Positions 1 through 64,000 are shown, numbered from the stretch's first letter. The stretch is DNA of 64,000 nt from an uncultured Pelagibacteraceae bacterium (GCA_902553555.1 CACDLE010000001.1:96965-160964); one strand, 5' to 3'. Translations and numbers: made by a program. Notes: generated from the letters alone by a model not told the origin.

Positions 1-17
1 TAATTTACTTTTTTATC

Positions 18-1412
18 ATGACAAACAAATCGATTAATCAAAAGAATATTTTTGTTTCCGAAGAAGAGAAAACATTAAATTGGCCTGAATTACAAAGCAC
101 ATTAAAAAAAAATTTTGGAGAAGAAATTTATTCTAGTTGGTTAAAAAATATTACTTTAGAGAAAGAATTTAACGACTATCTCGTTTTAGGTGTCCCAACC
201 AGATTTTTCAGAGATTGGATTGTCTCAAGGTACTTAGATAAAATATTAGAGATAGTCAAAGAGTTTAAATTGAGCTTAAGTAGGATTGAATTCAAGATAA
301 TTGAAGAACATAAACCAGTCAAAAATGATCAATTCAAAATTGATGATTTTACAAAAGTTTCAGAAATTAAAGACTCTATATTAAACTACAACAGACTTAA
401 TTCAAATTTAAGTTTTACAAATTTTGTTCAGGGGACAAGTAATGAAGTAGCATTGTCTTATTCAAAAAAAGTTTGTGAACACACGTCAAGATATAATCCA
501 CTATACATTTATGGAGGAGTAGGTTTAGGTAAAACGCACCTATTAAATGCTATAGGATTAAAGCTTCAAGATGAAAATGAGGTCATGTTTATATCCGCTG
601 AGAGATTTATGTATCACTTTATTAAATCAATAAAAAAAAATGATATGGTTAATTTTAAAGATTTTTTTAGAAAATCTTCAGTCTTTATCATAGATGATGT
701 GCAATTTTTAAGAGGAAAGGAAAGTCTTCAAGAGGAATTTTTTCATACTTTTAATAGCCTATTAGAAAAAGGCTCACAAATTATTGTATCGGCTGATAGA
801 CCTCCAATGAAGTTAGATCGAGTGCAAGAAAGAATAAAATCTAGATTATCAGGGGGATTAATTGTTGATATAGACGTTCCTGATTTGGAATTGAAAAAAA
901 ACATTGTGAAGAGAAAAATTAACGATATTCAAACCCAATTTAAAGAAAACATAAATATTAGTGATGAAGTGATTCACTATATTTCTAGCGAAGCAAAAAC
1001 CAACATTAGAGAGTTACTAGGTGTTCTCAATAGAATAATTGCCTTCGGAAGAATACATAAACGAGTTTTAAATATTAATGATTGTAGAAATATTTTAAAA
1101 GATGTTTTTAATCAAATAAACGTAATTACTATAGATAAAATACAAAATGCAGTATCTAATTATTTTAATATTTCATTAACGGATATGTTGTCGCAAAGAA
1201 GATCAAGACCATTAGCTAGACCAAGGCAAGTTGCAATGTATTTATCAAAAAAAATGACTACAAGATCACTGCCAGAGATTGGAAGAAGATTTGCTAACAG
1301 AGATCATACAACTGTAATACACGCAGTTAAAACAATTACAAAATTATCAGAGAGTGATGAAGAGATGAAGAAAAATTTAATTCAAATAAAAGGTTTATTG
1401 CTCGAAAATTAA
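18..1412 (+). CDS. dnaA: Chromosomal replication initiator DnaA
   Basis: YNPLYIYGGVGLGKTHL Walker A, IDDVQF Walker B, QEEFFHTFN, C-terminal RPRQVAMYL...RDHTTVIHA DNA-binding domain. Confidence 0.99.
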   Translation: MTNKSINQKNIFVSEEEKTLNWPELQSTLKKNFGEEIYSSWLKNITLEKEFNDYLVLGVPTRFFRDWIVSRYLDKILEIVKEFKLSLSRIEFKIIEEHKPVKNDQFKIDDFTKVSEIKDSILNYNRLNSNLSFTNFVQGTSNEVALSYSKKVCEHTSRYNPLYIYGGVGLGKTHLLNAIGLKLQDENEVMFISAERFMYHFIKSIKKNDMVNFKDFFRKSSVFIIDDVQFLRGKESLQEEFFHTFNSLLEKGSQIIVSADRPPMKLDRVQERIKSRLSGGLIVDIDVPDLELKKNIVKRKINDIQTQFKENINISDEVIHYISSEAKTNIRELLGVLNRIIAFGRIHKRVLNINDCRNILKDVFNQINVITIDKIQNAVSNYFNISLTDMLSQRRSRPLARPRQVAMYLSKKMTTRSLPEIGRRFANRDHTTVIHAVKTITKLSESDEEMKKNLIQIKGLLLEN

Positions 1413-1417
1413 GATTA

Positions 1418-2533
1418 ATGCAGTTCATAATAAAAAGAGACATTCTACTTAAATCTTTAAATTTTGTTCAAGGAGTTGTTGAAAAAAAAAATACTTTACC
1501 TATCTTATCAAATGTTTTATTAAGCGCAAAAAATGGAAAATTGGAAGTTGTTGCGACAGATTTAGATATAATTTTTTTTGACGAAATAAACGATGTCAAA
1601 ATAATTGCTGAGGGGGATACAACTACTTCAGCTAACGTTTTGTATGATATTTTAAGAAAAATACCTGCAAATTCTGATGTAGACTTTAAATTAAAATCAG
1701 AGAATAAGTTGAGTATAAAATCTGATAATTCCGATTTTAATTTGCTTTGCTTACCATCTAATACTTATCCAACTTTTGAAGATAATTTTGGAACAGAAAA
1801 AATTGAAGTTAAAAAAAATAAATTTTTGTCATTGTTAAATAAAACTAAAATTTCAATCTCTAATGATGACACACGTCATTATCTTAATGGTGTATTTTTA
1901 CATATAACACAAAGTAACGACAAAACTTTACTTACTGGGGTCGCAACAGATAGTCATAGGCTGTCTTCCAGTAGTCTCGAAATACCAAACTTAAAAAATT
2001 TTTCCTCTATCATAATTCCTAGAAAAGCTGTTTTCCAAATTTGTGCAATGATGGCAGAAATTGATGCACCACTATTTATTCAAACGAGTGATTCTAAGAT
2101 CAAATTTAAATTAGGAAAAATTGAGTTAATTTCGAAAGTAATAGACGGAAAATTCCCCGACTATCAAAAAGTTGTACCCAAAGACAACAATAAAACACTA
2201 GTAGTACAAGCAAAAGACTTTATAAATTCTGTAGAAAAAGTTACCTCTGTTTCTTTAGATAGAAAAGAAGGTGTCAAATTAGAAATTACTAAAGGAAAAG
2301 TAAAATTATCGGTCAATAGTACTAATTCTGGCGATGGTAATGATATTTTAAACGCTGTTTATAAAGATGATGATTTGACCATAGGATTTAATTCGAAATA
2401 CCTTCTTGACATAGCATCAGAAGTGGAAGATCAAAATCTTGTACTTAATTTGAAAGACCCAACTTCTCCTGTCTTAATTCAAGATAAATCTGATATAAAT
2501 AGTTATTACGTTATAATGCCGATGAAAATATAA
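1418..2533 (+). CDS. dnaN: DNA polymerase III beta sliding clamp
   Basis: LPILSNVLL, ATDSHRL, GKFPDY, C-terminal YVIMPMKI; follows dnaA. Confidence 0.99.
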   Translation: MQFIIKRDILLKSLNFVQGVVEKKNTLPILSNVLLSAKNGKLEVVATDLDIIFFDEINDVKIIAEGDTTTSANVLYDILRKIPANSDVDFKLKSENKLSIKSDNSDFNLLCLPSNTYPTFEDNFGTEKIEVKKNKFLSLLNKTKISISNDDTRHYLNGVFLHITQSNDKTLLTGVATDSHRLSSSSLEIPNLKNFSSIIIPRKAVFQICAMMAEIDAPLFIQTSDSKIKFKLGKIELISKVIDGKFPDYQKVVPKDNNKTLVVQAKDFINSVEKVTSVSLDRKEGVKLEITKGKVKLSVNSTNSGDGNDILNAVYKDDDLTIGFNSKYLLDIASEVEDQNLVLNLKDPTSPVLIQDKSDINSYYVIMPMKI

Positions 2534-2667
2534 AAAATTTGATTTTTTAAATTAATTTTTTTTTTTCAATTAAAACTGTTGGTATTAATCATTAATAGCG
2601 GGATACCTTTTAGCCTGATTGTAACTTGTTCAAAAAAAATGATATAATAATTTATATTTAAAATTAA

Positions 2668-4737
2668 ATGCCAAAAAATAATACAGAAAATTTCAATAGT
2701 TCTTATGATGCAGAGTCAATAAAAGTCTTAAAGGGTCTTGAAGCTGTAAGAAAAAGGCCTGGTATGTATATTGGAGACACAGATGATGGAACAGGATTGC
2801 ATCACATGGTCTTCGAAGTGGTTGATAATTCAATAGACGAGGCTCTTGGAGGGTATTGTAAAAACATAAATGTTTATATCCGTAAGGATAATACAATAAC
2901 CGTAGAAGACGATGGTAGAGGTATCCCAGTTGATTTACACAAATCTGAAAAAATGTCTGCAGCTGAAGTAATAATGACCCAACTACACGCAGGAGGAAAA
3001 TTTGACCATAACTCATATAAAGTTTCGGGAGGTTTGCATGGAGTAGGAGTGTCCGTTGTTAATGCATTATCTGAAAAATTAAAATTAAACATTTTCAGAG
3101 ATGGTCACGAGTACTTTGTAGAGTTTCAAAATGGAAAACCAATTAAACCATTAAAAAAAATTGGAAAAACAAAAAAAAGAGGAACAAAAATAACCTTTTT
3201 GCCCTCAAAAGAAATTTTTTCGTCAATCAAATTTAGTTCTTCAATTCTACAAAAGAGAATGCGGGAGTTAGCTTTCTTAAATAAAGGAATTAATCTCATT
3301 CTAGTAGATCAAACAAATGCTAAAGAAAAAAAGTATGAGAACAAATACGAAGGTGGTATACTTGAATTTGTTCAATTCATTAACCAAAAAAAACCTATTT
3401 TACAGAATAAAAACGAAAAAGCTGTTTTTAAAAAACCGATATATATTTCTTCAAACAAAAATGATATAGGCGTTGAGTGTTCCCTTGAGTGGAACGCTGG
3501 GTATTCTGAAGAAGTTTTGGCTTTTACAAACAACATTCATCAAAAAGATGGCGGAACGCATTTGCTCGGGTTTAGAAGTGCGCTTACAAGAATAATTAAT
3601 AAGTATTCAAATGAACACAATAAAAGAAATAAAATTACGTTATCTGGTGAGGACATAAAAGAAGGACTTACAGTAGTTCTATCAATAAAAATGCCAGATC
3701 CAAAATTTTCATCTCAAACAAAAGATAAATTAGTATCTTCAGAAGTTAGAAATATTGTTGAAAATGTTATTAACGATAAAGTTTCAGTTTGGTTTGACCA
3801 AAATCCATCAATAATAAGAAATGTTTTAGAAAAGATTACCCAAGCGGCTATTGCGAGAGATGTTGCGAGAAAGGCTAGAGACAATATAAGAAGGAAAGGT
3901 AGCTTCGAAATCACTGGATTGCCAGGCAAATTAGCAGATTGTCAAATATCAAAAAAAGAGGGTACAGAATTATACATTGTCGAAGGAGACTCAGCTGGTG
4001 GTTCAGCTAAGCAGGGAAGAAATAGAGAGTTTCAGGCTGTGTTACCGCTTAGAGGAAAAATTCTAAATACTTATGTAAAAAATAAAAGTAAAGTTAATGG
4101 CAATGGAAATGATTATGCCACAAAAGCTTTATCTAAAATGATGTCATCAAGTGAAATTGTAACCCTAATTAATGCTCTGGGCACAGGTTCAAAAGATTTT
4201 GATATTGAAGATTTAAGATACGAAAAAATAGTTATAATGACAGATGCTGATGTTGACGGATCGCATATTAGAACTTTGCTTCTAACTTTTTTTAACAATT
4301 ATCCATTTAACCAATTAATAGAGAATGGAAATCTTTATTTAGCCCAACCGCCACTCTTTAAAGTCACAAAATCTGGAAAAGGAATTTATATTAAAGATGA
4401 GAAAGAACTAGAAAAATATATTATTGAGAATTCAAATGAGAATATAAAAAAAAATAAGATAAATTCAAAAGAGTTTAAAAAAATAATTGATGAGGAAAGA
4501 CAAAAATTATCCATACAAAGATTCAAAGGATTAGGTGAAATGAACCCAGATGAACTATGGGAAACCACGCTAAACCCAGATAACAGAATCTTATTGAAAG
4601 TACAATATTCAAACGGGACTAAGGAAAAATCGAAAGAAGACCAAAAGATTATTGGAATTTTAATGGGAGATGAGGTGGCTCCAAGAAAAGAATTCATTAC
4701 AAGCAATGCATTAGACGTAGCTAATTTAGATATTTAA
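2668..4737 (+). CDS. gyrB: DNA gyrase subunit B (short form)
   Basis: GLEAVRKRPGMYIG, EVVDNSIDE, GGLHGVG, VEGDSAGG, PLRGKILN, DADVDG, QRFKGLGEM. Confidence 0.97.
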   Translation: MPKNNTENFNSSYDAESIKVLKGLEAVRKRPGMYIGDTDDGTGLHHMVFEVVDNSIDEALGGYCKNINVYIRKDNTITVEDDGRGIPVDLHKSEKMSAAEVIMTQLHAGGKFDHNSYKVSGGLHGVGVSVVNALSEKLKLNIFRDGHEYFVEFQNGKPIKPLKKIGKTKKRGTKITFLPSKEIFSSIKFSSSILQKRMRELAFLNKGINLILVDQTNAKEKKYENKYEGGILEFVQFINQKKPILQNKNEKAVFKKPIYISSNKNDIGVECSLEWNAGYSEEVLAFTNNIHQKDGGTHLLGFRSALTRIINKYSNEHNKRNKITLSGEDIKEGLTVVLSIKMPDPKFSSQTKDKLVSSEVRNIVENVINDKVSVWFDQNPSIIRNVLEKITQAAIARDVARKARDNIRRKGSFEITGLPGKLADCQISKKEGTELYIVEGDSAGGSAKQGRNREFQAVLPLRGKILNTYVKNKSKVNGNGNDYATKALSKMMSSSEIVTLINALGTGSKDFDIEDLRYEKIVIMTDADVDGSHIRTLLLTFFNNYPFNQLIENGNLYLAQPPLFKVTKSGKGIYIKDEKELEKYIIENSNENIKKNKINSKEFKKIIDEERQKLSIQRFKGLGEMNPDELWETTLNPDNRILLKVQYSNGTKEKSKEDQKIIGILMGDEVAPRKEFITSNALDVANLDI

Positions 4738-4742
4738 GTTAA

Positions 4743-6032
4743 ATGAATTTGTCTACTCTTTTTAGACTGGAAGAAAACTTAAATTTAGATAAAAGAACTT
4801 TAGTATTTCTGCGATGGCTTGCTATTTTTGGTCAATTAATATCAGTTAATCTAGTTTATTTTATCTTAGATTTAAGTTTTCCAGTATTTGAATGTCATTT
4901 AATCATTTTATTTGGTCTGCTTACTAATGTATTTCTTCAATTTAAAATAAGAGATACGCAATTAAAAGATCTTTATTCAACTTCATTTTTAATTTACGAC
5001 ATAATTCAATTAAGCTTGTTGTTATATTTAACAGGGGGGATTTTTAATCCATTTTCAATTTTAATTATTGTGCCGACTATAGTTTCATCAACTTTTTTAA
5101 GTATGGGTAGTACAATAATTTTGGGTTCATCAACAATATTATTTTTGTTCATATTAACTTTCTTTCACTTACCGTTACCTGGAATGGAAGAATATGTATT
5201 ATCTTTTCCAAACTATTATGTTACTGGCATCTTAATTTCTTTAATTATCGGATTAATTTTTTTAAGTTATTTTGGTATCAGATTTGCAGGAGAAACAAAA
5301 AAAAGATCAGAAGCATTAAATAAACTACAACAAATTTTAGCTAAAGAATATGAGTTGGAATCCTTAGGTGGTCAGGCCGCTGCTGCAGCTCATTCCTTAG
5401 GCACACCTTTAGCAACAATATCAGTCGTCTCCAAAGAATTAAGAAAGGAGATTGGAAATAATTCAAAATTTACAAAGGATTTAGACTTATTAATTAGTCA
5501 AACTAAAAGATGTAGTGAAATATTAAAAAAAATCTCTCAAAAAAAAATTATTAGTGATCAATTTTTTAGCAAAATGAATGTTGAAGATTTACTTGAAGAG
5601 ATCATTAAATCATTTAAAGAGTCTTCTGAAAAGTTAATCAATTTAAATACTGAAAAATATATCAACTTAATAAATATTAAAAGATCGCCGGAGCTAGTTT
5701 ATGGTTTAAGAAATTTCATCGGAAATGCTGTAAAATTTTCTAACAAAAACATTTTGATTTCGATAGATAGTGATAATATTAATTTAAAAATTAATATTGA
5801 AGATGATGGCCCAGGTTTTCCTGAAGATATTATCAGAAGTCTAGGAGAACCTTATATTAAGTCTAAGGACAAAAATTTTCAAAATAATGGAGGTTTAGGC
5901 CTTGGAACTTTTTTAGGTAAAACACTGTTAGAAAGACAGTCAGCTATTATTACTTTCAGCAATATGAGTAAATTAAAAGGAGCGAAAGTCGAGATTAAGT
6001 GGCGAATAAATGATCTTAATATTTCTTCTTAA
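4743..6032 (+). CDS. regB: RegB/PrrB/ActS-family redox sensor histidine kinase
   Basis: LRWLAIFGQ, LTGGIFNPF quinone-binding motif, AAAAAHSLGTPL H-box, RCSEIL redox Cys, DDGPGF, GLGLG. Confidence 0.95.
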   Translation: MNLSTLFRLEENLNLDKRTLVFLRWLAIFGQLISVNLVYFILDLSFPVFECHLIILFGLLTNVFLQFKIRDTQLKDLYSTSFLIYDIIQLSLLLYLTGGIFNPFSILIIVPTIVSSTFLSMGSTIILGSSTILFLFILTFFHLPLPGMEEYVLSFPNYYVTGILISLIIGLIFLSYFGIRFAGETKKRSEALNKLQQILAKEYELESLGGQAAAAAHSLGTPLATISVVSKELRKEIGNNSKFTKDLDLLISQTKRCSEILKKISQKKIISDQFFSKMNVEDLLEEIIKSFKESSEKLINLNTEKYINLINIKRSPELVYGLRNFIGNAVKFSNKNILISIDSDNINLKINIEDDGPGFPEDIIRSLGEPYIKSKDKNFQNNGGLGLGTFLGKTLLERQSAIITFSNMSKLKGAKVEIKWRINDLNISS

Positions 6033-6903
6033 ATTCAAATATATAAGATAGCATTTTGTAAGCTAATTTAGCTGTTAAAAAATTGTAAGAATTGAAACCT
6101 TTGATCGGTGAAAGCTCATTTATATCTGCTCCAATAATATTAGATACTGAACAAATTTTTTTGATTATCGGCATTACATCGTCCCAGAACATCCCCCCTG
6201 GTTCTGGAGTGCCTGTAGCAGGCATTAGACTTGAATCAAATCCATCAACATCAAAAGTAATATAAACATTTTTATTTTTAAAAATGTTCTTAATCTTAGA
6301 AAGATTCCAATATTTTTTATCTTTCGCCCAAAAAATTTTTATTCTATCTTTATTTTTACTCAAAAAGACCATTTCTTCTTTGCATAAATTTCGTATCCCA
6401 AAAGAGATTACCCTCACATTTTTGTAGTCTAGACACCTTCTGATTGCTGTCGCATGTGAAAATTTTTCTTTGTTATAAACTGAGCGTAAATCAGCGTGTG
6501 CATCAAAATGTAATATATATATTACTTTATATTTATTAATAAAAGGTTTGATAGCTCCTCTTGTTAATGAATGTTCACCACCTAATACAAGCGGAAACAA
6601 TTTTTTTGAGATTATATTTTTATTAATTTCTGATAGCTGATTTAAAGCATCTATTATATTATTTTTAATACTAAAATATTTTAAAGTTCTAATACCTATT
6701 TTTTTGTATGGTTCTTTATTCAATTCTTCGTCATATAGCTCAACTTGATGAGAAGCCTTTATTATCTCTTTTGGTGCGTTTTTTGTTCCTTTGCCGTATG
6801 AGACTGTTTTTTCCATTCCAAAAGGAACTATCACAACTCTATCCTTTATATTGGTCGAGGCATCGTAGCCTAAAAAACCATCTTTTTGTTTTAGAAATTT
6901 CAT
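6016..6903 (-). CDS. speB: Agmatinase / ureohydrolase
   Basis: GGEHS, FDAHADL, FDVDGFD, ATGTPEPGG ureohydrolase motifs. Confidence 0.9.
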   Translation of the reverse strand: MKFLKQKDGFLGYDASTNIKDRVVIVPFGMEKTVSYGKGTKNAPKEIIKASHQVELYDEELNKEPYKKIGIRTLKYFSIKNNIIDALNQLSEINKNIISKKLFPLVLGGEHSLTRGAIKPFINKYKVIYILHFDAHADLRSVYNKEKFSHATAIRRCLDYKNVRVISFGIRNLCKEEMVFLSKNKDRIKIFWAKDKKYWNLSKIKNIFKNKNVYITFDVDGFDSSLMPATGTPEPGGMFWDDVMPIIKKICSVSNIIGADINELSPIKGFNSYNFLTAKLAYKMLSYIFEFKKKY

Positions 6904-7953
6904 TTAGCTGAAAATTTTTGCGAATTCTCTTTTATCTCTTTTTTTCCAATTTTGTCTGTGGTATGCATCGCTAGCTATTAGAGGTAATACGCTTGTTGCT
7001 TCAGCAAAAACCATTTGTTCCTTTGAAATATCTACTTTTCCCCAAGAGCTAGCCTCCTTAAGAGTGGAGCTACTACAAGCACCGTCTCTTGTGTCGGCGA
7101 CAGTTATTTGAACGGCGTATTTATGCATGTCAACCTTTTTACCTAATAATTCAGCACATACAACCGTGTCTTGAACAAAGTTTTTTGGAACTCCGCCACC
7201 TATCATTAATAATCCTGACTGTTTTGATCTAAGTTTAATCTCTGTTAATTCTCTAAATTCTCTTATCGAGTCTATTGTTAAATGTTTTTTAGGATTTTGT
7301 TCTTGATGCATAACAAGCCCAAACCCTGCTGAGCTATCTGTGAATGCAGGACAAAAAATAGGAACATTGTTGTTAAAGGCAGTTTCAATCAAAGAGTCCT
7401 TTTTTTTTGAATTTTTTTTGAGATATCTCCCCATTTCAAATATGAATTCTCTTGATGTGTATGTTTTAGGTTCTAAAGAATTTGCTATGTCACAAATTTT
7501 TTGATCACAAGCTTGAAGCTCATCTTCATCGATATAAGTGTCATAGATCCTATCAATGTAATTATCTCTTAATTTGCTATCGTTTTCAAATTGCGAGCCT
7601 TGATAATGTTTGAAACCTAGAGCTTCAAAAAAATCCATATCTACAATTGATGCTCCAGTTGCAACGATAGCATCTACCATATTGTATTTAACCAGGTCAG
7701 AGTACAACTTCATGCATCCACCAGCTGAGGTTGAACCTGCTAAAGTCAGAAAAATTGAGCAGGATTTGTCCTGAATCATTTCATTAAAAATTTTTGATGC
7801 ATTAGCTGTATCTCTGGAGGTAAAGGACATCTTTCCCATTGAGTTGATAATCTCCCGAGCATCAAATTTAGTAATATCAATATGCTCAACAGGTTTATTT
7901 AAAAAAGATTTTTTATTATGTCCTTTTCCAGGACTATTTTTTTTATTCATCAA
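6904..7953 (-). CDS. Deoxyhypusine-synthase-like protein (probable homospermidine biosynthesis)
   Basis: CPAFTDSSAG, IGGGVPKNF, GACSSSTLKEASSWGK with the catalytic Lys. Confidence 0.9.
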   Translation of the reverse strand: MMNKKNSPGKGHNKKSFLNKPVEHIDITKFDAREIINSMGKMSFTSRDTANASKIFNEMIQDKSCSIFLTLAGSTSAGGCMKLYSDLVKYNMVDAIVATGASIVDMDFFEALGFKHYQGSQFENDSKLRDNYIDRIYDTYIDEDELQACDQKICDIANSLEPKTYTSREFIFEMGRYLKKNSKKKDSLIETAFNNNVPIFCPAFTDSSAGFGLVMHQEQNPKKHLTIDSIREFRELTEIKLRSKQSGLLMIGGGVPKNFVQDTVVCAELLGKKVDMHKYAVQITVADTRDGACSSSTLKEASSWGKVDISKEQMVFAEATSVLPLIASDAYHRQNWKKRDKREFAKIFS

Positions 7954-9128
7954 GCAACTAAGTAATTAATTTTACCTGCATTATCATACAGTGACATTAT
8001 AGGCTTGTCATTAAGCTCAACGATTGTATTTGAGTAAAACCCATTAAATTTAGTTCTAAATGTTAGTCCATAAGCTCCTAATTGACCTAATTCAATGTAA
8101 TCACCCTCTTTAACATTATTTGGTAATAAAAAAGGACCTTTCATAAAATCTAGACTGTCACAAGTTGGCCCATAAAATTGAAATGCTGTAATTTTTTTTG
8201 ATTGTACTCTTCCGTTTGTAATTAATTTTGAAGGTAATATAAAATTTGGAACACCGGCGTCAAATAAAGAGCCATAAGTCCCATCATTAATGTATAATTT
8301 ATTTTTTTTTCTTAAATTAACTTTAACAATAGTTGATCCGCTTTCAGCCACTAAGGCTCTCCCAGGTTCACAGATTATTTCTGGAAGCTTTTCTAATTTT
8401 AAATGGCCTAAACCTAATTTAATTTCATTAATATAATTTTCAAGAGGCTCAGGTCTTAGATCAGGATAAATTGATGGAAATCCACCTCCAACATTTATTG
8501 TATCAGGAATTATTTTTGTTTTTTTTATTATATTTGAAATTTCTTTTAAACTTTTTGAGAATGAAATTTTGTGCATACATTGAGAACCAACATGAAAACT
8601 TATACCTAATTTTTTTGCATGTTGTTTACATAGTCTGACTAAACCAATCGCCTCACCAGAGATCGCACCAAACTTTCTCGATAAATCTAGTTCTGCATGT
8701 TCATTCGACACTGCAACTCGAACAAATAAATTTAAATCTTTTGCATTATTAGTTGACTCTAATATTTTCAATAATTCATCTTTTGTATCTAAAGAAAAAT
8801 CTCTGACATTATAGCTAAAGTACGCCTCTGAAATATCATCTCTTGATTTAATAGGATGCATAAAGAAAAGTTTTGATTTGTGGCTTAATTTTTTTATTGT
8901 TTTTACTTCATCGATTGATGCAACATCAAAACGATCTATACCATTATTAATAATATTTTTTAGAACGTATTCGTTTGGATTAGTTTTAACTGCGTACAAA
9001 ATTTTACCAGGGAACTTCTCCTTAAAAAACTTTATCGCGTTTTTAATGGCAGATGGACGTATACAGTAAATTGGTTTTACCGGTTTAAGTGTGTTAACTA
9101 GTTCGTTAACGTTACTAAATTTTTCCAT
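7950..9128 (-). CDS. Alanine-racemase-fold PLP ornithine/lysine/arginine decarboxylase
   Basis: YAVKTN, FHVGSQ, NVGGGF, EPGR, GPTCDS, GAY motifs; start moved to ATG 9128 behind a GAGGGA RBS-like site. Confidence 0.92.
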   Translation of the reverse strand: MEKFSNVNELVNTLKPVKPIYCIRPSAIKNAIKFFKEKFPGKILYAVKTNPNEYVLKNIINNGIDRFDVASIDEVKTIKKLSHKSKLFFMHPIKSRDDISEAYFSYNVRDFSLDTKDELLKILESTNNAKDLNLFVRVAVSNEHAELDLSRKFGAISGEAIGLVRLCKQHAKKLGISFHVGSQCMHKISFSKSLKEISNIIKKTKIIPDTINVGGGFPSIYPDLRPEPLENYINEIKLGLGHLKLEKLPEIICEPGRALVAESGSTIVKVNLRKKNKLYINDGTYGSLFDAGVPNFILPSKLITNGRVQSKKITAFQFYGPTCDSLDFMKGPFLLPNNVKEGDYIELGQLGAYGLTFRTKFNGFYSNTIVELNDKPIMSLYDNAGKINYLVA

Positions 9129-9269
9129 TTCATGTGTCCCTCGTTTATTCACACAAAAGAGTTTTCAAAAAATTTATAAAAAACTCTTATTTGATGGCAT
9201 TTATGGTTTTTTTTACCTTATGTAAAGCAAAAAATGCATAGCAAGTATGTTTAAAAGCTCTTCTTGATG

Positions 9270-9300
9270 GTTGAAATATCTATTCAAACACCCATATATA
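9270..9300 (+). promoter_or_regulatory. RpoH (sigma32)-like promoter of regA
   Basis: TTGAA-N15-CCCATAT, same elements and spacing as the hsp20 promoter; ATG 8 nt downstream. Confidence 0.55.
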
Positions 9301-9305
9301 AACTC

Positions 9306-9878
9306 ATGAGGAAGACGAATTTTCAAACACAACAATTAAATTTAAGTGATTTTCAGGATAAATCACTGTTAATACTGGACGATGACGACCCTTTAAGAGG
9401 TAGATTATCAAGAGCTATGGAAAAAAAGGGTTTTATCGTAAAAGAGGCGAAAACAGTTAGTGAAGGCCTACAAGTTGTAAAGAAAACACCACCAAATTTC
9501 GCCGTAATTGATCTTAGATTAGAAGATGGTAATGGATTAGACGTTGTTAAGGAGCTTTCTAAAAACAGGCCAGATTGCAGAACCGTGATGTTAACTGGAT
9601 ACGGTAATTTGCCGACTGCAGTTGCTGCCGTCAAAGCTGGGGCTATAGATTATATTGCTAAACCTGTAGACGCAGATGACGTTGAATCAGCATTATTGGC
9701 ATCTCCAGAATCCAAAGCAAAACCGCCAGAGAACCCAATGTCAGCAGATAGGGTTAAGTGGGAACATATTCATAGGGTATTTGAGCTTTGCAATAGGAAT
9801 GTATCTGAGACCGCTAGAAGACTGAAAATGCACAGACGTACTTTACAGAGAATCTTATCTAAGAGATCTCCTAGGTAA
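9306..9878 (+). CDS. regA: RegA/PrrA/ActR response regulator
   Basis: DLRLEDG receiver, LTGYGN, PPENPMSADRVKWEHI, NVSETARRLKMHRRTLQRILSKR; start moved to ATG 9306. Confidence 0.97.
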   Translation: MRKTNFQTQQLNLSDFQDKSLLILDDDDPLRGRLSRAMEKKGFIVKEAKTVSEGLQVVKKTPPNFAVIDLRLEDGNGLDVVKELSKNRPDCRTVMLTGYGNLPTAVAAVKAGAIDYIAKPVDADDVESALLASPESKAKPPENPMSADRVKWEHIHRVFELCNRNVSETARRLKMHRRTLQRILSKRSPR

Positions 9879-9880
9879 TT

Positions 9881-10444
9881 TTAAATCAATTTTTTTATAG
9901 ACTTAATCTTTTCACTCATCACAGTTATTAGGAACGCCAACAATGCAACTTTAAAAAGTTCAGCTAGCCAAAATGGTTTAAGACCCAACTCTAATATTGG
10001 CTTGTCCCAACCAATTAAAACTCCAAGCCATAATATTCCGAATAAATATATGACACTTACACTTAAAACTAATTTTGAAAAATTTTTAACTATATTATTG
10101 CTGTAATTAAATAATCCGCTAATCATTGCAGCAAAAATAAAGCCAATAAGATATCCCATTGTAGGACCTACAAAATAAACTATCCCAATTCCTTTTTCTG
10201 GAGTTCCAGAGAATACTGGTAAACCAAATATACCTTCGAATAAGTAGAAAGCGATTATTGAAGCTCCCAGTCTCCATCCGAAACAAACTCCAATTAAAAG
10301 AACCACAAATGTTTGCATCGTCATTGGCACTGGGTAGAATGGTATTTTTATTTTAGAGGAAATAGCTAATATTACTGTGCTAAAAAGAATGACTAAAAAA
10401 TATTTAATTATTTTTATATATTTAAAATTTTTAACTAATTCCAT
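9881..10444 (-). CDS. bioY: Biotin transporter BioY
   Basis: PVPMTMQT, GLPVF, GPTMGYLIGF; multiple TM helices. Confidence 0.93.
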   Translation of the reverse strand: MELVKNFKYIKIIKYFLVILFSTVILAISSKIKIPFYPVPMTMQTFVVLLIGVCFGWRLGASIIAFYLFEGIFGLPVFSGTPEKGIGIVYFVGPTMGYLIGFIFAAMISGLFNYSNNIVKNFSKLVLSVSVIYLFGILWLGVLIGWDKPILELGLKPFWLAELFKVALLAFLITVMSEKIKSIKKLI

Positions 10445-10476
10445 TATTTAAATTTACCTCTATTTTAAGAAATAAT

Positions 10477-11409
10477 CTAGTTTTTTATTAATTGTAGAAA
10501 AACGTCTTCAAGGTCCCCATCATCAATTGAAATATCAAGTATTTTAAGGTTATTTTTTTTGAGAAAACTTATCAAATTTTCAAAATCAATCATATCTTTT
10601 TCATAGCTCACCGAAATATATTGGTTAGAAATAATTGAGAACTTTATATTAGGCATTGAAAGACTTATATTTTTATTAAATTTTTCCAACTTAAATAAAA
10701 TTTTTTTAGTTTTAATTCTTTCTAAAAGTTTTTTTGTAGTGTCTAAAGCTATCAAATCTCCTTTGTTTATAATTGCTATTCTACTACACATTTCTTGAGC
10801 TTCAGATAAATAATGAGTTGTAAGAATAATTGTTACACCAATTTTATTTAGTTCTTTAACGTTTTCCCATAAGTTTTTCCTTAATTCTACATCAACGCCA
10901 GCGGTTGGTTCATCTAAAACAAGAATAGGAGGCTGATGCACCATTGCTTTAGCAATCAAAAGTCTTCTTTTCATACCACCTGAAAGGTTTCTTGAATAGC
11001 TGTTAGCCTCTTTATCTAAAGAAACTAGTTTTAAAATTGTTTCAGTTATTTTTTCTTTGTTTTTAATGCCATAAAGACCAGCTTGTAAATCTAATAATTT
11101 TTTTGGGCTGAAAAATGCATCCAGATTTACCTCTTGAGGTACAATTCCAATTGATGCTCTAACTTGTCTAGGGTTTTTATCGAGGTCAAAACCCCAAACA
11201 TTAACTTTGCCAGATGATTTTATAACAGTGCCTGCCAATATACTCAAAAATGTAGTTTTACCAGCACCGTTCGGACCCAATAAACCAAAAATTTCTCCCT
11301 GCTTTACATCAAGAGTGATATTTCTAAGTGCATTAATTTTGGGAGTTTTTTTTTCACTATCAAGATAAATTTTTGATAGGTTTTCAACAGATAAAGCAAT
11401 TTTCATCAT
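10477..11409 (-). CDS. ABC-2 type transporter ATP-binding protein (YadG-like)
   Basis: GPNGAGKT, LSGGMKRR, LDEPTAGVD, TTHY. Confidence 0.93.
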   Translation of the reverse strand: MMKIALSVENLSKIYLDSEKKTPKINALRNITLDVKQGEIFGLLGPNGAGKTTFLSILAGTVIKSSGKVNVWGFDLDKNPRQVRASIGIVPQEVNLDAFFSPKKLLDLQAGLYGIKNKEKITETILKLVSLDKEANSYSRNLSGGMKRRLLIAKAMVHQPPILVLDEPTAGVDVELRKNLWENVKELNKIGVTIILTTHYLSEAQEMCSRIAIINKGDLIALDTTKKLLERIKTKKILFKLEKFNKNISLSMPNIKFSIISNQYISVSYEKDMIDFENLISFLKKNNLKILDISIDDGDLEDVFLQLIKN

Positions 11410-11447
11410 AAAATTTTAATATAACATAAAATTAGGTAATATAGGTT

Positions 11448-14219
11448 ATGAGCAAAATTAAAAAGACAGATCATTTTTATTTAATTGATGGCTCTGGTTA
11501 TATTTTTAGAGCTTATTATGCATTGCCACCCCTTTCAAGAAAAAGTGATGGCTTGCCTACAGGAGCAGTAAGTGGTTTTTGTTCTATGCTTTTTAAATTA
11601 CTTGAAGATGCAAGAGCAGACGACAGCAAACAAAAACCTACTCATTTTGCTGTGATTTTTGACTCTGCCAGAAAAAATTTTAGAAATGAAATATATAAAG
11701 AGTATAAGGCAAATCGTAGCGAGGCACCTGATGACTTAGCTCCTCAATTTGAGTACATCAGAAAATCTGTAAAGGCATTTAATTTGCCCTCAATTGAACT
11801 TTTGAATTATGAAGCTGACGATTTAATTGCAACTTATGTAAAACAAATTTCTAATCTTGGTGCAAAAGTAACTGTAATATCTTCTGATAAAGATCTCATG
11901 CAGTTAGTCTCAAAAGATATTAGATTATATGATCCAATGAAAAGTAAAGTAATAGGTGAAAAAGAAGTATTAGAAAAATTTGGAGTAAAACCCAACCAAG
12001 TGGTTGATGTACAATCTTTAGCGGGCGACTCTTCAGACAATATACCTGGTGTACCTGGCATAGGAATAAAAACTGCAGCAGAATTAATACAAAAGTATAA
12101 AAATCTTGATACTTTATTAAAAAATGCTACAGAAATAAAACAAAATAAGAGGAGGGAAACATTAATACAGAATAAAGATCAAGCAATTTTAAGCAGAAAA
12201 TTAGTAACTCTTAAAGACGATGTTCCTATAAAAGATGAGCTTAGCAGTTTTCTTTTAAAAGATGTAAATAAAGAAAATTTATTTAACTTTTTAAGGGAGA
12301 TGGAATTTAATAGATTACTAAGTCAAGCGATTAGCTTTTATGGAGATGATAAAAAAAATTATGAAAAGCAATCAACTAAAAACAATAAATTTTCTAAAGT
12401 AAATACTGATCTCTATAAAAATATACTTAATGAAAAAGATCTTGATAATTTAGTAAAAAAATTAAATGAGGAATCCATTATTTCTATAGATACAGAAACT
12501 ACTTCCCTGGATCCTATGGTAGCAGATTTAGTAGGAATATCTTTTGCATGTGGTGACAATGAAGCTTATTACATACCAATATCTCATAAGAAAGTAGAAA
12601 ATTTAAATAAGGACATTGTGATTAAAAAAATTAAAAAAATTCTTGAAGATCCAAGTATTAAAAAAGTAGGTCAAAATATAAAATACGATTTAATCATTTT
12701 AAAAAAATATGGCTTAGAAATTAAGCCAATAGAGGATACAATGTTAATTTCATACACCCTAGATGCTGGTAATAATCGACATAACATGGATACACTTTCA
12801 GAACTACATCTGGGACATAAAACAATTTCATTCAAAGAAGTTGTTGGAACAGGAAAAAAACAATTAAATTTTTCAGATGTAGATTTAAAAGTAGCAACAA
12901 AATATGCTGGCGAAGATGCTGATATAACACTTCGTTTGTACAATCTTTTGAACGAAAGGTTAATCAATGAAAAACTTACAAAGATTTACGACAATTTCGA
13001 AAAACCTATGGTTAACATATTATCACAGTTAGAAACTAATGGGATTAAAGTAGATCCACAATATTTAAAAAAATTATCTAAAAAATTTGAAGTACGATTA
13101 AAGGAGAAAGAAAAAGAGATTTATAAAATTTCAGGTAAAAAATTTAATATAGGCTCTCCTAAACAACTAGGAGAAATTATCTATAATGATTTAAAAATCG
13201 CTAAATTAAAAAAAACAAAAAAAGGTAGCCTAGCAACTAGTGCTAAGATTTTAGAAGATTTAGCATCCTCTGGTCATAAATTTCCAAAATTAGTATTAGA
13301 ATGGAGACAAGATTCAAAACTAAAAAGCACCTATACTGATGCTTTACAAGATCATATTAATATATCAACTAAAAGAGTTCACAGCTCATTTTTATTGGCT
13401 GCAACCAATACTGGCAGGCTAGCTTCAAGTGATCCAAATCTACAAAATATTCCAATAAAAACTAATGATGGCAAAGAAATTAGAAAAGCATTTGTTGCGG
13501 AAAAAGATAATATTCTAATTTCAGCAGACTATAATCAGATTGAAATGAGAATACTTGCTGATATGGCCGATGTTAAAGAATTAAAAAAAGCATTTAAGAA
13601 TAATCAAGACATACACTCTTTAACCGCGAGCCAAGTTTTTGGTGTACCTTTAGACAAAGTTAAAGAGGAACTTAGAAGAAAAGCGAAAGCAATTAACTTT
13701 GGTATTATTTATGGAATTACACAATATGGTTTGGCAAAACAAATTTCAGTATCAAATCAAGAGGCACAAGATTTTATAAATGAATACTTTAAAAAATTTC
13801 CGGAAATAAAAGACTATATGAGTACCACAATAAAATTTTGTAGAAAAAATGGATTTGTTAACAATATATTTGGCAGAAGAATCCATTTAAGAGGAATTAA
13901 TGATAAAAATTTTAGCATCAGATCTTTTCAGGAGCGTGCAGCCATTAATGCGCCAATCCAAGGCTCTGCTGCAGACATCATAAGACTTGCAATGATAGAA
14001 ATTGATAAAAAAACTAATGAAGAAAAAAAAATTAGTGCAAAAATGCTTCTTCAGATACATGACGAATTAGTTTTTGAAAGTTCTTTAAAAGATCAAAAAA
14101 ATAACGAAAAATTGATAAGAAAAGCCATGACATCTGTTTCATCCTCAGACTATCATATGTTTTCAATTCCATTGGAAGTGAATGTAAATTCAGGATATAA
14201 TTGGGGTGAAGCCCACTAA
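11448..14219 (+). CDS. polA: DNA polymerase I
   Basis: 5'-3' exonuclease (DGSGYIFRAY, EADD, GDSSDNIPGV), 3'-5' exonuclease (DTETT), polymerase motifs DYNQIEMR, KAINFGIIYG, QIHDEL. Confidence 0.99.
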   Translation: MSKIKKTDHFYLIDGSGYIFRAYYALPPLSRKSDGLPTGAVSGFCSMLFKLLEDARADDSKQKPTHFAVIFDSARKNFRNEIYKEYKANRSEAPDDLAPQFEYIRKSVKAFNLPSIELLNYEADDLIATYVKQISNLGAKVTVISSDKDLMQLVSKDIRLYDPMKSKVIGEKEVLEKFGVKPNQVVDVQSLAGDSSDNIPGVPGIGIKTAAELIQKYKNLDTLLKNATEIKQNKRRETLIQNKDQAILSRKLVTLKDDVPIKDELSSFLLKDVNKENLFNFLREMEFNRLLSQAISFYGDDKKNYEKQSTKNNKFSKVNTDLYKNILNEKDLDNLVKKLNEESIISIDTETTSLDPMVADLVGISFACGDNEAYYIPISHKKVENLNKDIVIKKIKKILEDPSIKKVGQNIKYDLIILKKYGLEIKPIEDTMLISYTLDAGNNRHNMDTLSELHLGHKTISFKEVVGTGKKQLNFSDVDLKVATKYAGEDADITLRLYNLLNERLINEKLTKIYDNFEKPMVNILSQLETNGIKVDPQYLKKLSKKFEVRLKEKEKEIYKISGKKFNIGSPKQLGEIIYNDLKIAKLKKTKKGSLATSAKILEDLASSGHKFPKLVLEWRQDSKLKSTYTDALQDHINISTKRVHSSFLLAATNTGRLASSDPNLQNIPIKTNDGKEIRKAFVAEKDNILISADYNQIEMRILADMADVKELKKAFKNNQDIHSLTASQVFGVPLDKVKEELRRKAKAINFGIIYGITQYGLAKQISVSNQEAQDFINEYFKKFPEIKDYMSTTIKFCRKNGFVNNIFGRRIHLRGINDKNFSIRSFQERAAINAPIQGSAADIIRLAMIEIDKKTNEEKKISAKMLLQIHDELVFESSLKDQKNNEKLIRKAMTSVSSSDYHMFSIPLEVNVNSGYNWGEAH

Positions 14220-14269
14220 TAAATACTTTGTGGCCTAAATTTTGACAATTTGATAATGAAAATTTAAAT

Positions 14270-14968
14270 ATGGGTAATACAATAGCATTAGTAGATGATG
14301 ATAGAAATCTTTTAACAAGTATAAGTATCGCTTTAGAAAGAGAGGGCTTCAAAGTCCAAACTTATATCGATGGAGAGACTGCTTTAATAGGACTAACTAG
14401 AAATCCACCTGATCTTGCAATCTTAGATATTAAAATGCCAAGACTAGATGGAGAAGAATTATTAAAAAAAATTAGAAAAAAAATGTCAATTCCAATAATT
14501 TTTTTAACTTCTAAGGATGAGGAAGTGGATGAACTATTGGGTCTTAAACTTGGAGCAGATGATTTCGTAAAAAAATCTGGCGGCTTTTCAATGAAAGTTT
14601 TGATAGAAAGGATAAGAGTACAATTAAGAAAAAAAACAGAAAAAAATGAAGATACAAAAAATATTATTTCTCACGGAAAGTTAAAACTTGATCCATCCCA
14701 ACTCGAATGCGAATGGAATGGTCAGGCACTTCCAGATAAATTAACTACAACAGAATTTTTAATAGTAAAAGAGTTAGCAAAGAGACCTGGAGTCATAAAG
14801 GAAAGGGCCCATCTTATGGATATTGCTTACAAAGAAAACACTGAGATTGAAGATAGAACTATTGATAGCCATGTAAAAAGGATTAGGAAAAAATTTAAAA
14901 AAGTTGATGAAAAATTCTCAGCAATTGAAACTAGGTATGGAAGTGGATATAGATGGAATGTTAGTTAA
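14270..14968 (+). CDS. chvI: ChvI-type OmpR-family response regulator
   Basis: IALVDDDRN, DIKMPRLDG, FLTSKDEEVDE, DRTIDSHVKR; paired with a kinase upstream of ahcY. Confidence 0.92.
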   Translation: MGNTIALVDDDRNLLTSISIALEREGFKVQTYIDGETALIGLTRNPPDLAILDIKMPRLDGEELLKKIRKKMSIPIIFLTSKDEEVDELLGLKLGADDFVKKSGGFSMKVLIERIRVQLRKKTEKNEDTKNIISHGKLKLDPSQLECEWNGQALPDKLTTTEFLIVKELAKRPGVIKERAHLMDIAYKENTEIEDRTIDSHVKRIRKKFKKVDEKFSAIETRYGSGYRWNVS

Positions 14969-16482
14969 TGAAAAAAAAGAAAACATCCTCAATACTAAGA
15001 AAGTTTTTACTTTTTAATTTATCGATTTTTTCTATTCTAGGACTGTTTACACTTTTCTACTTGAAGGCTATACAGCCGAATCTTGTAAAAAAAACTTCCT
15101 CAAGTCATTTCATTATTATTAAGAATACATCTGATCATATTGAAAGATTAGGAATATCATTTAACAAAAAAAGTATTAATCAATTTCTATTATCGACAAG
15201 ATTTTTATTTCAGGGTTTGGATAGAGTGCAATTTTTCTCAGTTGATGGAAATTTAATTGGTGACACTAATATTCTAGATTTAGACTCTAGTGTTTTTCAA
15301 AGATCAGACGCGGTTATCGAGGAAGGTGCCGTTGAAAAAGTGGTAGAAAATAAACTTAAAAATTCAAAAATTTCTTCAGAAAACTCAATTAGAGAAATAA
15401 TTAGTAAAAAATATAAGGATCAACCTATTACAATTGAGAATGAGATAAACAATTCTTTCTTTGTAAGCACAATTAGTGAAGTAATAATAGATAGTAGTAG
15501 AGTTGGTTTCATAATGGTGACTAATGAAGCTAACGATATTCTTATCGCCGTTAAAGAGAGAAAAGATTTTATAATAAGAACAGTATTAGCTATAGCTTTA
15601 GTAATATTAATTTTCTCATTATTTTTAAATAAATATATTTTAAAACCAATAGGGTTTTTAGTTTCTTTCACAGAATCTATTAAAAATAAATCAGACCAAA
15701 ACATTGATATACGGAAATTTTTTGTGAGAGAAGATGAAGTTGGTAAATTAACCAAATCAATTGATGAGATGACAAAAGAACTTCAAAAAAGAACCAAGCG
15801 GGCTGAGACTTTTTCAACAGATCTAGCTCATGAAATAAGAAATCCATTAGCTTCATTAAAGGGAGCTTCAGAGCTTCTGGACAAGAGCGATAAACAAAAT
15901 GACAGAGAAAAATTATTAGAAATAATCAATCATGATGTGGAAAGAATTGAAAGATTAATTACAGATTACTCCCAAATGCTTAAAGATGAAGCGTCTCTTT
16001 CTAGTGAAAAGATGTCCAAAGTTAATTTAATGAAAATAATCTTAAATGTTGTTGACGATTTTCGACAAGACCTGAAAAATCAAAATAAAAATATTAAAAT
16101 TTTAACAAATCTAAAAGGTAAAAAAGAAAAAAATTTTTTTATTATAGGAATAGAAAATAGATTAGAACAAGTTATAGCTAATTTATTAGATAACGCTATT
16201 TCTTTTAGTGAAAACAATCAAATGATCGAAATTGAACTTACGGAAACATCAAATAATTTTGTAATGACAATTAGAGATCAAGGCCCTGGATTTGCAGAAG
16301 CTTCTCCTCAAAAAATATTTAAGAGATTTTATAGTAATAGACCTACAAACTTTGGTGAACATTCAGGATTAGGGTTAAATATTGCTAAAAACATTGTAGA
16401 ACTTCATAAAGGTGCAATAGCTGCGTCAAATAGATTAAACCAAAAAGGAGCCCAGATAGAAGTATTACTACCGAAAATTTAA
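14968..16482 (+). CDS. chvG: ChvG-type sensor histidine kinase
   Basis: Two TM helices, [29 protein letters not shown]. Confidence 0.9.
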
Positions 16483-16534
16483 TTTTAGTTCACTCTTGAT
16501 AAGGGTAGTTTATATTGTTAAAAACCCTAAAATA

Positions 16535-17824
16535 ATGTCAGAAGATTTTAAAGTAAAAGATATTTCACAAGCAGAATTTGGTAGGAAAGAAATTTCTTTA
16601 GCCGAAACAGAAATGCCAGGATTAATGGCTCTTCGTAAAGAGTATAAAAGTTCAAAGCCCTTAAAAGGTGCAAAAATACTTGGTTGTTTGCATATGACAA
16701 TACAAACTGCTGTTTTAATTGAGACCTTAGTAGACCTGGGCGCAGAAGTAAGATGGTCTTCATGTAATATATTTTCAACTCAAGATCACGCAGCTGCGGC
16801 TATAGCAAAATCTGGTATACCTGTTTTTGCTTGGAAGGGAGAAACAGAGAAAGAATATTGGTGGTGTGTGAGACAAACTATCGAGGGAAAAAAAAGCTGG
16901 AAGCCCAATATGATATTAGATGATGGTGGTGACCTCACGGCATTAATGCATAAAGATTATAAGAATTTATTAAAAGATATTAAAGGCGTATCCGAAGAGA
17001 CAACAACTGGAGTACTAGCTTTAAAAAAAATGGAAAAAAATAAAGAATTATTAATACCCGCTATAAACGTCAATGACTCAGTTACCAAATCAAAATTTGA
17101 TAATTTATATGGCTGTAGGGAAAGTTTAACTGATGGCATAAAAAGAGCTACAGATGTGATGATGTCAGGAAAGGTAGCTATCGTTGCTGGTTTCGGAGAT
17201 GTTGGTAAAGGTAGTGCAGCATCATTGAGACAAGCAGGAGCCAGAGTAATGATTACAGAAACAGATCCAATATGCGCACTTCAAGCTGCGATGGAAGGAT
17301 ATGAAGTAGTTTTAATGGATGAGGCCATAAAGAACGCTGATATAATTGTTACGGCAACTGGCAACAAAGATATTGTTACTGCAGATCACATGAGAAATAT
17401 GAAAGACAGAGCGATCTTATGTAATATTGGACACTTTGATAACGAAATACAAGTTGAGGCTTTAAAGAATTATAAGTGGGATGAAATTAAGCCGCAAGTT
17501 CATGAAATTGAGCTGCCAAGTAAAAAAAGAATAATTTTGCTAGCTGAGGGCCGTTTAGTAAATTTAGGTTGCGCAACAGGACACCCGAGCTTCGTGATGA
17601 GCGCATCTTTTACTAATCAAGTGATAGCACAAATAGAGTTATGGAACAATTCAAGTAAATACGAAAACAAAGTTTATGTTTTACCTAAACATTTAGATGA
17701 AAAAGTAGCAATGCTGCATTTAGAAAAAGTTGGAGCAAAACTAACCAAAATGTCAAAAGAACAAGCAGACTATATTAGCGTTAAACCATCAGGACCTTTT
17801 AAACCAGATACTTATCGCTACTAG
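16535..17824 (+). CDS. ahcY: S-adenosylhomocysteine hydrolase
   Basis: [44 protein letters not shown]; start moved to ATG 16535. Confidence 0.99.
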
Positions 17825-17835
17825 ATTAGTAGCTA

Positions 17836-18291
17836 ATGATTATTAAATCTTTAGATCATCTTAAATCAATATCAAATAAAATCGCAGAAAAAGTATCAAA
17901 TGGTGATTATATTTTCTTAATAGGAGAAATTGGAGTAGGTAAAACGACTTTTACAAGAAATTTTATTAATTATTTACAAAAGAAAAAAGGGGTAAAGCAA
18001 ACAGAAGTTTTGAGCCCCACTTTCAATTTGTTGTATGAATATGAAATAAAAAATTTAAAAGTGATGCACTACGATCTCTATAGAATTAAAACAAGCAGGG
18101 AGTTGGACGAACTTGGTATATTTAATGAAAATGTTAGAAGTATAAAAATTATTGAATGGCCAGAATTGGTTAAAACAAAAGTAAAAAATAGACTAGAAAT
18201 TTATTTAAGTTATTCTGATAGAGATAATGAGAGAAAATTAAGCATTTTAGGGCATCACAAATGGAAACATTATAATGAAAATAAACTATAA
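17836..18291 (+). CDS. tsaE: t6A biosynthesis ATPase TsaE
   Basis: GEIGVGKTTF, SPTF, HYDLYR, IEWP. Confidence 0.96.
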   Translation: MIIKSLDHLKSISNKIAEKVSNGDYIFLIGEIGVGKTTFTRNFINYLQKKKGVKQTEVLSPTFNLLYEYEIKNLKVMHYDLYRIKTSRELDELGIFNENVRSIKIIEWPELVKTKVKNRLEIYLSYSDRDNERKLSILGHHKWKHYNENKL

Positions 18292-19240
18292 ATTAAAAAA
18301 GATTTCTGGAGATGCATCTTTTAGAGAGTTTTATCGAGTAAAAAAAAACAACAAGACATCAATTATAGTTTTTGCAAAAAAAGAACAGTATAAAAATTTA
18401 ATTGTCTATTCATTTGTAAATAAAATTTTAAATAGTCACAACATTCCATCTCCTAAACTGCTAAAAAATTATTATAAAGATAATATGATAGAAATTACAG
18501 ATTTAGGTGATAAATCTTTCTATGATTATATTAAAGATAAAAAAAATAAGTTTAAAGATTATAAAAGATTAATTGAATTAATCGTCAAACTGCAAAAGAT
18601 CAAACTTAAAAATCAGTATTATTATAATGGAAAAAAAATTAAATTTTCAAAATATACACTTCGCAATTTACATAAAGAGTCTGATTTATTTTTTGATTGG
18701 TATCTAAAATATTATTTCAAAAATTTAAATCTTAGGAAAATAAAAAAAATATTTAAGAAAGAATTAAACAATATTTATAAAAAACTTTATTTTAAAAACA
18801 ATTATTTTACACATAGAGATTTTCATGCATCAAACATTATGATTACTAATAAAAGACTTAGTCTTATTGACAGCCAAGATGCGATAATAGGTAATCCTTT
18901 GTATGATGTTGCATCATTAATTGATGATGTCAGGATTAAAATGCCTAAAAATTTACAAGATAATTTATTTCAGCATTATATGAAGAAATCAAAATTTAAA
19001 GCCAAAGATCAAACGTACTTCAAAAATGATTTTGATATCTTATCTGTCCAAAGGAATTTAAAAATACTTGGAATTTTCGTGCGACTATATAAAAGAGATA
19101 AAAAACCTTATTATCTTAAATATTTACCTCACACTTGGACGCTTATTGAAAAAAGAATTAAAAATCCTATTTTTAATAAGTTGAAGATATTATTAAAAAA
19201 ACATCTGCCTCTAAAAAAATTAAAAAAGATTAAAATATGA
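18275..19240 (+). CDS. amgK: Anomeric MurNAc/GlcNAc kinase (AmgK-like phosphotransferase)
   Basis: GDASFREFYR, HRDFHASN, IDSQDA, QRNLKILGIF; between tsaE and a nucleotidyltransferase. Confidence 0.85.
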   Translation: MKINYKLKKISGDASFREFYRVKKNNKTSIIVFAKKEQYKNLIVYSFVNKILNSHNIPSPKLLKNYYKDNMIEITDLGDKSFYDYIKDKKNKFKDYKRLIELIVKLQKIKLKNQYYYNGKKIKFSKYTLRNLHKESDLFFDWYLKYYFKNLNLRKIKKIFKKELNNIYKKLYFKNNYFTHRDFHASNIMITNKRLSLIDSQDAIIGNPLYDVASLIDDVRIKMPKNLQDNLFQHYMKKSKFKAKDQTYFKNDFDILSVQRNLKILGIFVRLYKRDKKPYYLKYLPHTWTLIEKRIKNPIFNKLKILLKKHLPLKKLKKIKI

Positions 19241-19932
19241 AAATTAAACATGGTATGATTTTAGCAGCTGGATTAGGAAAGAGAATGTATCCGATTACTT
19301 TAAAAACCCCGAAACCGTTAATTCAAATAGGGAAAAAGAATTTATTAGAGAGAGCTATAGATTTATTAATCAATCATGGTATTGAGGAAATAGCTATAAA
19401 TGTGCACCATCTGTCTGATCAAATAAAAGATTTTATTTATAATAAAAAATTTAAAGCAAAAATTACTATTTCTGAAGAACAGGACCAACTACTTGATACT
19501 GGAGGTGGAATCCTTCACGCTACCAGAAATTTTCAAAAACCTTTTATTGCAATAAATCCCGACACTTTATGGAACAATGATTACTGTAGTGAATTAAAGG
19601 ACTTAGAGGATCTTTATTTTAGAGAGAAAAAAATTTGTTTATTGTTAGTTAGTAAAAATTTGAGCTTTGATAGTTCTTTTAAGGGAGATTTTAATCTTGA
19701 TAATGGCTTAGTTAGTAGAGGTAATAAAAATGAATTCATTTTTACAGGTCTTCAAATTTTAGATCAAAGTGTCTTTAGTAACGTAAAAGATAAAATATTT
19801 TCCATGAACAAAATCTGGGACTACTTGATTGAGAATAAATCTTTAGTTGGAAATGAAAGTAAGCAAAGGTTTTATCACTTAAATACAAAAGAAATGTATA
19901 ATAAAATATCTAATTTAAAAATTACTGATTAA
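19237..19932 (+). CDS. murU: MurNAc-1-P uridylyltransferase (MurU-like)
   Basis: ILAAGLGKRM, PKPL, LLDTGGG; adjacent to amgK. Confidence 0.82.
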   Translation: MKIKHGMILAAGLGKRMYPITLKTPKPLIQIGKKNLLERAIDLLINHGIEEIAINVHHLSDQIKDFIYNKKFKAKITISEEQDQLLDTGGGILHATRNFQKPFIAINPDTLWNNDYCSELKDLEDLYFREKKICLLLVSKNLSFDSSFKGDFNLDNGLVSRGNKNEFIFTGLQILDQSVFSNVKDKIFSMNKIWDYLIENKSLVGNESKQRFYHLNTKEMYNKISNLKITD

Positions 19933-20641
19933 AGATAATAGTTTTAGCTCTGGATTTATCTAAATAATAACATTTTTCAATTTTAAGATTGGTATCAAAT
20001 TCAATTACTAGGGGATTGCCAGTCGGAATTTCTAATTCATTTATTTTTTTATCAGAAATCTTAAATAAATATTTACATAGTGCTCTGAGTGAATTTCCGT
20101 GAGCCGATATTAAAACGTTTTTATTTTCCTTAATATGTTTTTGAATTTCATTTTCATAATAAGGTATGACTCGTTTATAAGAATCTTTTAAAGATTCTGT
20201 AAAAGGTATCATGCCCAAAGGTATACTTGCATTTAAAGGACTAAACAAAGAATGATTTTTGTCACTTTCAGCCATTGGCGGTGGCCGTGTATCCCAAGAT
20301 CTTCTATATTTTTTAAACTGCTCTTCACCAATTTTCTTTTTTGTTTCTTCTTTATTTAACCCTGTTAAAGACCCATAATGTCTTTCATTTAATTCCCAAG
20401 AAGTATTAAATTTAAGATCTAGGCCGTTTTCTTTAAGTATAGTGGTAAGAGTTTTAATAGCCCTTTTTAAAAAAGATGTGTAAGAAACGTCTATTTTTAT
20501 GTCTAGATTTTTAATTAATCTTCCAGACATCTGAGCTTCTAAAACTCCTTTTTTAGATAAGTCAACATCTACCCATCCAGTAAATCTATTTTCCGCATTC
20601 CATATGCTTTGACCGTGTCTCGTTAAAATTAATTTGCTCAT
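19922..20641 (-). CDS. gpmA: 2,3-BPG-dependent phosphoglycerate mutase
   Basis: RHGQSIWN, FTGWVD, LNERHYG, AHGNSLR, IPTGNP. Confidence 0.97.
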   Translation of the reverse strand: MSKLILTRHGQSIWNAENRFTGWVDVDLSKKGVLEAQMSGRLIKNLDIKIDVSYTSFLKRAIKTLTTILKENGLDLKFNTSWELNERHYGSLTGLNKEETKKKIGEEQFKKYRRSWDTRPPPMAESDKNHSLFSPLNASIPLGMIPFTESLKDSYKRVIPYYENEIQKHIKENKNVLISAHGNSLRALCKYLFKISDKKINELEIPTGNPLVIEFDTNLKIEKCYYLDKSRAKTIIFNQ

Positions 20642-20681
20642 AATAGATAAATATCAGATATTATGTAATATTAAACTTATA

Positions 20682-21080
20682 ATGAAAAATAATGTCTTAA
20701 AGTTGATTAAATATCTTTACTACTTCTCTTTAATAGCTTTGCTCATTCTATATTTGTTCCCAGGTAGTCTTATTGGATATTTTTTTTATGGAGATTTTGG
20801 TAAACAACCTAACCTAATACCTAATCCTACAGGGACTTCTATTAACCATGCTCTAGCTTTTTTATATTTATCGATAATTTGTTTAATTGGATACAGTAGG
20901 GATAAAAGTTTTTTTCGAACTATTATTTTTTTAATATTATTATCAATAATTTTAGAATTATTTCATTATTTAATACCAAACAGATCTTTTGAATTTTTAG
21001 ATCTTTTTGCTAATCTATTTGGAACTGTGTTAGGAATATTAATGATTATTATTTATAAAAAATATCAAAAGATCAAATGA
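20682..21080 (+). CDS. VanZ-like membrane protein
   Basis: HALAF, ELFHYLIPNRSF..DLFANLFG pattern; start moved to ATG 20682. Confidence 0.7.
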   Translation: MKNNVLKLIKYLYYFSLIALLILYLFPGSLIGYFFYGDFGKQPNLIPNPTGTSINHALAFLYLSIICLIGYSRDKSFFRTIIFLILLSIILELFHYLIPNRSFEFLDLFANLFGTVLGILMIIIYKKYQKIK

Positions 21081-21607
21081 AAAAGCTAAACTTGATTTTA
21101 TCTATAATATTAATATTATTTCTATTTTCTTTTGGCACATATTCACAAGAATCATCTGATCCCGACAGCTACGGAAGTTCATACGTTAAAGGAAATGCAA
21201 AAGTTGTAGATGGAGACACTATTGTAATTAAAAATTTAAGAATAAGACTTTTTGGAATTGATGCTCCAGAGAAAAATCAAATTTGTAAAATAAATTCAAA
21301 GGCTTATAATTGTGGGCATACTTCAACGGAAGCACTGAAAATTCTTATTAATGGCCATAGAGTTCTATGTCAATGGAAAAATCTTGATGTCTATGGTCGA
21401 CCCTTAGCAATTTGTAGAGTCCCGGGAAGAATGGAGGGGTCTACAATTGTTTTAAATGCAATGATGGTTATCACAGGAAATGCCGTGGCTTATAAAAAAT
21501 ATTCTAAAAAATATTTAGATAGTGAGAATAGCGCAAAAGAAAGTAAGATAGGAATTTGGCGAGGAGAATTTGATATGCCGTGGGATTGGAGAAGAAAATA
21601 TAAATGA
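21077..21607 (+). CDS. Secreted thermonuclease (SNase-family) protein
   Basis: Signal peptide; VVDGDT, IRLFGIDAPE, DVYGR, PWDWR. Confidence 0.92.
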   Translation: MKKLNLILSIILILFLFSFGTYSQESSDPDSYGSSYVKGNAKVVDGDTIVIKNLRIRLFGIDAPEKNQICKINSKAYNCGHTSTEALKILINGHRVLCQWKNLDVYGRPLAICRVPGRMEGSTIVLNAMMVITGNAVAYKKYSKKYLDSENSAKESKIGIWRGEFDMPWDWRRKYK

Positions 21608-21621
21608 TTTATAATCATTAA

Positions 21622-22221
21622 GTGATTCGTAAAACAAAATTTTATTTATTAATTTTATTATTCCTAGTTACTGCCTGCTCTTCTATTCCAAAAAATACTC
21701 AAAATAGCTGTGCAATCTTTGAAGAAAGGTATCTCTGGTACAAACATGCTAAAACTTCTTATGAGAAATGGGGAGCACCCATTCATCTTCAACTAGCTTT
21801 TGTAAAAAAAGAGAGTGATTTCAATTGGTTAGCTAAACCGCCTAGGACAAAATTATTCAAAGTCATTCCTTTCAAAAGACCTTCAAGTTCATTTGGATAC
21901 TCTCAAGCAGTAGAGGGAACTTGGAGACAATATAAAAAAGAAACTAACAATCCATTAGCAACGCGTGCTCGTTTTAAAGACTCGGTTGATTTTATAGGAT
22001 GGTATATTAATAAAACTTCCAAGATATTAAAAATTTCTAAGAAAGACGCTTATAGACAGTATCTAGCTTATTATAAAGGTTGGGGTGACTACAAAAATTA
22101 TTCAAAAGATAAAAATGCTATAATATATGCTAAGTCTGTTAAAGATATGGCAAATAAATATAGAAAACAACTTACTCTTTGTAAAAAAAATCTAGACAAA
22201 AATAAATATATTATTTTTTAA
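21622..22221 (+). CDS. Lipoprotein with SLT-like transglycosylase domain
   Basis: Lipobox VTAC; KESDF, SSSFGYSQA, YLAYYKG. Confidence 0.75.
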   Translation: MIRKTKFYLLILLFLVTACSSIPKNTQNSCAIFEERYLWYKHAKTSYEKWGAPIHLQLAFVKKESDFNWLAKPPRTKLFKVIPFKRPSSSFGYSQAVEGTWRQYKKETNNPLATRARFKDSVDFIGWYINKTSKILKISKKDAYRQYLAYYKGWGDYKNYSKDKNAIIYAKSVKDMANKYRKQLTLCKKNLDKNKYIIF

Positions 22222-25200
22222 GTTGTTTATTTAACTCAATCTCTACAGCATCAATTCTTTGAGTATTTTTTCCAATGATAGAATAGATGGTTGGAATAAC
22301 ATACAAAGTAAAAAATGTTGAAAACAACATTCCTCCGAATATTGTAATTCCAACTGTTAATCTGCTAGCAGCTCCTGGTCCTGATCCAAGAATTAAAGGC
22401 AGTACCCCAATTATTGTGGAAAGACTTGTCATTAAGATTGGTCGAAATCTAATTGATGCAGCTTCTATAATTGATTGCTCCAAATTTTTTCCTTCTTTTC
22501 TCAATTGATTTGCAAACTCTACAATCAAAATCCCATTTTTTGCAGATAAACCTATTAATATTATTAAAGCTATTTGACTATAGATATTTAAAGAGGAACC
22601 TACTACCAATATACCTAACAATCCTCCTAGAATTGCTAAGGGAACTGTAAGCATAATAGTTAGAGGATGTCTCCAACTTTCAAATTGAGCACACATAGCT
22701 AAATATGCAGTGACCAATGCTAAAACAAAAATAACATATAATTCAGTGTTGGTCTTTTTGTATTCTTCGCTCTCACCTTTGTAAGCTATCCGAGCTTCAG
22801 GAGTATTATTTTCGACAACTTTTACCAAAAAATTCAAAGCCTCATCCAATGAGTAATCACCAACTAATCTAGCTGAAATAGTTACCGCCTTTTGTCTGTT
22901 ATATCTTGATAAGAAAGGAGACTGACCTTCTTCATTGTATTTTATAAGATTTGCTACTGATACTAATTTCCCGTTATTGTTTGACCTAACAAAAACTTTA
23001 CTAATACTATCAGGCTCTTGTCTATCTTTAATGTCTCCTTGTAGAATAATGGAATATTCTTTACCCTCTCTTGTAAAATTTGTAACTCTTTTAGAGCCAA
23101 AAATAGTTTCTATCGTTCTACCTATATCCTCCGTTGACACACCCAAATCAGCAGCTTTTTTTTGATCAATTTGGACATTAAGTTGAGGCTTATTTAAATC
23201 AAAATCATCTTGGATTGATGTTAATCCTGTGTTTTTTCTAGCCTCTTTTTTTATAATGTTTTTCCACTCTATGAGTTGATCATAAGTATTTCCTAAAATC
23301 ACAAATTGAACTGGACTTTCAACACCTCCCGTTCTTATTCCTTGAGGCATTATTGGAAACGCTAAAACTCCTGGAACTTTTGAAATTTTTCCAAAAGACT
23401 CTCTCATTATCTTAACTCCATGACGATCTCTTTCACTCCATGGTTCCAAAAGAACTATTATGAAACCACTGTTTACCTGTTTTGCTGATTTTCCGAATCC
23501 TGGCACCCGCAATATTAATTTCCTGTATTCTCCGTCACCAACGCTAGGTAATAGAAGATTCTCAATATCTTCTGCTTTAGATTTTGTAAAATTGAACCCT
23601 GAACCTTGAGGGGCTTTCACTATTACAAAAAATGCGCCTCTATCCTCTGGAGCAATTAATTCTTTTGGAGTGTAATTAAATAAAAAAATAGTAAGAGACA
23701 GTACAATTCCCAAAAAAGAAATTATTATTTTTCTTTTTCTTATCCAATTTATTAAAGACTGTTTATAAACTGATGTTATATTTTTTAAAAATCTTTCGAA
23801 TTTAATGACAATTTTAGATTTATTCATACTTTTCTTTAAAACCTTACTGCCAATCATTGGGCTTAAAGATAGTGCTACAAAACTTGAGATAACTACAGCA
23901 GAGGCTAGAGTGATAGCTGTTTGAGTGAATAAAACACCAGTTATTCCTTTAATAAATATTAAAGGTACAAAGACTGCTACCAAAACCACTGTGGTAGCAA
24001 TTATTGCAAAAGATACTTGTTTCGCACCTTTATAAGCTGCTACAAGAGGTGTATCCCCTAGCTCTATTCTCCTTACAATATTCTCGAGCATTACTATTGC
24101 GTCATCAACAACGATACCAATAGCCAAAACTAATGCCATTAACGTAAAAAGATTTATAGAGAAATCAAAAAAGTATATCGATAAAAATGTTGATATTAAA
24201 GAAACTGGCAAGGCTATCAAGGGCACTACTAACGCTCTTATATTTCCAAGAAACAAATAAATAATTATTGTTACCAATATGAGTGCAATAAATAAAGTTT
24301 TATAAACTTCTTTTATTGCTGCTTTAATATAGTTACTTCTGTCAAAAGACACTTCTAAAGATGTTCCAGGAGGTAAGCTTGGCCTTACTTCATTTATTTT
24401 TTCTTTAATCCCATCCGCAACTTTAATAGTATTAGCATCTGATTGTTGGTAAATGCCAATACCAACAACTTGCTTACCATTACCTTTAAATAAAGTTCTT
24501 GTTGACTCTGCACCTAATTCAACTCTAGCTACATCAGAAAGAGTTATAATTGAGCCGTCACGTGCTCTTTTGAGAGGTAGTTTTTTATAGCTTTCTAAAT
24601 TATTATAAGCCTTGTCTAACTTTATTGTTAAATCTACATCTTTAGATTCGATTCTTCCTGCGGGGAATTCAACATTTTCTTTTCTTAAAACCGCTTCAAC
24701 TTCTTGTGTTGTTAAGTCTCTAGCTGCAAGAGCTATAGGATCTAACCAAACTCTTAAAGAAAGTTCTCTTTCACCTCCTAAACGAACTCTGCCAACACCC
24801 TCAACTGTAGAAAATAAATCTGTAAGATATCTATCTGCATAATCCGTTAATTCTAAATCTGTCATGGCATCTGAATTGAAAGAGAGCCACATGGTTGTCC
24901 TCATGCCAGCGCTTTGCTTAAATATCTCAGGTTGTTCTGCTCCATCAGGAAGATTATCCAAAACTCTAGAGACCGAACTTCTGACATCATTGGCAACATC
25001 ATCTAAATCTAAATTGTTCTCAAAAGTAAGAGTTATTCTTGAACTCTCATCTTCGCTGAAAGAGTCTATAGTTTCTAAACCAGGTGTTCCTCCTACAAAA
25101 TCTTCAATTTTTTGAGTTATTTGAGTATCTACAATTTCAGCTGAAGCGCCTTTATACTCAGTTTGTATAGTTACAACAGGTGGCTGAACATCAGGTAATT

Positions 25201-25306
25201 CATCAGTGGGAATTTCTTTGAAGGTGAACAATCCAAAAATAACCAATATAAGACTCATCACCGAAGCTACAACTGGTCTTTTTATAGATAAATCAGTTAA
25301 AAACAT
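22211..25306 (-). CDS. RND efflux permease (AcrB/AcrD/AcrF family)
   Basis: IKRPV, GIVVDDAIVMLEN, KNGILIVEFA, RFRPILMT; 1031 aa. Confidence 0.97.
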   Translation of the reverse strand: MFLTDLSIKRPVVASVMSLILVIFGLFTFKEIPTDELPDVQPPVVTIQTEYKGASAEIVDTQITQKIEDFVGGTPGLETIDSFSEDESSRITLTFENNLDLDDVANDVRSSVSRVLDNLPDGAEQPEIFKQSAGMRTTMWLSFNSDAMTDLELTDYADRYLTDLFSTVEGVGRVRLGGERELSLRVWLDPIALAARDLTTQEVEAVLRKENVEFPAGRIESKDVDLTIKLDKAYNNLESYKKLPLKRARDGSIITLSDVARVELGAESTRTLFKGNGKQVVGIGIYQQSDANTIKVADGIKEKINEVRPSLPPGTSLEVSFDRSNYIKAAIKEVYKTLFIALILVTIIIYLFLGNIRALVVPLIALPVSLISTFLSIYFFDFSINLFTLMALVLAIGIVVDDAIVMLENIVRRIELGDTPLVAAYKGAKQVSFAIIATTVVLVAVFVPLIFIKGITGVLFTQTAITLASAVVISSFVALSLSPMIGSKVLKKSMNKSKIVIKFERFLKNITSVYKQSLINWIRKRKIIISFLGIVLSLTIFLFNYTPKELIAPEDRGAFFVIVKAPQGSGFNFTKSKAEDIENLLLPSVGDGEYRKLILRVPGFGKSAKQVNSGFIIVLLEPWSERDRHGVKIMRESFGKISKVPGVLAFPIMPQGIRTGGVESPVQFVILGNTYDQLIEWKNIIKKEARKNTGLTSIQDDFDLNKPQLNVQIDQKKAADLGVSTEDIGRTIETIFGSKRVTNFTREGKEYSIILQGDIKDRQEPDSISKVFVRSNNNGKLVSVANLIKYNEEGQSPFLSRYNRQKAVTISARLVGDYSLDEALNFLVKVVENNTPEARIAYKGESEEYKKTNTELYVIFVLALVTAYLAMCAQFESWRHPLTIMLTVPLAILGGLLGILVVGSSLNIYSQIALIILIGLSAKNGILIVEFANQLRKEGKNLEQSIIEAASIRFRPILMTSLSTIIGVLPLILGSGPGAASRLTVGITIFGGMLFSTFFTLYVIPTIYSIIGKNTQRIDAVEIELNKQLKK

Positions 25307-25307
25307 T

Positions 25308-26180
25308 TTATTTGGTATTTAAAATTTTTACTTTCGCTTTATCTCTAACTTTTGATACTCCTTCAGAAATGACTAAATCCCCTTCATTAATGCCGGATAA
25401 AACAGAAATTTTTCCAAAATTTCTGTTTCCAGTTTTAATGATTCTTTTTTCAACAATGTTATTATTAACAATGTAAACAAAAGATGTGTTTCCCTGAATG
25501 GTAACTGCACTTTCAGGAACTCCAATTTGAACAACCTCATCATAAATTATTTTTACCGTCATTAATTGACCTGGTATTATTTCAAAATTTTTATTATTTA
25601 CTAAAATTCTTGCTAATATTGATCTAGTTGAAGGATCTATTCTAGAACTTGTTGATGAAACCTTGCCCTTAAAAATTTTTGTAGGAAAAGCTGAACTTGT
25701 AATTTCAGCTTTCAAACCTTGTTTTAGTATTCCTACGAAACTCTCAGGTATTTTGATATCAATTACAATTTTTTTTAAATCATCTAAGGTAATTATTAAA
25801 CTATCAGAGCCAAGAACTCCTTGAGCAATTTCTCTTTTACCAAGTTTGCCCTCGAAGTCAGCGACTATACTATTACTGTTTTTTAAAGCAGCAATTACTT
25901 CTCCTTTTTTTACAAACCTATTTTCTATTCTTAAGTTACCAGCAACATCCTCTTTTTTTATTCTGTAAGTTTTAGAATTTTGGGCTATTGCAGTTCCAAA
26001 TGTTTCAATACTTTTATAAAATCGTGATTGTTCGACCTGTTTTACAATTACACCTGGCGCAGGTCTCACACTGAATTTTTTTTTAAAATGCAAACCAATA
26101 AAATGCCTTGCGGTAATTACCACTATAATTGCAATTAAAAAAATTATTATAAAAGTTTTTATTTTAGTTGATGTTTTCAT
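25308..26180 (-). CDS. RND periplasmic adaptor (MFP), apparently lacking the alpha-hairpin
   Basis: N-terminal TM, VKKGEVI, IDPSTRS, IIPGQ, VPESAV, GINEGDLVI; start moved to ATG 26180. Confidence 0.88.
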   Translation of the reverse strand: MKTSTKIKTFIIIFLIAIIVVITARHFIGLHFKKKFSVRPAPGVIVKQVEQSRFYKSIETFGTAIAQNSKTYRIKKEDVAGNLRIENRFVKKGEVIAALKNSNSIVADFEGKLGKREIAQGVLGSDSLIITLDDLKKIVIDIKIPESFVGILKQGLKAEITSSAFPTKIFKGKVSSTSSRIDPSTRSILARILVNNKNFEIIPGQLMTVKIIYDEVVQIGVPESAVTIQGNTSFVYIVNNNIVEKRIIKTGNRNFGKISVLSGINEGDLVISEGVSKVRDKAKVKILNTK

Positions 26181-26181
26181 A

Positions 26182-26997
26182 TTATTTGAGTCCGTATTCA
26201 GCCCAAGAACCATCATAAATAATCGGCAATTTGTTATTCATAACAGCACTAGCTAGACCTAAGACACAGGCTGTTATACCACTTCCGCAGCTAAAAGCTA
26301 ATTTTTCGTTAAGATTAATGTCATGGCTTAAAAATACTTTCTTCAATTCATTTTTTTTCTTAAAAGTGTTGTTTTCTGAATTAATGACATTTAAATATGG
26401 AAGATTTTTTGAACCCTGAATATTTCCTTTTTTCAAATTCTTTCTTGGCTCATCAACTAAACCTTTAAATCTTTTTTCACCCCTAGCATCAACTAAGCAA
26501 AAATCTCTTTTTTTTATATTTTTTTTAATTTGTTCTAAATCTAGTATTAATCCTTTTTTTGTTGAGGCTGTATAATTTGTTTGCGTTAAATTTGTGCTAT
26601 CAGTAGTAAGCGGTCTTTTCTCCAAATTCCATTTTTTTAAACCACCATCTAAAACTGATACTAAATTTGTATTGTGTCCGAAATATAAGAATGTAAACCA
26701 ACACCTACTAGCACTTAATACGTCAGAATTATCATAAACTATTACATGATCATTATTTTGAATTCCAAGGTTAGAAACTATTTTTTCCCACTCACTTTTT
26801 GTTGGAAGCATGTGAGGAAGAGAAACATTTTGATTTGAGTTCTTATCTAAATCAAAAAAAATCGAATTTTCAATATGTCCATGCTCATATTCTTTAAGGG
26901 CATTTCTATTAGAATTGGGCAAATGCCATGTAGCATCAAGTATTTTTACTTTATCTATGTTCTCTGCTAGCCAATCAGTTGATTTTAAAGGGTTCAT
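26182..26997 (-). CDS. sseA: 3-mercaptopyruvate/thiosulfate sulfurtransferase
   Basis: HMLP, LDGG, DAR, CGSGITA, YDGSWAEY. Confidence 0.93.
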   Translation of the reverse strand: MNPLKSTDWLAENIDKVKILDATWHLPNSNRNALKEYEHGHIENSIFFDLDKNSNQNVSLPHMLPTKSEWEKIVSNLGIQNNDHVIVYDNSDVLSASRCWFTFLYFGHNTNLVSVLDGGLKKWNLEKRPLTTDSTNLTQTNYTASTKKGLILDLEQIKKNIKKRDFCLVDARGEKRFKGLVDEPRKNLKKGNIQGSKNLPYLNVINSENNTFKKKNELKKVFLSHDINLNEKLAFSCGSGITACVLGLASAVMNNKLPIIYDGSWAEYGLK

Positions 26998-27443
26998 CTT
27001 TGATTTTTTTCTATGTATTTTTGATGATATTCTTCCGCTTTACAATAGTTTTTAATTGGAGAAATATTAGTTTCAATTTTATTATTATAAATTTTATTAA
27101 ATTTATCTTTTATTTTAACTGCTAAATCTCTTTGCTCATCGTTTTCATAAAATATTTCACTTCTATACTGTGTACCAACGTCTGGAAATTGCATATCTTT
27201 TTGGGTTGGGTCATGTAATTTAAAAAATAGTTCTAAAATTTTTTCAATGGATATTATATTTGTATCAAATGATAATTTTATTACTTCTGCGTGACCCGTG
27301 TTTCCTTGGCAAACCTCTTCGTACGTTACTTTTGATTTATAACCTCCAGCATATCCCACTTCAGTTGCTAATATACCTTTAATATTTTTAAATTGCTCTT
27401 CTGGTTTCCAAAAACAGCCCATTCCAAAGTAAATTTTTTGCAT
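26994..27443 (-). CDS. msrA: Peptide methionine sulfoxide reductase A
   Basis: GCFW, GHAEV, HDPT, GTQYRS, AEEYHQKY. Confidence 0.96.
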   Translation of the reverse strand: MQKIYFGMGCFWKPEEQFKNIKGILATEVGYAGGYKSKVTYEEVCQGNTGHAEVIKLSFDTNIISIEKILELFFKLHDPTQKDMQFPDVGTQYRSEIFYENDEQRDLAVKIKDKFNKIYNNKIETNISPIKNYCKAEEYHQKYIEKNQR

Positions 27444-27482
27444 AAATAATTTTATATGTTATGAAGTAATGAGGATAATAAA

Positions 27483-28364
27483 TTGCTCACTAAAAATCAA
27501 ATAGGCGTATTGTACATGGTAGGAAGTGTTGTTTGCTTTTCTATAATGGATATCTGCGTAAAATGGCTTGATTATTATCCTGTCGGGCAGGTTTTATTTT
27601 TAAGATTTTTTATTGGTTTTATTCCTATTTTTTTCATAATACCAAAAGACAAATTATTAAATTTCTATAAAACATCAAGACCCGGTCTTCATGCGTTCCG
27701 CGCTTTTACTGGTGCAGCCGCAATCATTGCATTATTTATTGGATTAAGAGAATTACCTTTAGCGGACGTAGTTTCTCTAACATTTGGAGGACCAATATTT
27801 GTCACCGTTGCCTCAATTTTCTTTTTGTCTGAGAAAGTTGGAATAAAAAGATGGTCAGCAGTATTTTTAGGCTTTATTGGAATGTTGTTAATTGTTCAGC
27901 CAGCTTTTGTAGATTTAAATTTTTACTACATCACACCGATAATTTTTTGTATTTTCTTTGCTTGTGTAGCTATAAGCGTTAGATCTTTATCTAAAACTGA
28001 ACCAAATTACAGAATTGCATTTTACTTTACTTTTCTTTGCTCAATATTAGGTATAGCAACTATCTTTAAAGGAGATTGGGTTTTACCAACTAAAATAGAT
28101 TTAGTAATTTTTATTTTAATGGGTTTGTGTGGTAGCATTGCCAACTTATTGCTTACTCAAAGCTACAGATTAGCAGAGGCGTCCCTAGTAACTCCCATAA
28201 AATATCTAAGTTTAGTTTTTGCAATAGTGTTCGGCTTTTTAATTTGGAGTGAAATACCAAAATTGTTAACACTTTTTGGTGCTTTACTAGTCATAACTAG
28301 CTCCCTTATAATTTTCATGAGAGAAAACAAACTCAAAAAACAAATTATAAACCCAAGATCATGA
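27483..28364 (+). CDS. DMT/EamA family transporter
   Basis: About 10 hydrophobic helices; FLSEKVG..RW, EASLVTP. Confidence 0.9.
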   Translation: MLTKNQIGVLYMVGSVVCFSIMDICVKWLDYYPVGQVLFLRFFIGFIPIFFIIPKDKLLNFYKTSRPGLHAFRAFTGAAAIIALFIGLRELPLADVVSLTFGGPIFVTVASIFFLSEKVGIKRWSAVFLGFIGMLLIVQPAFVDLNFYYITPIIFCIFFACVAISVRSLSKTEPNYRIAFYFTFLCSILGIATIFKGDWVLPTKIDLVIFILMGLCGSIANLLLTQSYRLAEASLVTPIKYLSLVFAIVFGFLIWSEIPKLLTLFGALLVITSSLIIFMRENKLKKQIINPRS

Positions 28365-28987
28365 GTAAACCACCGAGGTACTGGACTAAAGCCAAAAAAA
28401 TACTATCTAAAAAAGACAAAGTAATGGCTAGACTCATTTTAAATTATAAAGATGGATCATTGATAACTAGAAATGATGTGTTTTTCTCATTATGTAAAAG
28501 CATAATTGGTCAACAAATAAGTGTAGCTGCAGCTAATTCGGTCTTTTTAAAATTTAAAAAAAAATGTAACGGAAAAATAAATCCTAAAACTGTTAATAAA
28601 TTATCTATATCAAGTCTAAAAAGTTGTGGGTTAAGCAGACAAAAAACTAAAGGAATTAAAGAATTAGCAAAAAAAACCTTAAATAAAGAATTTAACCCAA
28701 GATTAATCAAAAACATGAATGATGAAGAGGCTATAGAGTATTTATCAAAGCTAAGACAAATAGGTAGATGGTCAGCAGAAATGATATTATTATTTACATT
28801 TAATAGATCAAATATTTGGCCATTACAAGATATAGGTCTTCTTAGAGCAATATCAAACAACTACAAAAAAAAATATTTTCCACCGAAAACTTTTTTAAAT
28901 GAACTTTATAAAAGATTTAGTCCTTATTGTTCTGTTGCAACTTGGTACCTTTGGAGATCAATAGACGATGAACCAATACAGTATTAA
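28361..28987 (+). CDS. DNA-3-methyladenine glycosylase II (AlkA-like, HhH-GPD)
   Basis: IIGQQIS, GLSRQK, IGRWSAEM, WPLQDIG, ATWYLW. Confidence 0.9.
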   Translation: MSKPPRYWTKAKKILSKKDKVMARLILNYKDGSLITRNDVFFSLCKSIIGQQISVAAANSVFLKFKKKCNGKINPKTVNKLSISSLKSCGLSRQKTKGIKELAKKTLNKEFNPRLIKNMNDEEAIEYLSKLRQIGRWSAEMILLFTFNRSNIWPLQDIGLLRAISNNYKKKYFPPKTFLNELYKRFSPYCSVATWYLWRSIDDEPIQY

Positions 28988-29271
28988 GCACCCTCAATCG
29001 TTTGATGTTGTCTTACAGCGTAGCCTTTTAAAATCGAGTGAGCATCATGATATTCTTTTGAATTGTAAAAAGAATTCGCTTCATCATAAGATGGAAATTC
29101 TATTACAACGGTCCTGGGCGATTTTTCGCCCTCATTATTTATAGACTTTCCTCCTCGAATTAAAAATTTACCTTTATACTTTTCAACTGCTGCTCTAGCT
29201 TTAGCGGCATATTCTTTAAGCTTTTCCTCATTATCAATACTTTTATAAACACAAACTACATAACCTTTCAT
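28984..29271 (-). CDS. DUF1330-family protein
   Basis: GKFLIRGG, VVIEFPS, FYNSKEY; AGGAG RBS. Confidence 0.88.
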   Translation of the reverse strand: MKGYVVCVYKSIDNEEKLKEYAAKARAAVEKYKGKFLIRGGKSINNEGEKSPRTVVIEFPSYDEANSFYNSKEYHDAHSILKGYAVRQHQTIEGA

Positions 29272-29304
29272 TTACAACTCCTTAAAAATAAATTAATTTT
29301 TTCT

Positions 29305-29826
29305 ATGGCTAATAAACTAATCATAGATTGGAAAGAGTATAATCTAATAGTGGAGAAGCTTGCAATACAGATTCATGATAGTGGGTTCAAACCAGATATA
29401 CTTATAGGTATAATGAGAGGTGGTGCTCCAATAATAGATGTTTTAAGCAGAGTATTTAAGCTAAAGTGTGCCTATTTAGCCGTTGAGTCATATTCAGGTA
29501 AAAATATTGAGGATAAACAAGGAGAATTAGTTTTTTCTAGAGAACTTAGCTCGACAGTTCAAGACATGAGCGGAAACATTTTACTTTGCGATGATTTATC
29601 CGACACTGGAGTAACCTTGAATAGAAGTATAGATTGGTTAAAAAAATATCCACTCTTAAAAGGTAAAATTAAGTCAATTAAAACAGCCGTTTTGTGGAAA
29701 AAAGCGGACTCAACTTTTGAACCAGATTTTTGTGCACAAAGATTAAAAAACAGTCCGTGGATAGTCCAGCCATTTGAAAAGTACGAAGAAATAAGAATAG
29801 AAGATTTAAAAAAAAATCATACTTAA
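29305..29826 (+). CDS. Type I phosphoribosyltransferase (purine salvage, Gpt/Hpt-like)
   Basis: GIMRGG, LLCDDLSDTGVTL PRPP motif, WIVQPFE. Confidence 0.88.
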   Translation: MANKLIIDWKEYNLIVEKLAIQIHDSGFKPDILIGIMRGGAPIIDVLSRVFKLKCAYLAVESYSGKNIEDKQGELVFSRELSSTVQDMSGNILLCDDLSDTGVTLNRSIDWLKKYPLLKGKIKSIKTAVLWKKADSTFEPDFCAQRLKNSPWIVQPFEKYEEIRIEDLKKNHT

Positions 29827-29850
29827 AAGGGCCAGCTTAACTGGCCCTTT
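29826..29850. terminator. Bidirectional intrinsic terminator between convergent genes
   Basis: AAAGGGCCAG-cttaa-CTGGCCCTTT perfect 10-bp stem with A/T flanks. Confidence 0.85.
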
Positions 29851-29855
29851 ATATT

Positions 29856-31178
29856 TTAAGAATATATTGCTAAATTAATTCCACTTAGAACAGCAACAAC
29901 CCACATCGCAGGGGAAATACTTGAAAACTTTCCAGTGAAAATTTTTATTAATGCATAACCAACAAAAGCCAAAGCAATACCATTTGAAATAGAGTACGTT
30001 AATGGCATAGCCAGCATACAGATTATTGCTGGTGCTGTCTCAGATATATCTTTCCAATCAATATCAACAATATTTTTGACGAATAAAAGTGCAACAAAAA
30101 TTAGTGCTGCGCCGTCAACTTGTTTCGGAATCGCAAGAAATAGAGGTGATAAAAATATGCAGAATATAAACAACACTCCAACCACTAAGGGCACCATACC
30201 TGTACGCCCGCCTTCTTTGACACCTGCCCCAGACTCTACATATGATGTTACAGTCGATGTACCAACCATTGCTCCTGCAACTGTAGCGACGCTGTCTGCT
30301 AAAAGAGCTTTATCGATATCCTTTACTTTTCCTTTGTTGTCTGTTTTTCCTGCAACATTAGCAACAGATACCAAAGTACCCATTGAGTCGAATATATCCA
30401 CGAAAAACAAAGTAAAAACTACAGTCATCATACCCGCACTTAAAGCTTTTGAAAGATCAAAGGTCATAAAGTGTTTCATCTCTGGCAAACTTAGAGAGAA
30501 CACTCCTTGAAATGCAGAAAAGTTAGCATTTTGTGCCTCTGCTGGAATAAAAATCCATGAAGCAGCAGTCCAAAACACCATAGATATAATAATACTTCCT
30601 TTAACATTAAGTCTATCTAAAACAATCATGGTTACTAATGCAGCTAAACCAAATAAAACAAAAAGATCTTTTAGACTTCCTAATTTTATTAGGGTTGGAC
30701 TGTCATCATTAACTGATAATCCCATAATTTGAAATCCAATCACAGCTAGAAACATTCCAATTCCAGCCCCAATACCAAGTTTTAAACTTTTAGGAATTGA
30801 ATTAATAATCCAAGCTCGCAATGGTGTTACCGATGCAATCACAAACAATACGCCTGCAACAAATACAGCTCCTAGAGCTTCTGCTGGTGAATAGCCTAAT
30901 GCTCCACACACAACGAATCCTATGAAACCATTTAAACCCATACCGCTTGAAAGAGCCACAGGCCAGGATCGCGCCCAAAATGCCATGATACCACATCCAA
31001 TCGCGGTTGCGATAATCGTAGCTAAAAAAACCGAACCTTTGTCAAAACCTCCTGCACTTAAAATCATAGGATTTAATGCAAGGATGTAGGCCATGGTAAG
31101 AAAAGTCGCGGTTCCACCTCTAATTTCAGTTTTAAAATTAGTTTTATGTTCTCTATATTTAAAATATTTATCCATCAT
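29856..31178 (-). CDS. NCS2/AzgA-family purine permease
   Basis: TFLTMAYI, GMGLN, DIFDSMGTL, YVESGAGV..GGRTG, PLTYSI; AGGAGG RBS. Confidence 0.93.
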   Translation of the reverse strand: MMDKYFKYREHKTNFKTEIRGGTATFLTMAYILALNPMILSAGGFDKGSVFLATIIATAIGCGIMAFWARSWPVALSSGMGLNGFIGFVVCGALGYSPAEALGAVFVAGVLFVIASVTPLRAWIINSIPKSLKLGIGAGIGMFLAVIGFQIMGLSVNDDSPTLIKLGSLKDLFVLFGLAALVTMIVLDRLNVKGSIIISMVFWTAASWIFIPAEAQNANFSAFQGVFSLSLPEMKHFMTFDLSKALSAGMMTVVFTLFFVDIFDSMGTLVSVANVAGKTDNKGKVKDIDKALLADSVATVAGAMVGTSTVTSYVESGAGVKEGGRTGMVPLVVGVLFIFCIFLSPLFLAIPKQVDGAALIFVALLFVKNIVDIDWKDISETAPAIICMLAMPLTYSISNGIALAFVGYALIKIFTGKFSSISPAMWVVAVLSGINLAIYS

Positions 31179-31309
31179 ATGAAAATTCCTCCTGATAGTG
31201 TAATTACAATGATTCTTTGTATAAATCCCTGAAAATGTATCATAAATTAAAAATTACAACCTATGAGAAATATTTCTGTTTATAAAATTGATGTATATTC
31301 TACACTTGG

Positions 31310-31615
31310 TTGAAAATGAAAATTGTTTTTATATTAATTTTTTTATTTTTAAGTTTAGCTTCGTGCCAAACGGTTACAAAAAAGATTGATGAAAAAGTTT
31401 CAGAAGAAGAGGCTCAACTAAGCCAATGGTTAAATAGGTCTGAAGAGGCATTAAAAATAGAATTTGGTAAACCAGATAAGATTGATTTTAAAAATAATTC
31501 AAGAAATAGGTTTTATATTTATACAAAAGAAAAGTTAAAGATAAAATGCGAGAGAATTTTTGAAATCAGCCCAGAAAATAAAGTGGTAGGTTTTACAAGC
31601 AAAAACTGTTTTTAA
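31310..31615 (+). CDS. Hypothetical lipoprotein
   Basis: Hydrophobic N-terminus with LASC lipobox; FGKPD SmpA-like motif. Confidence 0.75.
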   Translation: MKMKIVFILIFLFLSLASCQTVTKKIDEKVSEEEAQLSQWLNRSEEALKIEFGKPDKIDFKNNSRNRFYIYTKEKLKIKCERIFEISPENKVVGFTSKNCF

Positions 31616-32052
31616 TGACAGGATTTATTAAATTTTTTAAGCCTCCAATAATTATAAGGCCAAGGTGTTAAAAACCCTACCATCAGCATTATAGGAATAA
31701 CCCACCATACTAGTTTTGCAGAACCTACAATTAGGTAGTCTGTCAAGTTCATCGCCACTTCCATAGAAACCATGCTGATAAGTGACATCCCACAAGCGAT
31801 TTTAAATGCTTCTATTAATTTAAATTTTTGCCTAAATAAAATTATAGTCTCAAGAATGATAGAAGTTATTATTCCATTAATTATAGCTATTAGCATTACT
31901 AAAAAAACTGATAACGAGTGAGGAGTTATCTGGAAATAATAAATAGTTCCAAAGTCACCTATAGAACATCCAATGAGACACCATAAAGTATTATACGCAC
32001 TTTTGGACCAAGTAGTTTTACAAAACCAATCAAATTTTCTAGTTATTTCCAT
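31612..32052 (-). CDS. DUF4396-family membrane protein
   Basis: TLWCLIGCSIGD, MSLISMVSME, PWPYNYWRL. Confidence 0.8.
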   Translation of the reverse strand: MEITRKFDWFCKTTWSKSAYNTLWCLIGCSIGDFGTIYYFQITPHSLSVFLVMLIAIINGIITSIILETIILFRQKFKLIEAFKIACGMSLISMVSMEVAMNLTDYLIVGSAKLVWWVIPIMLMVGFLTPWPYNYWRLKKFNKSCH

Positions 32053-32061
32053 ATTTCAAGT

Positions 32062-32089
32062 TTACTTGCGGAGCAATCTCCGCAAGTAA
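32062..32089 (-). terminator. Strong hairpin 3' of hsp20 (terminator or stability element)
   Basis: TTACTTGCGGAG-caat-CTCCGCAAGTAA perfect 12-bp stem; no clear U tract. Confidence 0.6.
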
Positions 32090-32096
32090 GGTAAAC

Positions 32097-32537
32097 TTAT
32101 TTAATTTCAATAAGTCTTTTTTTCTTCATTTCTGGTATGATTTTTTCACAAGAAATAGTTAACAAACCATCTTTTAGCTCAGCACCATTTACTTTTACAT
32201 CATCTGCAATTGTAAATGATCTAGCAAAAGATCTTTGCGATATTCCTCGATGAATAACTTCATCACCGTCTTTTTCTTCAGTTCTTTTAACGTCTTTTGT
32301 CTTAATGGTTAAAAGATTATCTTCATATTCAACTTCAACATCATCTTTGTTAAAGCCAGCAACTGCTACTTCAATAGCATACTTATCTTTGCCTGCTTTT
32401 CGGATGTTATATGGCGGGTAATTACTTTGTACTACACTGCCATTCCCTAACATAGACTCGAACTGATCAAACATATCATCGAAGCCAACGCTAAAAGGTC
32501 TAAGTGAATTAAAGATCGACAGATCCTTACTTGTCAT
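32097..32537 (-). CDS. ibpA: Small heat-shock protein (IbpA/Hsp20)
   Basis: YPPYNI, AVAGF, HRGISQRSF, LKDGLL, C-terminal IEI; AGGAGG RBS before ATG 32537. Confidence 0.96.
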   Translation of the reverse strand: MTSKDLSIFNSLRPFSVGFDDMFDQFESMLGNGSVVQSNYPPYNIRKAGKDKYAIEVAVAGFNKDDVEVEYEDNLLTIKTKDVKRTEEKDGDEVIHRGISQRSFARSFTIADDVKVNGAELKDGLLTISCEKIIPEMKKKRLIEIK

Positions 32538-32592
32538 ATTTCCTCCTTTTGTTAGCAAGGTTTAATGTCAGCCCCATTTGGCGACCGACATA
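32535..32592 (-). promoter_or_regulatory. ROSE-like RNA thermometer in the hsp20 5'UTR
   Basis: mRNA reads UGUCGGUCGCCA-AA-UGGGGCUGACA (hairpin 1), then CCUUGCU-aacaaa-AGGAGG-aaau-AUG (UUGCU opposite the SD). Confidence 0.75.
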
Positions 32593-32596
32593 GTTG

Positions 32597-32624
32597 ATAT
32601 GGGAATTATTTTTTCTTTTTCAAG
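32597..32624 (-). promoter_or_regulatory. RpoH (sigma32) promoter of hsp20
   Basis: CTTGAA-N15-CCCATAT on the minus strand. Confidence 0.85.
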
Positions 32625-32628
32625 ATTG

Positions 32629-34713
32629 TTATTTCAAAATTTTGGCAGATTTTAAAATAAAAGAGTATTCTTCTGCCAGTTCTGTGATCGCATTGTCGCG
32701 CCCAGACATTCCTCCATGACCTGCCGCTTCCATTTTACATTTCAGTAATTGATTATTATTATCAGTTTTTAAATCTCTTAACTTTGCAATATATTTAACT
32801 GGTTCGGAATAAAGTACGCGATTATCAAACAGAGAAGTTGTTACAAGCATCGGCGGATAATCTTTCTTCTCAAGATTATTATAAGGAGCGTAAGATAAAA
32901 TATAATCAAAATACTCTTTACTTTTTATTGGATTTCCCCACATCTCCCATTCACCTGGTGTTAATGGTAATTTTTCATTTAACATTGTTGTCATTGTGTC
33001 TACAAACGGAACCAACAAAAGCATTCCAAAAAATAAATCTGGTGCCATATTCGCCACCGCTCCACCTGTTAGACCACCTGCAGAACCTCCATAAAAACAA
33101 ATTCCGCCTTTGTATGTGTATCTTTGTTCTATAAGGTGATTTGCACAAGCTATATAATCTAAAAAAGTATTTTTTTTAAATTTCTTTTTACCTTTTTGAT
33201 GATGATTATCGCCTAAATCCCCGCCGCCTCTAACATGAGCTATGGCAAAAGTTATTCCTCTATCAATTAAACAAAACCTTGAGGCACTAAATGATGGAGA
33301 GATACTATGTTTGTATGCTCCGTAGGCATATAAAAGAATTTTTGAACTTCCGTCTTGCTTTGCTGTTTTTAATCTAACTAAACTAATAGGTATCATTTGA
33401 CCATCATGAGACTCTGCCTTTATCCTTTCAACAACATATTTCTCGGGATTATGTCCTGATGGAATTTCTGTCTCTTTAACTAATTTTTTTTCCTTTGAGA
33501 TAATGTCATACTCGTAAACTCTTCCTGGGGTAGCCATACTCTCCCAACCAACTCTTATCATTGTAGTGTTAGTGTCCTTTTGCATTAAAGAAACTCCAGG
33601 AACTCCTATAGCTTCATCGGAAATTTTAATTTCCTCTTCTATATTAGTTTTTATATTTCTTACATAAAGTTTTGGTATAGCATCAGACTTTTCTGACCTT
33701 AGAATATAGTCGTCTAAAAATTCAAATCCACCAATAACAGTATCTTTTTTAGCAGGGATGAAAACTTCTAATTTATCTATTTGATCGGTCTTACATCTTA
33801 GTACTTTATAATCTCTAGCTTCTTCATTTGTATGCACGTAAAAATAACCCTGCCAAGAGTCCACAGAATAACGAACATCATTTTTTCTTTTTTGAAAAAG
33901 TGTAGGATTAATTTCTTTAGCATCTGTGGGGAAAAAATATTCTTCAGTTGTGATGTGATCAGAAGTCCCAATAATGAAATATTTTTCATCTGAGGTAATT
34001 CCAATGCTACAAGTAAAGGTCTCATCTTTTTCTTCAAAAATAAGCTGATCTTGATCGGCCAAAGTTCCAATCACGTGTTTAAATATTTGTCTTGGTCTGT
34101 GATATTGATCTAATTTTGAATAAAAAAAACTTTTATTATCTAATGCCCAAGTAACACTGCCACTAGTATTCTCAATAATGTCTCTTTCGTTTTTGCCTGT
34201 TCTAAGATCCCTCAAATAAATAGTGTAATATTCAGAACCTTTTAAGTCTAGAGAGTATGCAATAAAGTTATCACAATAAGATGTGCTTACCGTGCCAACC
34301 CCAAAATATTCTGAACCAGATTTTTTCTTTTCTAAATCACCATCAAAAAAAACTTCTTCAGGTTTAGAACCATCAATGAGTTGCCTCATTCTTTTACCAT
34401 AATTTCCTTTAGCTTCTGTCTTAAACCAGTAGTAATATCTTTTATCTTTATATTTTAACCCAGTATCATCTAATTTTATTTTACCTTTAATTTCGTTGAA
34501 AAGATTTTTTTGTAAATCTTTAACATCCTTAAAATATTCTTCAGTTAATAAGTTATTTTCCTCAATGTATTTCTTTACATCAGGATGCAATTTGTTTGGG
34601 TTTTTTAAGACATCTAAAATATCAGGTTGATCAACCCATGAATAATGGTCTTCTAAAGTAGTATTGTGATACCTTTTCTCGCTCTTTATTTTCTTTAATT
34701 CTGGTATATTCAT
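32629..34713 (-). CDS. ptrB: Oligopeptidase B (S9A family)
   Basis: AHVRGGG, GGSAGG nucleophile elbow, VPFVD, DNRV, AGHGG. Confidence 0.95.
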   Translation of the reverse strand: MNIPELKKIKSEKRYHNTTLEDHYSWVDQPDILDVLKNPNKLHPDVKKYIEENNLLTEEYFKDVKDLQKNLFNEIKGKIKLDDTGLKYKDKRYYYWFKTEAKGNYGKRMRQLIDGSKPEEVFFDGDLEKKKSGSEYFGVGTVSTSYCDNFIAYSLDLKGSEYYTIYLRDLRTGKNERDIIENTSGSVTWALDNKSFFYSKLDQYHRPRQIFKHVIGTLADQDQLIFEEKDETFTCSIGITSDEKYFIIGTSDHITTEEYFFPTDAKEINPTLFQKRKNDVRYSVDSWQGYFYVHTNEEARDYKVLRCKTDQIDKLEVFIPAKKDTVIGGFEFLDDYILRSEKSDAIPKLYVRNIKTNIEEEIKISDEAIGVPGVSLMQKDTNTTMIRVGWESMATPGRVYEYDIISKEKKLVKETEIPSGHNPEKYVVERIKAESHDGQMIPISLVRLKTAKQDGSSKILLYAYGAYKHSISPSFSASRFCLIDRGITFAIAHVRGGGDLGDNHHQKGKKKFKKNTFLDYIACANHLIEQRYTYKGGICFYGGSAGGLTGGAVANMAPDLFFGMLLLVPFVDTMTTMLNEKLPLTPGEWEMWGNPIKSKEYFDYILSYAPYNNLEKKDYPPMLVTTSLFDNRVLYSEPVKYIAKLRDLKTDNNNQLLKCKMEAAGHGGMSGRDNAITELAEEYSFILKSAKILK

Positions 34714-34727
34714 AATATAAAATTTAT

Positions 34728-35228
34728 ATGAACTGGTTCTTAATTGGAATTATCATTTTTGTCATTATTTATTTGTTTTTAAATTGGTTTGCAAAAACAA
34801 GTACTAAAAAAATTGCCCAATTTTTAAAAAGATTAGCCATTATAATATCAGTCGTTCTAGCAGCAATTTTAGCCATAGGGGGTAAATATATATTTTCATT
34901 GCCTTTTTTATTAATTCTTTTGAGCGGATTGAAAATAAAAGGTTTTACGGCTTTACAATTATTCCAACTCTGGAGGCTTATTCAAGTTCTCAGAACCTCA
35001 GGAAGGTTTGGAAATAAAAGCTCACAAGCAACCACAAGTATGTCTACTGAGGAAAGCTATAAAATTTTAGGCTTAAAAAAGGGCTGTTCAAAAGAAGACG
35101 TTTTAAAAACTGCAGCTAAATTACAAAAAAAAATTCATCCAGACATGAATCGAGATGTAGATTCAATGCGTTTAAGCCAGTTAGTCAATGAAGCAAAAGA
35201 GAAAATTATTAAAACTGATTTTAGTTAA
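34728..35228 (+). CDS. Membrane-anchored J-domain protein
   Basis: N-terminal TM segments; YKILGL...HPD...VNEAKE. Confidence 0.85.
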   Translation: MNWFLIGIIIFVIIYLFLNWFAKTSTKKIAQFLKRLAIIISVVLAAILAIGGKYIFSLPFLLILLSGLKIKGFTALQLFQLWRLIQVLRTSGRFGNKSSQATTSMSTEESYKILGLKKGCSKEDVLKTAAKLQKKIHPDMNRDVDSMRLSQLVNEAKEKIIKTDFS

Positions 35229-36169
35229 ACTAAAAAACTCTTAGCTTTTTTTAATACTTTTTCAAAAGAAATATTATCTTTTCCTAATGTGTCATGCGTT
35301 GTACTTTCAACTGTTTCTCCCTCAGGTACAATTGGATAAATATTTTTTGAATAACCACTGTAAGCGTACGCAGGAGAATCTGTAAATATTCCAATAGTTT
35401 TAATTCCTAATGCGGCACCTAAATGCATAAAAGAAGTATCACAAGATACACATAAATTACAATTTTTTATTATAGGTAAAATTTTAGCTATTTTAAGATG
35501 ATCTAAACTAATACAATCACTACTAATTTCCGAATTTTTGATTTTATCAATAATCTTAAAATCTTCCTGCCCCGCCGCAATAAAAAATTTACAATTTTTG
35601 AATCTTTTTAATTCAACGGCTAACTTTATAAAATTTTCAACATCCCATCTTTTTGTACTACCTGATGCTGACACACCTAAAATAATATTTTTAGTTTGTT
35701 CATCTATGTTGTAGGATTTCTTTGCTTTAATTACGTCATCTTCTTTTATTGATAAATGAGGCTCAGTAGATAGAACTTTCCCAACATATGTCTCCGTAAA
35801 AACTTTTGCTGTTTGAAATATTATATCTTTAGAAGTAAAAAGAGGATATTGGTATATACCCTTTATTCCAGCAAAAATAGCAAGAAGCTTGTATCTAATA
35901 GATCCATTAAATATATATACCTTATCGAATTTTCTTCTTTTAATTTCTTTTGATAATTTAAAAAATCCTGAAATTCCATCATTAGTAGAATCTAAATTTA
36001 TAATCTCATCCAAAAAATTTTCTTCTTTAAATAACTCTGATGATTTTGATGTTTTTTTTGCCAATAAAGAAATTTTAACGTTATTTTTTTGAGCGATAGC
36101 CTTCAGATAAGGTAAAAATATAAGCATATCACCTATCCCATATCTTTGCTGTATAACAAGAACTTTCAT
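35225..36169 (-). CDS. GT9 glycosyltransferase (heptosyltransferase-like)
   Basis: GIGDML, KRW, DTSFMHLGAALG. Confidence 0.88.
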   Translation of the reverse strand: MKVLVIQQRYGIGDMLIFLPYLKAIAQKNNVKISLLAKKTSKSSELFKEENFLDEIINLDSTNDGISGFFKLSKEIKRRKFDKVYIFNGSIRYKLLAIFAGIKGIYQYPLFTSKDIIFQTAKVFTETYVGKVLSTEPHLSIKEDDVIKAKKSYNIDEQTKNIILGVSASGSTKRWDVENFIKLAVELKRFKNCKFFIAAGQEDFKIIDKIKNSEISSDCISLDHLKIAKILPIIKNCNLCVSCDTSFMHLGAALGIKTIGIFTDSPAYAYSGYSKNIYPIVPEGETVESTTHDTLGKDNISFEKVLKKAKSFLV

Positions 36170-36216
36170 TTTGAAATATATTATTATAACTTAGACATAT
36201 AAATTTAGGTAAGATT

Positions 36217-37101
36217 ATGATGAAAAATGGTGTTTATGCAGCAACTCTCAGTGTTTTGGATGAAAATGGTTCATTAAATATTGATGAAACAATATCTCAT
36301 GCTGAAAAAATAATTAAGGAGGGTTTGCATGGAGTTTTCTTTTTTGGCTCTACTGGACAAAGCCAATTAATTTCAATGTCTGAAAAAAAAGAACTAGTAT
36401 CAAAGCTTCCATTGAGCAAATTTAAAAAGAATTTTCACTTAGGCACTGGTTTCAATTCATTAAAAGAAACAATAGAATTTATCAAGTACTCAATAGAATA
36501 TGATTTCCAAAACTTTCTAATCATGCCACCCGCATATTATAAAGGTAATACTGAAGCTGGAGTTTTTGAATTTTATTCAAAAATAATCAAAAATATTCCT
36601 AAAGTGAAAATTATTTTATATAATTTCGAAAAATTGAGTGGCTTTAAGTTTGAAATAAATTTTGTTAAAAAATTAGTTAATGCATTTCCCAAAAATATTA
36701 TTGGATGTAAAGACTCCACTTATAACTTGTATGAGAATCTTAAGATTAAAGATTTTTTGATTTTTCCAGGAGACGAGTCTAAATTGCTTAAAGGTCTTGA
36801 AATCGGTTGTTCTGGATGTATATCTGCTATCGCAAATGTTACACACAAATTGGCAAGAGAAGTTTTTGATAATTTTGAAAAAAATAAACCACAAACTTCT
36901 AATGAAAAATTAATTATGGTAAGACACATTTTTGATAATTATAACTTAATTTCAAGTTTACACAGTTTCATGTCTACTAAAAATCCAAAATTTAAAAACT
37001 TATTACCACCTTTAACATTATTAAACTCAAAGGATACTAAAGAATTATTAAAAAAACTTGAAAATTTAAAATTTAGTATTAATAAAAATATTGCAGCTTA
37101 A
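36217..37101 (+). CDS. DapA-family class I aldolase/lyase
   Basis: GSTGQ, PPAYY, ILYNF, GCKDS Schiff-base Lys. Confidence 0.88.
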   Translation: MMKNGVYAATLSVLDENGSLNIDETISHAEKIIKEGLHGVFFFGSTGQSQLISMSEKKELVSKLPLSKFKKNFHLGTGFNSLKETIEFIKYSIEYDFQNFLIMPPAYYKGNTEAGVFEFYSKIIKNIPKVKIILYNFEKLSGFKFEINFVKKLVNAFPKNIIGCKDSTYNLYENLKIKDFLIFPGDESKLLKGLEIGCSGCISAIANVTHKLAREVFDNFEKNKPQTSNEKLIMVRHIFDNYNLISSLHSFMSTKNPKFKNLLPPLTLLNSKDTKELLKKLENLKFSINKNIAA

Positions 37102-37103
37102 AC

Positions 37104-38309
37104 ATGATTTTAGCAAAAGTTCTCAATAAAATTTATAAAGAAGATGGAATAATACTTGTTGATCCTCAAAAACAAAAATACATTATTGGTAATCCAAGAC
37201 CTAATAAGCCTATAACTTTAAAACTTTTAAAAGAAAACTTAAAATATAAACTACTGATAGATCCGGAATTTTTTTTCCCTGAAGCCTATATGGCCAACGA
37301 AATTAAAATTGAAAACGCTTCATTACACGAGTTTTTAATGGAATTTGCTAAAAATTTAGGCAGAAATGAAATAAACAATTTAAGTAAAGTGGTGAAAAAA
37401 ATTTATGGAGTATGGAGATATTTATCTAATTTTAATACTATATTAAAATCAAAACTAGACATCTCTCATCACTACGACCTCGGGGGAGAAAAAGGAGAAA
37501 AGTTATATGACATTATGCTTGATAAAACAGTGAGACAATACAGTTGTGCTTATTTTAAAGAGGACACAAAAACTTTAGAAGAAGCTCAAGAAAATAAATT
37601 AAACCATATAATAAAAAAATTAGGTATTAAAACAGGAGACAAAATTTTAGATATCGGTTCAGGTTGGGGAACCGCCGCAGCTTATATAGCTAAGAAAACT
37701 GGTTGCGAAGTTACAGGTGTTACTTTAAGTAAAAATCAGTACGAGTATAGTCTTAAAAATGCAAAAAAATTAAATTTAGACAATCAATTAAATTTTGAGC
37801 TAAAAGACTATAGAGAATTAGAAGGTAAATTCGACAAAATTTACTCAGTCGGGATGGTAGAGCATTGCTCTTTAAAATACTATAAAACTTTTTTTAAAAA
37901 AATAAACTCTTTGCTTAAAGAAAATGGTACATTTCTTTTACACACAATTGGAGTAGTAGATGCTCCTTCAAGTCCCTCACGTTGGATAAATTATAGAATT
38001 TTTCCAGGAGGCAGATGCCCAAGTTATAGTCAATTAATCAAACCAATTGAAAAAACAGGCCTCATTGTCTCTGATAGTGAGACTTTAATAAGACACTATG
38101 ACAAAACTCTTGAGGCATGGCTTGAGAGATTTTTAGCAAAAAGAAATGAAGTAAAGGATTTATTTGACGAAAAATTTTGCAAAATGTGGGAATATTACCT
38201 ATCTAGCTGTTCTGCAGCGTTTAGGTATAGGGACTTAGTGGTTTTTCAATTACAAATTGTGAAAAACTTTAATATAGCTCGACCTACAAGAGACTATATA
38301 TATTCATAA
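37104..38309 (+). CDS. cfa: Cyclopropane-fatty-acyl-phospholipid synthase family methyltransferase
   Basis: HYDLG, YSCAYF, LDIGSGWG, IFPGG, MWEYYL. Confidence 0.88.
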   Translation: MILAKVLNKIYKEDGIILVDPQKQKYIIGNPRPNKPITLKLLKENLKYKLLIDPEFFFPEAYMANEIKIENASLHEFLMEFAKNLGRNEINNLSKVVKKIYGVWRYLSNFNTILKSKLDISHHYDLGGEKGEKLYDIMLDKTVRQYSCAYFKEDTKTLEEAQENKLNHIIKKLGIKTGDKILDIGSGWGTAAAYIAKKTGCEVTGVTLSKNQYEYSLKNAKKLNLDNQLNFELKDYRELEGKFDKIYSVGMVEHCSLKYYKTFFKKINSLLKENGTFLLHTIGVVDAPSSPSRWINYRIFPGGRCPSYSQLIKPIEKTGLIVSDSETLIRHYDKTLEAWLERFLAKRNEVKDLFDEKFCKMWEYYLSSCSAAFRYRDLVVFQLQIVKNFNIARPTRDYIYS

Positions 38310-38334
38310 AAACTGATATTTAATTAATATCGGT

Positions 38335-39516
38335 ATGAAAAAAAAGAAAAAGAGTAAAAAAAGAAAATTCTTTAAAACCAAGAAAAAAACCAACAAAAAA
38401 GTCAAATATAAAAAGGGCTCAAAAACTAGAAAGAAAAAGTTTTTAAAAAAAAAGAGAAAAATCAAAACTAAAAAAAAGAATAGAAAGAATAGAAAAATTT
38501 CTTTTAAGAAAAAACATTCTTTTTCTAAGGAGACATTCAGAAAAATAATCAGATTTAGGGAAAAATTAAGACCCAAATTTAAATTTAATTTTAACATAGA
38601 TCGAACTCTGCAAAACTTTTTTCAAAGAATTTCTGACAAGATAGAAAGTTTCAAAAAAGTTATTGAAGAGGAGAGAGAAAGAAAAAAACAAGAGGAAATT
38701 AAGAAAATGAAGAAAGAAAAAGATGAAATAATAAAAAGAGAAAAGCAGTTAAAACAATATGAATTTAAGATGAAAAAAGAAGAATTTAAAAATGAGATAA
38801 AAATTCAAAAAGAGAGAAAATTAGATATTAAGAAATTCATTAGAGAAGAGCAAGCACAGTTAAGGAAAGAACAAGCAGAAAAACAAAGGTTATTTTACGA
38901 AAAAATAAAATTAGAAAAGAAAATAGAACAATTTAGAAAAAGAGAATCTCAAGAGATTATTCAATTAGAAAAAATAGTCTTGAAACAAGAAAGAGAAAAT
39001 TATTTAGAGGTTCAGGAAAGAATAGAAAAAATTAAACAAAAATATCAGGCTATAAGAGATCAAAAAATTAGAGAAAGAATTGAACAACTTGGTATAGAAG
39101 TTTCTGAAAGTGATACTAGGTCAGAACTTCTTGAAAAAGAGAGACAGTTTAATCTTGCAAGAGAAAAAATTGAAAATAATCTTGAGAGTTTCTATAGATG
39201 TATGACGTCTTGCGTATTTTCTTTAAATCGAAAATGGCTTCCAAAAAAAATGTCATTACTTAGGGTGAAAGATCTTAGATATGAGTCATCAGAAATATTT
39301 ATTAAATCTGACGAAGAATCTGACGAAAATTGGTTAATACTTGTCTATTTAAAAAATAATGAACCAAATTCTAATATTGTTGTTGAGGATAAAACAAATC
39401 CTCAAAATAATTTTTCTGAAGAATACAAATCAAATGAAGTTTTTAGATTCTCGGACTCTTTAGTAGACTCTTTGACACAAATGATTGATAGAGAATATAA
39501 AAAGAAATTGAATTAA
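38335..39516 (+). CDS. Hypothetical protein: Lys/Arg-rich N-terminus, long coiled coil, small C-terminal domain
   Basis: 393-codon ORF exactly filling the gap between neighbours; K/R-rich start, E/K/R/Q-rich middle. Confidence 0.8.
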   Translation: MKKKKKSKKRKFFKTKKKTNKKVKYKKGSKTRKKKFLKKKRKIKTKKKNRKNRKISFKKKHSFSKETFRKIIRFREKLRPKFKFNFNIDRTLQNFFQRISDKIESFKKVIEEERERKKQEEIKKMKKEKDEIIKREKQLKQYEFKMKKEEFKNEIKIQKERKLDIKKFIREEQAQLRKEQAEKQRLFYEKIKLEKKIEQFRKRESQEIIQLEKIVLKQERENYLEVQERIEKIKQKYQAIRDQKIRERIEQLGIEVSESDTRSELLEKERQFNLAREKIENNLESFYRCMTSCVFSLNRKWLPKKMSLLRVKDLRYESSEIFIKSDEESDENWLILVYLKNNEPNSNIVVEDKTNPQNNFSEEYKSNEVFRFSDSLVDSLTQMIDREYKKKLN

Positions 39517-40613
39517 TTAAGTATGTCATTAAGCCTAGATATCTGACCAATATTAAAAATTTTTAAATCTTCTTTACTAAAACCAAAATTTTCTACATTT
39601 TTTTGAAGACGTTTTCGAGGTTCATTAATCTGTCCATCAGAATTTTGACCCTCTAGTCCTAATATAAAACTTCCATAATGCATTGGAATTATTTTTTTTG
39701 CCTTTAAATCTTTTGCTGCTTGCAACGCCTCCTCAGGATTTGTATGGAAAATACTTTTATCCTTGACGCCAGAAACGGCATCAAAGTTATAGGCCCCAGC
39801 ATTAATAAAGAAAATATCGACACCTCCAAATTTTTCTCCCATCATTTTGTAAATATTCGAATAACCTGTATCACATGCAAAAAATATTTTTTTTCCTTTA
39901 TAATTTATCAAAAAACTTCCCCACAAAGCTTTATCGGTCGCTCCTGGACCAAAGGGCAGAGCGCTCCGCTTATTCCAATGTTGACTTGGTGTTAAAGTAA
40001 TTGATAAATCTCTATTAATTTGCACAGTGTCAAACCAATCAAGCTCTTTTATATCTTTAAAATTATTTTTTTTAAAATATGATCCATTATTTAAAGGAAC
40101 AAGGACCTTGGCTGATTTGTAAGGAAAATTTCGAATATCACTTATACTAAGATGATCATAGTGCAGATGGGAATTTAACCACAAATCAATTTTTGGAAGT
40201 TGATCAAGCTCTAACGCTGGAGGGGTATAACGTTTTGGTCCTAAAAAGAGTGGGCCAGCATTTGGGGCAGTAATTAAATCAGTTACAATAGTAGTTGAAC
40301 CTAGTTTAATTATAAAACTTGCATGATTGATCCAAAGGATAAAATCCTCATTTTTGTATTTCTCAAGATTTTCTAAAACAGTTTTTCTTGGTACAACAAA
40401 ATCTTGCGGGACAATTACATTAATATTTTTCTTTGCCTCTCTAAATTTTTTGTAGGACCATTTAAAATTTTTGTTTCTTTCAGGAGCGCCTTGATAGTTT
40501 CTGAATTTTTTAAATTTTCCATTTTCATATACATGATGATAAGGTTTTTCGGCCATGGCACTAATTGAAAATGATATATTTAAGATTACAAAATAAACTA
40601 AAAACAATCTCAT
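39513..40613 (-). CDS. Exported MBL-fold metallohydrolase (RomA/NAPE-PLD-like)
   Basis: Signal peptide; WINHAS, SHLHYDHL, PSQHW, DTGY, PMHYG. Confidence 0.88.
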   Translation of the reverse strand: MRLFLVYFVILNISFSISAMAEKPYHHVYENGKFKKFRNYQGAPERNKNFKWSYKKFREAKKNINVIVPQDFVVPRKTVLENLEKYKNEDFILWINHASFIIKLGSTTIVTDLITAPNAGPLFLGPKRYTPPALELDQLPKIDLWLNSHLHYDHLSISDIRNFPYKSAKVLVPLNNGSYFKKNNFKDIKELDWFDTVQINRDLSITLTPSQHWNKRSALPFGPGATDKALWGSFLINYKGKKIFFACDTGYSNIYKMMGEKFGGVDIFFINAGAYNFDAVSGVKDKSIFHTNPEEALQAAKDLKAKKIIPMHYGSFILGLEGQNSDGQINEPRKRLQKNVENFGFSKEDLKIFNIGQISRLNDILN

Positions 40614-40786
40614 TAATTCTTTTTATTAGTTCTTGTTTTATCATTAATCTTGTTACCATAATCTTTAATTTTATCCCATTCACTTGAGCTTTTTGACGCT
40701 TTCTCACTTTTCTTACTTATAACTAAAGGTAATAATATGAGAATTATAAAAATGATTATACAAGATATAATAAGGGGTAATTTCAT
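40613..40786 (-). CDS. Small single-pass membrane protein, 57 aa (not in ORF track)
   Basis: Hand translation MKLPLIISCIIIFIILILLPLVISKKSEKASKSSSEWDKIKDYGNKINDKTRTNKKN*; AAGGGG RBS; stop overlaps the next start (TAATG). Confidence 0.65.
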   Translation of the reverse strand: MKLPLIISCIIIFIILILLPLVISKKSEKASKSSSEWDKIKDYGNKINDKTRTNKKN

Positions 40787-40800
40787 TTACCCCTTATTAT
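40767..40800. repeat. Perfect 14-bp inverted repeat
   Basis: ATAATAAGGGGTAA-tttcat-TTACCCCTTATTAT. Confidence 0.9.
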
Positions 40801-40827
40801 CATATTTTTATTTTATTTCTAATTATT

Positions 40828-41031
40828 TTAGCCTTTTAAACAATTTTCTTTATTAACTCTTTCGTGGAAGGTATCCAGACTATCTTTTGAAACAAACCAA
40901 ATTACGCTAGATTCTTGGACTTGTTTTGCATCTGCTTGAGTGCATTTCTCACCAAAGAAAATCTTTGAGGTTTTTCCACCAGCACAGTTTGTTAATAGAA
41001 AAAGTAAAGCTATGATTGATAATGTTTTCAT
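40828..41031 (-). CDS. Small lipoprotein, 67 aa
   Basis: MKTLSIIALLFLLTNC lipobox; start moved to ATG 41031. Confidence 0.75.
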   Translation of the reverse strand: MKTLSIIALLFLLTNCAGGKTSKIFFGEKCTQADAKQVQESSVIWFVSKDSLDTFHERVNKENCLKG

Positions 41032-41142
41032 AATTATTTGTTTAAAGTCAGATTTGGTAGATTGGTTGTCATAAAAATGTTCAAAATAAGAAAGAAATTT
41101 AAGCAAGTTGAAGTTGTACAAATAAGAACATATATTCATCTG

Positions 41143-41532
41143 ATGGATCATAAATATAAAGTGAGAATATATTACGAGGACACAGATGCCGGAGGAGTGG
41201 TATTTTACGCTAATTATTTTAAATTTACTGAAAGGGCTAGAACAGAACTTATTTATGAAAAATTAAAACTTAAACATCTTGAGCTTAAAGATAAATTTGA
41301 TGTCATTTTTGTAGTAAAATCATTATCATCTAAATATATCGCTCCAGCTAAATTTGAGGATGATTTAATAGTTGTTTCAAAAATAATAGAAAAAAGCCCT
41401 GTTAGACTTGTTCTTGAGCAAAATATAGAAAAAGCTAATAAATTGATTTTTAAGTCCACAATAGAACTTGCGGTTGTTTCTTCACAAGGTAAAATTACCA
41501 AATTACCAGACGATCTTTTATCTTTAATTTAA
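41143..41532 (+). CDS. ybgC: YbgC/FadM-family acyl-CoA thioesterase
   Basis: RIYYEDTDAGGVVFYANY, ERARTE; start moved to ATG 41143. Confidence 0.9.
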   Translation: MDHKYKVRIYYEDTDAGGVVFYANYFKFTERARTELIYEKLKLKHLELKDKFDVIFVVKSLSSKYIAPAKFEDDLIVVSKIIEKSPVRLVLEQNIEKANKLIFKSTIELAVVSSQGKITKLPDDLLSLI

Positions 41533-41582
41533 TCTTTTAATTGCTCTATTGTAATTTTCATAAAAATTGTTAAAAATATTCT

Positions 41583-42065
41583 GTGAAAGCAAATTCTCCA
41601 AATAAAGTAGCTATTATTATGGGTAGTAAAAGTGATTACCCTGTCATGAAAGAATGTGAACAAATTTTAAAAAAATTTGGTATTAAACATGATGTATTAA
41701 TTATAAGCGCTCATAGAACACCAGATAGACTTTTTAAATTTGCAAAAAATGCTCATAAAAATTACTCGGTTATTTGTGCAGGAGCAGGACGCGCAGCTCA
41801 CTTAGCAGGGATGTGCGCATCTTTAACTAAAATTCCAGTTATAGGAGTTCCAATTAAAGATAAAAAGACAGATGGAATCTCGGCATTATTTTCCTCCGCC
41901 GAGATGCCGAGTGGAATTCCAGTGGCTACAACGGCTATTAACGGAGCTCTTAATGCTGGACTATTGGCAATTTCTATTATCGCTTTACAAGACAAAAAGG
42001 TGAGAATTAAGCTTGAAAACTTCAGAGCAATACAAACAAAATCAGTAAAAAAAAGACCAAGGTAA
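41583..42065 (+). CDS. purE: N5-CAIR mutase
   Basis: IMGSKSD, SAHRTP, GAGRAAHLAG, MPSGIPVAT. Confidence 0.97.
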   Translation: MKANSPNKVAIIMGSKSDYPVMKECEQILKKFGIKHDVLIISAHRTPDRLFKFAKNAHKNYSVICAGAGRAAHLAGMCASLTKIPVIGVPIKDKKTDGISALFSSAEMPSGIPVATTAINGALNAGLLAISIIALQDKKVRIKLENFRAIQTKSVKKRPR

Positions 42066-43112
42066 ATGTCAAAATCTATTTGTTTAGGAGTAATTGGTGG
42101 GGGTCAACTAGGTTCACTTTTGTGTTCTGCTGCTAAAAAATTAAAAATAAAAACAGTTGTACTTTCAGACAGTAAAGAGGCGCCAGCACAACATTTCTGT
42201 GATCAATTTATTTATAGTAAATATGATAGTAATAAAAAAGTGCAAGAGTTTATTAATAAAGTTGATGTTGTAACCTATGAGTTTGAAAATATACCTGTAG
42301 ATTTTTTAAATCTCATTCAAAAAGAAAAAAAAGTATTACCCTCTCCTAAAATAAATAAAATTGCTCAAAACAGAAAACTTGAGAAGACTTTTGTTAATGA
42401 ACTAGGAATTAATACGACAGACTGGGTTTACATTAAGTCAGCAGAAGATATAAAGAAAAATCAACACCTTTTACCTGGAATACTTAAATCTAATACCTTA
42501 GGTTATGATGGAAAAGGTCAGTTTGTTCTGAATTCTCTGGATGATATTAAACAAGATTGGTGTTTTACTAACGATTATATTCTTGAAAAAAAAGTAGACT
42601 TAAAAAAAGAAATTTCAGTTGTTATTGCTAGATATGCAGACGGGACAATGACAAATTATGAGCCAATAGAAAATGTCCATCAAAATCAAATTTTATTTAA
42701 GTCAAAAATACCAGCTGATATTAATGATAAGATATTCAAAAAGGCTATTTCAAATGCAAAAAAAATATCTGAAAAATTTAATTATGTGGGTGTATTAACA
42801 GTAGAATATTTTATTACTGAAAAAGATGAACTCTTAGTAAATGAGCTGGCACCTCGTTTTCATAATTCAGGGCATTTGACCATCGATGCTTTCAACCAGT
42901 CGCAATTTAGCTTACATGTTTCATGTGTATGTAATTTAGGCTCGAAACCAATTGGTAAAATATCTAATGCAGAAATGTATAATATTTTAGGTTCTGAAAT
43001 TCTTGAATACAGAAAAAAGACATTTAAAAAAAATGAATTTTTTTATGATTATTTAAAGAAGGAACCTAGACAGGGAAGAAAAATGGGACATCTTACGATA
43101 TTAAAGAATTAA
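42066..43112 (+). CDS. purK: N5-CAIR synthetase
   Basis: GGGQLG, EFEN, GYDGKGQ, NELAPRFHNSGH, RKMGH. Confidence 0.97.
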   Translation: MSKSICLGVIGGGQLGSLLCSAAKKLKIKTVVLSDSKEAPAQHFCDQFIYSKYDSNKKVQEFINKVDVVTYEFENIPVDFLNLIQKEKKVLPSPKINKIAQNRKLEKTFVNELGINTTDWVYIKSAEDIKKNQHLLPGILKSNTLGYDGKGQFVLNSLDDIKQDWCFTNDYILEKKVDLKKEISVVIARYADGTMTNYEPIENVHQNQILFKSKIPADINDKIFKKAISNAKKISEKFNYVGVLTVEYFITEKDELLVNELAPRFHNSGHLTIDAFNQSQFSLHVSCVCNLGSKPIGKISNAEMYNILGSEILEYRKKTFKKNEFFYDYLKKEPRQGRKMGHLTILKN

Positions 43113-43913
43113 CTATTGAACTGTTATTCTAAACATTTTCCTATCACCATTAAAGGCAGTTGCTGCATGTAACATAGAACGATTTGACCAAAGAGCAATA
43201 TCACCCTTTTTCCAACCAAAACTATATGAAAAATTTTCATTTATTTGGTGAGAAGATAAAAAACTTATCAATTCTTCTTGCTCAGAGCTCAAATTAACTA
43301 TTCCAACAACATGACCTGGAGAACAATAAATTGTTTTTCTGCCATCAATAGATTGCACTAATTTATGCTCAGATTTTATTTCTTTTATTTCGCTAGTCCC
43401 GTGATCTGCCATCCTTAATTTTCGTGTTTGAGCTATTTTTCCTTGAGATGAAAAAATACCTTTTAAGTTTTCAATTTTTTGTTTTATTTCTTCTGGCAAA
43501 GCCTCGTATGCAAGAAATTGATTGTAAAACAATGTATTTCCTTTTCCCTCCTCTTCAGGCACTTCAACAGCCTGTAAAAAAGTGAACTTTGGCGGGCTTT
43601 CCAAGTATGAAGAATCAGTGTGAGGCCCCTCACCAAAACTTTTTCCAGTATCAGTTTTTTTTCTTTCAATAACGTAAATGTCTTTAAAATCTTTATGGGG
43701 TTTAAGCATAGGATATTTAGCTGGGATTCCAAAATTTGATGAAAAATTTATATATTCTTTCGGACTTAAACTTTGATTTTTAAAAAAAAGCACTCCGTAT
43801 TTATTAAGCAGTTTTTTTATTTCATCTATTTGTTCTTTTTTTACTTCTTTTAAATTAGTGTAAATAAAACATCCTACTTTATTGTCTGTTGGTTCAAATT
43901 CTATTTTTGACAT
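43113..43913 (-). CDS. TauD/TfdA-family 2-oxoglutarate dioxygenase
   Basis: GVLFFKNQ, HTDSSY (HxD), WSNRSMLH...R. Confidence 0.9.
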   Translation of the reverse strand: MSKIEFEPTDNKVGCFIYTNLKEVKKEQIDEIKKLLNKYGVLFFKNQSLSPKEYINFSSNFGIPAKYPMLKPHKDFKDIYVIERKKTDTGKSFGEGPHTDSSYLESPPKFTFLQAVEVPEEEGKGNTLFYNQFLAYEALPEEIKQKIENLKGIFSSQGKIAQTRKLRMADHGTSEIKEIKSEHKLVQSIDGRKTIYCSPGHVVGIVNLSSEQEELISFLSSHQINENFSYSFGWKKGDIALWSNRSMLHAATAFNGDRKMFRITVQ

Positions 43914-43936
43914 GTAAAATTGTAAACTAAATTATA

Positions 43937-44572
43937 TCAATCTGGCAATGGGTTAATTAGTTCTTTGAAATTATTTTTTGGGTTATTAATTTCAAGCCCG
44001 ATTTGATAAAAATTGAGATCTGGTGGTTTTATAGATTGTAAAATTTCTTGGGCATTATTTCTAAGATTTAAATAGTCATTAATTTTTGATTGATTAATTA
44101 TCAATGGTTGGCGGTGGTGAATCTTAGAATTTTCACCATCAGCCTCTCTTGTAATTATACTAAACTGATTGTTCTCAAATACTCCAGCAAAATACATTAA
44201 ATCATTATCATCTTTTAATTTAAAACAATAAGGAACTTTTTTATTTTCCTCAGATTTTGACCACTCATAAAAATAGCTACATGGTATCAATAATCTATTT
44301 GTTGAAATTAATCTTTTAAAATATGGTTTAACTAAACTTTCCAATCTAGTGTTATGCAAAGGTCTAAACCCCTCTTTGTCCTTTGCCCAACTTGGAAAAA
44401 TACTCCAACTCCCAAGCTCTAAAGCTCTTCCATTACTGTATTTTTTTATAACAGCAGCCTCTTGCCCTGGACTTATATTGAAATTATCGATGTTATCTAC
44501 TTTTCCAATTACAGTTTTAACAATATCTGAAGTTGCTTTTATTATATTAGTTTGTGCAAATCTTCCACACAT
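43937..44572 (-). CDS. SRAP / YedK-HMCES abasic-site protecting protein
   Basis: N-terminal MCGRF, NISPG, FYEW, IHHRQP. Confidence 0.92.
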   Translation of the reverse strand: MCGRFAQTNIIKATSDIVKTVIGKVDNIDNFNISPGQEAAVIKKYSNGRALELGSWSIFPSWAKDKEGFRPLHNTRLESLVKPYFKRLISTNRLLIPCSYFYEWSKSEENKKVPYCFKLKDDNDLMYFAGVFENNQFSIITREADGENSKIHHRQPLIINQSKINDYLNLRNNAQEILQSIKPPDLNFYQIGLEINNPKNNFKELINPLPD

Positions 44573-44579
44573 TTGAAAT

Positions 44580-45027
44580 CTATTTTACGAATTCTTTTAT
44601 ACGCTCTATCGTGCTTTTTTTTGGGCCTTCATATTTAATCGAATATGAATTTGACGTAGTCAAAACTTCAACACCTTTTGTAAATATAAAAATAAAAAAT
44701 ATTATGAAAAAAACTACAAATATTTTTGCAGGATTATAGTTCCCTGTTTCAAAAACACTTTTTTTCTCAACATTTGCTTTATGAAAAAATTTAAAAGTAA
44801 TGTAAACAGCAATTATTAAACCAATGTGTGCAAGTATAACGCCTGGCCCACCCCCAAATAAAACTTGTTAAGCTAAATACGTATAAACTAAAAACAGTTG
44901 ACCATACAAAAGATAATACTATTAAAATTTGAAGCCTTACGGTTTTTGGAAGAGATCTTAAATCATTCTTGCTATCGTCAAACATTATGTTTGCTGTTTC
45001 GACCATCCAATTTTTTAAACTTTCCAT
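44580..45027 (-). pseudogene. Frameshifted membrane protein gene (about 148 aa if repaired), or a sequencing error
   Basis: Removing 1 nt near 44845-44856 continues ...FIWGW into GVILAHIGLIIAVYITFKFF...ERIKEFVK* and ends 7 nt before the SRAP start. Confidence 0.7.
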
Positions 45028-45063
45028 AATTGATTTATATACTTTTTATATTGAAAATAAAAT

Positions 45064-45639
45064 TCATAATTTTCTTGCCAAATTTCTTACTCTCCTCATA
45101 TGCTTTTCAAATTTTTCCTGCGACATTCCAGGCAAAACTTCATAAAATCTAATATAACTTGTCCTCATTCCTCCAAGCTTTAAAACTCCAGCTTTAATTC
45201 TTCTGAAAGGAATATTTTGAAACCATGTCTGGATACTAAACCAATTGCCACCATAACTCATACTCATTATTGCTCTCTTATTTTTCATAGCACCTGCAAC
45301 TGGATAACCCCAATTACCAACTAATCTTTTAAATGAAAAAAAAAATTTTGGAGCGAGTGTGATGTCAATGAAATTTTCCATGATCGCAGTTGCCCTTAAG
45401 TTATAACAAGGTGAAATCATAAATAATACGTCACTTTTAACTAACCTTTTTCTGTAATCTAAAATTTGCTCACTAGGTTCAGAACCGTCATAATAGGGTA
45501 TAGGTTTTTCTTCATGCAAATTAATTAAATCAATTTCGTGACCCAGTTTTTCTGCCTCCTCAATAAATGTATCTCTTATTGAAGCATTAAAACAACTTTT
45601 TGTATTATGATGACCGTAAACAATAAATATTCTACTCAT
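45064..45639 (-). CDS. Flavodoxin-like NAD(P)H-dependent oxidoreductase (MdaB/KefF family)
   Basis: IVYGHH..SCFN, EIDLINL, SPCYN..TAIMENFID. Confidence 0.8.
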   Translation of the reverse strand: MSRIFIVYGHHNTKSCFNASIRDTFIEEAEKLGHEIDLINLHEEKPIPYYDGSEPSEQILDYRKRLVKSDVLFMISPCYNLRATAIMENFIDITLAPKFFFSFKRLVGNWGYPVAGAMKNKRAIMSMSYGGNWFSIQTWFQNIPFRRIKAGVLKLGGMRTSYIRFYEVLPGMSQEKFEKHMRRVRNLARKL

Positions 45640-45857
45640 TTAATTTTTTTAAAATAATTAATAATCTCTTCTACTCTAATAAATTTAACACCAAAGATAA
45701 ATCCTAAACCAGCTCCATACCAGACAGCCCCAGCTAAACCATATCCGTCTATGCTTATATCTACTTCATAATAGACTTGTATTTTTCTCACAAAATAATA
45801 GAAAATTAAAGCCCCAATTATTCCGTTGATAAAAAAAAATTTATTTATCTTCCTCAC
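45636..45857 (-). CDS. Small two-TM hypothetical protein
   Basis: Two hydrophobic segments; probable GTG start 45857; 4-nt overlap with the downstream gene. Confidence 0.55.
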   Translation of the reverse strand: MRKINKFFFINGIIGALIFYYFVRKIQVYYEVDISIDGYGLAGAVWYGAGLGFIFGVKFIRVEEIINYFKKIK

Positions 45858-46002
45858 TTTCAACTTTATCCTTCCAAAAAAATATGCCAGTTCCTCCACC
45901 TATTAGAATTGCCGATACTATCCAAGCCGATTCGTGTTTTACAAATATGGTAATTACGCCAGCTAAAACTAAAAGTATGCCTAAATGTCTATTTTTCATC
46001 AT
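45841..46002 (-). CDS. Small two-TM protein, 53 aa (not in ORF track)
   Basis: Hand translation MMKNRHLGILLVLAGVITIFVKHESAWIVSAILIGGGTGIFFWKDKVESEEDK*. Confidence 0.7.
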   Translation of the reverse strand: MMKNRHLGILLVLAGVITIFVKHESAWIVSAILIGGGTGIFFWKDKVESEEDK

Positions 46003-46012
46003 TTATCTTTTA

Positions 46013-46042
46013 TTGACATGTATCAATGTTATACAATAGAAT
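46013..46042 (+). promoter_or_regulatory. Sigma70-type promoter
   Basis: TTGACA-N18-TAGAAT; predicted +1 near A46049. Confidence 0.7.
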
Positions 46043-46048
46043 TAGCTT

Positions 46049-46096
46049 ACCATCCACATGGTCAGAAAGTGGCTCATCTACATGAGTTAAAAGTAG
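46049..46096 (+). ncRNA. Structured leader RNA: two tandem 24-nt H-type pseudoknot units
   Basis: ACCAT-CCAC-ATGGT-CAGAAA-GTGG followed by CTCAT-CTAC-ATGAG-TTAAAA-GTAG; three compensatory base-pair changes between units. Confidence 0.75.
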
Positions 46097-46122
46097 GTTG
46101 AATAAACTAACAAGGAGAATGT

Positions 46123-46314
46123 ATGGACAGACATACAAAACTGTTAAAAGAATTCAGCCGAAGCAAAACACAGGCTGAACTCTTAAATAAATTAAATAAA
46201 TCCAGAAAAGCCATTAACACTGGAAACTCAGGCACTTTTGGCTATAGGTTAAAAGAAGGTACGAATGCTGGAAAAGTTCTTAAACATTTAAAAAAGACTT
46301 CAGATAATATTTAA
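46123..46314 (+). CDS. Small basic hypothetical protein, 63 aa
   Basis: AAGGAG RBS at 46112-46117; own promoter and 3' hairpin. Confidence 0.85.
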   Translation: MDRHTKLLKEFSRSKTQAELLNKLNKSRKAINTGNSGTFGYRLKEGTNAGKVLKHLKKTSDNI

Positions 46315-46321
46315 CTCTTGT

Positions 46322-46344
46322 AGGGGTAGCAGCCAGCTACCCCT
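46322..46344 (+). terminator. GC-rich hairpin at the 3' end of the 63-aa gene
   Basis: AGGGGTAGC-agcca-GCTACCCCT 9-bp stem, 7 nt after the stop; no immediate U tract. Confidence 0.7.
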
Positions 46345-46479
46345 CAAAAATTAATTTTCCAAACCTCATCTTGTACTTCGTGAGATGATATAACTAAGTT
46401 AGATATACATATAGATATAAGTAATTAGGGCATTATTTACTAATTTGTATTTTTCGAAAAGACGTATATCTTACGAATC

Positions 46480-47550
46480 ATGGAAAAATATTTAATTATT
46501 TTAAACTTTTTCGTTCTTTTTGCTTTAATTGCGGTAGTTTTCTTAATTTTAAAGAATAATAGAGAAAAAAAAGAGAGAGAAATTCGAGAAAATGAGAGTT
46601 TTAAAAATGAAAACGACAAATTTGAGGAATTGAAAAGGACTGTTTCAGAAAGATTAGAAAACGTTTCAAATTCTTACAATACCTTTTCAAACAAAATTAC
46701 CAAAGATATTACTGACTCTTTTACTAGATATGAGAAAGACGTCAAAAATTTCAATGAAAAAGTTCAAAACATGAATGAAGTTCAATCTAATCTTACCAAA
46801 ATTTTTTCCAATGTTAAAAAATTTGGAACAGCAGCTGAATTTTCTTTAGCTTCTCTTTTAAAAGATTTATTAGCCCCAAGTCAGTATGTTCCTAACGCAA
46901 AAATAAAATCTGATAGTCAAGGAACAGTTGAATTTGCAATTAAATTACCTAAGAATATTTTAGTAGCAGTAGACTCTTTTTTTCCTGCAGCAATTTTAGA
47001 AAGAATAAAAGACGCCGATGAAACAGATAATAAAAAATTTTCGGCTGATGCTAGACAAGAGCTAGCTGATGCCATAGATGAAAAGGCAGAAAAAATTAGT
47101 AAAAAATATATAGAGCCACCAAAAACAACACCTTTTGGCGTTCTATATTTGCCTACTGAGAGTTTATTTTACGAAGTTTGTAATCACAGACATAAAAAAA
47201 CCAAAGAGCCTTTACTTCAAACTCTTCAAAGGGAATACAATATTATGGTTCTTGGACCTACTACTTTATCAGTATTTCTACAAAGTTTACATATGGGATT
47301 TGATACACTTCAAGTTCAAGTAAAAAGTAAAAAAATCTACGAGGACCTACAAAAGTTAAGGTATAATTTTAATAATCATATGAAAGTTATTGAAGAAATT
47401 TATAAATATACAAATCTGTCGTTAAAAAAAATTGAAGAAGCAGGAAAATCAGGAAGATCAATTACCAATGTTTTAGAAAATGTTCAAGAACCAGAAGCAA
47501 TTGATGTATCTCCAGAAAAAAATACCAATAATTTAAAAGTTTTAAAATAA
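46480..47550 (+). CDS. rmuC: DNA recombination protein RmuC
   Basis: N-terminal TM plus coiled coil, KKFGTAAE, VEFAIKLP, VDSFFP, KYIEPPKT, LYLPTESL, GPTTL. Confidence 0.9.
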   Translation: MEKYLIILNFFVLFALIAVVFLILKNNREKKEREIRENESFKNENDKFEELKRTVSERLENVSNSYNTFSNKITKDITDSFTRYEKDVKNFNEKVQNMNEVQSNLTKIFSNVKKFGTAAEFSLASLLKDLLAPSQYVPNAKIKSDSQGTVEFAIKLPKNILVAVDSFFPAAILERIKDADETDNKKFSADARQELADAIDEKAEKISKKYIEPPKTTPFGVLYLPTESLFYEVCNHRHKKTKEPLLQTLQREYNIMVLGPTTLSVFLQSLHMGFDTLQVQVKSKKIYEDLQKLRYNFNNHMKVIEEIYKYTNLSLKKIEEAGKSGRSITNVLENVQEPEAIDVSPEKNTNNLKVLK

Positions 47551-48968
47551 TGGCCAACTTCGTTTTCTACGATCTAGAGACATCGGATAGTTCTTTGAAT
47601 TTTTCTCAAGTATTAGAGGCCAGCTTTATAATTTGTAATGATAATTTAGATGAAGTAAAAAGAGCCTCCTTTTATTCTAGAATAAATAAAACGCAAATAC
47701 CACATCCAGGCGCTCTATTGACAAATGGCATAAGTATAAAAAGATTAAAAGAAACAAATCTATCAGAATATGAAATGGTAAAACAAATTTTCAAGTTTTT
47801 TGAAAATTCGGGAAAATTAATTTTTATGGGTTGGAACTCATCAAATTTTGACCGTAATATTTGTAGAGCTACCTTTTGGAGAAGTTTAGAGAGACCTTAT
47901 TTGATGAATACTAATGGAAATTCAGAAGCTGATCTCTTACACATAGCTAGAGCATCTCATTTATATTATCCTGGTGTCATTAAGACGGGTACAACTAAAA
48001 AAAACAATCCTGAATTTAAACTGACAAGTATTTCAAAAGCCAACAATATTAAACACGAATTTAAACATTCTGCAGAGTCAGATACGCTTGCTACACTTTT
48101 AACAGCTCGTTTAATAAAACAAAAAGCTCCTGCGTTATGGCAATCCTCATTTTTAACAACTAGCAAAAACGATGTCTTATCTATTTTAAAAAAAGAGTTA
48201 ATGTGTATTTCTACAGAAAATTATGGAGGGGGACCTAAAGGTCATTTGGTAACTTACATTTCACAACATCCTATTTATGGCTATCCTCTTGCAATAGACT
48301 TACGCCATGATGTAGATACTTTTTTAGATATAAATACAGACCAATTAAGAGACTTACTTAAATCAAAGCCAAAGCCGATAAGAACAATAAAGCATTCAGC
48401 TCATCCAATAATAATGAACCCTTCATTTATTCAAAATATTGAACCCTATAACGCAATTGGGATGGAAAAATTAATCGAGAGAGCAAAAAAAATAAAAGAA
48501 AATAAAAATCTTGCTGAAAGACTATCGATAATTAAAAAGGAGGAGGTAGAAGAAAAAAATCAAAGTAATCAGCTTGATAAATATGTTGAGGAGACCATCT
48601 ACAAAGGTGGCTTTCCAAATGCTAAAGATAACCTAAATATTCAAAAATTTAACCAGGCAAATAATTGGAACGATAAATTAAAGTTAAAAGATATATTCGA
48701 AGATGAAAGATATAGCTATCTTGCGAATAGATTAATTTTTGAGAACAACCCCGAGATTTTGAGTAAAAGTGACTACAAAAAAATTCATTCTCATTTTGCC
48801 GAAAACTTTTTAGCTACAGAAAAAAAACCTTTTACAACTATACCTAGTGCTTTTAAAGCTGTAGATGACTTGAGGAACGAGCATTCTAAAGATGAAAAAA
48901 AATTGTCTCAATTAGAGGAAATCAATACTTATTTACAAGAACTTCAAAAATTTTATGAAGCAGCTTAA
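47550..48968 (+). CDS. sbcB: Exonuclease I (DEDDh)
   Basis: FYDLETS, PHPGALLTNG, GWNSSNFD, FKLT, HSAESDT; 472 aa. Confidence 0.85.
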   Translation: MANFVFYDLETSDSSLNFSQVLEASFIICNDNLDEVKRASFYSRINKTQIPHPGALLTNGISIKRLKETNLSEYEMVKQIFKFFENSGKLIFMGWNSSNFDRNICRATFWRSLERPYLMNTNGNSEADLLHIARASHLYYPGVIKTGTTKKNNPEFKLTSISKANNIKHEFKHSAESDTLATLLTARLIKQKAPALWQSSFLTTSKNDVLSILKKELMCISTENYGGGPKGHLVTYISQHPIYGYPLAIDLRHDVDTFLDINTDQLRDLLKSKPKPIRTIKHSAHPIIMNPSFIQNIEPYNAIGMEKLIERAKKIKENKNLAERLSIIKKEEVEEKNQSNQLDKYVEETIYKGGFPNAKDNLNIQKFNQANNWNDKLKLKDIFEDERYSYLANRLIFENNPEILSKSDYKKIHSHFAENFLATEKKPFTTIPSAFKAVDDLRNEHSKDEKKLSQLEEINTYLQELQKFYEAA

Positions 48969-49021
48969 GAAATATAAAATCAACAGTTGACTTTAAAAAA
49001 AAAAATAACTATCTAAATTCT

Positions 49022-49369
49022 ATGGCTGAACTAATACAAATTACTGACAACAACTATGAAAAAGAAATTCATCAAAGCAACGACATCTGGTGCGTAACAT
49101 TTAGTGCGCTTTCCTTTTGCCAGCCTTGTAAAATGCTTCATCCCGTGATTGAGTCCATAGCCAAAAATAACAAAGTTCCAGGCGTCAAATTTGGTGTAGT
49201 TGCAACGGAAGATACTGGTTTAAATTTTTCAACTATGATGAATGTGAGAGGGGTGCCAACATCTCACGTTATGAAAGGTAACAAGATTTTAGGTACAAAA
49301 GTTGGCTTCGTAGAAGAATCTAAATTTATTGAATTTGTAAAAACTACAGTAGAAGAAAATAAGAGTTAG
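49022..49369 (+). CDS. trxA: Thioredoxin (FCQPC active site)
   Basis: FSALSFCQPCK, VRGVPT cis-Pro; convergent with folC as in the usual alphaproteobacterial trxA locus. Confidence 0.8.
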   Translation: MAELIQITDNNYEKEIHQSNDIWCVTFSALSFCQPCKMLHPVIESIAKNNKVPGVKFGVVATEDTGLNFSTMMNVRGVPTSHVMKGNKILGTKVGFVEESKFIEFVKTTVEENKS

Positions 49370-50628
49370 TTTTTGTTCAATATAGATCCAGCGGCGTATA
49401 AACTGCCAAATGCTACAATAAGTTTTTTTTCATTGCTACTTATTTTTCTTAAAGCATCTTTAAAATTATAAGCTGTATCTGAGACAATTTTGTTCTTAAC
49501 AGCGATCCTATTCAGTTTGCCAGGAGACTCAGAACCATTTTCATTTTCGATTGGCACAGTAACAATTTTTTGGAACACATTTTTTAATTCTTTAATAAAT
49601 AAATCTGGCTCTTTATTTTTAGTCATCGACCAAATACCATATTTAGGTAATTTTATAGTTTTAAGATAGTTATATAAGTTAAGGGCATCCGCTGGTGCAT
49701 GAGCTCCATCAATCATTATCAATTCATTTTTGTGCAACATTTTTTTAATCCTGCCTTTTTTTAAATAATTAAATCGCCCAGGAAAAGTTAAACTTGGTAT
49801 AGTTTTTTCTATTATCTTTTTACTTATTTTTAAATCTAAGGCTATTTTAATAGCATGAGATATATTTTGAAACATTCCTACTGAATGTACATTCCTAGTA
49901 TTAAGTTTAATTTTTATTTTTTTATCTTGATAATAATAATGTTTATTTTTTTTTATTAATTTCCATGATTTTGGATAATGAATTTTACTTTTATTTTTTT
50001 TTAAATGGCCCTTAATTTTCTTTAATACATAGGGCGTTTGTTTTCCTATGTATATGTTTGTAAAATGACTTAAATATCCAACATCTTCTTTGATTATTTC
50101 ATTAAGAGTTTTCTTTTTTAGGAATATCTTATGTTGAAGGTTAATATTAGTTACTATTTGAGCTAAGGGAAAATCAAAGATATTCGAACAATCATGCTTC
50201 CAAAGAGCCCCCGTTTCTAAAATAAAGTAATCAACATCAAGCTTGGAAGCATTAATTATGTAAACTAAAGTAAGAACTTCATACACGGTCAAGGGTATTT
50301 TTAATTTTTCAATTTTTTTTATGGTATCTTTTATTTCTTTATAAGTTAAATATCTGTTTCCCATATAAAATCTCTCTCTAACATCTTGAAGAGATGGAGA
50401 AATATAAGTTGAGACAGTTTGATTATTAGCTTCTATAAAACTTTTTAATGCCCATAACGTAGTAAATTTTCCTGACTCCCCGAGCACATTAATAACATTA
50501 TTAAGTTTTCTTTCTGGGTTTCCTAATAAACTTAAAGCTAGTTTGATCCTTTTAAGACCAAATTTTACCGATTTGTTAAATAATTTGTGATTAAGAAGCT
50601 GTTTGTATAGATTTATCGACTGAGACAT
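49366..50628 (-). CDS. folC: Folylpolyglutamate/dihydrofolate synthase, divergent
   Basis: After accD; L.LLGNPE, YISPSL..VRERF, FPGRF, IDGAH, AFGSLY. Confidence 0.85.
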   Translation of the reverse strand: MSQSINLYKQLLNHKLFNKSVKFGLKRIKLALSLLGNPERKLNNVINVLGESGKFTTLWALKSFIEANNQTVSTYISPSLQDVRERFYMGNRYLTYKEIKDTIKKIEKLKIPLTVYEVLTLVYIINASKLDVDYFILETGALWKHDCSNIFDFPLAQIVTNINLQHKIFLKKKTLNEIIKEDVGYLSHFTNIYIGKQTPYVLKKIKGHLKKNKSKIHYPKSWKLIKKNKHYYYQDKKIKIKLNTRNVHSVGMFQNISHAIKIALDLKISKKIIEKTIPSLTFPGRFNYLKKGRIKKMLHKNELIMIDGAHAPADALNLYNYLKTIKLPKYGIWSMTKNKEPDLFIKELKNVFQKIVTVPIENENGSESPGKLNRIAVKNKIVSDTAYNFKDALRKISSNEKKLIVAFGSLYAAGSILNKN

Positions 50629-51508
50629 TCGATTGTTTATCTTTAGCTTCTGCTTTTTTCAATAAGACATTTAATAATGTGCCTATCGTAGAATTTAAAT
50701 ATTTTCTCTCAACTATAAGATCAATTTGACCTTTGTTTTTTTGAAATTGTGACGTTCCAAAATCTTCGGGTAAAGTCTCTTTAATTGTTTGTTGGACGAC
50801 GCGAGCCCCGGCAAAACTAATGTTACGAACATTAGCTTCTGATATTTGGAAATCCCCTAAAGATGCCCAACTTGCAAGAGCGCCTCCAGTACTTGGTTCA
50901 GTAAGAACAACTATGAAAGGAATGTTCTCTTTTTTTAATTCATTAACTCCTAAAACCGATCTAGCCATTTGGGAAAGTCCACCTGCTGTTGATTCCATGA
51001 GTCTGGCGCCCCCACTTGTGCAAAAAAATATTAAAGGTTGTTTATTTTCTATAGAATAATTACAAGCATATAAAAAAGCTTCACCAAAATGTTGGCCCAT
51101 GGAACCCCCAATGAATCTGAAGTCCATACTTCCAACTGTGCATTTAACACCCCTTACATAACCTGATGCTATCAACGCAGTATCTCTTTGATTGGTTAAT
51201 TTTCTGGCAGCTTCTAATCTATCTTTATAACTTTTTTTATCTTTAAATCCTATCACATCATCGACAGGGTTTGGCGTTTCTAAGATTGTATAATTTTTTG
51301 AGTCAAAAAAAGTATCAAATCTTTGTAAACAAGATAATTTGTGATGGTCACCACATTTAGGACAACAGAAAAAATTTTTTTCTAAATCTTCTTTTAAAAT
51401 TAAATTTTTGCACAAACAAGTAGTCCAAAGAGTATCATCGCTCTCTGAAGATTTTTTTTTAAAGATCGACTTAATTTTTGGTTTAAGAAATCGCGAAATC
51501 CAATTCAA
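50591..51508 (-). CDS. accD: Acetyl-CoA carboxylase carboxyltransferase beta
   Basis: N-terminal Cys cluster, DFRFIGGSMG, SGGARLME, FAGARVVQQT. Confidence 0.93.
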   Translation of the reverse strand: MNWISRFLKPKIKSIFKKKSSESDDTLWTTCLCKNLILKEDLEKNFFCCPKCGDHHKLSCLQRFDTFFDSKNYTILETPNPVDDVIGFKDKKSYKDRLEAARKLTNQRDTALIASGYVRGVKCTVGSMDFRFIGGSMGQHFGEAFLYACNYSIENKQPLIFFCTSGGARLMESTAGGLSQMARSVLGVNELKKENIPFIVVLTEPSTGGALASWASLGDFQISEANVRNISFAGARVVQQTIKETLPEDFGTSQFQKNKGQIDLIVERKYLNSTIGTLLNVLLKKAEAKDKQSNVSVDKSIQTAS

Positions 51509-52302
51509 GATATTTTCCTTTTTAATTTTTTTATCATTTTATTTAACATTAAGGCAGGATTTTGTCTATTCTTAATTGAATTAGTAATTGCATTACAAAG
51601 CGTTGACCCGATTACAACACCATCAGCAGATTTAAAGGACTTAATAGTCTTATTTGTTATTCCAAATCCTATAACTAAATTTTTTTTTGAATTTATTCTT
51701 TTAATATCGTTATAATTTTTTAATATTTTTTTCGGAGAGACATTTAATTTACTGCCTGTTGTTCCCAATATACTGATTAAATAATTCATTGAGTGTGAGT
51801 TTTTAATAATTTTTCTCATTCGATCTTTAGTTGTAGTCGGCGACAAAAGTTGAACGAAAACTATAGACTTTTTCTTACATTTTTTTGCAAATATTTGGTT
51901 TTCTGGCCATGGCAAATCAACGCAAATAATTCCACTCACACCAGCTTTTTTACAATCTTTTAAAAAATTATTTTCTCCATATTGAAAGATCATGTTGTAA
52001 TACCCCATAAGAATTATAGGTTTTTTAATCGTTTTTTTAAAATTTTTAACTATATGAAAAACGTCTTTCATTTTAAAACCATTTTTAATTGCTCTATAAG
52101 AGCTAGTTTGGATTTTCCCCCCGTCCCCAATTGGAGTCGAGTGAGGGAAGCCAAGCTCTAGTATGTCAGCGTATTTTCCTAGTGATTTTAAAATCTCTAA
52201 AGATTTTTTTTTGCTTGGATCAGAAGCTACAATATATGAAACAAGAGCAGGTCTTTTTTCTTTTTTACAATTCTCGAAAGCTAACTGAATTTCTGATTTC
52301 AT
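51505..52302 (-). CDS. trpA: Tryptophan synthase alpha, divergent
   Basis: ELGFPHSTPIGDG, LMGYYN, VDLP, GTTG, IGFGI, DGVVIGS. Confidence 0.92.
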   Translation of the reverse strand: MKSEIQLAFENCKKEKRPALVSYIVASDPSKKKSLEILKSLGKYADILELGFPHSTPIGDGGKIQTSSYRAIKNGFKMKDVFHIVKNFKKTIKKPIILMGYYNMIFQYGENNFLKDCKKAGVSGIICVDLPWPENQIFAKKCKKKSIVFVQLLSPTTTKDRMRKIIKNSHSMNYLISILGTTGSKLNVSPKKILKNYNDIKRINSKKNLVIGFGITNKTIKSFKSADGVVIGSTLCNAITNSIKNRQNPALMLNKMIKKLKRKIS

Positions 52303-53537
52303 TCTGTGTAATAACCAAGTTTACTTTTAATTATATCTGCGTCTTTAAGACTTGAACCGCAACTATTTATACATAATACTGTATCCTTACTTAACTTAGG
52401 AGCAATTTTGATACACTCAGCGAAGGCGTGGCATGGCTCTAGTGAAGGAGAAATATTTTCGAATTTAGTGACAAGTTTATAGGCGTTAAGTGCTTCTTCG
52501 TCGGTAGCAGATGTATATCTAGCTCTCTTTGCATCTTTTAAAAAACAATGAATGGCAGAGACGCCAGGATAATCAAGCCCAGCAGAAATAGACTCAGTTT
52601 CTCCAATTTGACCATCTTTATCTTGAATTACATACTGAGCTGAACCATGAAGTATTCCAATTTTTGATCCATTAGTTAAAGGTGCTGCATGTTTCTTTGA
52701 TTTTTTACTTCCACCAGCCTCTACACCTATTAATTCAACTTGTTTTTTGTCGTAATCAATAAACTCATTCCAAAAACCTAGAGCAGAACTGCCTCCACCA
52801 ATACAATTGAGAAGTTTTAATTTTCGTGGAATTTTTCCAAACTCATCTTTAATTTGAACTAATAGTTCTCTGGAGATTTGAGATGCACTCCAAGCACAGA
52901 TTCTAATCCAGACGGCCGGTCCAACAGCACTTCCAACTACTAGATGAGTGGAATCACAGTTTGCTACAAAATATCTCATACATTCAGAAACAGCATCAAC
53001 GAGAGTCTGACTTCCAGTGGTTACAGGAATAACTTCTGCACCATATTTTTTCATAACGTCGACATTTTTTTTCTGGCGCTTTATGTCAACTAAGCCCATA
53101 AATATTTTTACTTTCAACCCTAACATTTTTCCAACCATGGCCGTATTTTTTCCATTCATGCCTGCACCTGTGTCTGTGCAGACACTTTTTTTGCCTGCAT
53201 ATTTTGCCATAAGACAATGAACCAAAACATTATAAACTTTATGGGCTGTTCCTGGATTTTCAGATACGACTTTTGCCCATATTTGTGCGCCTCCCAAATA
53301 ATTAGTTAAATTTTGGAGCTTAATAAAAGGAGTCGGTGCTCCAACATAGTTTTTGAAGTAATAGTCTCTTTCTTTAATAAAACTTTTATTTTTTCTTAAT
53401 TTTTCAAATAATCTATTTAGATCATCAATGGGTTTTTTTAAAGTTTCTGGTACAAAATTTCCTCCAAATTTACCACCCCACATAAAATTTTTGTCATATT
53501 GATCTATTAAAGGAATACCTTTTTTAATTTTCATCAT
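52299..53537 (-). CDS. trpB: Tryptophan synthase beta, divergent
   Basis: GKFGGNFVPETL, AHK PLP lysine, GGGSSA, GILHG, SISAGLDYPGV; between trpF and trpA. Confidence 0.9.
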   Translation of the reverse strand: MMKIKKGIPLIDQYDKNFMWGGKFGGNFVPETLKKPIDDLNRLFEKLRKNKSFIKERDYYFKNYVGAPTPFIKLQNLTNYLGGAQIWAKVVSENPGTAHKVYNVLVHCLMAKYAGKKSVCTDTGAGMNGKNTAMVGKMLGLKVKIFMGLVDIKRQKKNVDVMKKYGAEVIPVTTGSQTLVDAVSECMRYFVANCDSTHLVVGSAVGPAVWIRICAWSASQISRELLVQIKDEFGKIPRKLKLLNCIGGGSSALGFWNEFIDYDKKQVELIGVEAGGSKKSKKHAAPLTNGSKIGILHGSAQYVIQDKDGQIGETESISAGLDYPGVSAIHCFLKDAKRARYTSATDEEALNAYKLVTKFENISPSLEPCHAFAECIKIAPKLSKDTVLCINSCGSSLKDADIIKSKLGYYTE

Positions 53538-54141
53538 TAATCTTTTTTATATGTGTTACAAAATCTATAATCTTACTTATATCTTTTACTTTATTTGTTT
53601 CCAATGCTCCAGATACATCAACAATATCAGCTAAATTGATCAAATCTTTCAATTTTTGAATGGTAATATTGCCAGCTATCATTTTTTTACCATTGAATGG
53701 AATAGACTTAATTAAATTATAATCCCAGCTTAAACTTTTTTCATAACCGGAACTGTCCCAAAGTATAATGTCGGCACTATTTTTGACTTTTTCATAGTTT
53801 TGGACATCTTCTTTATTTTTGACCTGAATTGTTGCAATGATCTTTTTATTAAAATCTTTTTTTATTTGAAAGATTTGATCATCATTATAATTTCCATACA
53901 ATTGAAAATAGTCTAAGTTAAGTTTAGAAAATTTCTCTAATTCTTTTTTACTAGGCTGAACAAGCACACCAACAAACTTTGATTTTTTTTTATCAAGATT
54001 AGTTAACTTATTAGCCAATTCGTTATTTATGTATCGATGACTTTTTGGAAAATTTAAAATAAATCCGCAAAAATCAACACCATTATTAATACAAGTTTCA
54101 ACTTCGCTTGGTCTTGAAAGACCACAAATTTTTAATTTCAT
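53524..54141 (-). CDS. trpF: Phosphoribosylanthranilate isomerase, divergent
   Basis: KICGL, KSHRYI, FQLYG, VDVSG.LE, KDISKI. Confidence 0.88.
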   Translation of the reverse strand: MKLKICGLSRPSEVETCINNGVDFCGFILNFPKSHRYINNELANKLTNLDKKKSKFVGVLVQPSKKELEKFSKLNLDYFQLYGNYNDDQIFQIKKDFNKKIIATIQVKNKEDVQNYEKVKNSADIILWDSSGYEKSLSWDYNLIKSIPFNGKKMIAGNITIQKLKDLINLADIVDVSGALETNKVKDISKIIDFVTHIKKINDEN

Positions 54142-54145
54142 CGAT

Positions 54146-54835
54146 TTAGTTTAATGAATTTACTAATTTTATAAAATTTCTTTTAATATTGCCCTTTGTG
54201 ATGGGTCTTCCTATTACAATTGCAGTAGCACCATTTTTGAAAGCATCAGATGGTGATAAAACTCTTTTTTGGTCTTGTTTTTTTTTATCAAGCCTAATTC
54301 CTGGCGTTATTATTTCCATACCTTTACAAATTTTTTTTACAACTTTTATTTCATGTGCTGAACAAACTATACCATCCAATTTTGCTTTTTTAGCCAATTT
54401 GGCTTGAGAGACAACAATGTTATTAATTTTTCTATTAAAACCTATTTCTTTAATTGATTTACTTGATAAGCTGGTCAAAACAGTAACTCCTATAATTTTG
54501 ATCTTTCTATTTATTATTCTGGATATACTTTTGACCTTTTTTACCATTTCATATCCCCCATTCATATGAACTGTTAAGTAATTAATATTTTTTAAATCTT
54601 TTAAAGATTTTATTGCACCTACTGCTGTATTAGGAATATCGTTTAATTTAAGATCTAAAAATATAGGGATCCTATTAAATTTTGATATCAAATTTCTTCC
54701 GTCTTTTGAATAAAAAAATTCCAAACCAAACTTATAATATATTTTATAATTTTTTGCCTTTAATTTTGTACTAGATATTATTTTTTTGACTCTAGTTTTA
54801 TTTTTTGTGTCTAAGGCAATGAAAATTTTTCTCAT
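54146..54835 (-). CDS. pyrF: Orotidine-5'-phosphate decarboxylase
   Basis: IALD, DLKLNDIPNT, VTVLTS, TPGIR, DQKR, IGRPI. Confidence 0.96.
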   Translation of the reverse strand: MRKIFIALDTKNKTRVKKIISSTKLKAKNYKIYYKFGLEFFYSKDGRNLISKFNRIPIFLDLKLNDIPNTAVGAIKSLKDLKNINYLTVHMNGGYEMVKKVKSISRIINRKIKIIGVTVLTSLSSKSIKEIGFNRKINNIVVSQAKLAKKAKLDGIVCSAHEIKVVKKICKGMEIITPGIRLDKKKQDQKRVLSPSDAFKNGATAIVIGRPITKGNIKRNFIKLVNSLN

Positions 54836-54836
54836 T

Positions 54837-55118
54837 TTATTTATTTATTAATTCTTTAAGTCTTTTACTTGCTCTAAATCTTAATTTTCTTTTTTCAGGC
54901 ACATAAATTATCTTACCAGATCTTGGATCTATGGCATTCCTTTTCTCTTTAATTTTTTTTAAAAAAAAGGTACCAAATGATCTAATTTCAACAGGCCGGT
55001 CTTTAGTTAATGCTTGTTTAATATTATCAACAAAACAGTCAAATATTTCTTCAAGGATTTTAGTATCTAAATGAGGATTTTTTTCTTTAAGTTTCTTTAT
55101 TATTTCAATTTTTGACAA
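54837..55118 (-). CDS. ihfB: IHF-beta/HU-family DNA-binding protein
   Basis: VEIRSFGTF, DPRSG, FRASK; follows rpsA. Confidence 0.85.
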   Translation of the reverse strand: MSKIEIIKKLKEKNPHLDTKILEEIFDCFVDNIKQALTKDRPVEIRSFGTFFLKKIKEKRNAIDPRSGKIIYVPEKRKLRFRASKRLKELINK

Positions 55119-56855
55119 TTATTTTTCTTTTTTCTTATTGTCTTTTTTTCTACCTAAAGCTTTTTCAAAAATACCTTTTAGCGTTGCGCCTGATTTAGTC
55201 GCTCCAGCACCAAACTTAGCCACAAGACTCTTCTCTTCATCAATCTGTGCTGCCTTAACACTTAATTTTATTTTTCTTTTTTCTATATCAAGTTCAGTTA
55301 GTTTTGCGTCTAAAGCATTTCCAGGAGAAAACACTTCTGGTCGTGCGTCCGCTGAGGTTTTGGCTAAATCACCTTTTTTAATTGAAACAATTAGTTTTTT
55401 CTCGTTATCTATACTTACTTTTACTCCAGTTTTCATAACTTCATGAACTCGAGTAGTTATTATATCTCCAACTTTTTTATTGTTATCTTTAAACCAGTCT
55501 AATGGATCTTTATCCAGAGCTCTTTTAGAAAATCTAATTTTCTCGTCTTTTAATTCTATTATTTTTACTTCAATTATGTCATTTTTTTTAAAGTTATTTA
55601 AATTATCTTGTTTTTCATCAAAACTAATTTCTTTATAGTGAAGCATTCCGACAAGGCCAGAGTCTAATTCACAAAAAAGAGCTTTGTCAGTGATATTTTT
55701 TATTTTAACTTTTACCTTTTTGCCCAATGAATCGTTTACTTTATTCCAAGGATTGTCCAGAGTTTCTTTGTAAGAGAGTGATATTCTTTTCGCCTCTTTA
55801 TCAATATTAATAATTTTAACTTTAATTTTTTGAGATGGAGATAAAACTTTGCTTGGTTGTACATTTCTATTCTGCCATGACAACTCAGAAACATGAATAA
55901 GCCCCTCTACATTTTCTTCCAATTTTACAAACACCCCATAATCTACGAGCTTCGTACATGTACCCTCGTAAATTTCACCAATCTTAAATTTTTTAGATAA
56001 GTTTTCGTATGGATCTTCTGTTAATGCCTTTATAGAAGCTGAAACTCTATTAGTAGTTTTATCAATTTTTGTTATTTTTACTTTTAGTTTTTGACCAATT
56101 GAAACCATGTCCGAAGGTTGCTTTACTCTCCCATAACTTAAGTCGCTTACATGAAGTAAAGCGTCTATACCATTAATATCTAAAAAAATCCCCCACTGTG
56201 TTGTAGCTTTCACTCTAGCATCTTCTACAATATCTCCTTCATTAAGATTTTTAAGTGCCTCTGATATTTCGGCATTTTTACTTTTTTCTAGGACAGCTCT
56301 TCGACTTGTGCAAAGGTTACCCCTCTTGCGATCTATCCTTGTAGCTATTACCTTTATCGGAACATTCATTAAATGGTCAATTTTTTTTAAAGGCCTTACA
56401 TCAATTTGTGAAGAAGGCATAAAAGTTGGTAGTCCATCTACAGTACAAACATAACCCCCTTTTACTTTACCAGTTATATACCCTGTAACTTCTTCTTGTG
56501 TTTCGAAAACTTTTTCCATTTTTTTCCAAGCAACCATTCGCTTTGCTTTTTCTCTTGATATAACTATTTCACCTTTAAAACTTTCAATTCTCTCAAGGTA
56601 AACATCAACTGTTGATCCAACTTTAAGATTTTTTAACTCATCATCATTTTTAAATTCTTCAATAGGTATCATAGCCTCCATCTTTAGTTTTGCATCTGCA
56701 ATAATAAATTTTGGAGTTATTTCTGTTACCACTGCTTTAATTATTTCGCCTTCTTTAACTTTTCTTTCTTTAAAGTCTTCATTAAGAAGAGACTCGAATT
56801 CCTTATATTTTGGATTTGAATTAGCGCTTTGTTTTCTTTGTTGTTCAGTTGCCAT
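55119..56855 (-). CDS. rpsA: 30S ribosomal protein S1
   Basis: Repeated S1 domains (DALLHVSDLS, EGLIHVSELSW, RISLS). Confidence 0.97.
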   Translation of the reverse strand: MATEQQRKQSANSNPKYKEFESLLNEDFKERKVKEGEIIKAVVTEITPKFIIADAKLKMEAMIPIEEFKNDDELKNLKVGSTVDVYLERIESFKGEIVISREKAKRMVAWKKMEKVFETQEEVTGYITGKVKGGYVCTVDGLPTFMPSSQIDVRPLKKIDHLMNVPIKVIATRIDRKRGNLCTSRRAVLEKSKNAEISEALKNLNEGDIVEDARVKATTQWGIFLDINGIDALLHVSDLSYGRVKQPSDMVSIGQKLKVKITKIDKTTNRVSASIKALTEDPYENLSKKFKIGEIYEGTCTKLVDYGVFVKLEENVEGLIHVSELSWQNRNVQPSKVLSPSQKIKVKIINIDKEAKRISLSYKETLDNPWNKVNDSLGKKVKVKIKNITDKALFCELDSGLVGMLHYKEISFDEKQDNLNNFKKNDIIEVKIIELKDEKIRFSKRALDKDPLDWFKDNNKKVGDIITTRVHEVMKTGVKVSIDNEKKLIVSIKKGDLAKTSADARPEVFSPGNALDAKLTELDIEKRKIKLSVKAAQIDEEKSLVAKFGAGATKSGATLKGIFEKALGRKKDNKKKEK

Positions 56856-57504
56856 ATTTTCTTTTTACTTTAATATCAATATGTTTTGACATTTTTATTA
56901 CCATTTCTTTTATACTCATTTTACCGGTCTGGATTTCTAACGCATCTCTAACTTTGAGTAAAGGACTATGTTTCCTTTTTTTATCCTTTATATTTCTCAT
57001 TTTGATTGATTTTTTTACTTCAGATAACGTTATGTTTGGGTTATTTTTTTTTAATTCTTTAAATCTTCTTTTAGAAGCATTAGCTAAATCGCATGTAAAA
57101 AAGAACTTTACATCGGCATTAGGAATAATTTTAGTTGAGATGTCGCGACCCTCAATAATACACCTATTATTATTATGTGCGAAAGAAATTTGAAATGACT
57201 TTAATATGTCTCTAATTTTTTTAATTTTTGCAATTTCAGAAGTGTACATTGAAATTTTCTGATCGTGTAATTTTAATTTTTCAATTTTTTTTAAATTTAT
57301 ATTTTTGAATTTTTTTTTAAGATATAGAAATTTATTTTTAGATTTATTATTTATTAATAAATAAGCCGCATATCTGTATAATATTCCGGATGATAAAAAT
57401 TTTAATCTATATTTTTTTGAAATAAGTTTTGCACCTGTTGTTTTGCCACTAGCTGCACCTCCATCACAACTAATAACTAGTTTGTTATTTTTTTTTGATC
57501 TCAA
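56845..57504 (-). CDS. cmk: Cytidylate kinase
   Basis: DGGAASGKTT, SGILYR, IEGRDI. Confidence 0.93.
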   Translation of the reverse strand: MRSKKNNKLVISCDGGAASGKTTGAKLISKKYRLKFLSSGILYRYAAYLLINNKSKNKFLYLKKKFKNINLKKIEKLKLHDQKISMYTSEIAKIKKIRDILKSFQISFAHNNNRCIIEGRDISTKIIPNADVKFFFTCDLANASKRRFKELKKNNPNITLSEVKKSIKMRNIKDKKRKHSPLLKVRDALEIQTGKMSIKEMVIKMSKHIDIKVKRKYGN

Positions 57505-58834
57505 ATATTCCCCCTAAATATCTCAAAGTTTTTAAAAAACTAGGTGAAGATGTTCTAACTGTTTCGAAGTTATTAATTTTCGCGCTAATACCAGTTGATA
57601 AAGCTAAAACTGCTGCTGTCATACATATTCTATGATCTCCTAAATTTGGGACAATTATTCTTTTTTTTGAACTATTAAGAATTGTTTTACCAAAAATTGT
57701 TAGTTTACCCTTTTTAAAACTAGATCTTACTCCAATTTGTTTTAAAATTTTTTGCATTTCTACAATTCTATTACTTTCCTTATTTACTAAATCACTTATA
57801 CCAACAAATGAAGAATTTCCTTTAATTAGAGAAGCCATAACAAACAACAAAGGATACTCATCGGTGGTATTTAAATAATACTCTTTCGAGGCATTTATGG
57901 GTTTTAATTTACTACTTTGCACAAAAATATCACCAACAATTTCATTATTAGTTTTTTTAATATTTTTAAATTTAATTAAAGCTCCATTTTTTTTAAGAAG
58001 TTTGTAAAAACCTATTCTTTTTGGATTCAATCCAACATTTTTTATAAGTAGTGATGATTTTTTGCTCATTAGAGTTATTGCTGTAAAAAAAGCTGCTGAT
58101 GACGGATCTCCAGGTACTTTAAGATTTAAATTTTTTAATTGTTCTTTACCGTTGACATTAATGACCGTCTGATTATTTTTTTTAGTTAATAATAAATTTT
58201 TATTATTTTTCAGCATGTTTTCAGTATGATCGCGGCTAAAAAATTTTTCATTAATAGTTGTTTTGCCAAAAGAGTTTAAGCCAGCTAAAATCACAGCACT
58301 CTTTAATTGTGCTGAAACCCCTGAATTATAATTAATACCTAGTGGAATAGCTGAAGAAGTAAAAATTAACGGAAAGGTGAATTTTTTTTTTGGATAAAAA
58401 TCTGCACCAAACGAAGACATTAAATCGATGAGTTTTTTCATACTTCTTTTGTTTAAAGAATGATCACCGATTAATCTAACTTTAATATTAGGCGTAGAAG
58501 TTAAAATTCCAGTCAAAAGTCGAGCCAACGTTCCGGAATTACCAAAATGGAGAATACTTTTTCTATTTGCATAAAGGGACCCTAAACCTTTACCATAAAC
58601 TTTATATTCACCTGAATTAATTTTTTCTATTTTAACACCAAGTTTTCGCAGACAAGAAATTGCTGAAAAAACATCTTCCGATTCTAAAACATTTTTGGCA
58701 CAAGAGATATTTTGACAAATAGACCCAATTAAAAAAAATCTTATCGAAATAGATTTATCGCTGTCAACTTTTATTGATTTATTAAAACTCTTTATCGATT
58801 TTGAAATTACTAATGAAAACTTTTTAAAAGCCAT
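57485..58834 (-). CDS. aroA: EPSP synthase
   Basis: DKSIS, GNSGT, SAQLKSA, RDHTE, PGDPSSA, KESNR, DHR. Confidence 0.96.
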   Translation of the reverse strand: MAFKKFSLVISKSIKSFNKSIKVDSDKSISIRFFLIGSICQNISCAKNVLESEDVFSAISCLRKLGVKIEKINSGEYKVYGKGLGSLYANRKSILHFGNSGTLARLLTGILTSTPNIKVRLIGDHSLNKRSMKKLIDLMSSFGADFYPKKKFTFPLIFTSSAIPLGINYNSGVSAQLKSAVILAGLNSFGKTTINEKFFSRDHTENMLKNNKNLLLTKKNNQTVINVNGKEQLKNLNLKVPGDPSSAAFFTAITLMSKKSSLLIKNVGLNPKRIGFYKLLKKNGALIKFKNIKKTNNEIVGDIFVQSSKLKPINASKEYYLNTTDEYPLLFVMASLIKGNSSFVGISDLVNKESNRIVEMQKILKQIGVRSSFKKGKLTIFGKTILNSSKKRIIVPNLGDHRICMTAAVLALSTGISAKINNFETVRTSSPSFLKTLRYLGGIFEIKKK

Positions 58835-59595
58835 TAATTAGATGAATACTGATTACCAAAGTACAACTGAATCGCTTTAGAGGATTTTAGTATTTCACTA
58901 GGAGTTCCATCAGCTATAATTGTTTGTTCGCCTAAAACGTAAGCTCTATCAACGATATCAAATAGATTTCTCACTTGGTGATCAGTTATTAAAATAGAGC
59001 ACCCATAAGATTGTATTTTTAAAATATATTTTTGAATATCTTGGACTACTATAGGGTCTAAAGCCGCCATAGGTTCATCGAGAAGTATAACCTTTGGTTT
59101 ATTAATCATAATTCTTGCCATCATTAATCTTCTTACTTCACCACCTGATAGCACGTTACTATTCAATGATCTTAAATGCTGTAGGTTAAATTCATCCAAA
59201 AGTTTTTCCGTTACTCTTCTTTGTTCTTCAGTATTTTTTATTGAAAGTTGGCAAATACCAAGAAGATTGTCATACACAGACATATTAAAAACACTTCTTT
59301 GTTGACTCAAGTACCCTAAGCCCAACTTAGTTCTCTCATGTATCGGTATTTCAGATATATCTTTATTGCTAATAATAATTTTCCCTTTATCAGCAATATG
59401 TTGACCGATGATAATATTATACAAAGTAGATTTTCCAGATCCATTAGGCCCCAGCAATCCAACTATTTCACCTGGGTACATATCTATAGAAATTTTTTTA
59501 AGTATAGGTCTACCATCAAAAGATTTACTAACATCTTTTAATTCAAATATAGGTTTATTCTTTTTAAATTTTATTATTCTAAATCCCTTTTTCAT
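58834..59595 (-). CDS. lptB: LPS export ABC transporter ATPase
   Basis: GPNGSGKST, LSGGEVRR, LLDEP, ITDHQVR, DRAYV. Confidence 0.92.
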   Translation of the reverse strand: MKKGFRIIKFKKNKPIFELKDVSKSFDGRPILKKISIDMYPGEIVGLLGPNGSGKSTLYNIIIGQHIADKGKIIISNKDISEIPIHERTKLGLGYLSQQRSVFNMSVYDNLLGICQLSIKNTEEQRRVTEKLLDEFNLQHLRSLNSNVLSGGEVRRLMMARIMINKPKVILLDEPMAALDPIVVQDIQKYILKIQSYGCSILITDHQVRNLFDIVDRAYVLGEQTIIADGTPSEILKSSKAIQLYFGNQYSSN

Positions 59596-60182
59596 TTTTT
59601 TAAATTTACATTTACTTGGTTCTCGTTGTACATTGAAATATCCAAAGTTTGTTTTGCAATATTCAATACTAAAATATCAGAAGAAAAATTTCCATCTAAA
59701 CTTTTCCCCTCTACGTTTCCGTAAATATTTATTATCTTCTTAAGATTAAAATAGTCAAGATTATCAGAATAAATTATATTTTCTGCCTGAGTAACCTTAA
59801 CATTTTCTCTAAACTCCATATCGTTAGTCTTGTTATTATAAGTTCCCTTATCACCGTAAACATTCAGTTCTTTTCCATCTTTAAAATAAAAAATTGCATT
59901 CATGCCGGCCATTTTGATTAGTTCGGGTTTATCTTTTTCAAAAGTGGCAAAATCAGATTTTAAAAGATATCGATTACCGTTTGCGTCGATTCCTCTGTAC
60001 TCAACGTTTTCAAAGAAATTTTCCTGAGCTTCTTCTTGATTGGTTATATCACTTGATATTTCTGATGTTGTTCTCAAATCGTTTTGATCGTTTCCTTTGT
60101 AGTAGAAAATGTATGCAAGGATTATTGCAATAGTTGTTAATATTATTTGAATTATTAATAATCTTTTTTTTCTATAACTCAT
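59592..60182 (-). CDS. lptC: LPS export protein LptC-like
   Basis: Single N-terminal TM, beta-jellyroll-like repeats, between kdsD and lptB. Confidence 0.75.
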   Translation of the reverse strand: MSYRKKRLLIIQIILTTIAIILAYIFYYKGNDQNDLRTTSEISSDITNQEEAQENFFENVEYRGIDANGNRYLLKSDFATFEKDKPELIKMAGMNAIFYFKDGKELNVYGDKGTYNNKTNDMEFRENVKVTQAENIIYSDNLDYFNLKKIINIYGNVEGKSLDGNFSSDILVLNIAKQTLDISMYNENQVNVNLKK

Positions 60183-61165
60183 TTTATACCGTGTTGTAAT
60201 ATGGAGTGTATATGCACTATTCCTTTAAGGTCTTTTAATTTGTGCTTACTATTTAAATTTTTTTCTGACGTGACTAATAAACTTGTTATTCTATGTTTAT
60301 TCATTAGTGATAGAGCTAGAGAAGCTGTAGAATTTTCAGATATAAATTTGGGTCTTGTGTTCATATGTTTTTTTAAACTATCGTTCTTGGTGTTATACTT
60401 TAAACTTCTTCTAGTATCTCCATCCGTCAATAGTCCAACTACTTTATTTTTATCTGTTATTACAACAAGTCCAAGTTTGTGCTTCGTAATCTTTTTGGAA
60501 GCTGATTGGATGCTATTATTAATTTTAATTCTTGGAATTTTTTTACCAGAAAGCATGATATCTTTTACTAATAATAATGTTTGACCAATATTGCCACCTG
60601 GATGAAAAACTTTAAACCTTTCTTTGGAGAATTTAATTTTACTCATTAATGCAACGGCTAAACAGTCTCCTAATAGTAAAGTAATACTTGTGCTTGATGT
60701 AGGAACCATTCCTGTTGGATCAGCTTCTTTTACTTTTGGAATTAGTATTTTAATATCACTTGCTTGTAGTAAAACACTATCAGGTTTCGAGGCCATACCA
60801 ATTACTTTAATATTAAATCTATTTGCGTATTTTAACATATTCGATAGCTCAGTTGTGTTGCCTGAATATGAAAACACTAGCAATAAATCTTTTTTATCAA
60901 TTTGTCCAAGATCACCATGATTAGCTTCACTAGGACTTAAAAAAAAAGATGATACACCCACTGAAGATAGCGTTGCTGAGATTTTCCTAGCTATTAGTCC
61001 TGACTTACCAACACCAGCGCATATTACTTTGCCCTTACATGAGTAAATTGAATCTACGGCCCTTTTAAAAGAATAGTTAAATACTTTATTAATTTTTTTC
61101 AATTCTGAAATTTGCTTTTCTGCAGACTTTTTTGCTAATTTTATATAATTATTTTTTTTCATCAA
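60179..61165 (-). CDS. kdsD: Arabinose-5-phosphate isomerase (KpsF/GutQ)
   Basis: GVGKSG, EANHGDLG, SYSG, PTSS, FHPGG, CBS pair. Confidence 0.95.
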   Translation of the reverse strand: MMKKNNYIKLAKKSAEKQISELKKINKVFNYSFKRAVDSIYSCKGKVICAGVGKSGLIARKISATLSSVGVSSFFLSPSEANHGDLGQIDKKDLLLVFSYSGNTTELSNMLKYANRFNIKVIGMASKPDSVLLQASDIKILIPKVKEADPTGMVPTSSTSITLLLGDCLAVALMSKIKFSKERFKVFHPGGNIGQTLLLVKDIMLSGKKIPRIKINNSIQSASKKITKHKLGLVVITDKNKVVGLLTDGDTRRSLKYNTKNDSLKKHMNTRPKFISENSTASLALSLMNKHRITSLLVTSEKNLNSKHKLKDLKGIVHIHSILQHGIK

Positions 61166-61788
61166 TGTTCGAAAATATCAAATCTAAAACCGTTCTGATC
61201 TAACTCTACTCTTGTATCTAAAAAACCCATACATTTTTTGAACAAATCCATTCTTTTTTCTCTAATCAACATTTTTTCTAACTGAGATTTAATTTTGTGT
61301 AAATAAATTACATCGTTAGCAGCATATTCCAATTGTTTATCGCTCAACTCTTCTATATCTTTATTCCAATCACTGCTACCATATCTTTTATCTAAACTTT
61401 TATTACAAAACTCTCTAACGAGATCTTTGAGCCCATGATTTGAGTCATACGTTCTTATAATTTTACTAGCAATTTTCGTGCAAAAAATATTTCTCAATTT
61501 ACATTTAAAAAAATACTCTAAGGCACTTTTATCAAATCTAAGGAAATGACCTATTTTTAAGATTTTTTCATTTTCTAAGAGTGATACTAAGTTAGGAGCT
61601 TTATAATTATTTCTATCTGGCTGAATAATATAAACCTCTCCATCTTTTTCGCACAGTTGAACCAGACTAAGTTTATCTCTCTCCGGAATTTTTAGTCCTG
61701 TCGCTTCACAATCAAGCGATATGGATCCTTTAAATGAATTAGCTATTTTGGGAGTAATGTCGCCTTTTATTCTATGAATTTTTACCAT
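61162..61788 (-). CDS. rnd: Ribonuclease D-like 3'-5' exonuclease (short alphaproteobacterial form)
   Basis: DCEATGL, LVQL, CTKIASK, SSDW, YAANDV, DIFEH. Confidence 0.9.
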   Translation of the reverse strand: MVKIHRIKGDITPKIANSFKGSISLDCEATGLKIPERDKLSLVQLCEKDGEVYIIQPDRNNYKAPNLVSLLENEKILKIGHFLRFDKSALEYFFKCKLRNIFCTKIASKIIRTYDSNHGLKDLVREFCNKSLDKRYGSSDWNKDIEELSDKQLEYAANDVIYLHKIKSQLEKMLIREKRMDLFKKCMGFLDTRVELDQNGFRFDIFEH

Positions 61789-61802
61789 ATTATCTAACTA
61801 CC

Positions 61803-62750
61803 ATGAACAATTACAAAATAGCAACTATCCTAGGTGGAGGTGGATTTATAGGACGATATTGCGTTAGAAATTTGGCGAATAAACAATTTAGATGCATTAT
61901 ACCGACTAGAAAAGCCTTTCAAAAGGGCTACCTCAAGACCCAAGCCCCACCTGGTTACGTTGAACTAATTGACTTTAATTCAAATAACTTTGACAAAATA
62001 GAGGAAGCTATCAGTAATTCAGACGCTGTAATTAATTTAATAGGCATTTTATATGAAAACAGAAAACAAAAATTCTCAAAAATACACTCCGATATTCCAG
62101 ATATTATTTCAAGATTATGCGAAAAACATAAAGTAAAAAAATATATTCATGTTTCGGCGATTGGATCTAACAAAGATTCAAAGTCTGCATACCAAAGATC
62201 TAAATTTGCAGGAGAAGAAAAATCTCTTATGAACTTTAAAAATACAGTAATTTTAAGACCAAGTGTTGTATGTGGGCCAGAAGATAACTTCACCAACCTA
62301 TTTGCTAAATTGAGCTTTTCACCAATAATTCCAATTGTTGGCATAAATTACAAGTTTCAACCAATAATGGTCACAGATGTAGCTGATGCTATAGTTAAAG
62401 CTATTGGGATAAAAAATAATGAGGGAAAAATTTATGAATTAGGTGGTCCCAAAATTATAAGTTTTGGTGACATGGTAAAATCAATTATGGAAACTATTGG
62501 AAAAAAAAGATTTGTGATAGGAATGCCAATGTCTATCGCAAAAATACAAAGTACACTTTTAAGCTTATTACCTTTTCCTCCCATATTAACAAGAGACCAA
62601 TGTGAAATTTTAACTGAAGCAGACAACGTAGTATCAAACAACAAATTAGATATAAAAGATTTAAATATAAATCCAAAAGACGTAGAGGAAAAAATGTCTA
62701 CTTGGTTATACCGCTACCGTTCTGGCGGTCAATTCGCAAAGGTTAAGTAA
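61803..62750 (+). CDS. Complex I NDUFA9-family SDR protein
   Basis: GGGGFIG, VINLIGIL, YQRSK, RPSVV, FQPI, YELGGP. Confidence 0.92.
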   Translation: MNNYKIATILGGGGFIGRYCVRNLANKQFRCIIPTRKAFQKGYLKTQAPPGYVELIDFNSNNFDKIEEAISNSDAVINLIGILYENRKQKFSKIHSDIPDIISRLCEKHKVKKYIHVSAIGSNKDSKSAYQRSKFAGEEKSLMNFKNTVILRPSVVCGPEDNFTNLFAKLSFSPIIPIVGINYKFQPIMVTDVADAIVKAIGIKNNEGKIYELGGPKIISFGDMVKSIMETIGKKRFVIGMPMSIAKIQSTLLSLLPFPPILTRDQCEILTEADNVVSNNKLDIKDLNINPKDVEEKMSTWLYRYRSGGQFAKVK

Positions 62751-62758
62751 TATAATTA

Positions 62759-64000
62759 ATGGAAAATTTATTTAACTTTTTCCTAAAGGTTGTAACAACA
62801 TTACTTATAGAAGAAGCTCTGGTTTTTTTCCCTTTAATATTTTTATTTTTTTTCTCTATTTTTACTTTTAAGCATAAAAAAAATTTAAATTTATTCTTAA
62901 AAGGACTGATTTATTTTTTTCCAATAATATACATTTTTTACGTATATTCTTATCTTCCAGATTATTTTTCATCCCTAGGCCAAGATTCTCTATTAGAAGC
63001 GAAATATCCTGATTTTGGCGAAGTTGTTTTTTTTCTCAAAAGTTTTTTCATGTCACTTTTTGATCCTGAAATTTTTAAAAGAAATAGATTTTGGTTGGTA
63101 TTATTAAGCTCTATAATTAGTTCACTATCATTATTTATAATTTTCCAAATTTATTATAATAAGAATAAACTACTAATTACCTACTACAATAAATTTTTTA
63201 ATTATTCATTCTTATTTGTTTCATTAATAGTCCTTGGTTCATTTGCAAATTTAGCATTAATAAGTATTAATTCTGGAAAAGAATTAAAAAAATACGAGAA
63301 AGAGTTTAAAGAAGATTTATCTAATTATTCTGTTCATCGCAAAAAAAAGGATGATCTAATTGTAGTAACGTACATCGGAGAAAGCACAACTCCATTAAAC
63401 ATGCAAGTTTATGGATATCCATTTGATAACACCCCCTGGTTAAAATCAAAATCTAAAGATAAGAATTTTCTGTTGTTTAGCAATGTTTATGCTACCGCAA
63501 CCCATACAGCTCCGTCATTAATAGATGCTTTATCAATTTGTACAAAAAATTGCGATAGCTTTAGCTTAATTGAAAAAAAACATATCGCCTTAACTGATAT
63601 TGGAACTGCATTAGATATAGAAACTCAACTCTATAGTACCCAAGGTAGTCTAGGAGGTCATAATCTTGCATCAAAGTTGGTTTTAGACACTAATATTAAA
63701 TTTCATCAAGAAAGCAAGGAAGAAAAATTACTAGGCAACCGATACGCTCCCAAAATAAAAGATAAAGAATTCTTTGATAAAAATTATTGCAAAAATGATA
63801 AAGTTTTTAGGAACAATAAACCAAATTTAATTTTTTTACATTCTTATGCTGGTCACGGTCTTTATGGTGGATATTCAGGATATATAGACAAAGGAATTAA
63901 ATTTTCATATCCAAATTATATTAATAAAAATAATTTATTAGGAAAAAATTCTTCAAATTTTAACTTGTTAAAAGAATATGACACTGCAATAAAATATATT
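62759..64000 (+). CDS. Partial membrane-bound phosphoethanolamine-transferase/sulfatase-like protein (runs off the window)
   Basis: Hand translation from ATG 62759: hydrophobic N-terminus, then in-frame YIGESTT...YGYPFDNTP, ATHTAPSL, FLHSYAGH, EYDTAI; I found no stop in the parts translated. Confidence 0.8.
   Translation, partial: MENLFNFFLKVVTTLLIEEALVFFPLIFLFFFSIFTFKHKKNLNLFLKGLIYFFPIIYIFYVYSYLPDYFSSLGQDSLLEAKYPDFGEVVFFLKSFFMSLFDPEIFKRNRFWLVLLSSIISSLSLFIIFQIYYNKNKLLITYYNKFFNYSFLFVSLIVLGSFANLALISINSGKELKKYEKEFKEDLSNYSVHRKKKDDLIVVTYIGESTTPLNMQVYGYPFDNTPWLKSKSKDKNFLLFSNVYATATHTAPSLIDALSICTKNCDSFSLIEKKHIALTDIGTALDIETQLYSTQGSLGGHNLASKLVLDTNIKFHQESKEEKLLGNRYAPKIKDKEFFDKNYCKNDKVFRNNKPNLIFLHSYAGHGLYGGYSGYIDKGIKFSYPNYINKNNLLGKNSSNFNLLKEYDTAIKYI

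What the first reader, a model, noticed from the sequence alone, without database searches (positions are those of the whole stretch)
46013..46344. Stand-alone unit: tandem covarying 24-nt RNA pseudoknots leading a 63-aa basic protein
Seen: 46049-46072 ACCATCCACATGGTCAGAAAGTGG and 46073-46096 CTCATCTACATGAGTTAAAAGTAG are head-to-tail 24-mers identical at 15/24 positions. Each forms stem 1 (ACCA/UGGU; CUCA/UGAG), and its loop pairs with its own 3' end (CCAC/GUGG; CUAC/GUAG) across an A-rich linker, giving a minimal H-type pseudoknot. Six of the nine differences are three compensatory swaps (A-U to C-G and C-G to U-A in stem 1, C-G to U-A in stem 2). The other three lie in the unpaired linker. 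Unit 1 begins where a TTGACA-N18-TAGAAT promoter would start transcription. An AAGGAG RBS, the Lys/Arg-rich 63-aa ORF and a 9-bp hairpin follow. Established: tandem pseudoknot repeats upstream of a gene are the layout of type III toxin-antitoxin antitoxins (ToxI-like), and small H-type knots occur in preQ1-I and SAM-II/V riboswitches and ribosomal-protein operators. This protein is far smaller than ToxN-type toxins, and no terminator separates repeats from ORF. Inference: an RNA-protein module, such as a two-site autoregulatory operator, a cooperative tandem riboswitch, a miniature type-III-like pair, or a 5' nuclease-blocking cap. It may already be among catalogued Pelagibacter intergenic motifs; I cannot check.
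Basis: partly seen in the sequence, partly recalled or inferred. Interest (0 to 1): 0.9.

Follow-up and report, generated by a model that had tools for sequence, protein, structure and literature searches.

The report
Tandem mini-pseudoknot mRNA leader, SAR11
The first 48 bases of a short, expressed SAR11 messenger RNA fold into two back-to-back miniature pseudoknots that evolution has kept by compensating base changes; this uncatalogued RNA module also occurs in SAR11 phages and next to glutamine riboswitches, so it is probably a new control element of the marine nitrogen regulon.

Summary
Window 46049-46096 holds two head-to-tail 24-nt units. Each is a minimal H-type pseudoknot: 5-bp stem 1, a 4-nt loop paired to a 3' tetranucleotide, and a 6-nt A-rich linker.

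Covariation is strong. In 31 leaders 98.9% of cells pair, against 24-31% in slid controls, and 8 of 17 pairs carry double-sided changes, in both pseudoknot helices. A metatranscriptome contig joins a template-switch adaptor to base 46049, so the RNA starts at the first paired base.

Rfam 15 has no match, and the HIMB5 "RS05825 motif" is a different RNA.

The encoded protein and the RNA are separable:
- One SAR11 genus has the protein behind a genuine glutamine riboswitch and no pseudoknots.
- Another genus has the pseudoknots before an unrelated 48-aa protein.
- Two gammaproteobacterial MAGs have three units directly before a glutamine riboswitch, beside gltB.
- A T4-like phage contig carries the whole cassette.

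Autoregulation and a type III toxin-antitoxin pair are therefore unlikely. My best reading, inferred and not shown, is a portable cis-regulatory sensor of the nitrogen regulon that acts through the mRNA 5' end.

This scan flagged the same family before on other genomes (e1-5201981, e1-3622008 and others). I found it in no paper that I could search.

The parts
46013..46042 (+). sigma-70-type promoter: TTGACA (46013-18), 18-nt spacer, TAGAAT (46037-42)
   Evidence: 11 of 12 consensus matches. The mapped 5' end lies 7 nt downstream of the -10 hexamer.
46049..46049 (+). RNA 5' end (probable transcription start), the first paired base of unit 1
   Evidence: the run X3 contig starts at 46049 behind loose letters that match a template-switch adaptor tail; conservation rises sharply at this base.
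46049..46072 (+). Pseudoknot unit 1. Stem 1: 46049-53 with 46058-62. Stem 2: loop 46054-57 (CCAC) with 46069-72 (GUGG). A-rich linker: 46063-68.
   Evidence: stem 2 positions 1-3 pair in 43 of 43 haplotypes, with A-U/U-A and C-G/G-C swaps. Stem 1 covaries (U-A to C-G).
46073..46096 (+). Pseudoknot unit 2. Stem 1: 46073-77 with 46082-86. Stem 2: loop 46078-81 (CUAC) with 46093-96 (GUAG). Linker UUAAAA: 46087-92.
   Evidence: all 9 varying or fixed pairs are paired in 43 of 43 haplotypes, with up to 5 pair types per position; invariant in 23 close relatives.
46097..46122 (+). A/U-rich unstructured spacer, Shine-Dalgarno AAGGAG (46112-17) and a 5-nt gap to the start codon
   Evidence: No conserved pairing between the pseudoknot region and the SD was seen across lineages.
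46123..46314 (+). Gene for a 63-aa basic protein of an uncharacterised marine family (N-terminal helix, G-rich beta hairpin)
   Evidence: Searches show a conserved family with no Pfam or NCBIfam match. AF2 gives helix 3-27 with block-mean pLDDT 87-94 over residues 1-20; the rest is weak. Covered by metatranscriptome contigs from 4 studies.
46322..46344 (+). GC-rich 9-bp hairpin after the stop codon (3' end-stabiliser or terminator without a U tract)
   Evidence: -20.8 kcal/mol. A comparable GC-rich hairpin with a different sequence follows the stop in nearly all homologous loci. One RNA contig reads through it. It does not meet the intrinsic-terminator consensus.

Best explanation
The stretch is the 5' leader of a roughly 300-nt monocistronic mRNA: promoter, two stacked minimal H-type pseudoknots that start at base +1, an A/U-rich spacer, a strong SD, a 63-aa basic protein gene and a GC hairpin.

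The two pseudoknots belong to an uncatalogued marine RNA family, a 'mini-pseudoknot array' of 1-3 units. It behaves as a portable cis-acting control module of the glutamine/nitrogen regulon.

Shown:
- the fold, by covariation;
- the 5' end;
- expression in the sea;
- extreme sequence constraint;
- independence from the encoded protein;
- that it is positionally interchangeable with, or adjacent to, glutamine riboswitches;
- presence in a T4-like phage contig.

Inferred:
- Each unit is a small sensor for a metabolite or factor not yet identified. Candidates are glutamine or another nitrogen-status signal.
- Its folding buries the 5'-terminal nucleotide in stem 1.
- This sets 5'-end-dependent decay and/or ribosome loading on the unstructured spacer, and so the amount of the small protein.
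- The small protein may play a role like the cyanobacterial glutamine-synthetase inactivating factors.
For: Structure:
- Searches show compensatory changes in all four helices.
- G-U pairs are present, which fit RNA on the + strand only.

Start and expression:
- The RNA starts at 46049.
- Metatranscriptome contigs from 4 studies cover 46049-46309.

Constraint:
- Among 23 unique sequences from close relatives, unit 2 has a minor-allele fraction of 0.000 and unit 1 of 0.043.
- ORF codon position 2 has 0.063 and position 3 has 0.258. This is tighter than base pairing alone requires.
- The nucleotides at the stem 1/stem 2 junction are invariant: A-U and U-A closing pairs, the first C-G of stem 2, and AAA before it.

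One copy per genome: among the Pelagibacterales genomes that hit, the covariance model found one copy in each.

Independence from the protein:
- Genus g8 has the protein but no pseudoknot. Its gene is led by RF01739 at 60 bits.
- That was the only RF01739 hit in 151 Pelagibacterales genomes.
- Genus g5 (8 of 8 genomes) has the tandem pseudoknots before a 48-aa protein with no detectable homology (hhalign probability 0.3%).

Outside SAR11: two gammaproteobacterial MAGs carry three units directly before RF01739 (59.7 and 66.4 bits). In L317, where the neighbours were checked, they lie between gltB and a Gcw_chp porin-like gene.

Phage: L305 carries UvsX, UvsY, a gp32-like SSB and a virion protein, plus the tandem pseudoknots and a 67-aa homologue.

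Precedent: the gifB leader, where a glutamine aptamer controls a small glutamine-synthetase inactivating factor (PMC6212724).
Against: - No ligand, factor or response has been shown.
- A 24-nt unit is smaller than the smallest known natural aptamer (preQ1-I, about 34 nt, from my own knowledge). It has almost no conserved unpaired nucleotides besides the A-rich linker.
- No conserved alternative pairing or anti-SD expression platform was found.
- Unit 1 is dispensable. It is a plain hairpin in L012 and absent in genus g7.
- A purely structural 5' cap explains the position at +1 equally well.
- The nitrogen link is by association only. The window's own genome (63% complete) has no RF01739, and the window's neighbours are not nitrogen genes: a flavodoxin-like reductase, small membrane ORFs and RmuC.
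- The 5' end rests on one contig in one run.
Confidence: 0.4

Rival explanations
1. Constitutive 5' structural cap. The stacked pseudoknots bury the triphosphorylated first nucleotide. They protect a short A/U-rich mRNA from RppH-, RNase E- or RNase J-type 5'-end-dependent decay and insulate downstream elements. The 3' GC hairpin does the same at the other end. Nothing is sensed.
For: - The 5' end maps to the first paired base.
- A GC-rich 3' hairpin is conserved in nearly all loci.
- The module serves unrelated ORFs.
- Unit 1 can be replaced by a plain hairpin (L012).
- No expression platform was found.
- 5'-terminal stem-loops stabilise bacterial mRNAs such as ompA (established knowledge).
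Against: - A simple hairpin would do the job. Instead, two pseudoknots are kept with near-invariant sequence across families, phages and another bacterial class.
- Array copy number varies from 1 to 3.
- The module replaces or adjoins a metabolite sensor. This is not expected of a generic stabiliser.
- In the gamma MAGs I could not establish that the array is at the 5' end.
Confidence: 0.25
2. Docking platform for a trans-acting RNA-binding protein other than the one encoded here. Examples are a nitrogen-status regulator, ribosomal protein S1 or an RNA chaperone present in SAR11, SAR86-like cells and phage-infected cells. Each unit is one site.
For: - Sequence-level invariance of the junction and linker.
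- A repeated-site architecture of 1-3 units.
- Independence from the downstream ORF.
- Pseudoknots are known protein sites, for example S15, S4 and T4 gp32 operators (established knowledge).
Against: No candidate protein was identified. No co-occurrence analysis was done. The units are only 24 nt, with most bases paired.
Confidence: 0.2
3. Two-site autoregulatory operator. The encoded 63-aa basic protein binds the two pseudoknots of its own mRNA (T4 gene 32 or ribosomal-protein style) and represses its own translation.
For: - The layout resembles the T4 gene 32 operator: a 5' pseudoknot followed by an unstructured A/U-rich leader.
- The protein is basic. It is predicted as one helix plus a poorly ordered hairpin, as many nucleic-acid binders are.
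- In most SAR11 genomes the RNA and this gene travel together.
Against: - Double dissociation: genus g8 has the protein without pseudoknots, while g5 and the gamma MAGs have pseudoknots without the protein.
- The paralogous family next to erpA has no such leader.
- In the gamma MAGs the array leads a porin-type gene.
Confidence: 0.07
4. DNA-level operators. The palindromes ACCAT-N4-ATGGT and CTCAT-N4-ATGAG are binding sites for a dimeric repressor just downstream of the promoter.
For: Both stem 1 elements are perfect inverted repeats located at +1 to +38. The AT...AT core of each is invariant.
Against: - The outer half-site bases change freely as long as they stay complementary, with up to 5 pair types.
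- The loop covaries with a non-symmetric 3' segment.
- G-U pairs occur. These would be A-C mismatches on the other strand.
- Variable hairpins are inserted into the linkers.
Confidence: 0.03
5. Miniature type III toxin-antitoxin pair, with the repeats as a ToxI-like antitoxin RNA and the ORF as the toxin.
For: Tandem pseudoknot-forming repeats upstream of a gene.
Against: - There are only two 24-nt units.
- No terminator lies between the repeats and the ORF.
- The protein has 63 aa and no ToxN, AbiE or CptN similarity.
- The gene is syntenic and chromosomal across a genus.
- The RNA leads other genes elsewhere.
Confidence: 0.01

Closest known systems
Glutamine riboswitch leaders (glnA RNA, Rfam RF01739), e.g. 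the Synechocystis gifB leader (PMC6212724)
   Same: A short cis-acting leader RNA before small basic protein genes and nitrogen-assimilation genes of marine bacteria and phages, often repeated in tandem. RF01739 occupies the same position before the homologous gene in SAR11 genus g8. It directly follows three mini-pseudoknots in gamma MAGs.
   Different: No sequence or structural similarity. The window has no RF01739 or RF01704 hit even at E <= 10. The units are 24 nt against about 53 nt, simple H-type knots rather than a three-way junction with an E-loop. Ligand binding is untested.
preQ1-I riboswitch (RF00522), the smallest known aptamer
   Same: A minimal H-type pseudoknot with a roughly 5-bp stem 1, an A-rich 3' linker lying along stem 1 and a 3-4-bp stem 2. 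It can occur in tandem.
   Different: No covariance-model match. The loop is 4-5 nt and wholly paired, so there is no obvious pocket. There is no link to queuosine genes. The SD is not part of the knot.
Phage T4/T2 gene 32 translational operator
   Same: An H-type pseudoknot at the 5' end of the leader, followed by an unstructured A/U-rich stretch that holds the RBS of a small nucleic-acid-binding-like protein gene.
   Different: Here there are two knots. The knot and the encoded protein occur without each other, so autoregulation is unlikely.
Luteovirus-type minimal frameshifting pseudoknots (e.g. BWYV, 28 nt; from my own knowledge)
   Same: Size and geometry: a 4-5-bp stem 1, a 3-4-bp stem 2 and a 6-7-nt A-rich linker. 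Some relatives carry the very linker AACAAA or CACAAA. This shows that knots this small can be stable.
   Different: Those lie inside coding regions and pause ribosomes. These lie at the 5' end of a bacterial mRNA, upstream of the start codon.
ToxI-type antitoxin RNA repeats of type III toxin-antitoxin systems
   Same: Head-to-tail pseudoknot-forming RNA repeats upstream of a protein gene.
   Different: Unit length and number differ. There is no intervening terminator, no endoribonuclease toxin, and a different distribution (see the membership test).

Membership tests
H-type RNA pseudoknot (structural class) | Stem 1 hairpin supported by covariation | tested here: met
   Unit 2 stem 1 is paired in 43 of 43 haplotypes at all 5 positions, with up to 5 pair types. 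Unit 1 stem 1 shows U-A to C-G.
H-type RNA pseudoknot (structural class) | Loop of stem 1 pairs with a segment 3' of the hairpin, supported by covariation | tested here: met
   helices 2 and 4 have 2 of 4 and 3 of 4 pairs with double-sided changes. One search lists the loop/partner types CCAC/GUGG, GUC/GAC and CUC/GAG in unit 1, and CUAC/GUAG, CGAC/GUCG, CGC/GCG and GAUC/GAUC in unit 2. One search adds GCC/GGC.
Type III toxin-antitoxin (ToxIN-like) | Transcription terminator between the RNA repeats and the toxin gene | tested here: not met
   26 nt of unstructured spacer containing the SD; no terminator-like site.
Type III toxin-antitoxin (ToxIN-like) | Toxin is a ToxN/AbiEii/CptN-type endoribonuclease (about 170 aa or more) | tested here: not met
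   63 aa; no Pfam or NCBIfam family.
Type III toxin-antitoxin (ToxIN-like) | Repeats are cut into unit-length antitoxin RNAs by the toxin | not testable with these tools
   Only assembled contigs were available. One RNA contig spans 46049-46255 uncut.
preQ1-I riboswitch (RF00522) | Match to the family covariance model | tested here: not met
   no hit at E <= 10 in 45500-46900; none at the gathering threshold in the whole window.
Glutamine riboswitch (RF01739 / RF01704) | Match to the family covariance model | tested here: not met
   Searches give none in the window or in the genome. The same tool finds RF01739 at 60-66 bits in L079, L080, L317 and L327.
Riboswitch (any class) | Direct, selective binding of a small ligand that changes the fold | not testable with these tools
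   Needs in-line probing or ITC.
Riboswitch (any class) | Expression platform: conserved alternative pairing that occludes the SD or forms a terminator | tested here: not met
   No conserved complement to the SD or start region across lineages. The spacer differs between lineages. There is no terminator.
Autoregulatory operator (T4 gene 32 / ribosomal-protein type) | RNA element and the protein it binds co-occur | tested here: not met
   Genus g8 has the protein without the element. Genus g5 and the gamma MAGs have the element without the protein.
5'-terminal mRNA stabiliser (ompA type) | Base-paired structure with at most 1-2 unpaired nucleotides at the 5' end | tested here: met
   The 5' end at 46049 is the first base of stem 1. 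This rests on one contig.
5'-terminal mRNA stabiliser (ompA type) | Removal shortens mRNA half-life | not testable with these tools
   Needs rifampicin chase or reporter assays.

The most novel reading that the evidence does not exclude
Each 24-nt unit is a natural aptamer, the smallest known. It senses a nitrogen-status metabolite (glutamine, or a complementary signal such as 2-oxoglutarate) and acts by a new route: ligand-dependent burial of the mRNA's 5'-terminal nucleotide. In SAR11, which lacks the usual PII/NtrBC circuitry (from my own knowledge), it would control a small basic inhibitor of glutamine synthetase analogous to cyanobacterial IF7/IF17. Pelagimyophages would carry the same cassette to reprogramme host nitrogen flow.
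Probability: 0.15. Interest if true: 0.92.

Novelty: new variant of a known kind. Interest (0 to 1): 0.72.

Why it matters
SAR11 is among the most abundant bacteria in the ocean and has very few protein regulators, so much of its control is thought to be RNA-based.

This leader is a strongly constrained, expressed RNA family, and it is missing from Rfam 15 and from the SAR11 motif surveys I could read. It is shared by several SAR11 genera and families, a T4-like phage contig and gammaproteobacterial MAGs. It stands in for, or sits beside, glutamine riboswitches.

If it senses a ligand it would be a new and exceptionally small riboswitch class, and a new handle on marine nitrogen regulation. 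If it is a structural cap it would still be an unusual, portable 5' module. It also gives a first functional lead, a nitrogen-regulon link, for a family of small proteins with over 1300 sequence clusters and no annotation.

Tried and rejected
- **Nested MFE folding of the leader.** z = -0.04. Uninformative for pseudoknots.
- **MAFFT across leaders with and without inserts (A3).** It misaligned unit 2. Covariance model R1, built from insert-free seeds, caught insert-type leaders only in part. I therefore used group-wise alignments (A6, A7) plus my own register-anchored parse.
- **Identity with the published SAR11 'RS05825 motif' (Stav 2019, PMC6429828).** I located HIMB5 as G161, using the contig length of 1,343,202 and the position of RmuC. 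I then read NC_018643 1096977-1096812. It is a different RNA leading a 181-aa ORF. Rejected.
- **Meyer 2009 (PMC2704228).** It describes no such motif.
- **Protein annotation.** Pfam, NCBIfam and the Atlas gave nothing. Two JGI rows call a homologue 'biotin operon repressor'. The winged-helix idea was not borne out by the AF2 models (pLDDT 67.6 and 72.2; one helix plus a weak hairpin), so I ran no fold search.
- **Homodimer prediction of the 63-aa protein.** No verdict: score 0.00, and controls were not run. This is not evidence either way.
- **tblastn against GenBank phages.** No match. The IMG/VR contig L306 turned out to have cellular neighbours.
- **Loose IUPAC pattern on genome contigs.** It gave mostly chance matches in unrelated taxa. 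Only those confirmed by the covariance model were kept.
- **30-bit covariance-model hits in genus g2.** These are degenerate remnants without an ORF.
- **RNA-seq depth.** Only assembled contigs were available, so no levels, processing sites or 3' ends could be read. Parts without cover are not evidence.

Full report
**1. Observation**

Units 46049-46072 and 46073-96 match at 15 of 24 positions. Six of the nine differences are three compensatory swaps, and the other three lie in the linker.

A near-consensus promoter ends 7 nt before unit 1: TTGACA, 18 nt, TAGAAT, 11 of 12 matches. AAGGAG lies 5 nt before the ATG at 46123. The ORF has 63 codons, and a 9-bp GC hairpin follows the stop (-20.8 kcal/mol).

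**2. Is the fold real?**

The protein has homologues in 55 of 101 related genomes and in 303 of 401 genomes of the order. Record titles identify these as SAR11/Pelagibacteraceae single-cell genomes.

I extracted the leaders. The same architecture recurs, but with different sequences.
- Unit 1 loop/partner types: CCAC/GUGG, UCAC/GUGA, GUC/GAC, CUC/GAG, CGC/GCG.
- Unit 2 stem 1 types: CUCAU/AUGAG, CCGAU/AUCGG, UGCAU/AUGCA, AGCAU/AUGCU, GGCAU/AUGCC, CGCAU/AUGCG.
- Unit 2 loop/partner types: CUAC/GUAG, CGAC/GUCG, CGC/GCG, GAUC/GAUC, GCC/GGC.

On a 31-sequence alignment (A6), 98.9% of cells pair, against 24-31% when the partners are slid by 1-3 columns. Eight of 17 pairs have changes on both sides. 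The covariation score is 0.413 against 0.199 in shuffles, and none of 500 shuffles reaches it. The two pseudoknot helices have 2 of 4 and 3 of 4 such pairs.

The insert-bearing group (A7) is 99.7% paired, and one stem position shows G-C, C-G, U-A and A-U. A register-anchored parse of 43 distinct structural haplotypes gives 43 of 43 paired at every position of unit 2 stem 1 and at positions 1-4 of unit 2 stem 2.

Two further points argue for RNA on the + strand rather than DNA operators. G-U pairs occur. Variable covarying hairpins are inserted into the A-rich linkers of one or both units.

Invariant features are the A-U and U-A pairs closing stem 1, the first C-G of stem 2 and the AAA before it. 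From my own knowledge, the size and the A-rich linker match the smallest stable pseudoknots known (luteoviral frameshift knots, preQ1-I). The fold is therefore physically plausible.

**3. The 5' end and expression**

Fourteen RNA runs hold part of the stretch; counting all 20 holder runs, they come from 13 studies. Contigs from four metatranscriptome studies together cover 46049-46309.

One contig, from a poly(A)/SMART-type library, starts exactly at 46049. It is preceded by 17 non-genomic letters that I recognise as the tail of a template-switch oligo. This marks an RNA 5' end. Reverse transcriptase had already crossed both knots, so a structure-induced stop is unlikely.

Among 23 unique sequences from close relatives, the minor-allele fraction by region is:

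| Region | Minor-allele fraction |
|---|---|
| 6 nt before 46049 | 0.384 |
| Unit 1 | 0.043 |
| Unit 2 | 0.000 |
| ORF codon position 2 | 0.063 |
| ORF codon position 3 | 0.258 |

The leader is the most constrained part of the locus, more than pairing alone would need.

**4. What it is not**

- Rfam 15 gives nothing, even at E <= 10.
- Meyer 2009 has no such motif.
- The SAR11-specific 'RS05825' riboswitch candidate of Stav 2019 lies near rmuC in HIMB5, as this locus does here. I therefore found HIMB5 (G161, contig length 1,343,202) and read the published coordinates. It is an unrelated three-hairpin RNA before a 181-aa ORF.
- A type III toxin-antitoxin pair fails on the terminator, the toxin family and the repeat format.

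**5. The protein**

The family has 1371 clusters at 90% identity and 162 at 50% identity. It has no Pfam or NCBIfam family.

AF2 with 66 sequences gives a confident helix at residues 3-27 and a weak beta hairpin around the conserved motif NGTSGY-IK-G-N-GK.

In the window's genus the gene is syntenic. It is divergent from a 53-aa membrane ORF and a flavodoxin-like reductase. A paralogous subfamily of 56-62 aa sits directly after an erpA/iscA-like gene and lacks the leader.

**6. The RNA and the protein are separable**

A covariance model (R2) finds one copy in each of the 24 Pelagibacterales genomes, out of 151, that hit.
- In genus g5, the tandem knots precede a 48-aa basic ORF with no detectable homology. 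One of its genomes has the size of HIMB114. The hhalign probability is 0.3%. The ORF is in 8 of 8 g5 genomes, with only one weak match elsewhere. Its neighbourhood is different.
- In genus g8, the 70-aa homologue has no knots. It has a genuine glutamine riboswitch instead (RF01739, 60.2 bits against a gathering score of 35).
- That riboswitch was the only RF01739 hit in 151 Pelagibacterales genomes, and it lies exactly at this gene.
- R2 finds nothing in the g8 genomes. The protein profile finds nothing convincing in g5 or in the gamma MAGs.
- Genus g7 has a single knot. L012 has a plain hairpin in place of unit 1.

**7. Beyond SAR11**

A loose pattern scan, filtered by R2, found two gammaproteobacterial MAG contigs (35-36% GC) with three tandem units. 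RF01739 follows them directly (59.7 and 66.4 bits). In L317 this leader lies between a divergent gltB and a Gcw_chp porin-like gene.

Seven IMG/VR contigs hold the unit-2 pattern together with a 64-67-aa homologue. One of them (L306) looks cellular. L305 carries UvsX, UvsY, a gp32-like SSB and a virion protein, so it is a T4-like phage.

After I had reached the glutamine link myself, the scan's notebook showed that earlier agents had described the same family on other genomes. Their claims that I re-tested held.

**8. Mechanism**

Autoregulation by the encoded protein is made unlikely by the double dissociation. I found no conserved anti-SD pairing and no terminator, so classical translational or transcriptional riboswitch platforms are not evident.

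What remains is a portable 5' module that
- (a) starts at +1,
- (b) is under sequence-level constraint,
- (c) comes in arrays of 1-3 units, as low-affinity glutamine aptamers do, and
- (d) replaces or adjoins a glutamine sensor before a small basic protein.

The cyanobacterial gifB/IF17 case is the obvious precedent for point (d) (PMC6212724).

I therefore favour a sensor whose folding controls exposure of the 5' end and hence decay or ribosome loading (0.40). This is ahead of a constitutive cap (0.25) and a platform for an unidentified trans-acting protein (0.20). All three are inference; none was tested.

**9. Verdict**

This is a real, expressed, strongly conserved RNA family. It is not in Rfam 15 or in the literature I could search, and it was already noted by this scan on other DNA. 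It is a new variant within the known kind 'structured cis-regulatory mRNA leaders built on H-type pseudoknots', with an unusual array-at-+1 architecture and a nitrogen-regulon association.

Noticed in passing
L083, L087, L170-L182, L186-L189 (other SAR11 genomes): A paralogous subfamily of the small protein (56-62 aa; GANGT-(L/Q)-(D/E)-Y motif) sits immediately after an erpA/iscA-like Fe-S gene ending in CGCGESFK. Some copies have their own conserved intergenic element rich in GCATATC and TGCAT repeats. That element can form mutually exclusive hairpins.
   Followed up: partly
L284:3013-3178 (-) = HIMB5 NC_018643 1096812-1096977: The published 'RS05825' riboswitch candidate leads a 181-aa ORF (MATLKQINANRKN...) about 1.8 kb upstream of rmuC and exonuclease I. 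It is unrelated to the tandem pseudoknots.
   Followed up: yes
window 46346-46479: The 134-nt A/T-rich spacer between the 3' hairpin and rmuC corresponds in position to the 'PBC-5 DNase binding motif' that Stav 2019 lists upstream of RmuC and exonuclease I in HIMB5. I did not compare the sequences.
   Followed up: no
L285-L288, L294-L301 (genus g5): In g5 an extra hairpin precedes unit 1 (AUGCAUGGCU...AGCCAUG type, covarying with CAUAC/GUAUG). ATGCAT palindromes overlap the promoter, which may be a DNA operator. The 48-aa gene is also followed by a GC-rich hairpin and then by TTGAC of the next promoter.
   Followed up: partly
L289-L292 (genus g2): These are degenerate copies of the leader. Unit 1 stem 1 is intact, but its 3' partner and unit 2 stem 1 are lost, and no ORF follows. 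They are probably relics of a lost cassette.
   Followed up: partly
L305:2540-2811 (+), IMG/VR contig: In a T4-like phage contig the cassette sits between an aminotransferase-like gene and the uvsY-uvsX-gene 32 block. It looks like an auxiliary gene.
   Followed up: partly
window 45636-46002 (-): Two small overlapping membrane-protein ORFs (53 and 87 aa) are transcribed divergently from the cassette, ahead of a flavodoxin-like FMN reductase. The 53-aa ORF is conserved next to the cassette across the genus.
   Followed up: partly
L044 (G033:C1:356323-356475): One relative has the small-protein gene interrupted by four stop codons (2 TGA, 2 TAA), in otherwise conserved synteny.
   Followed up: no
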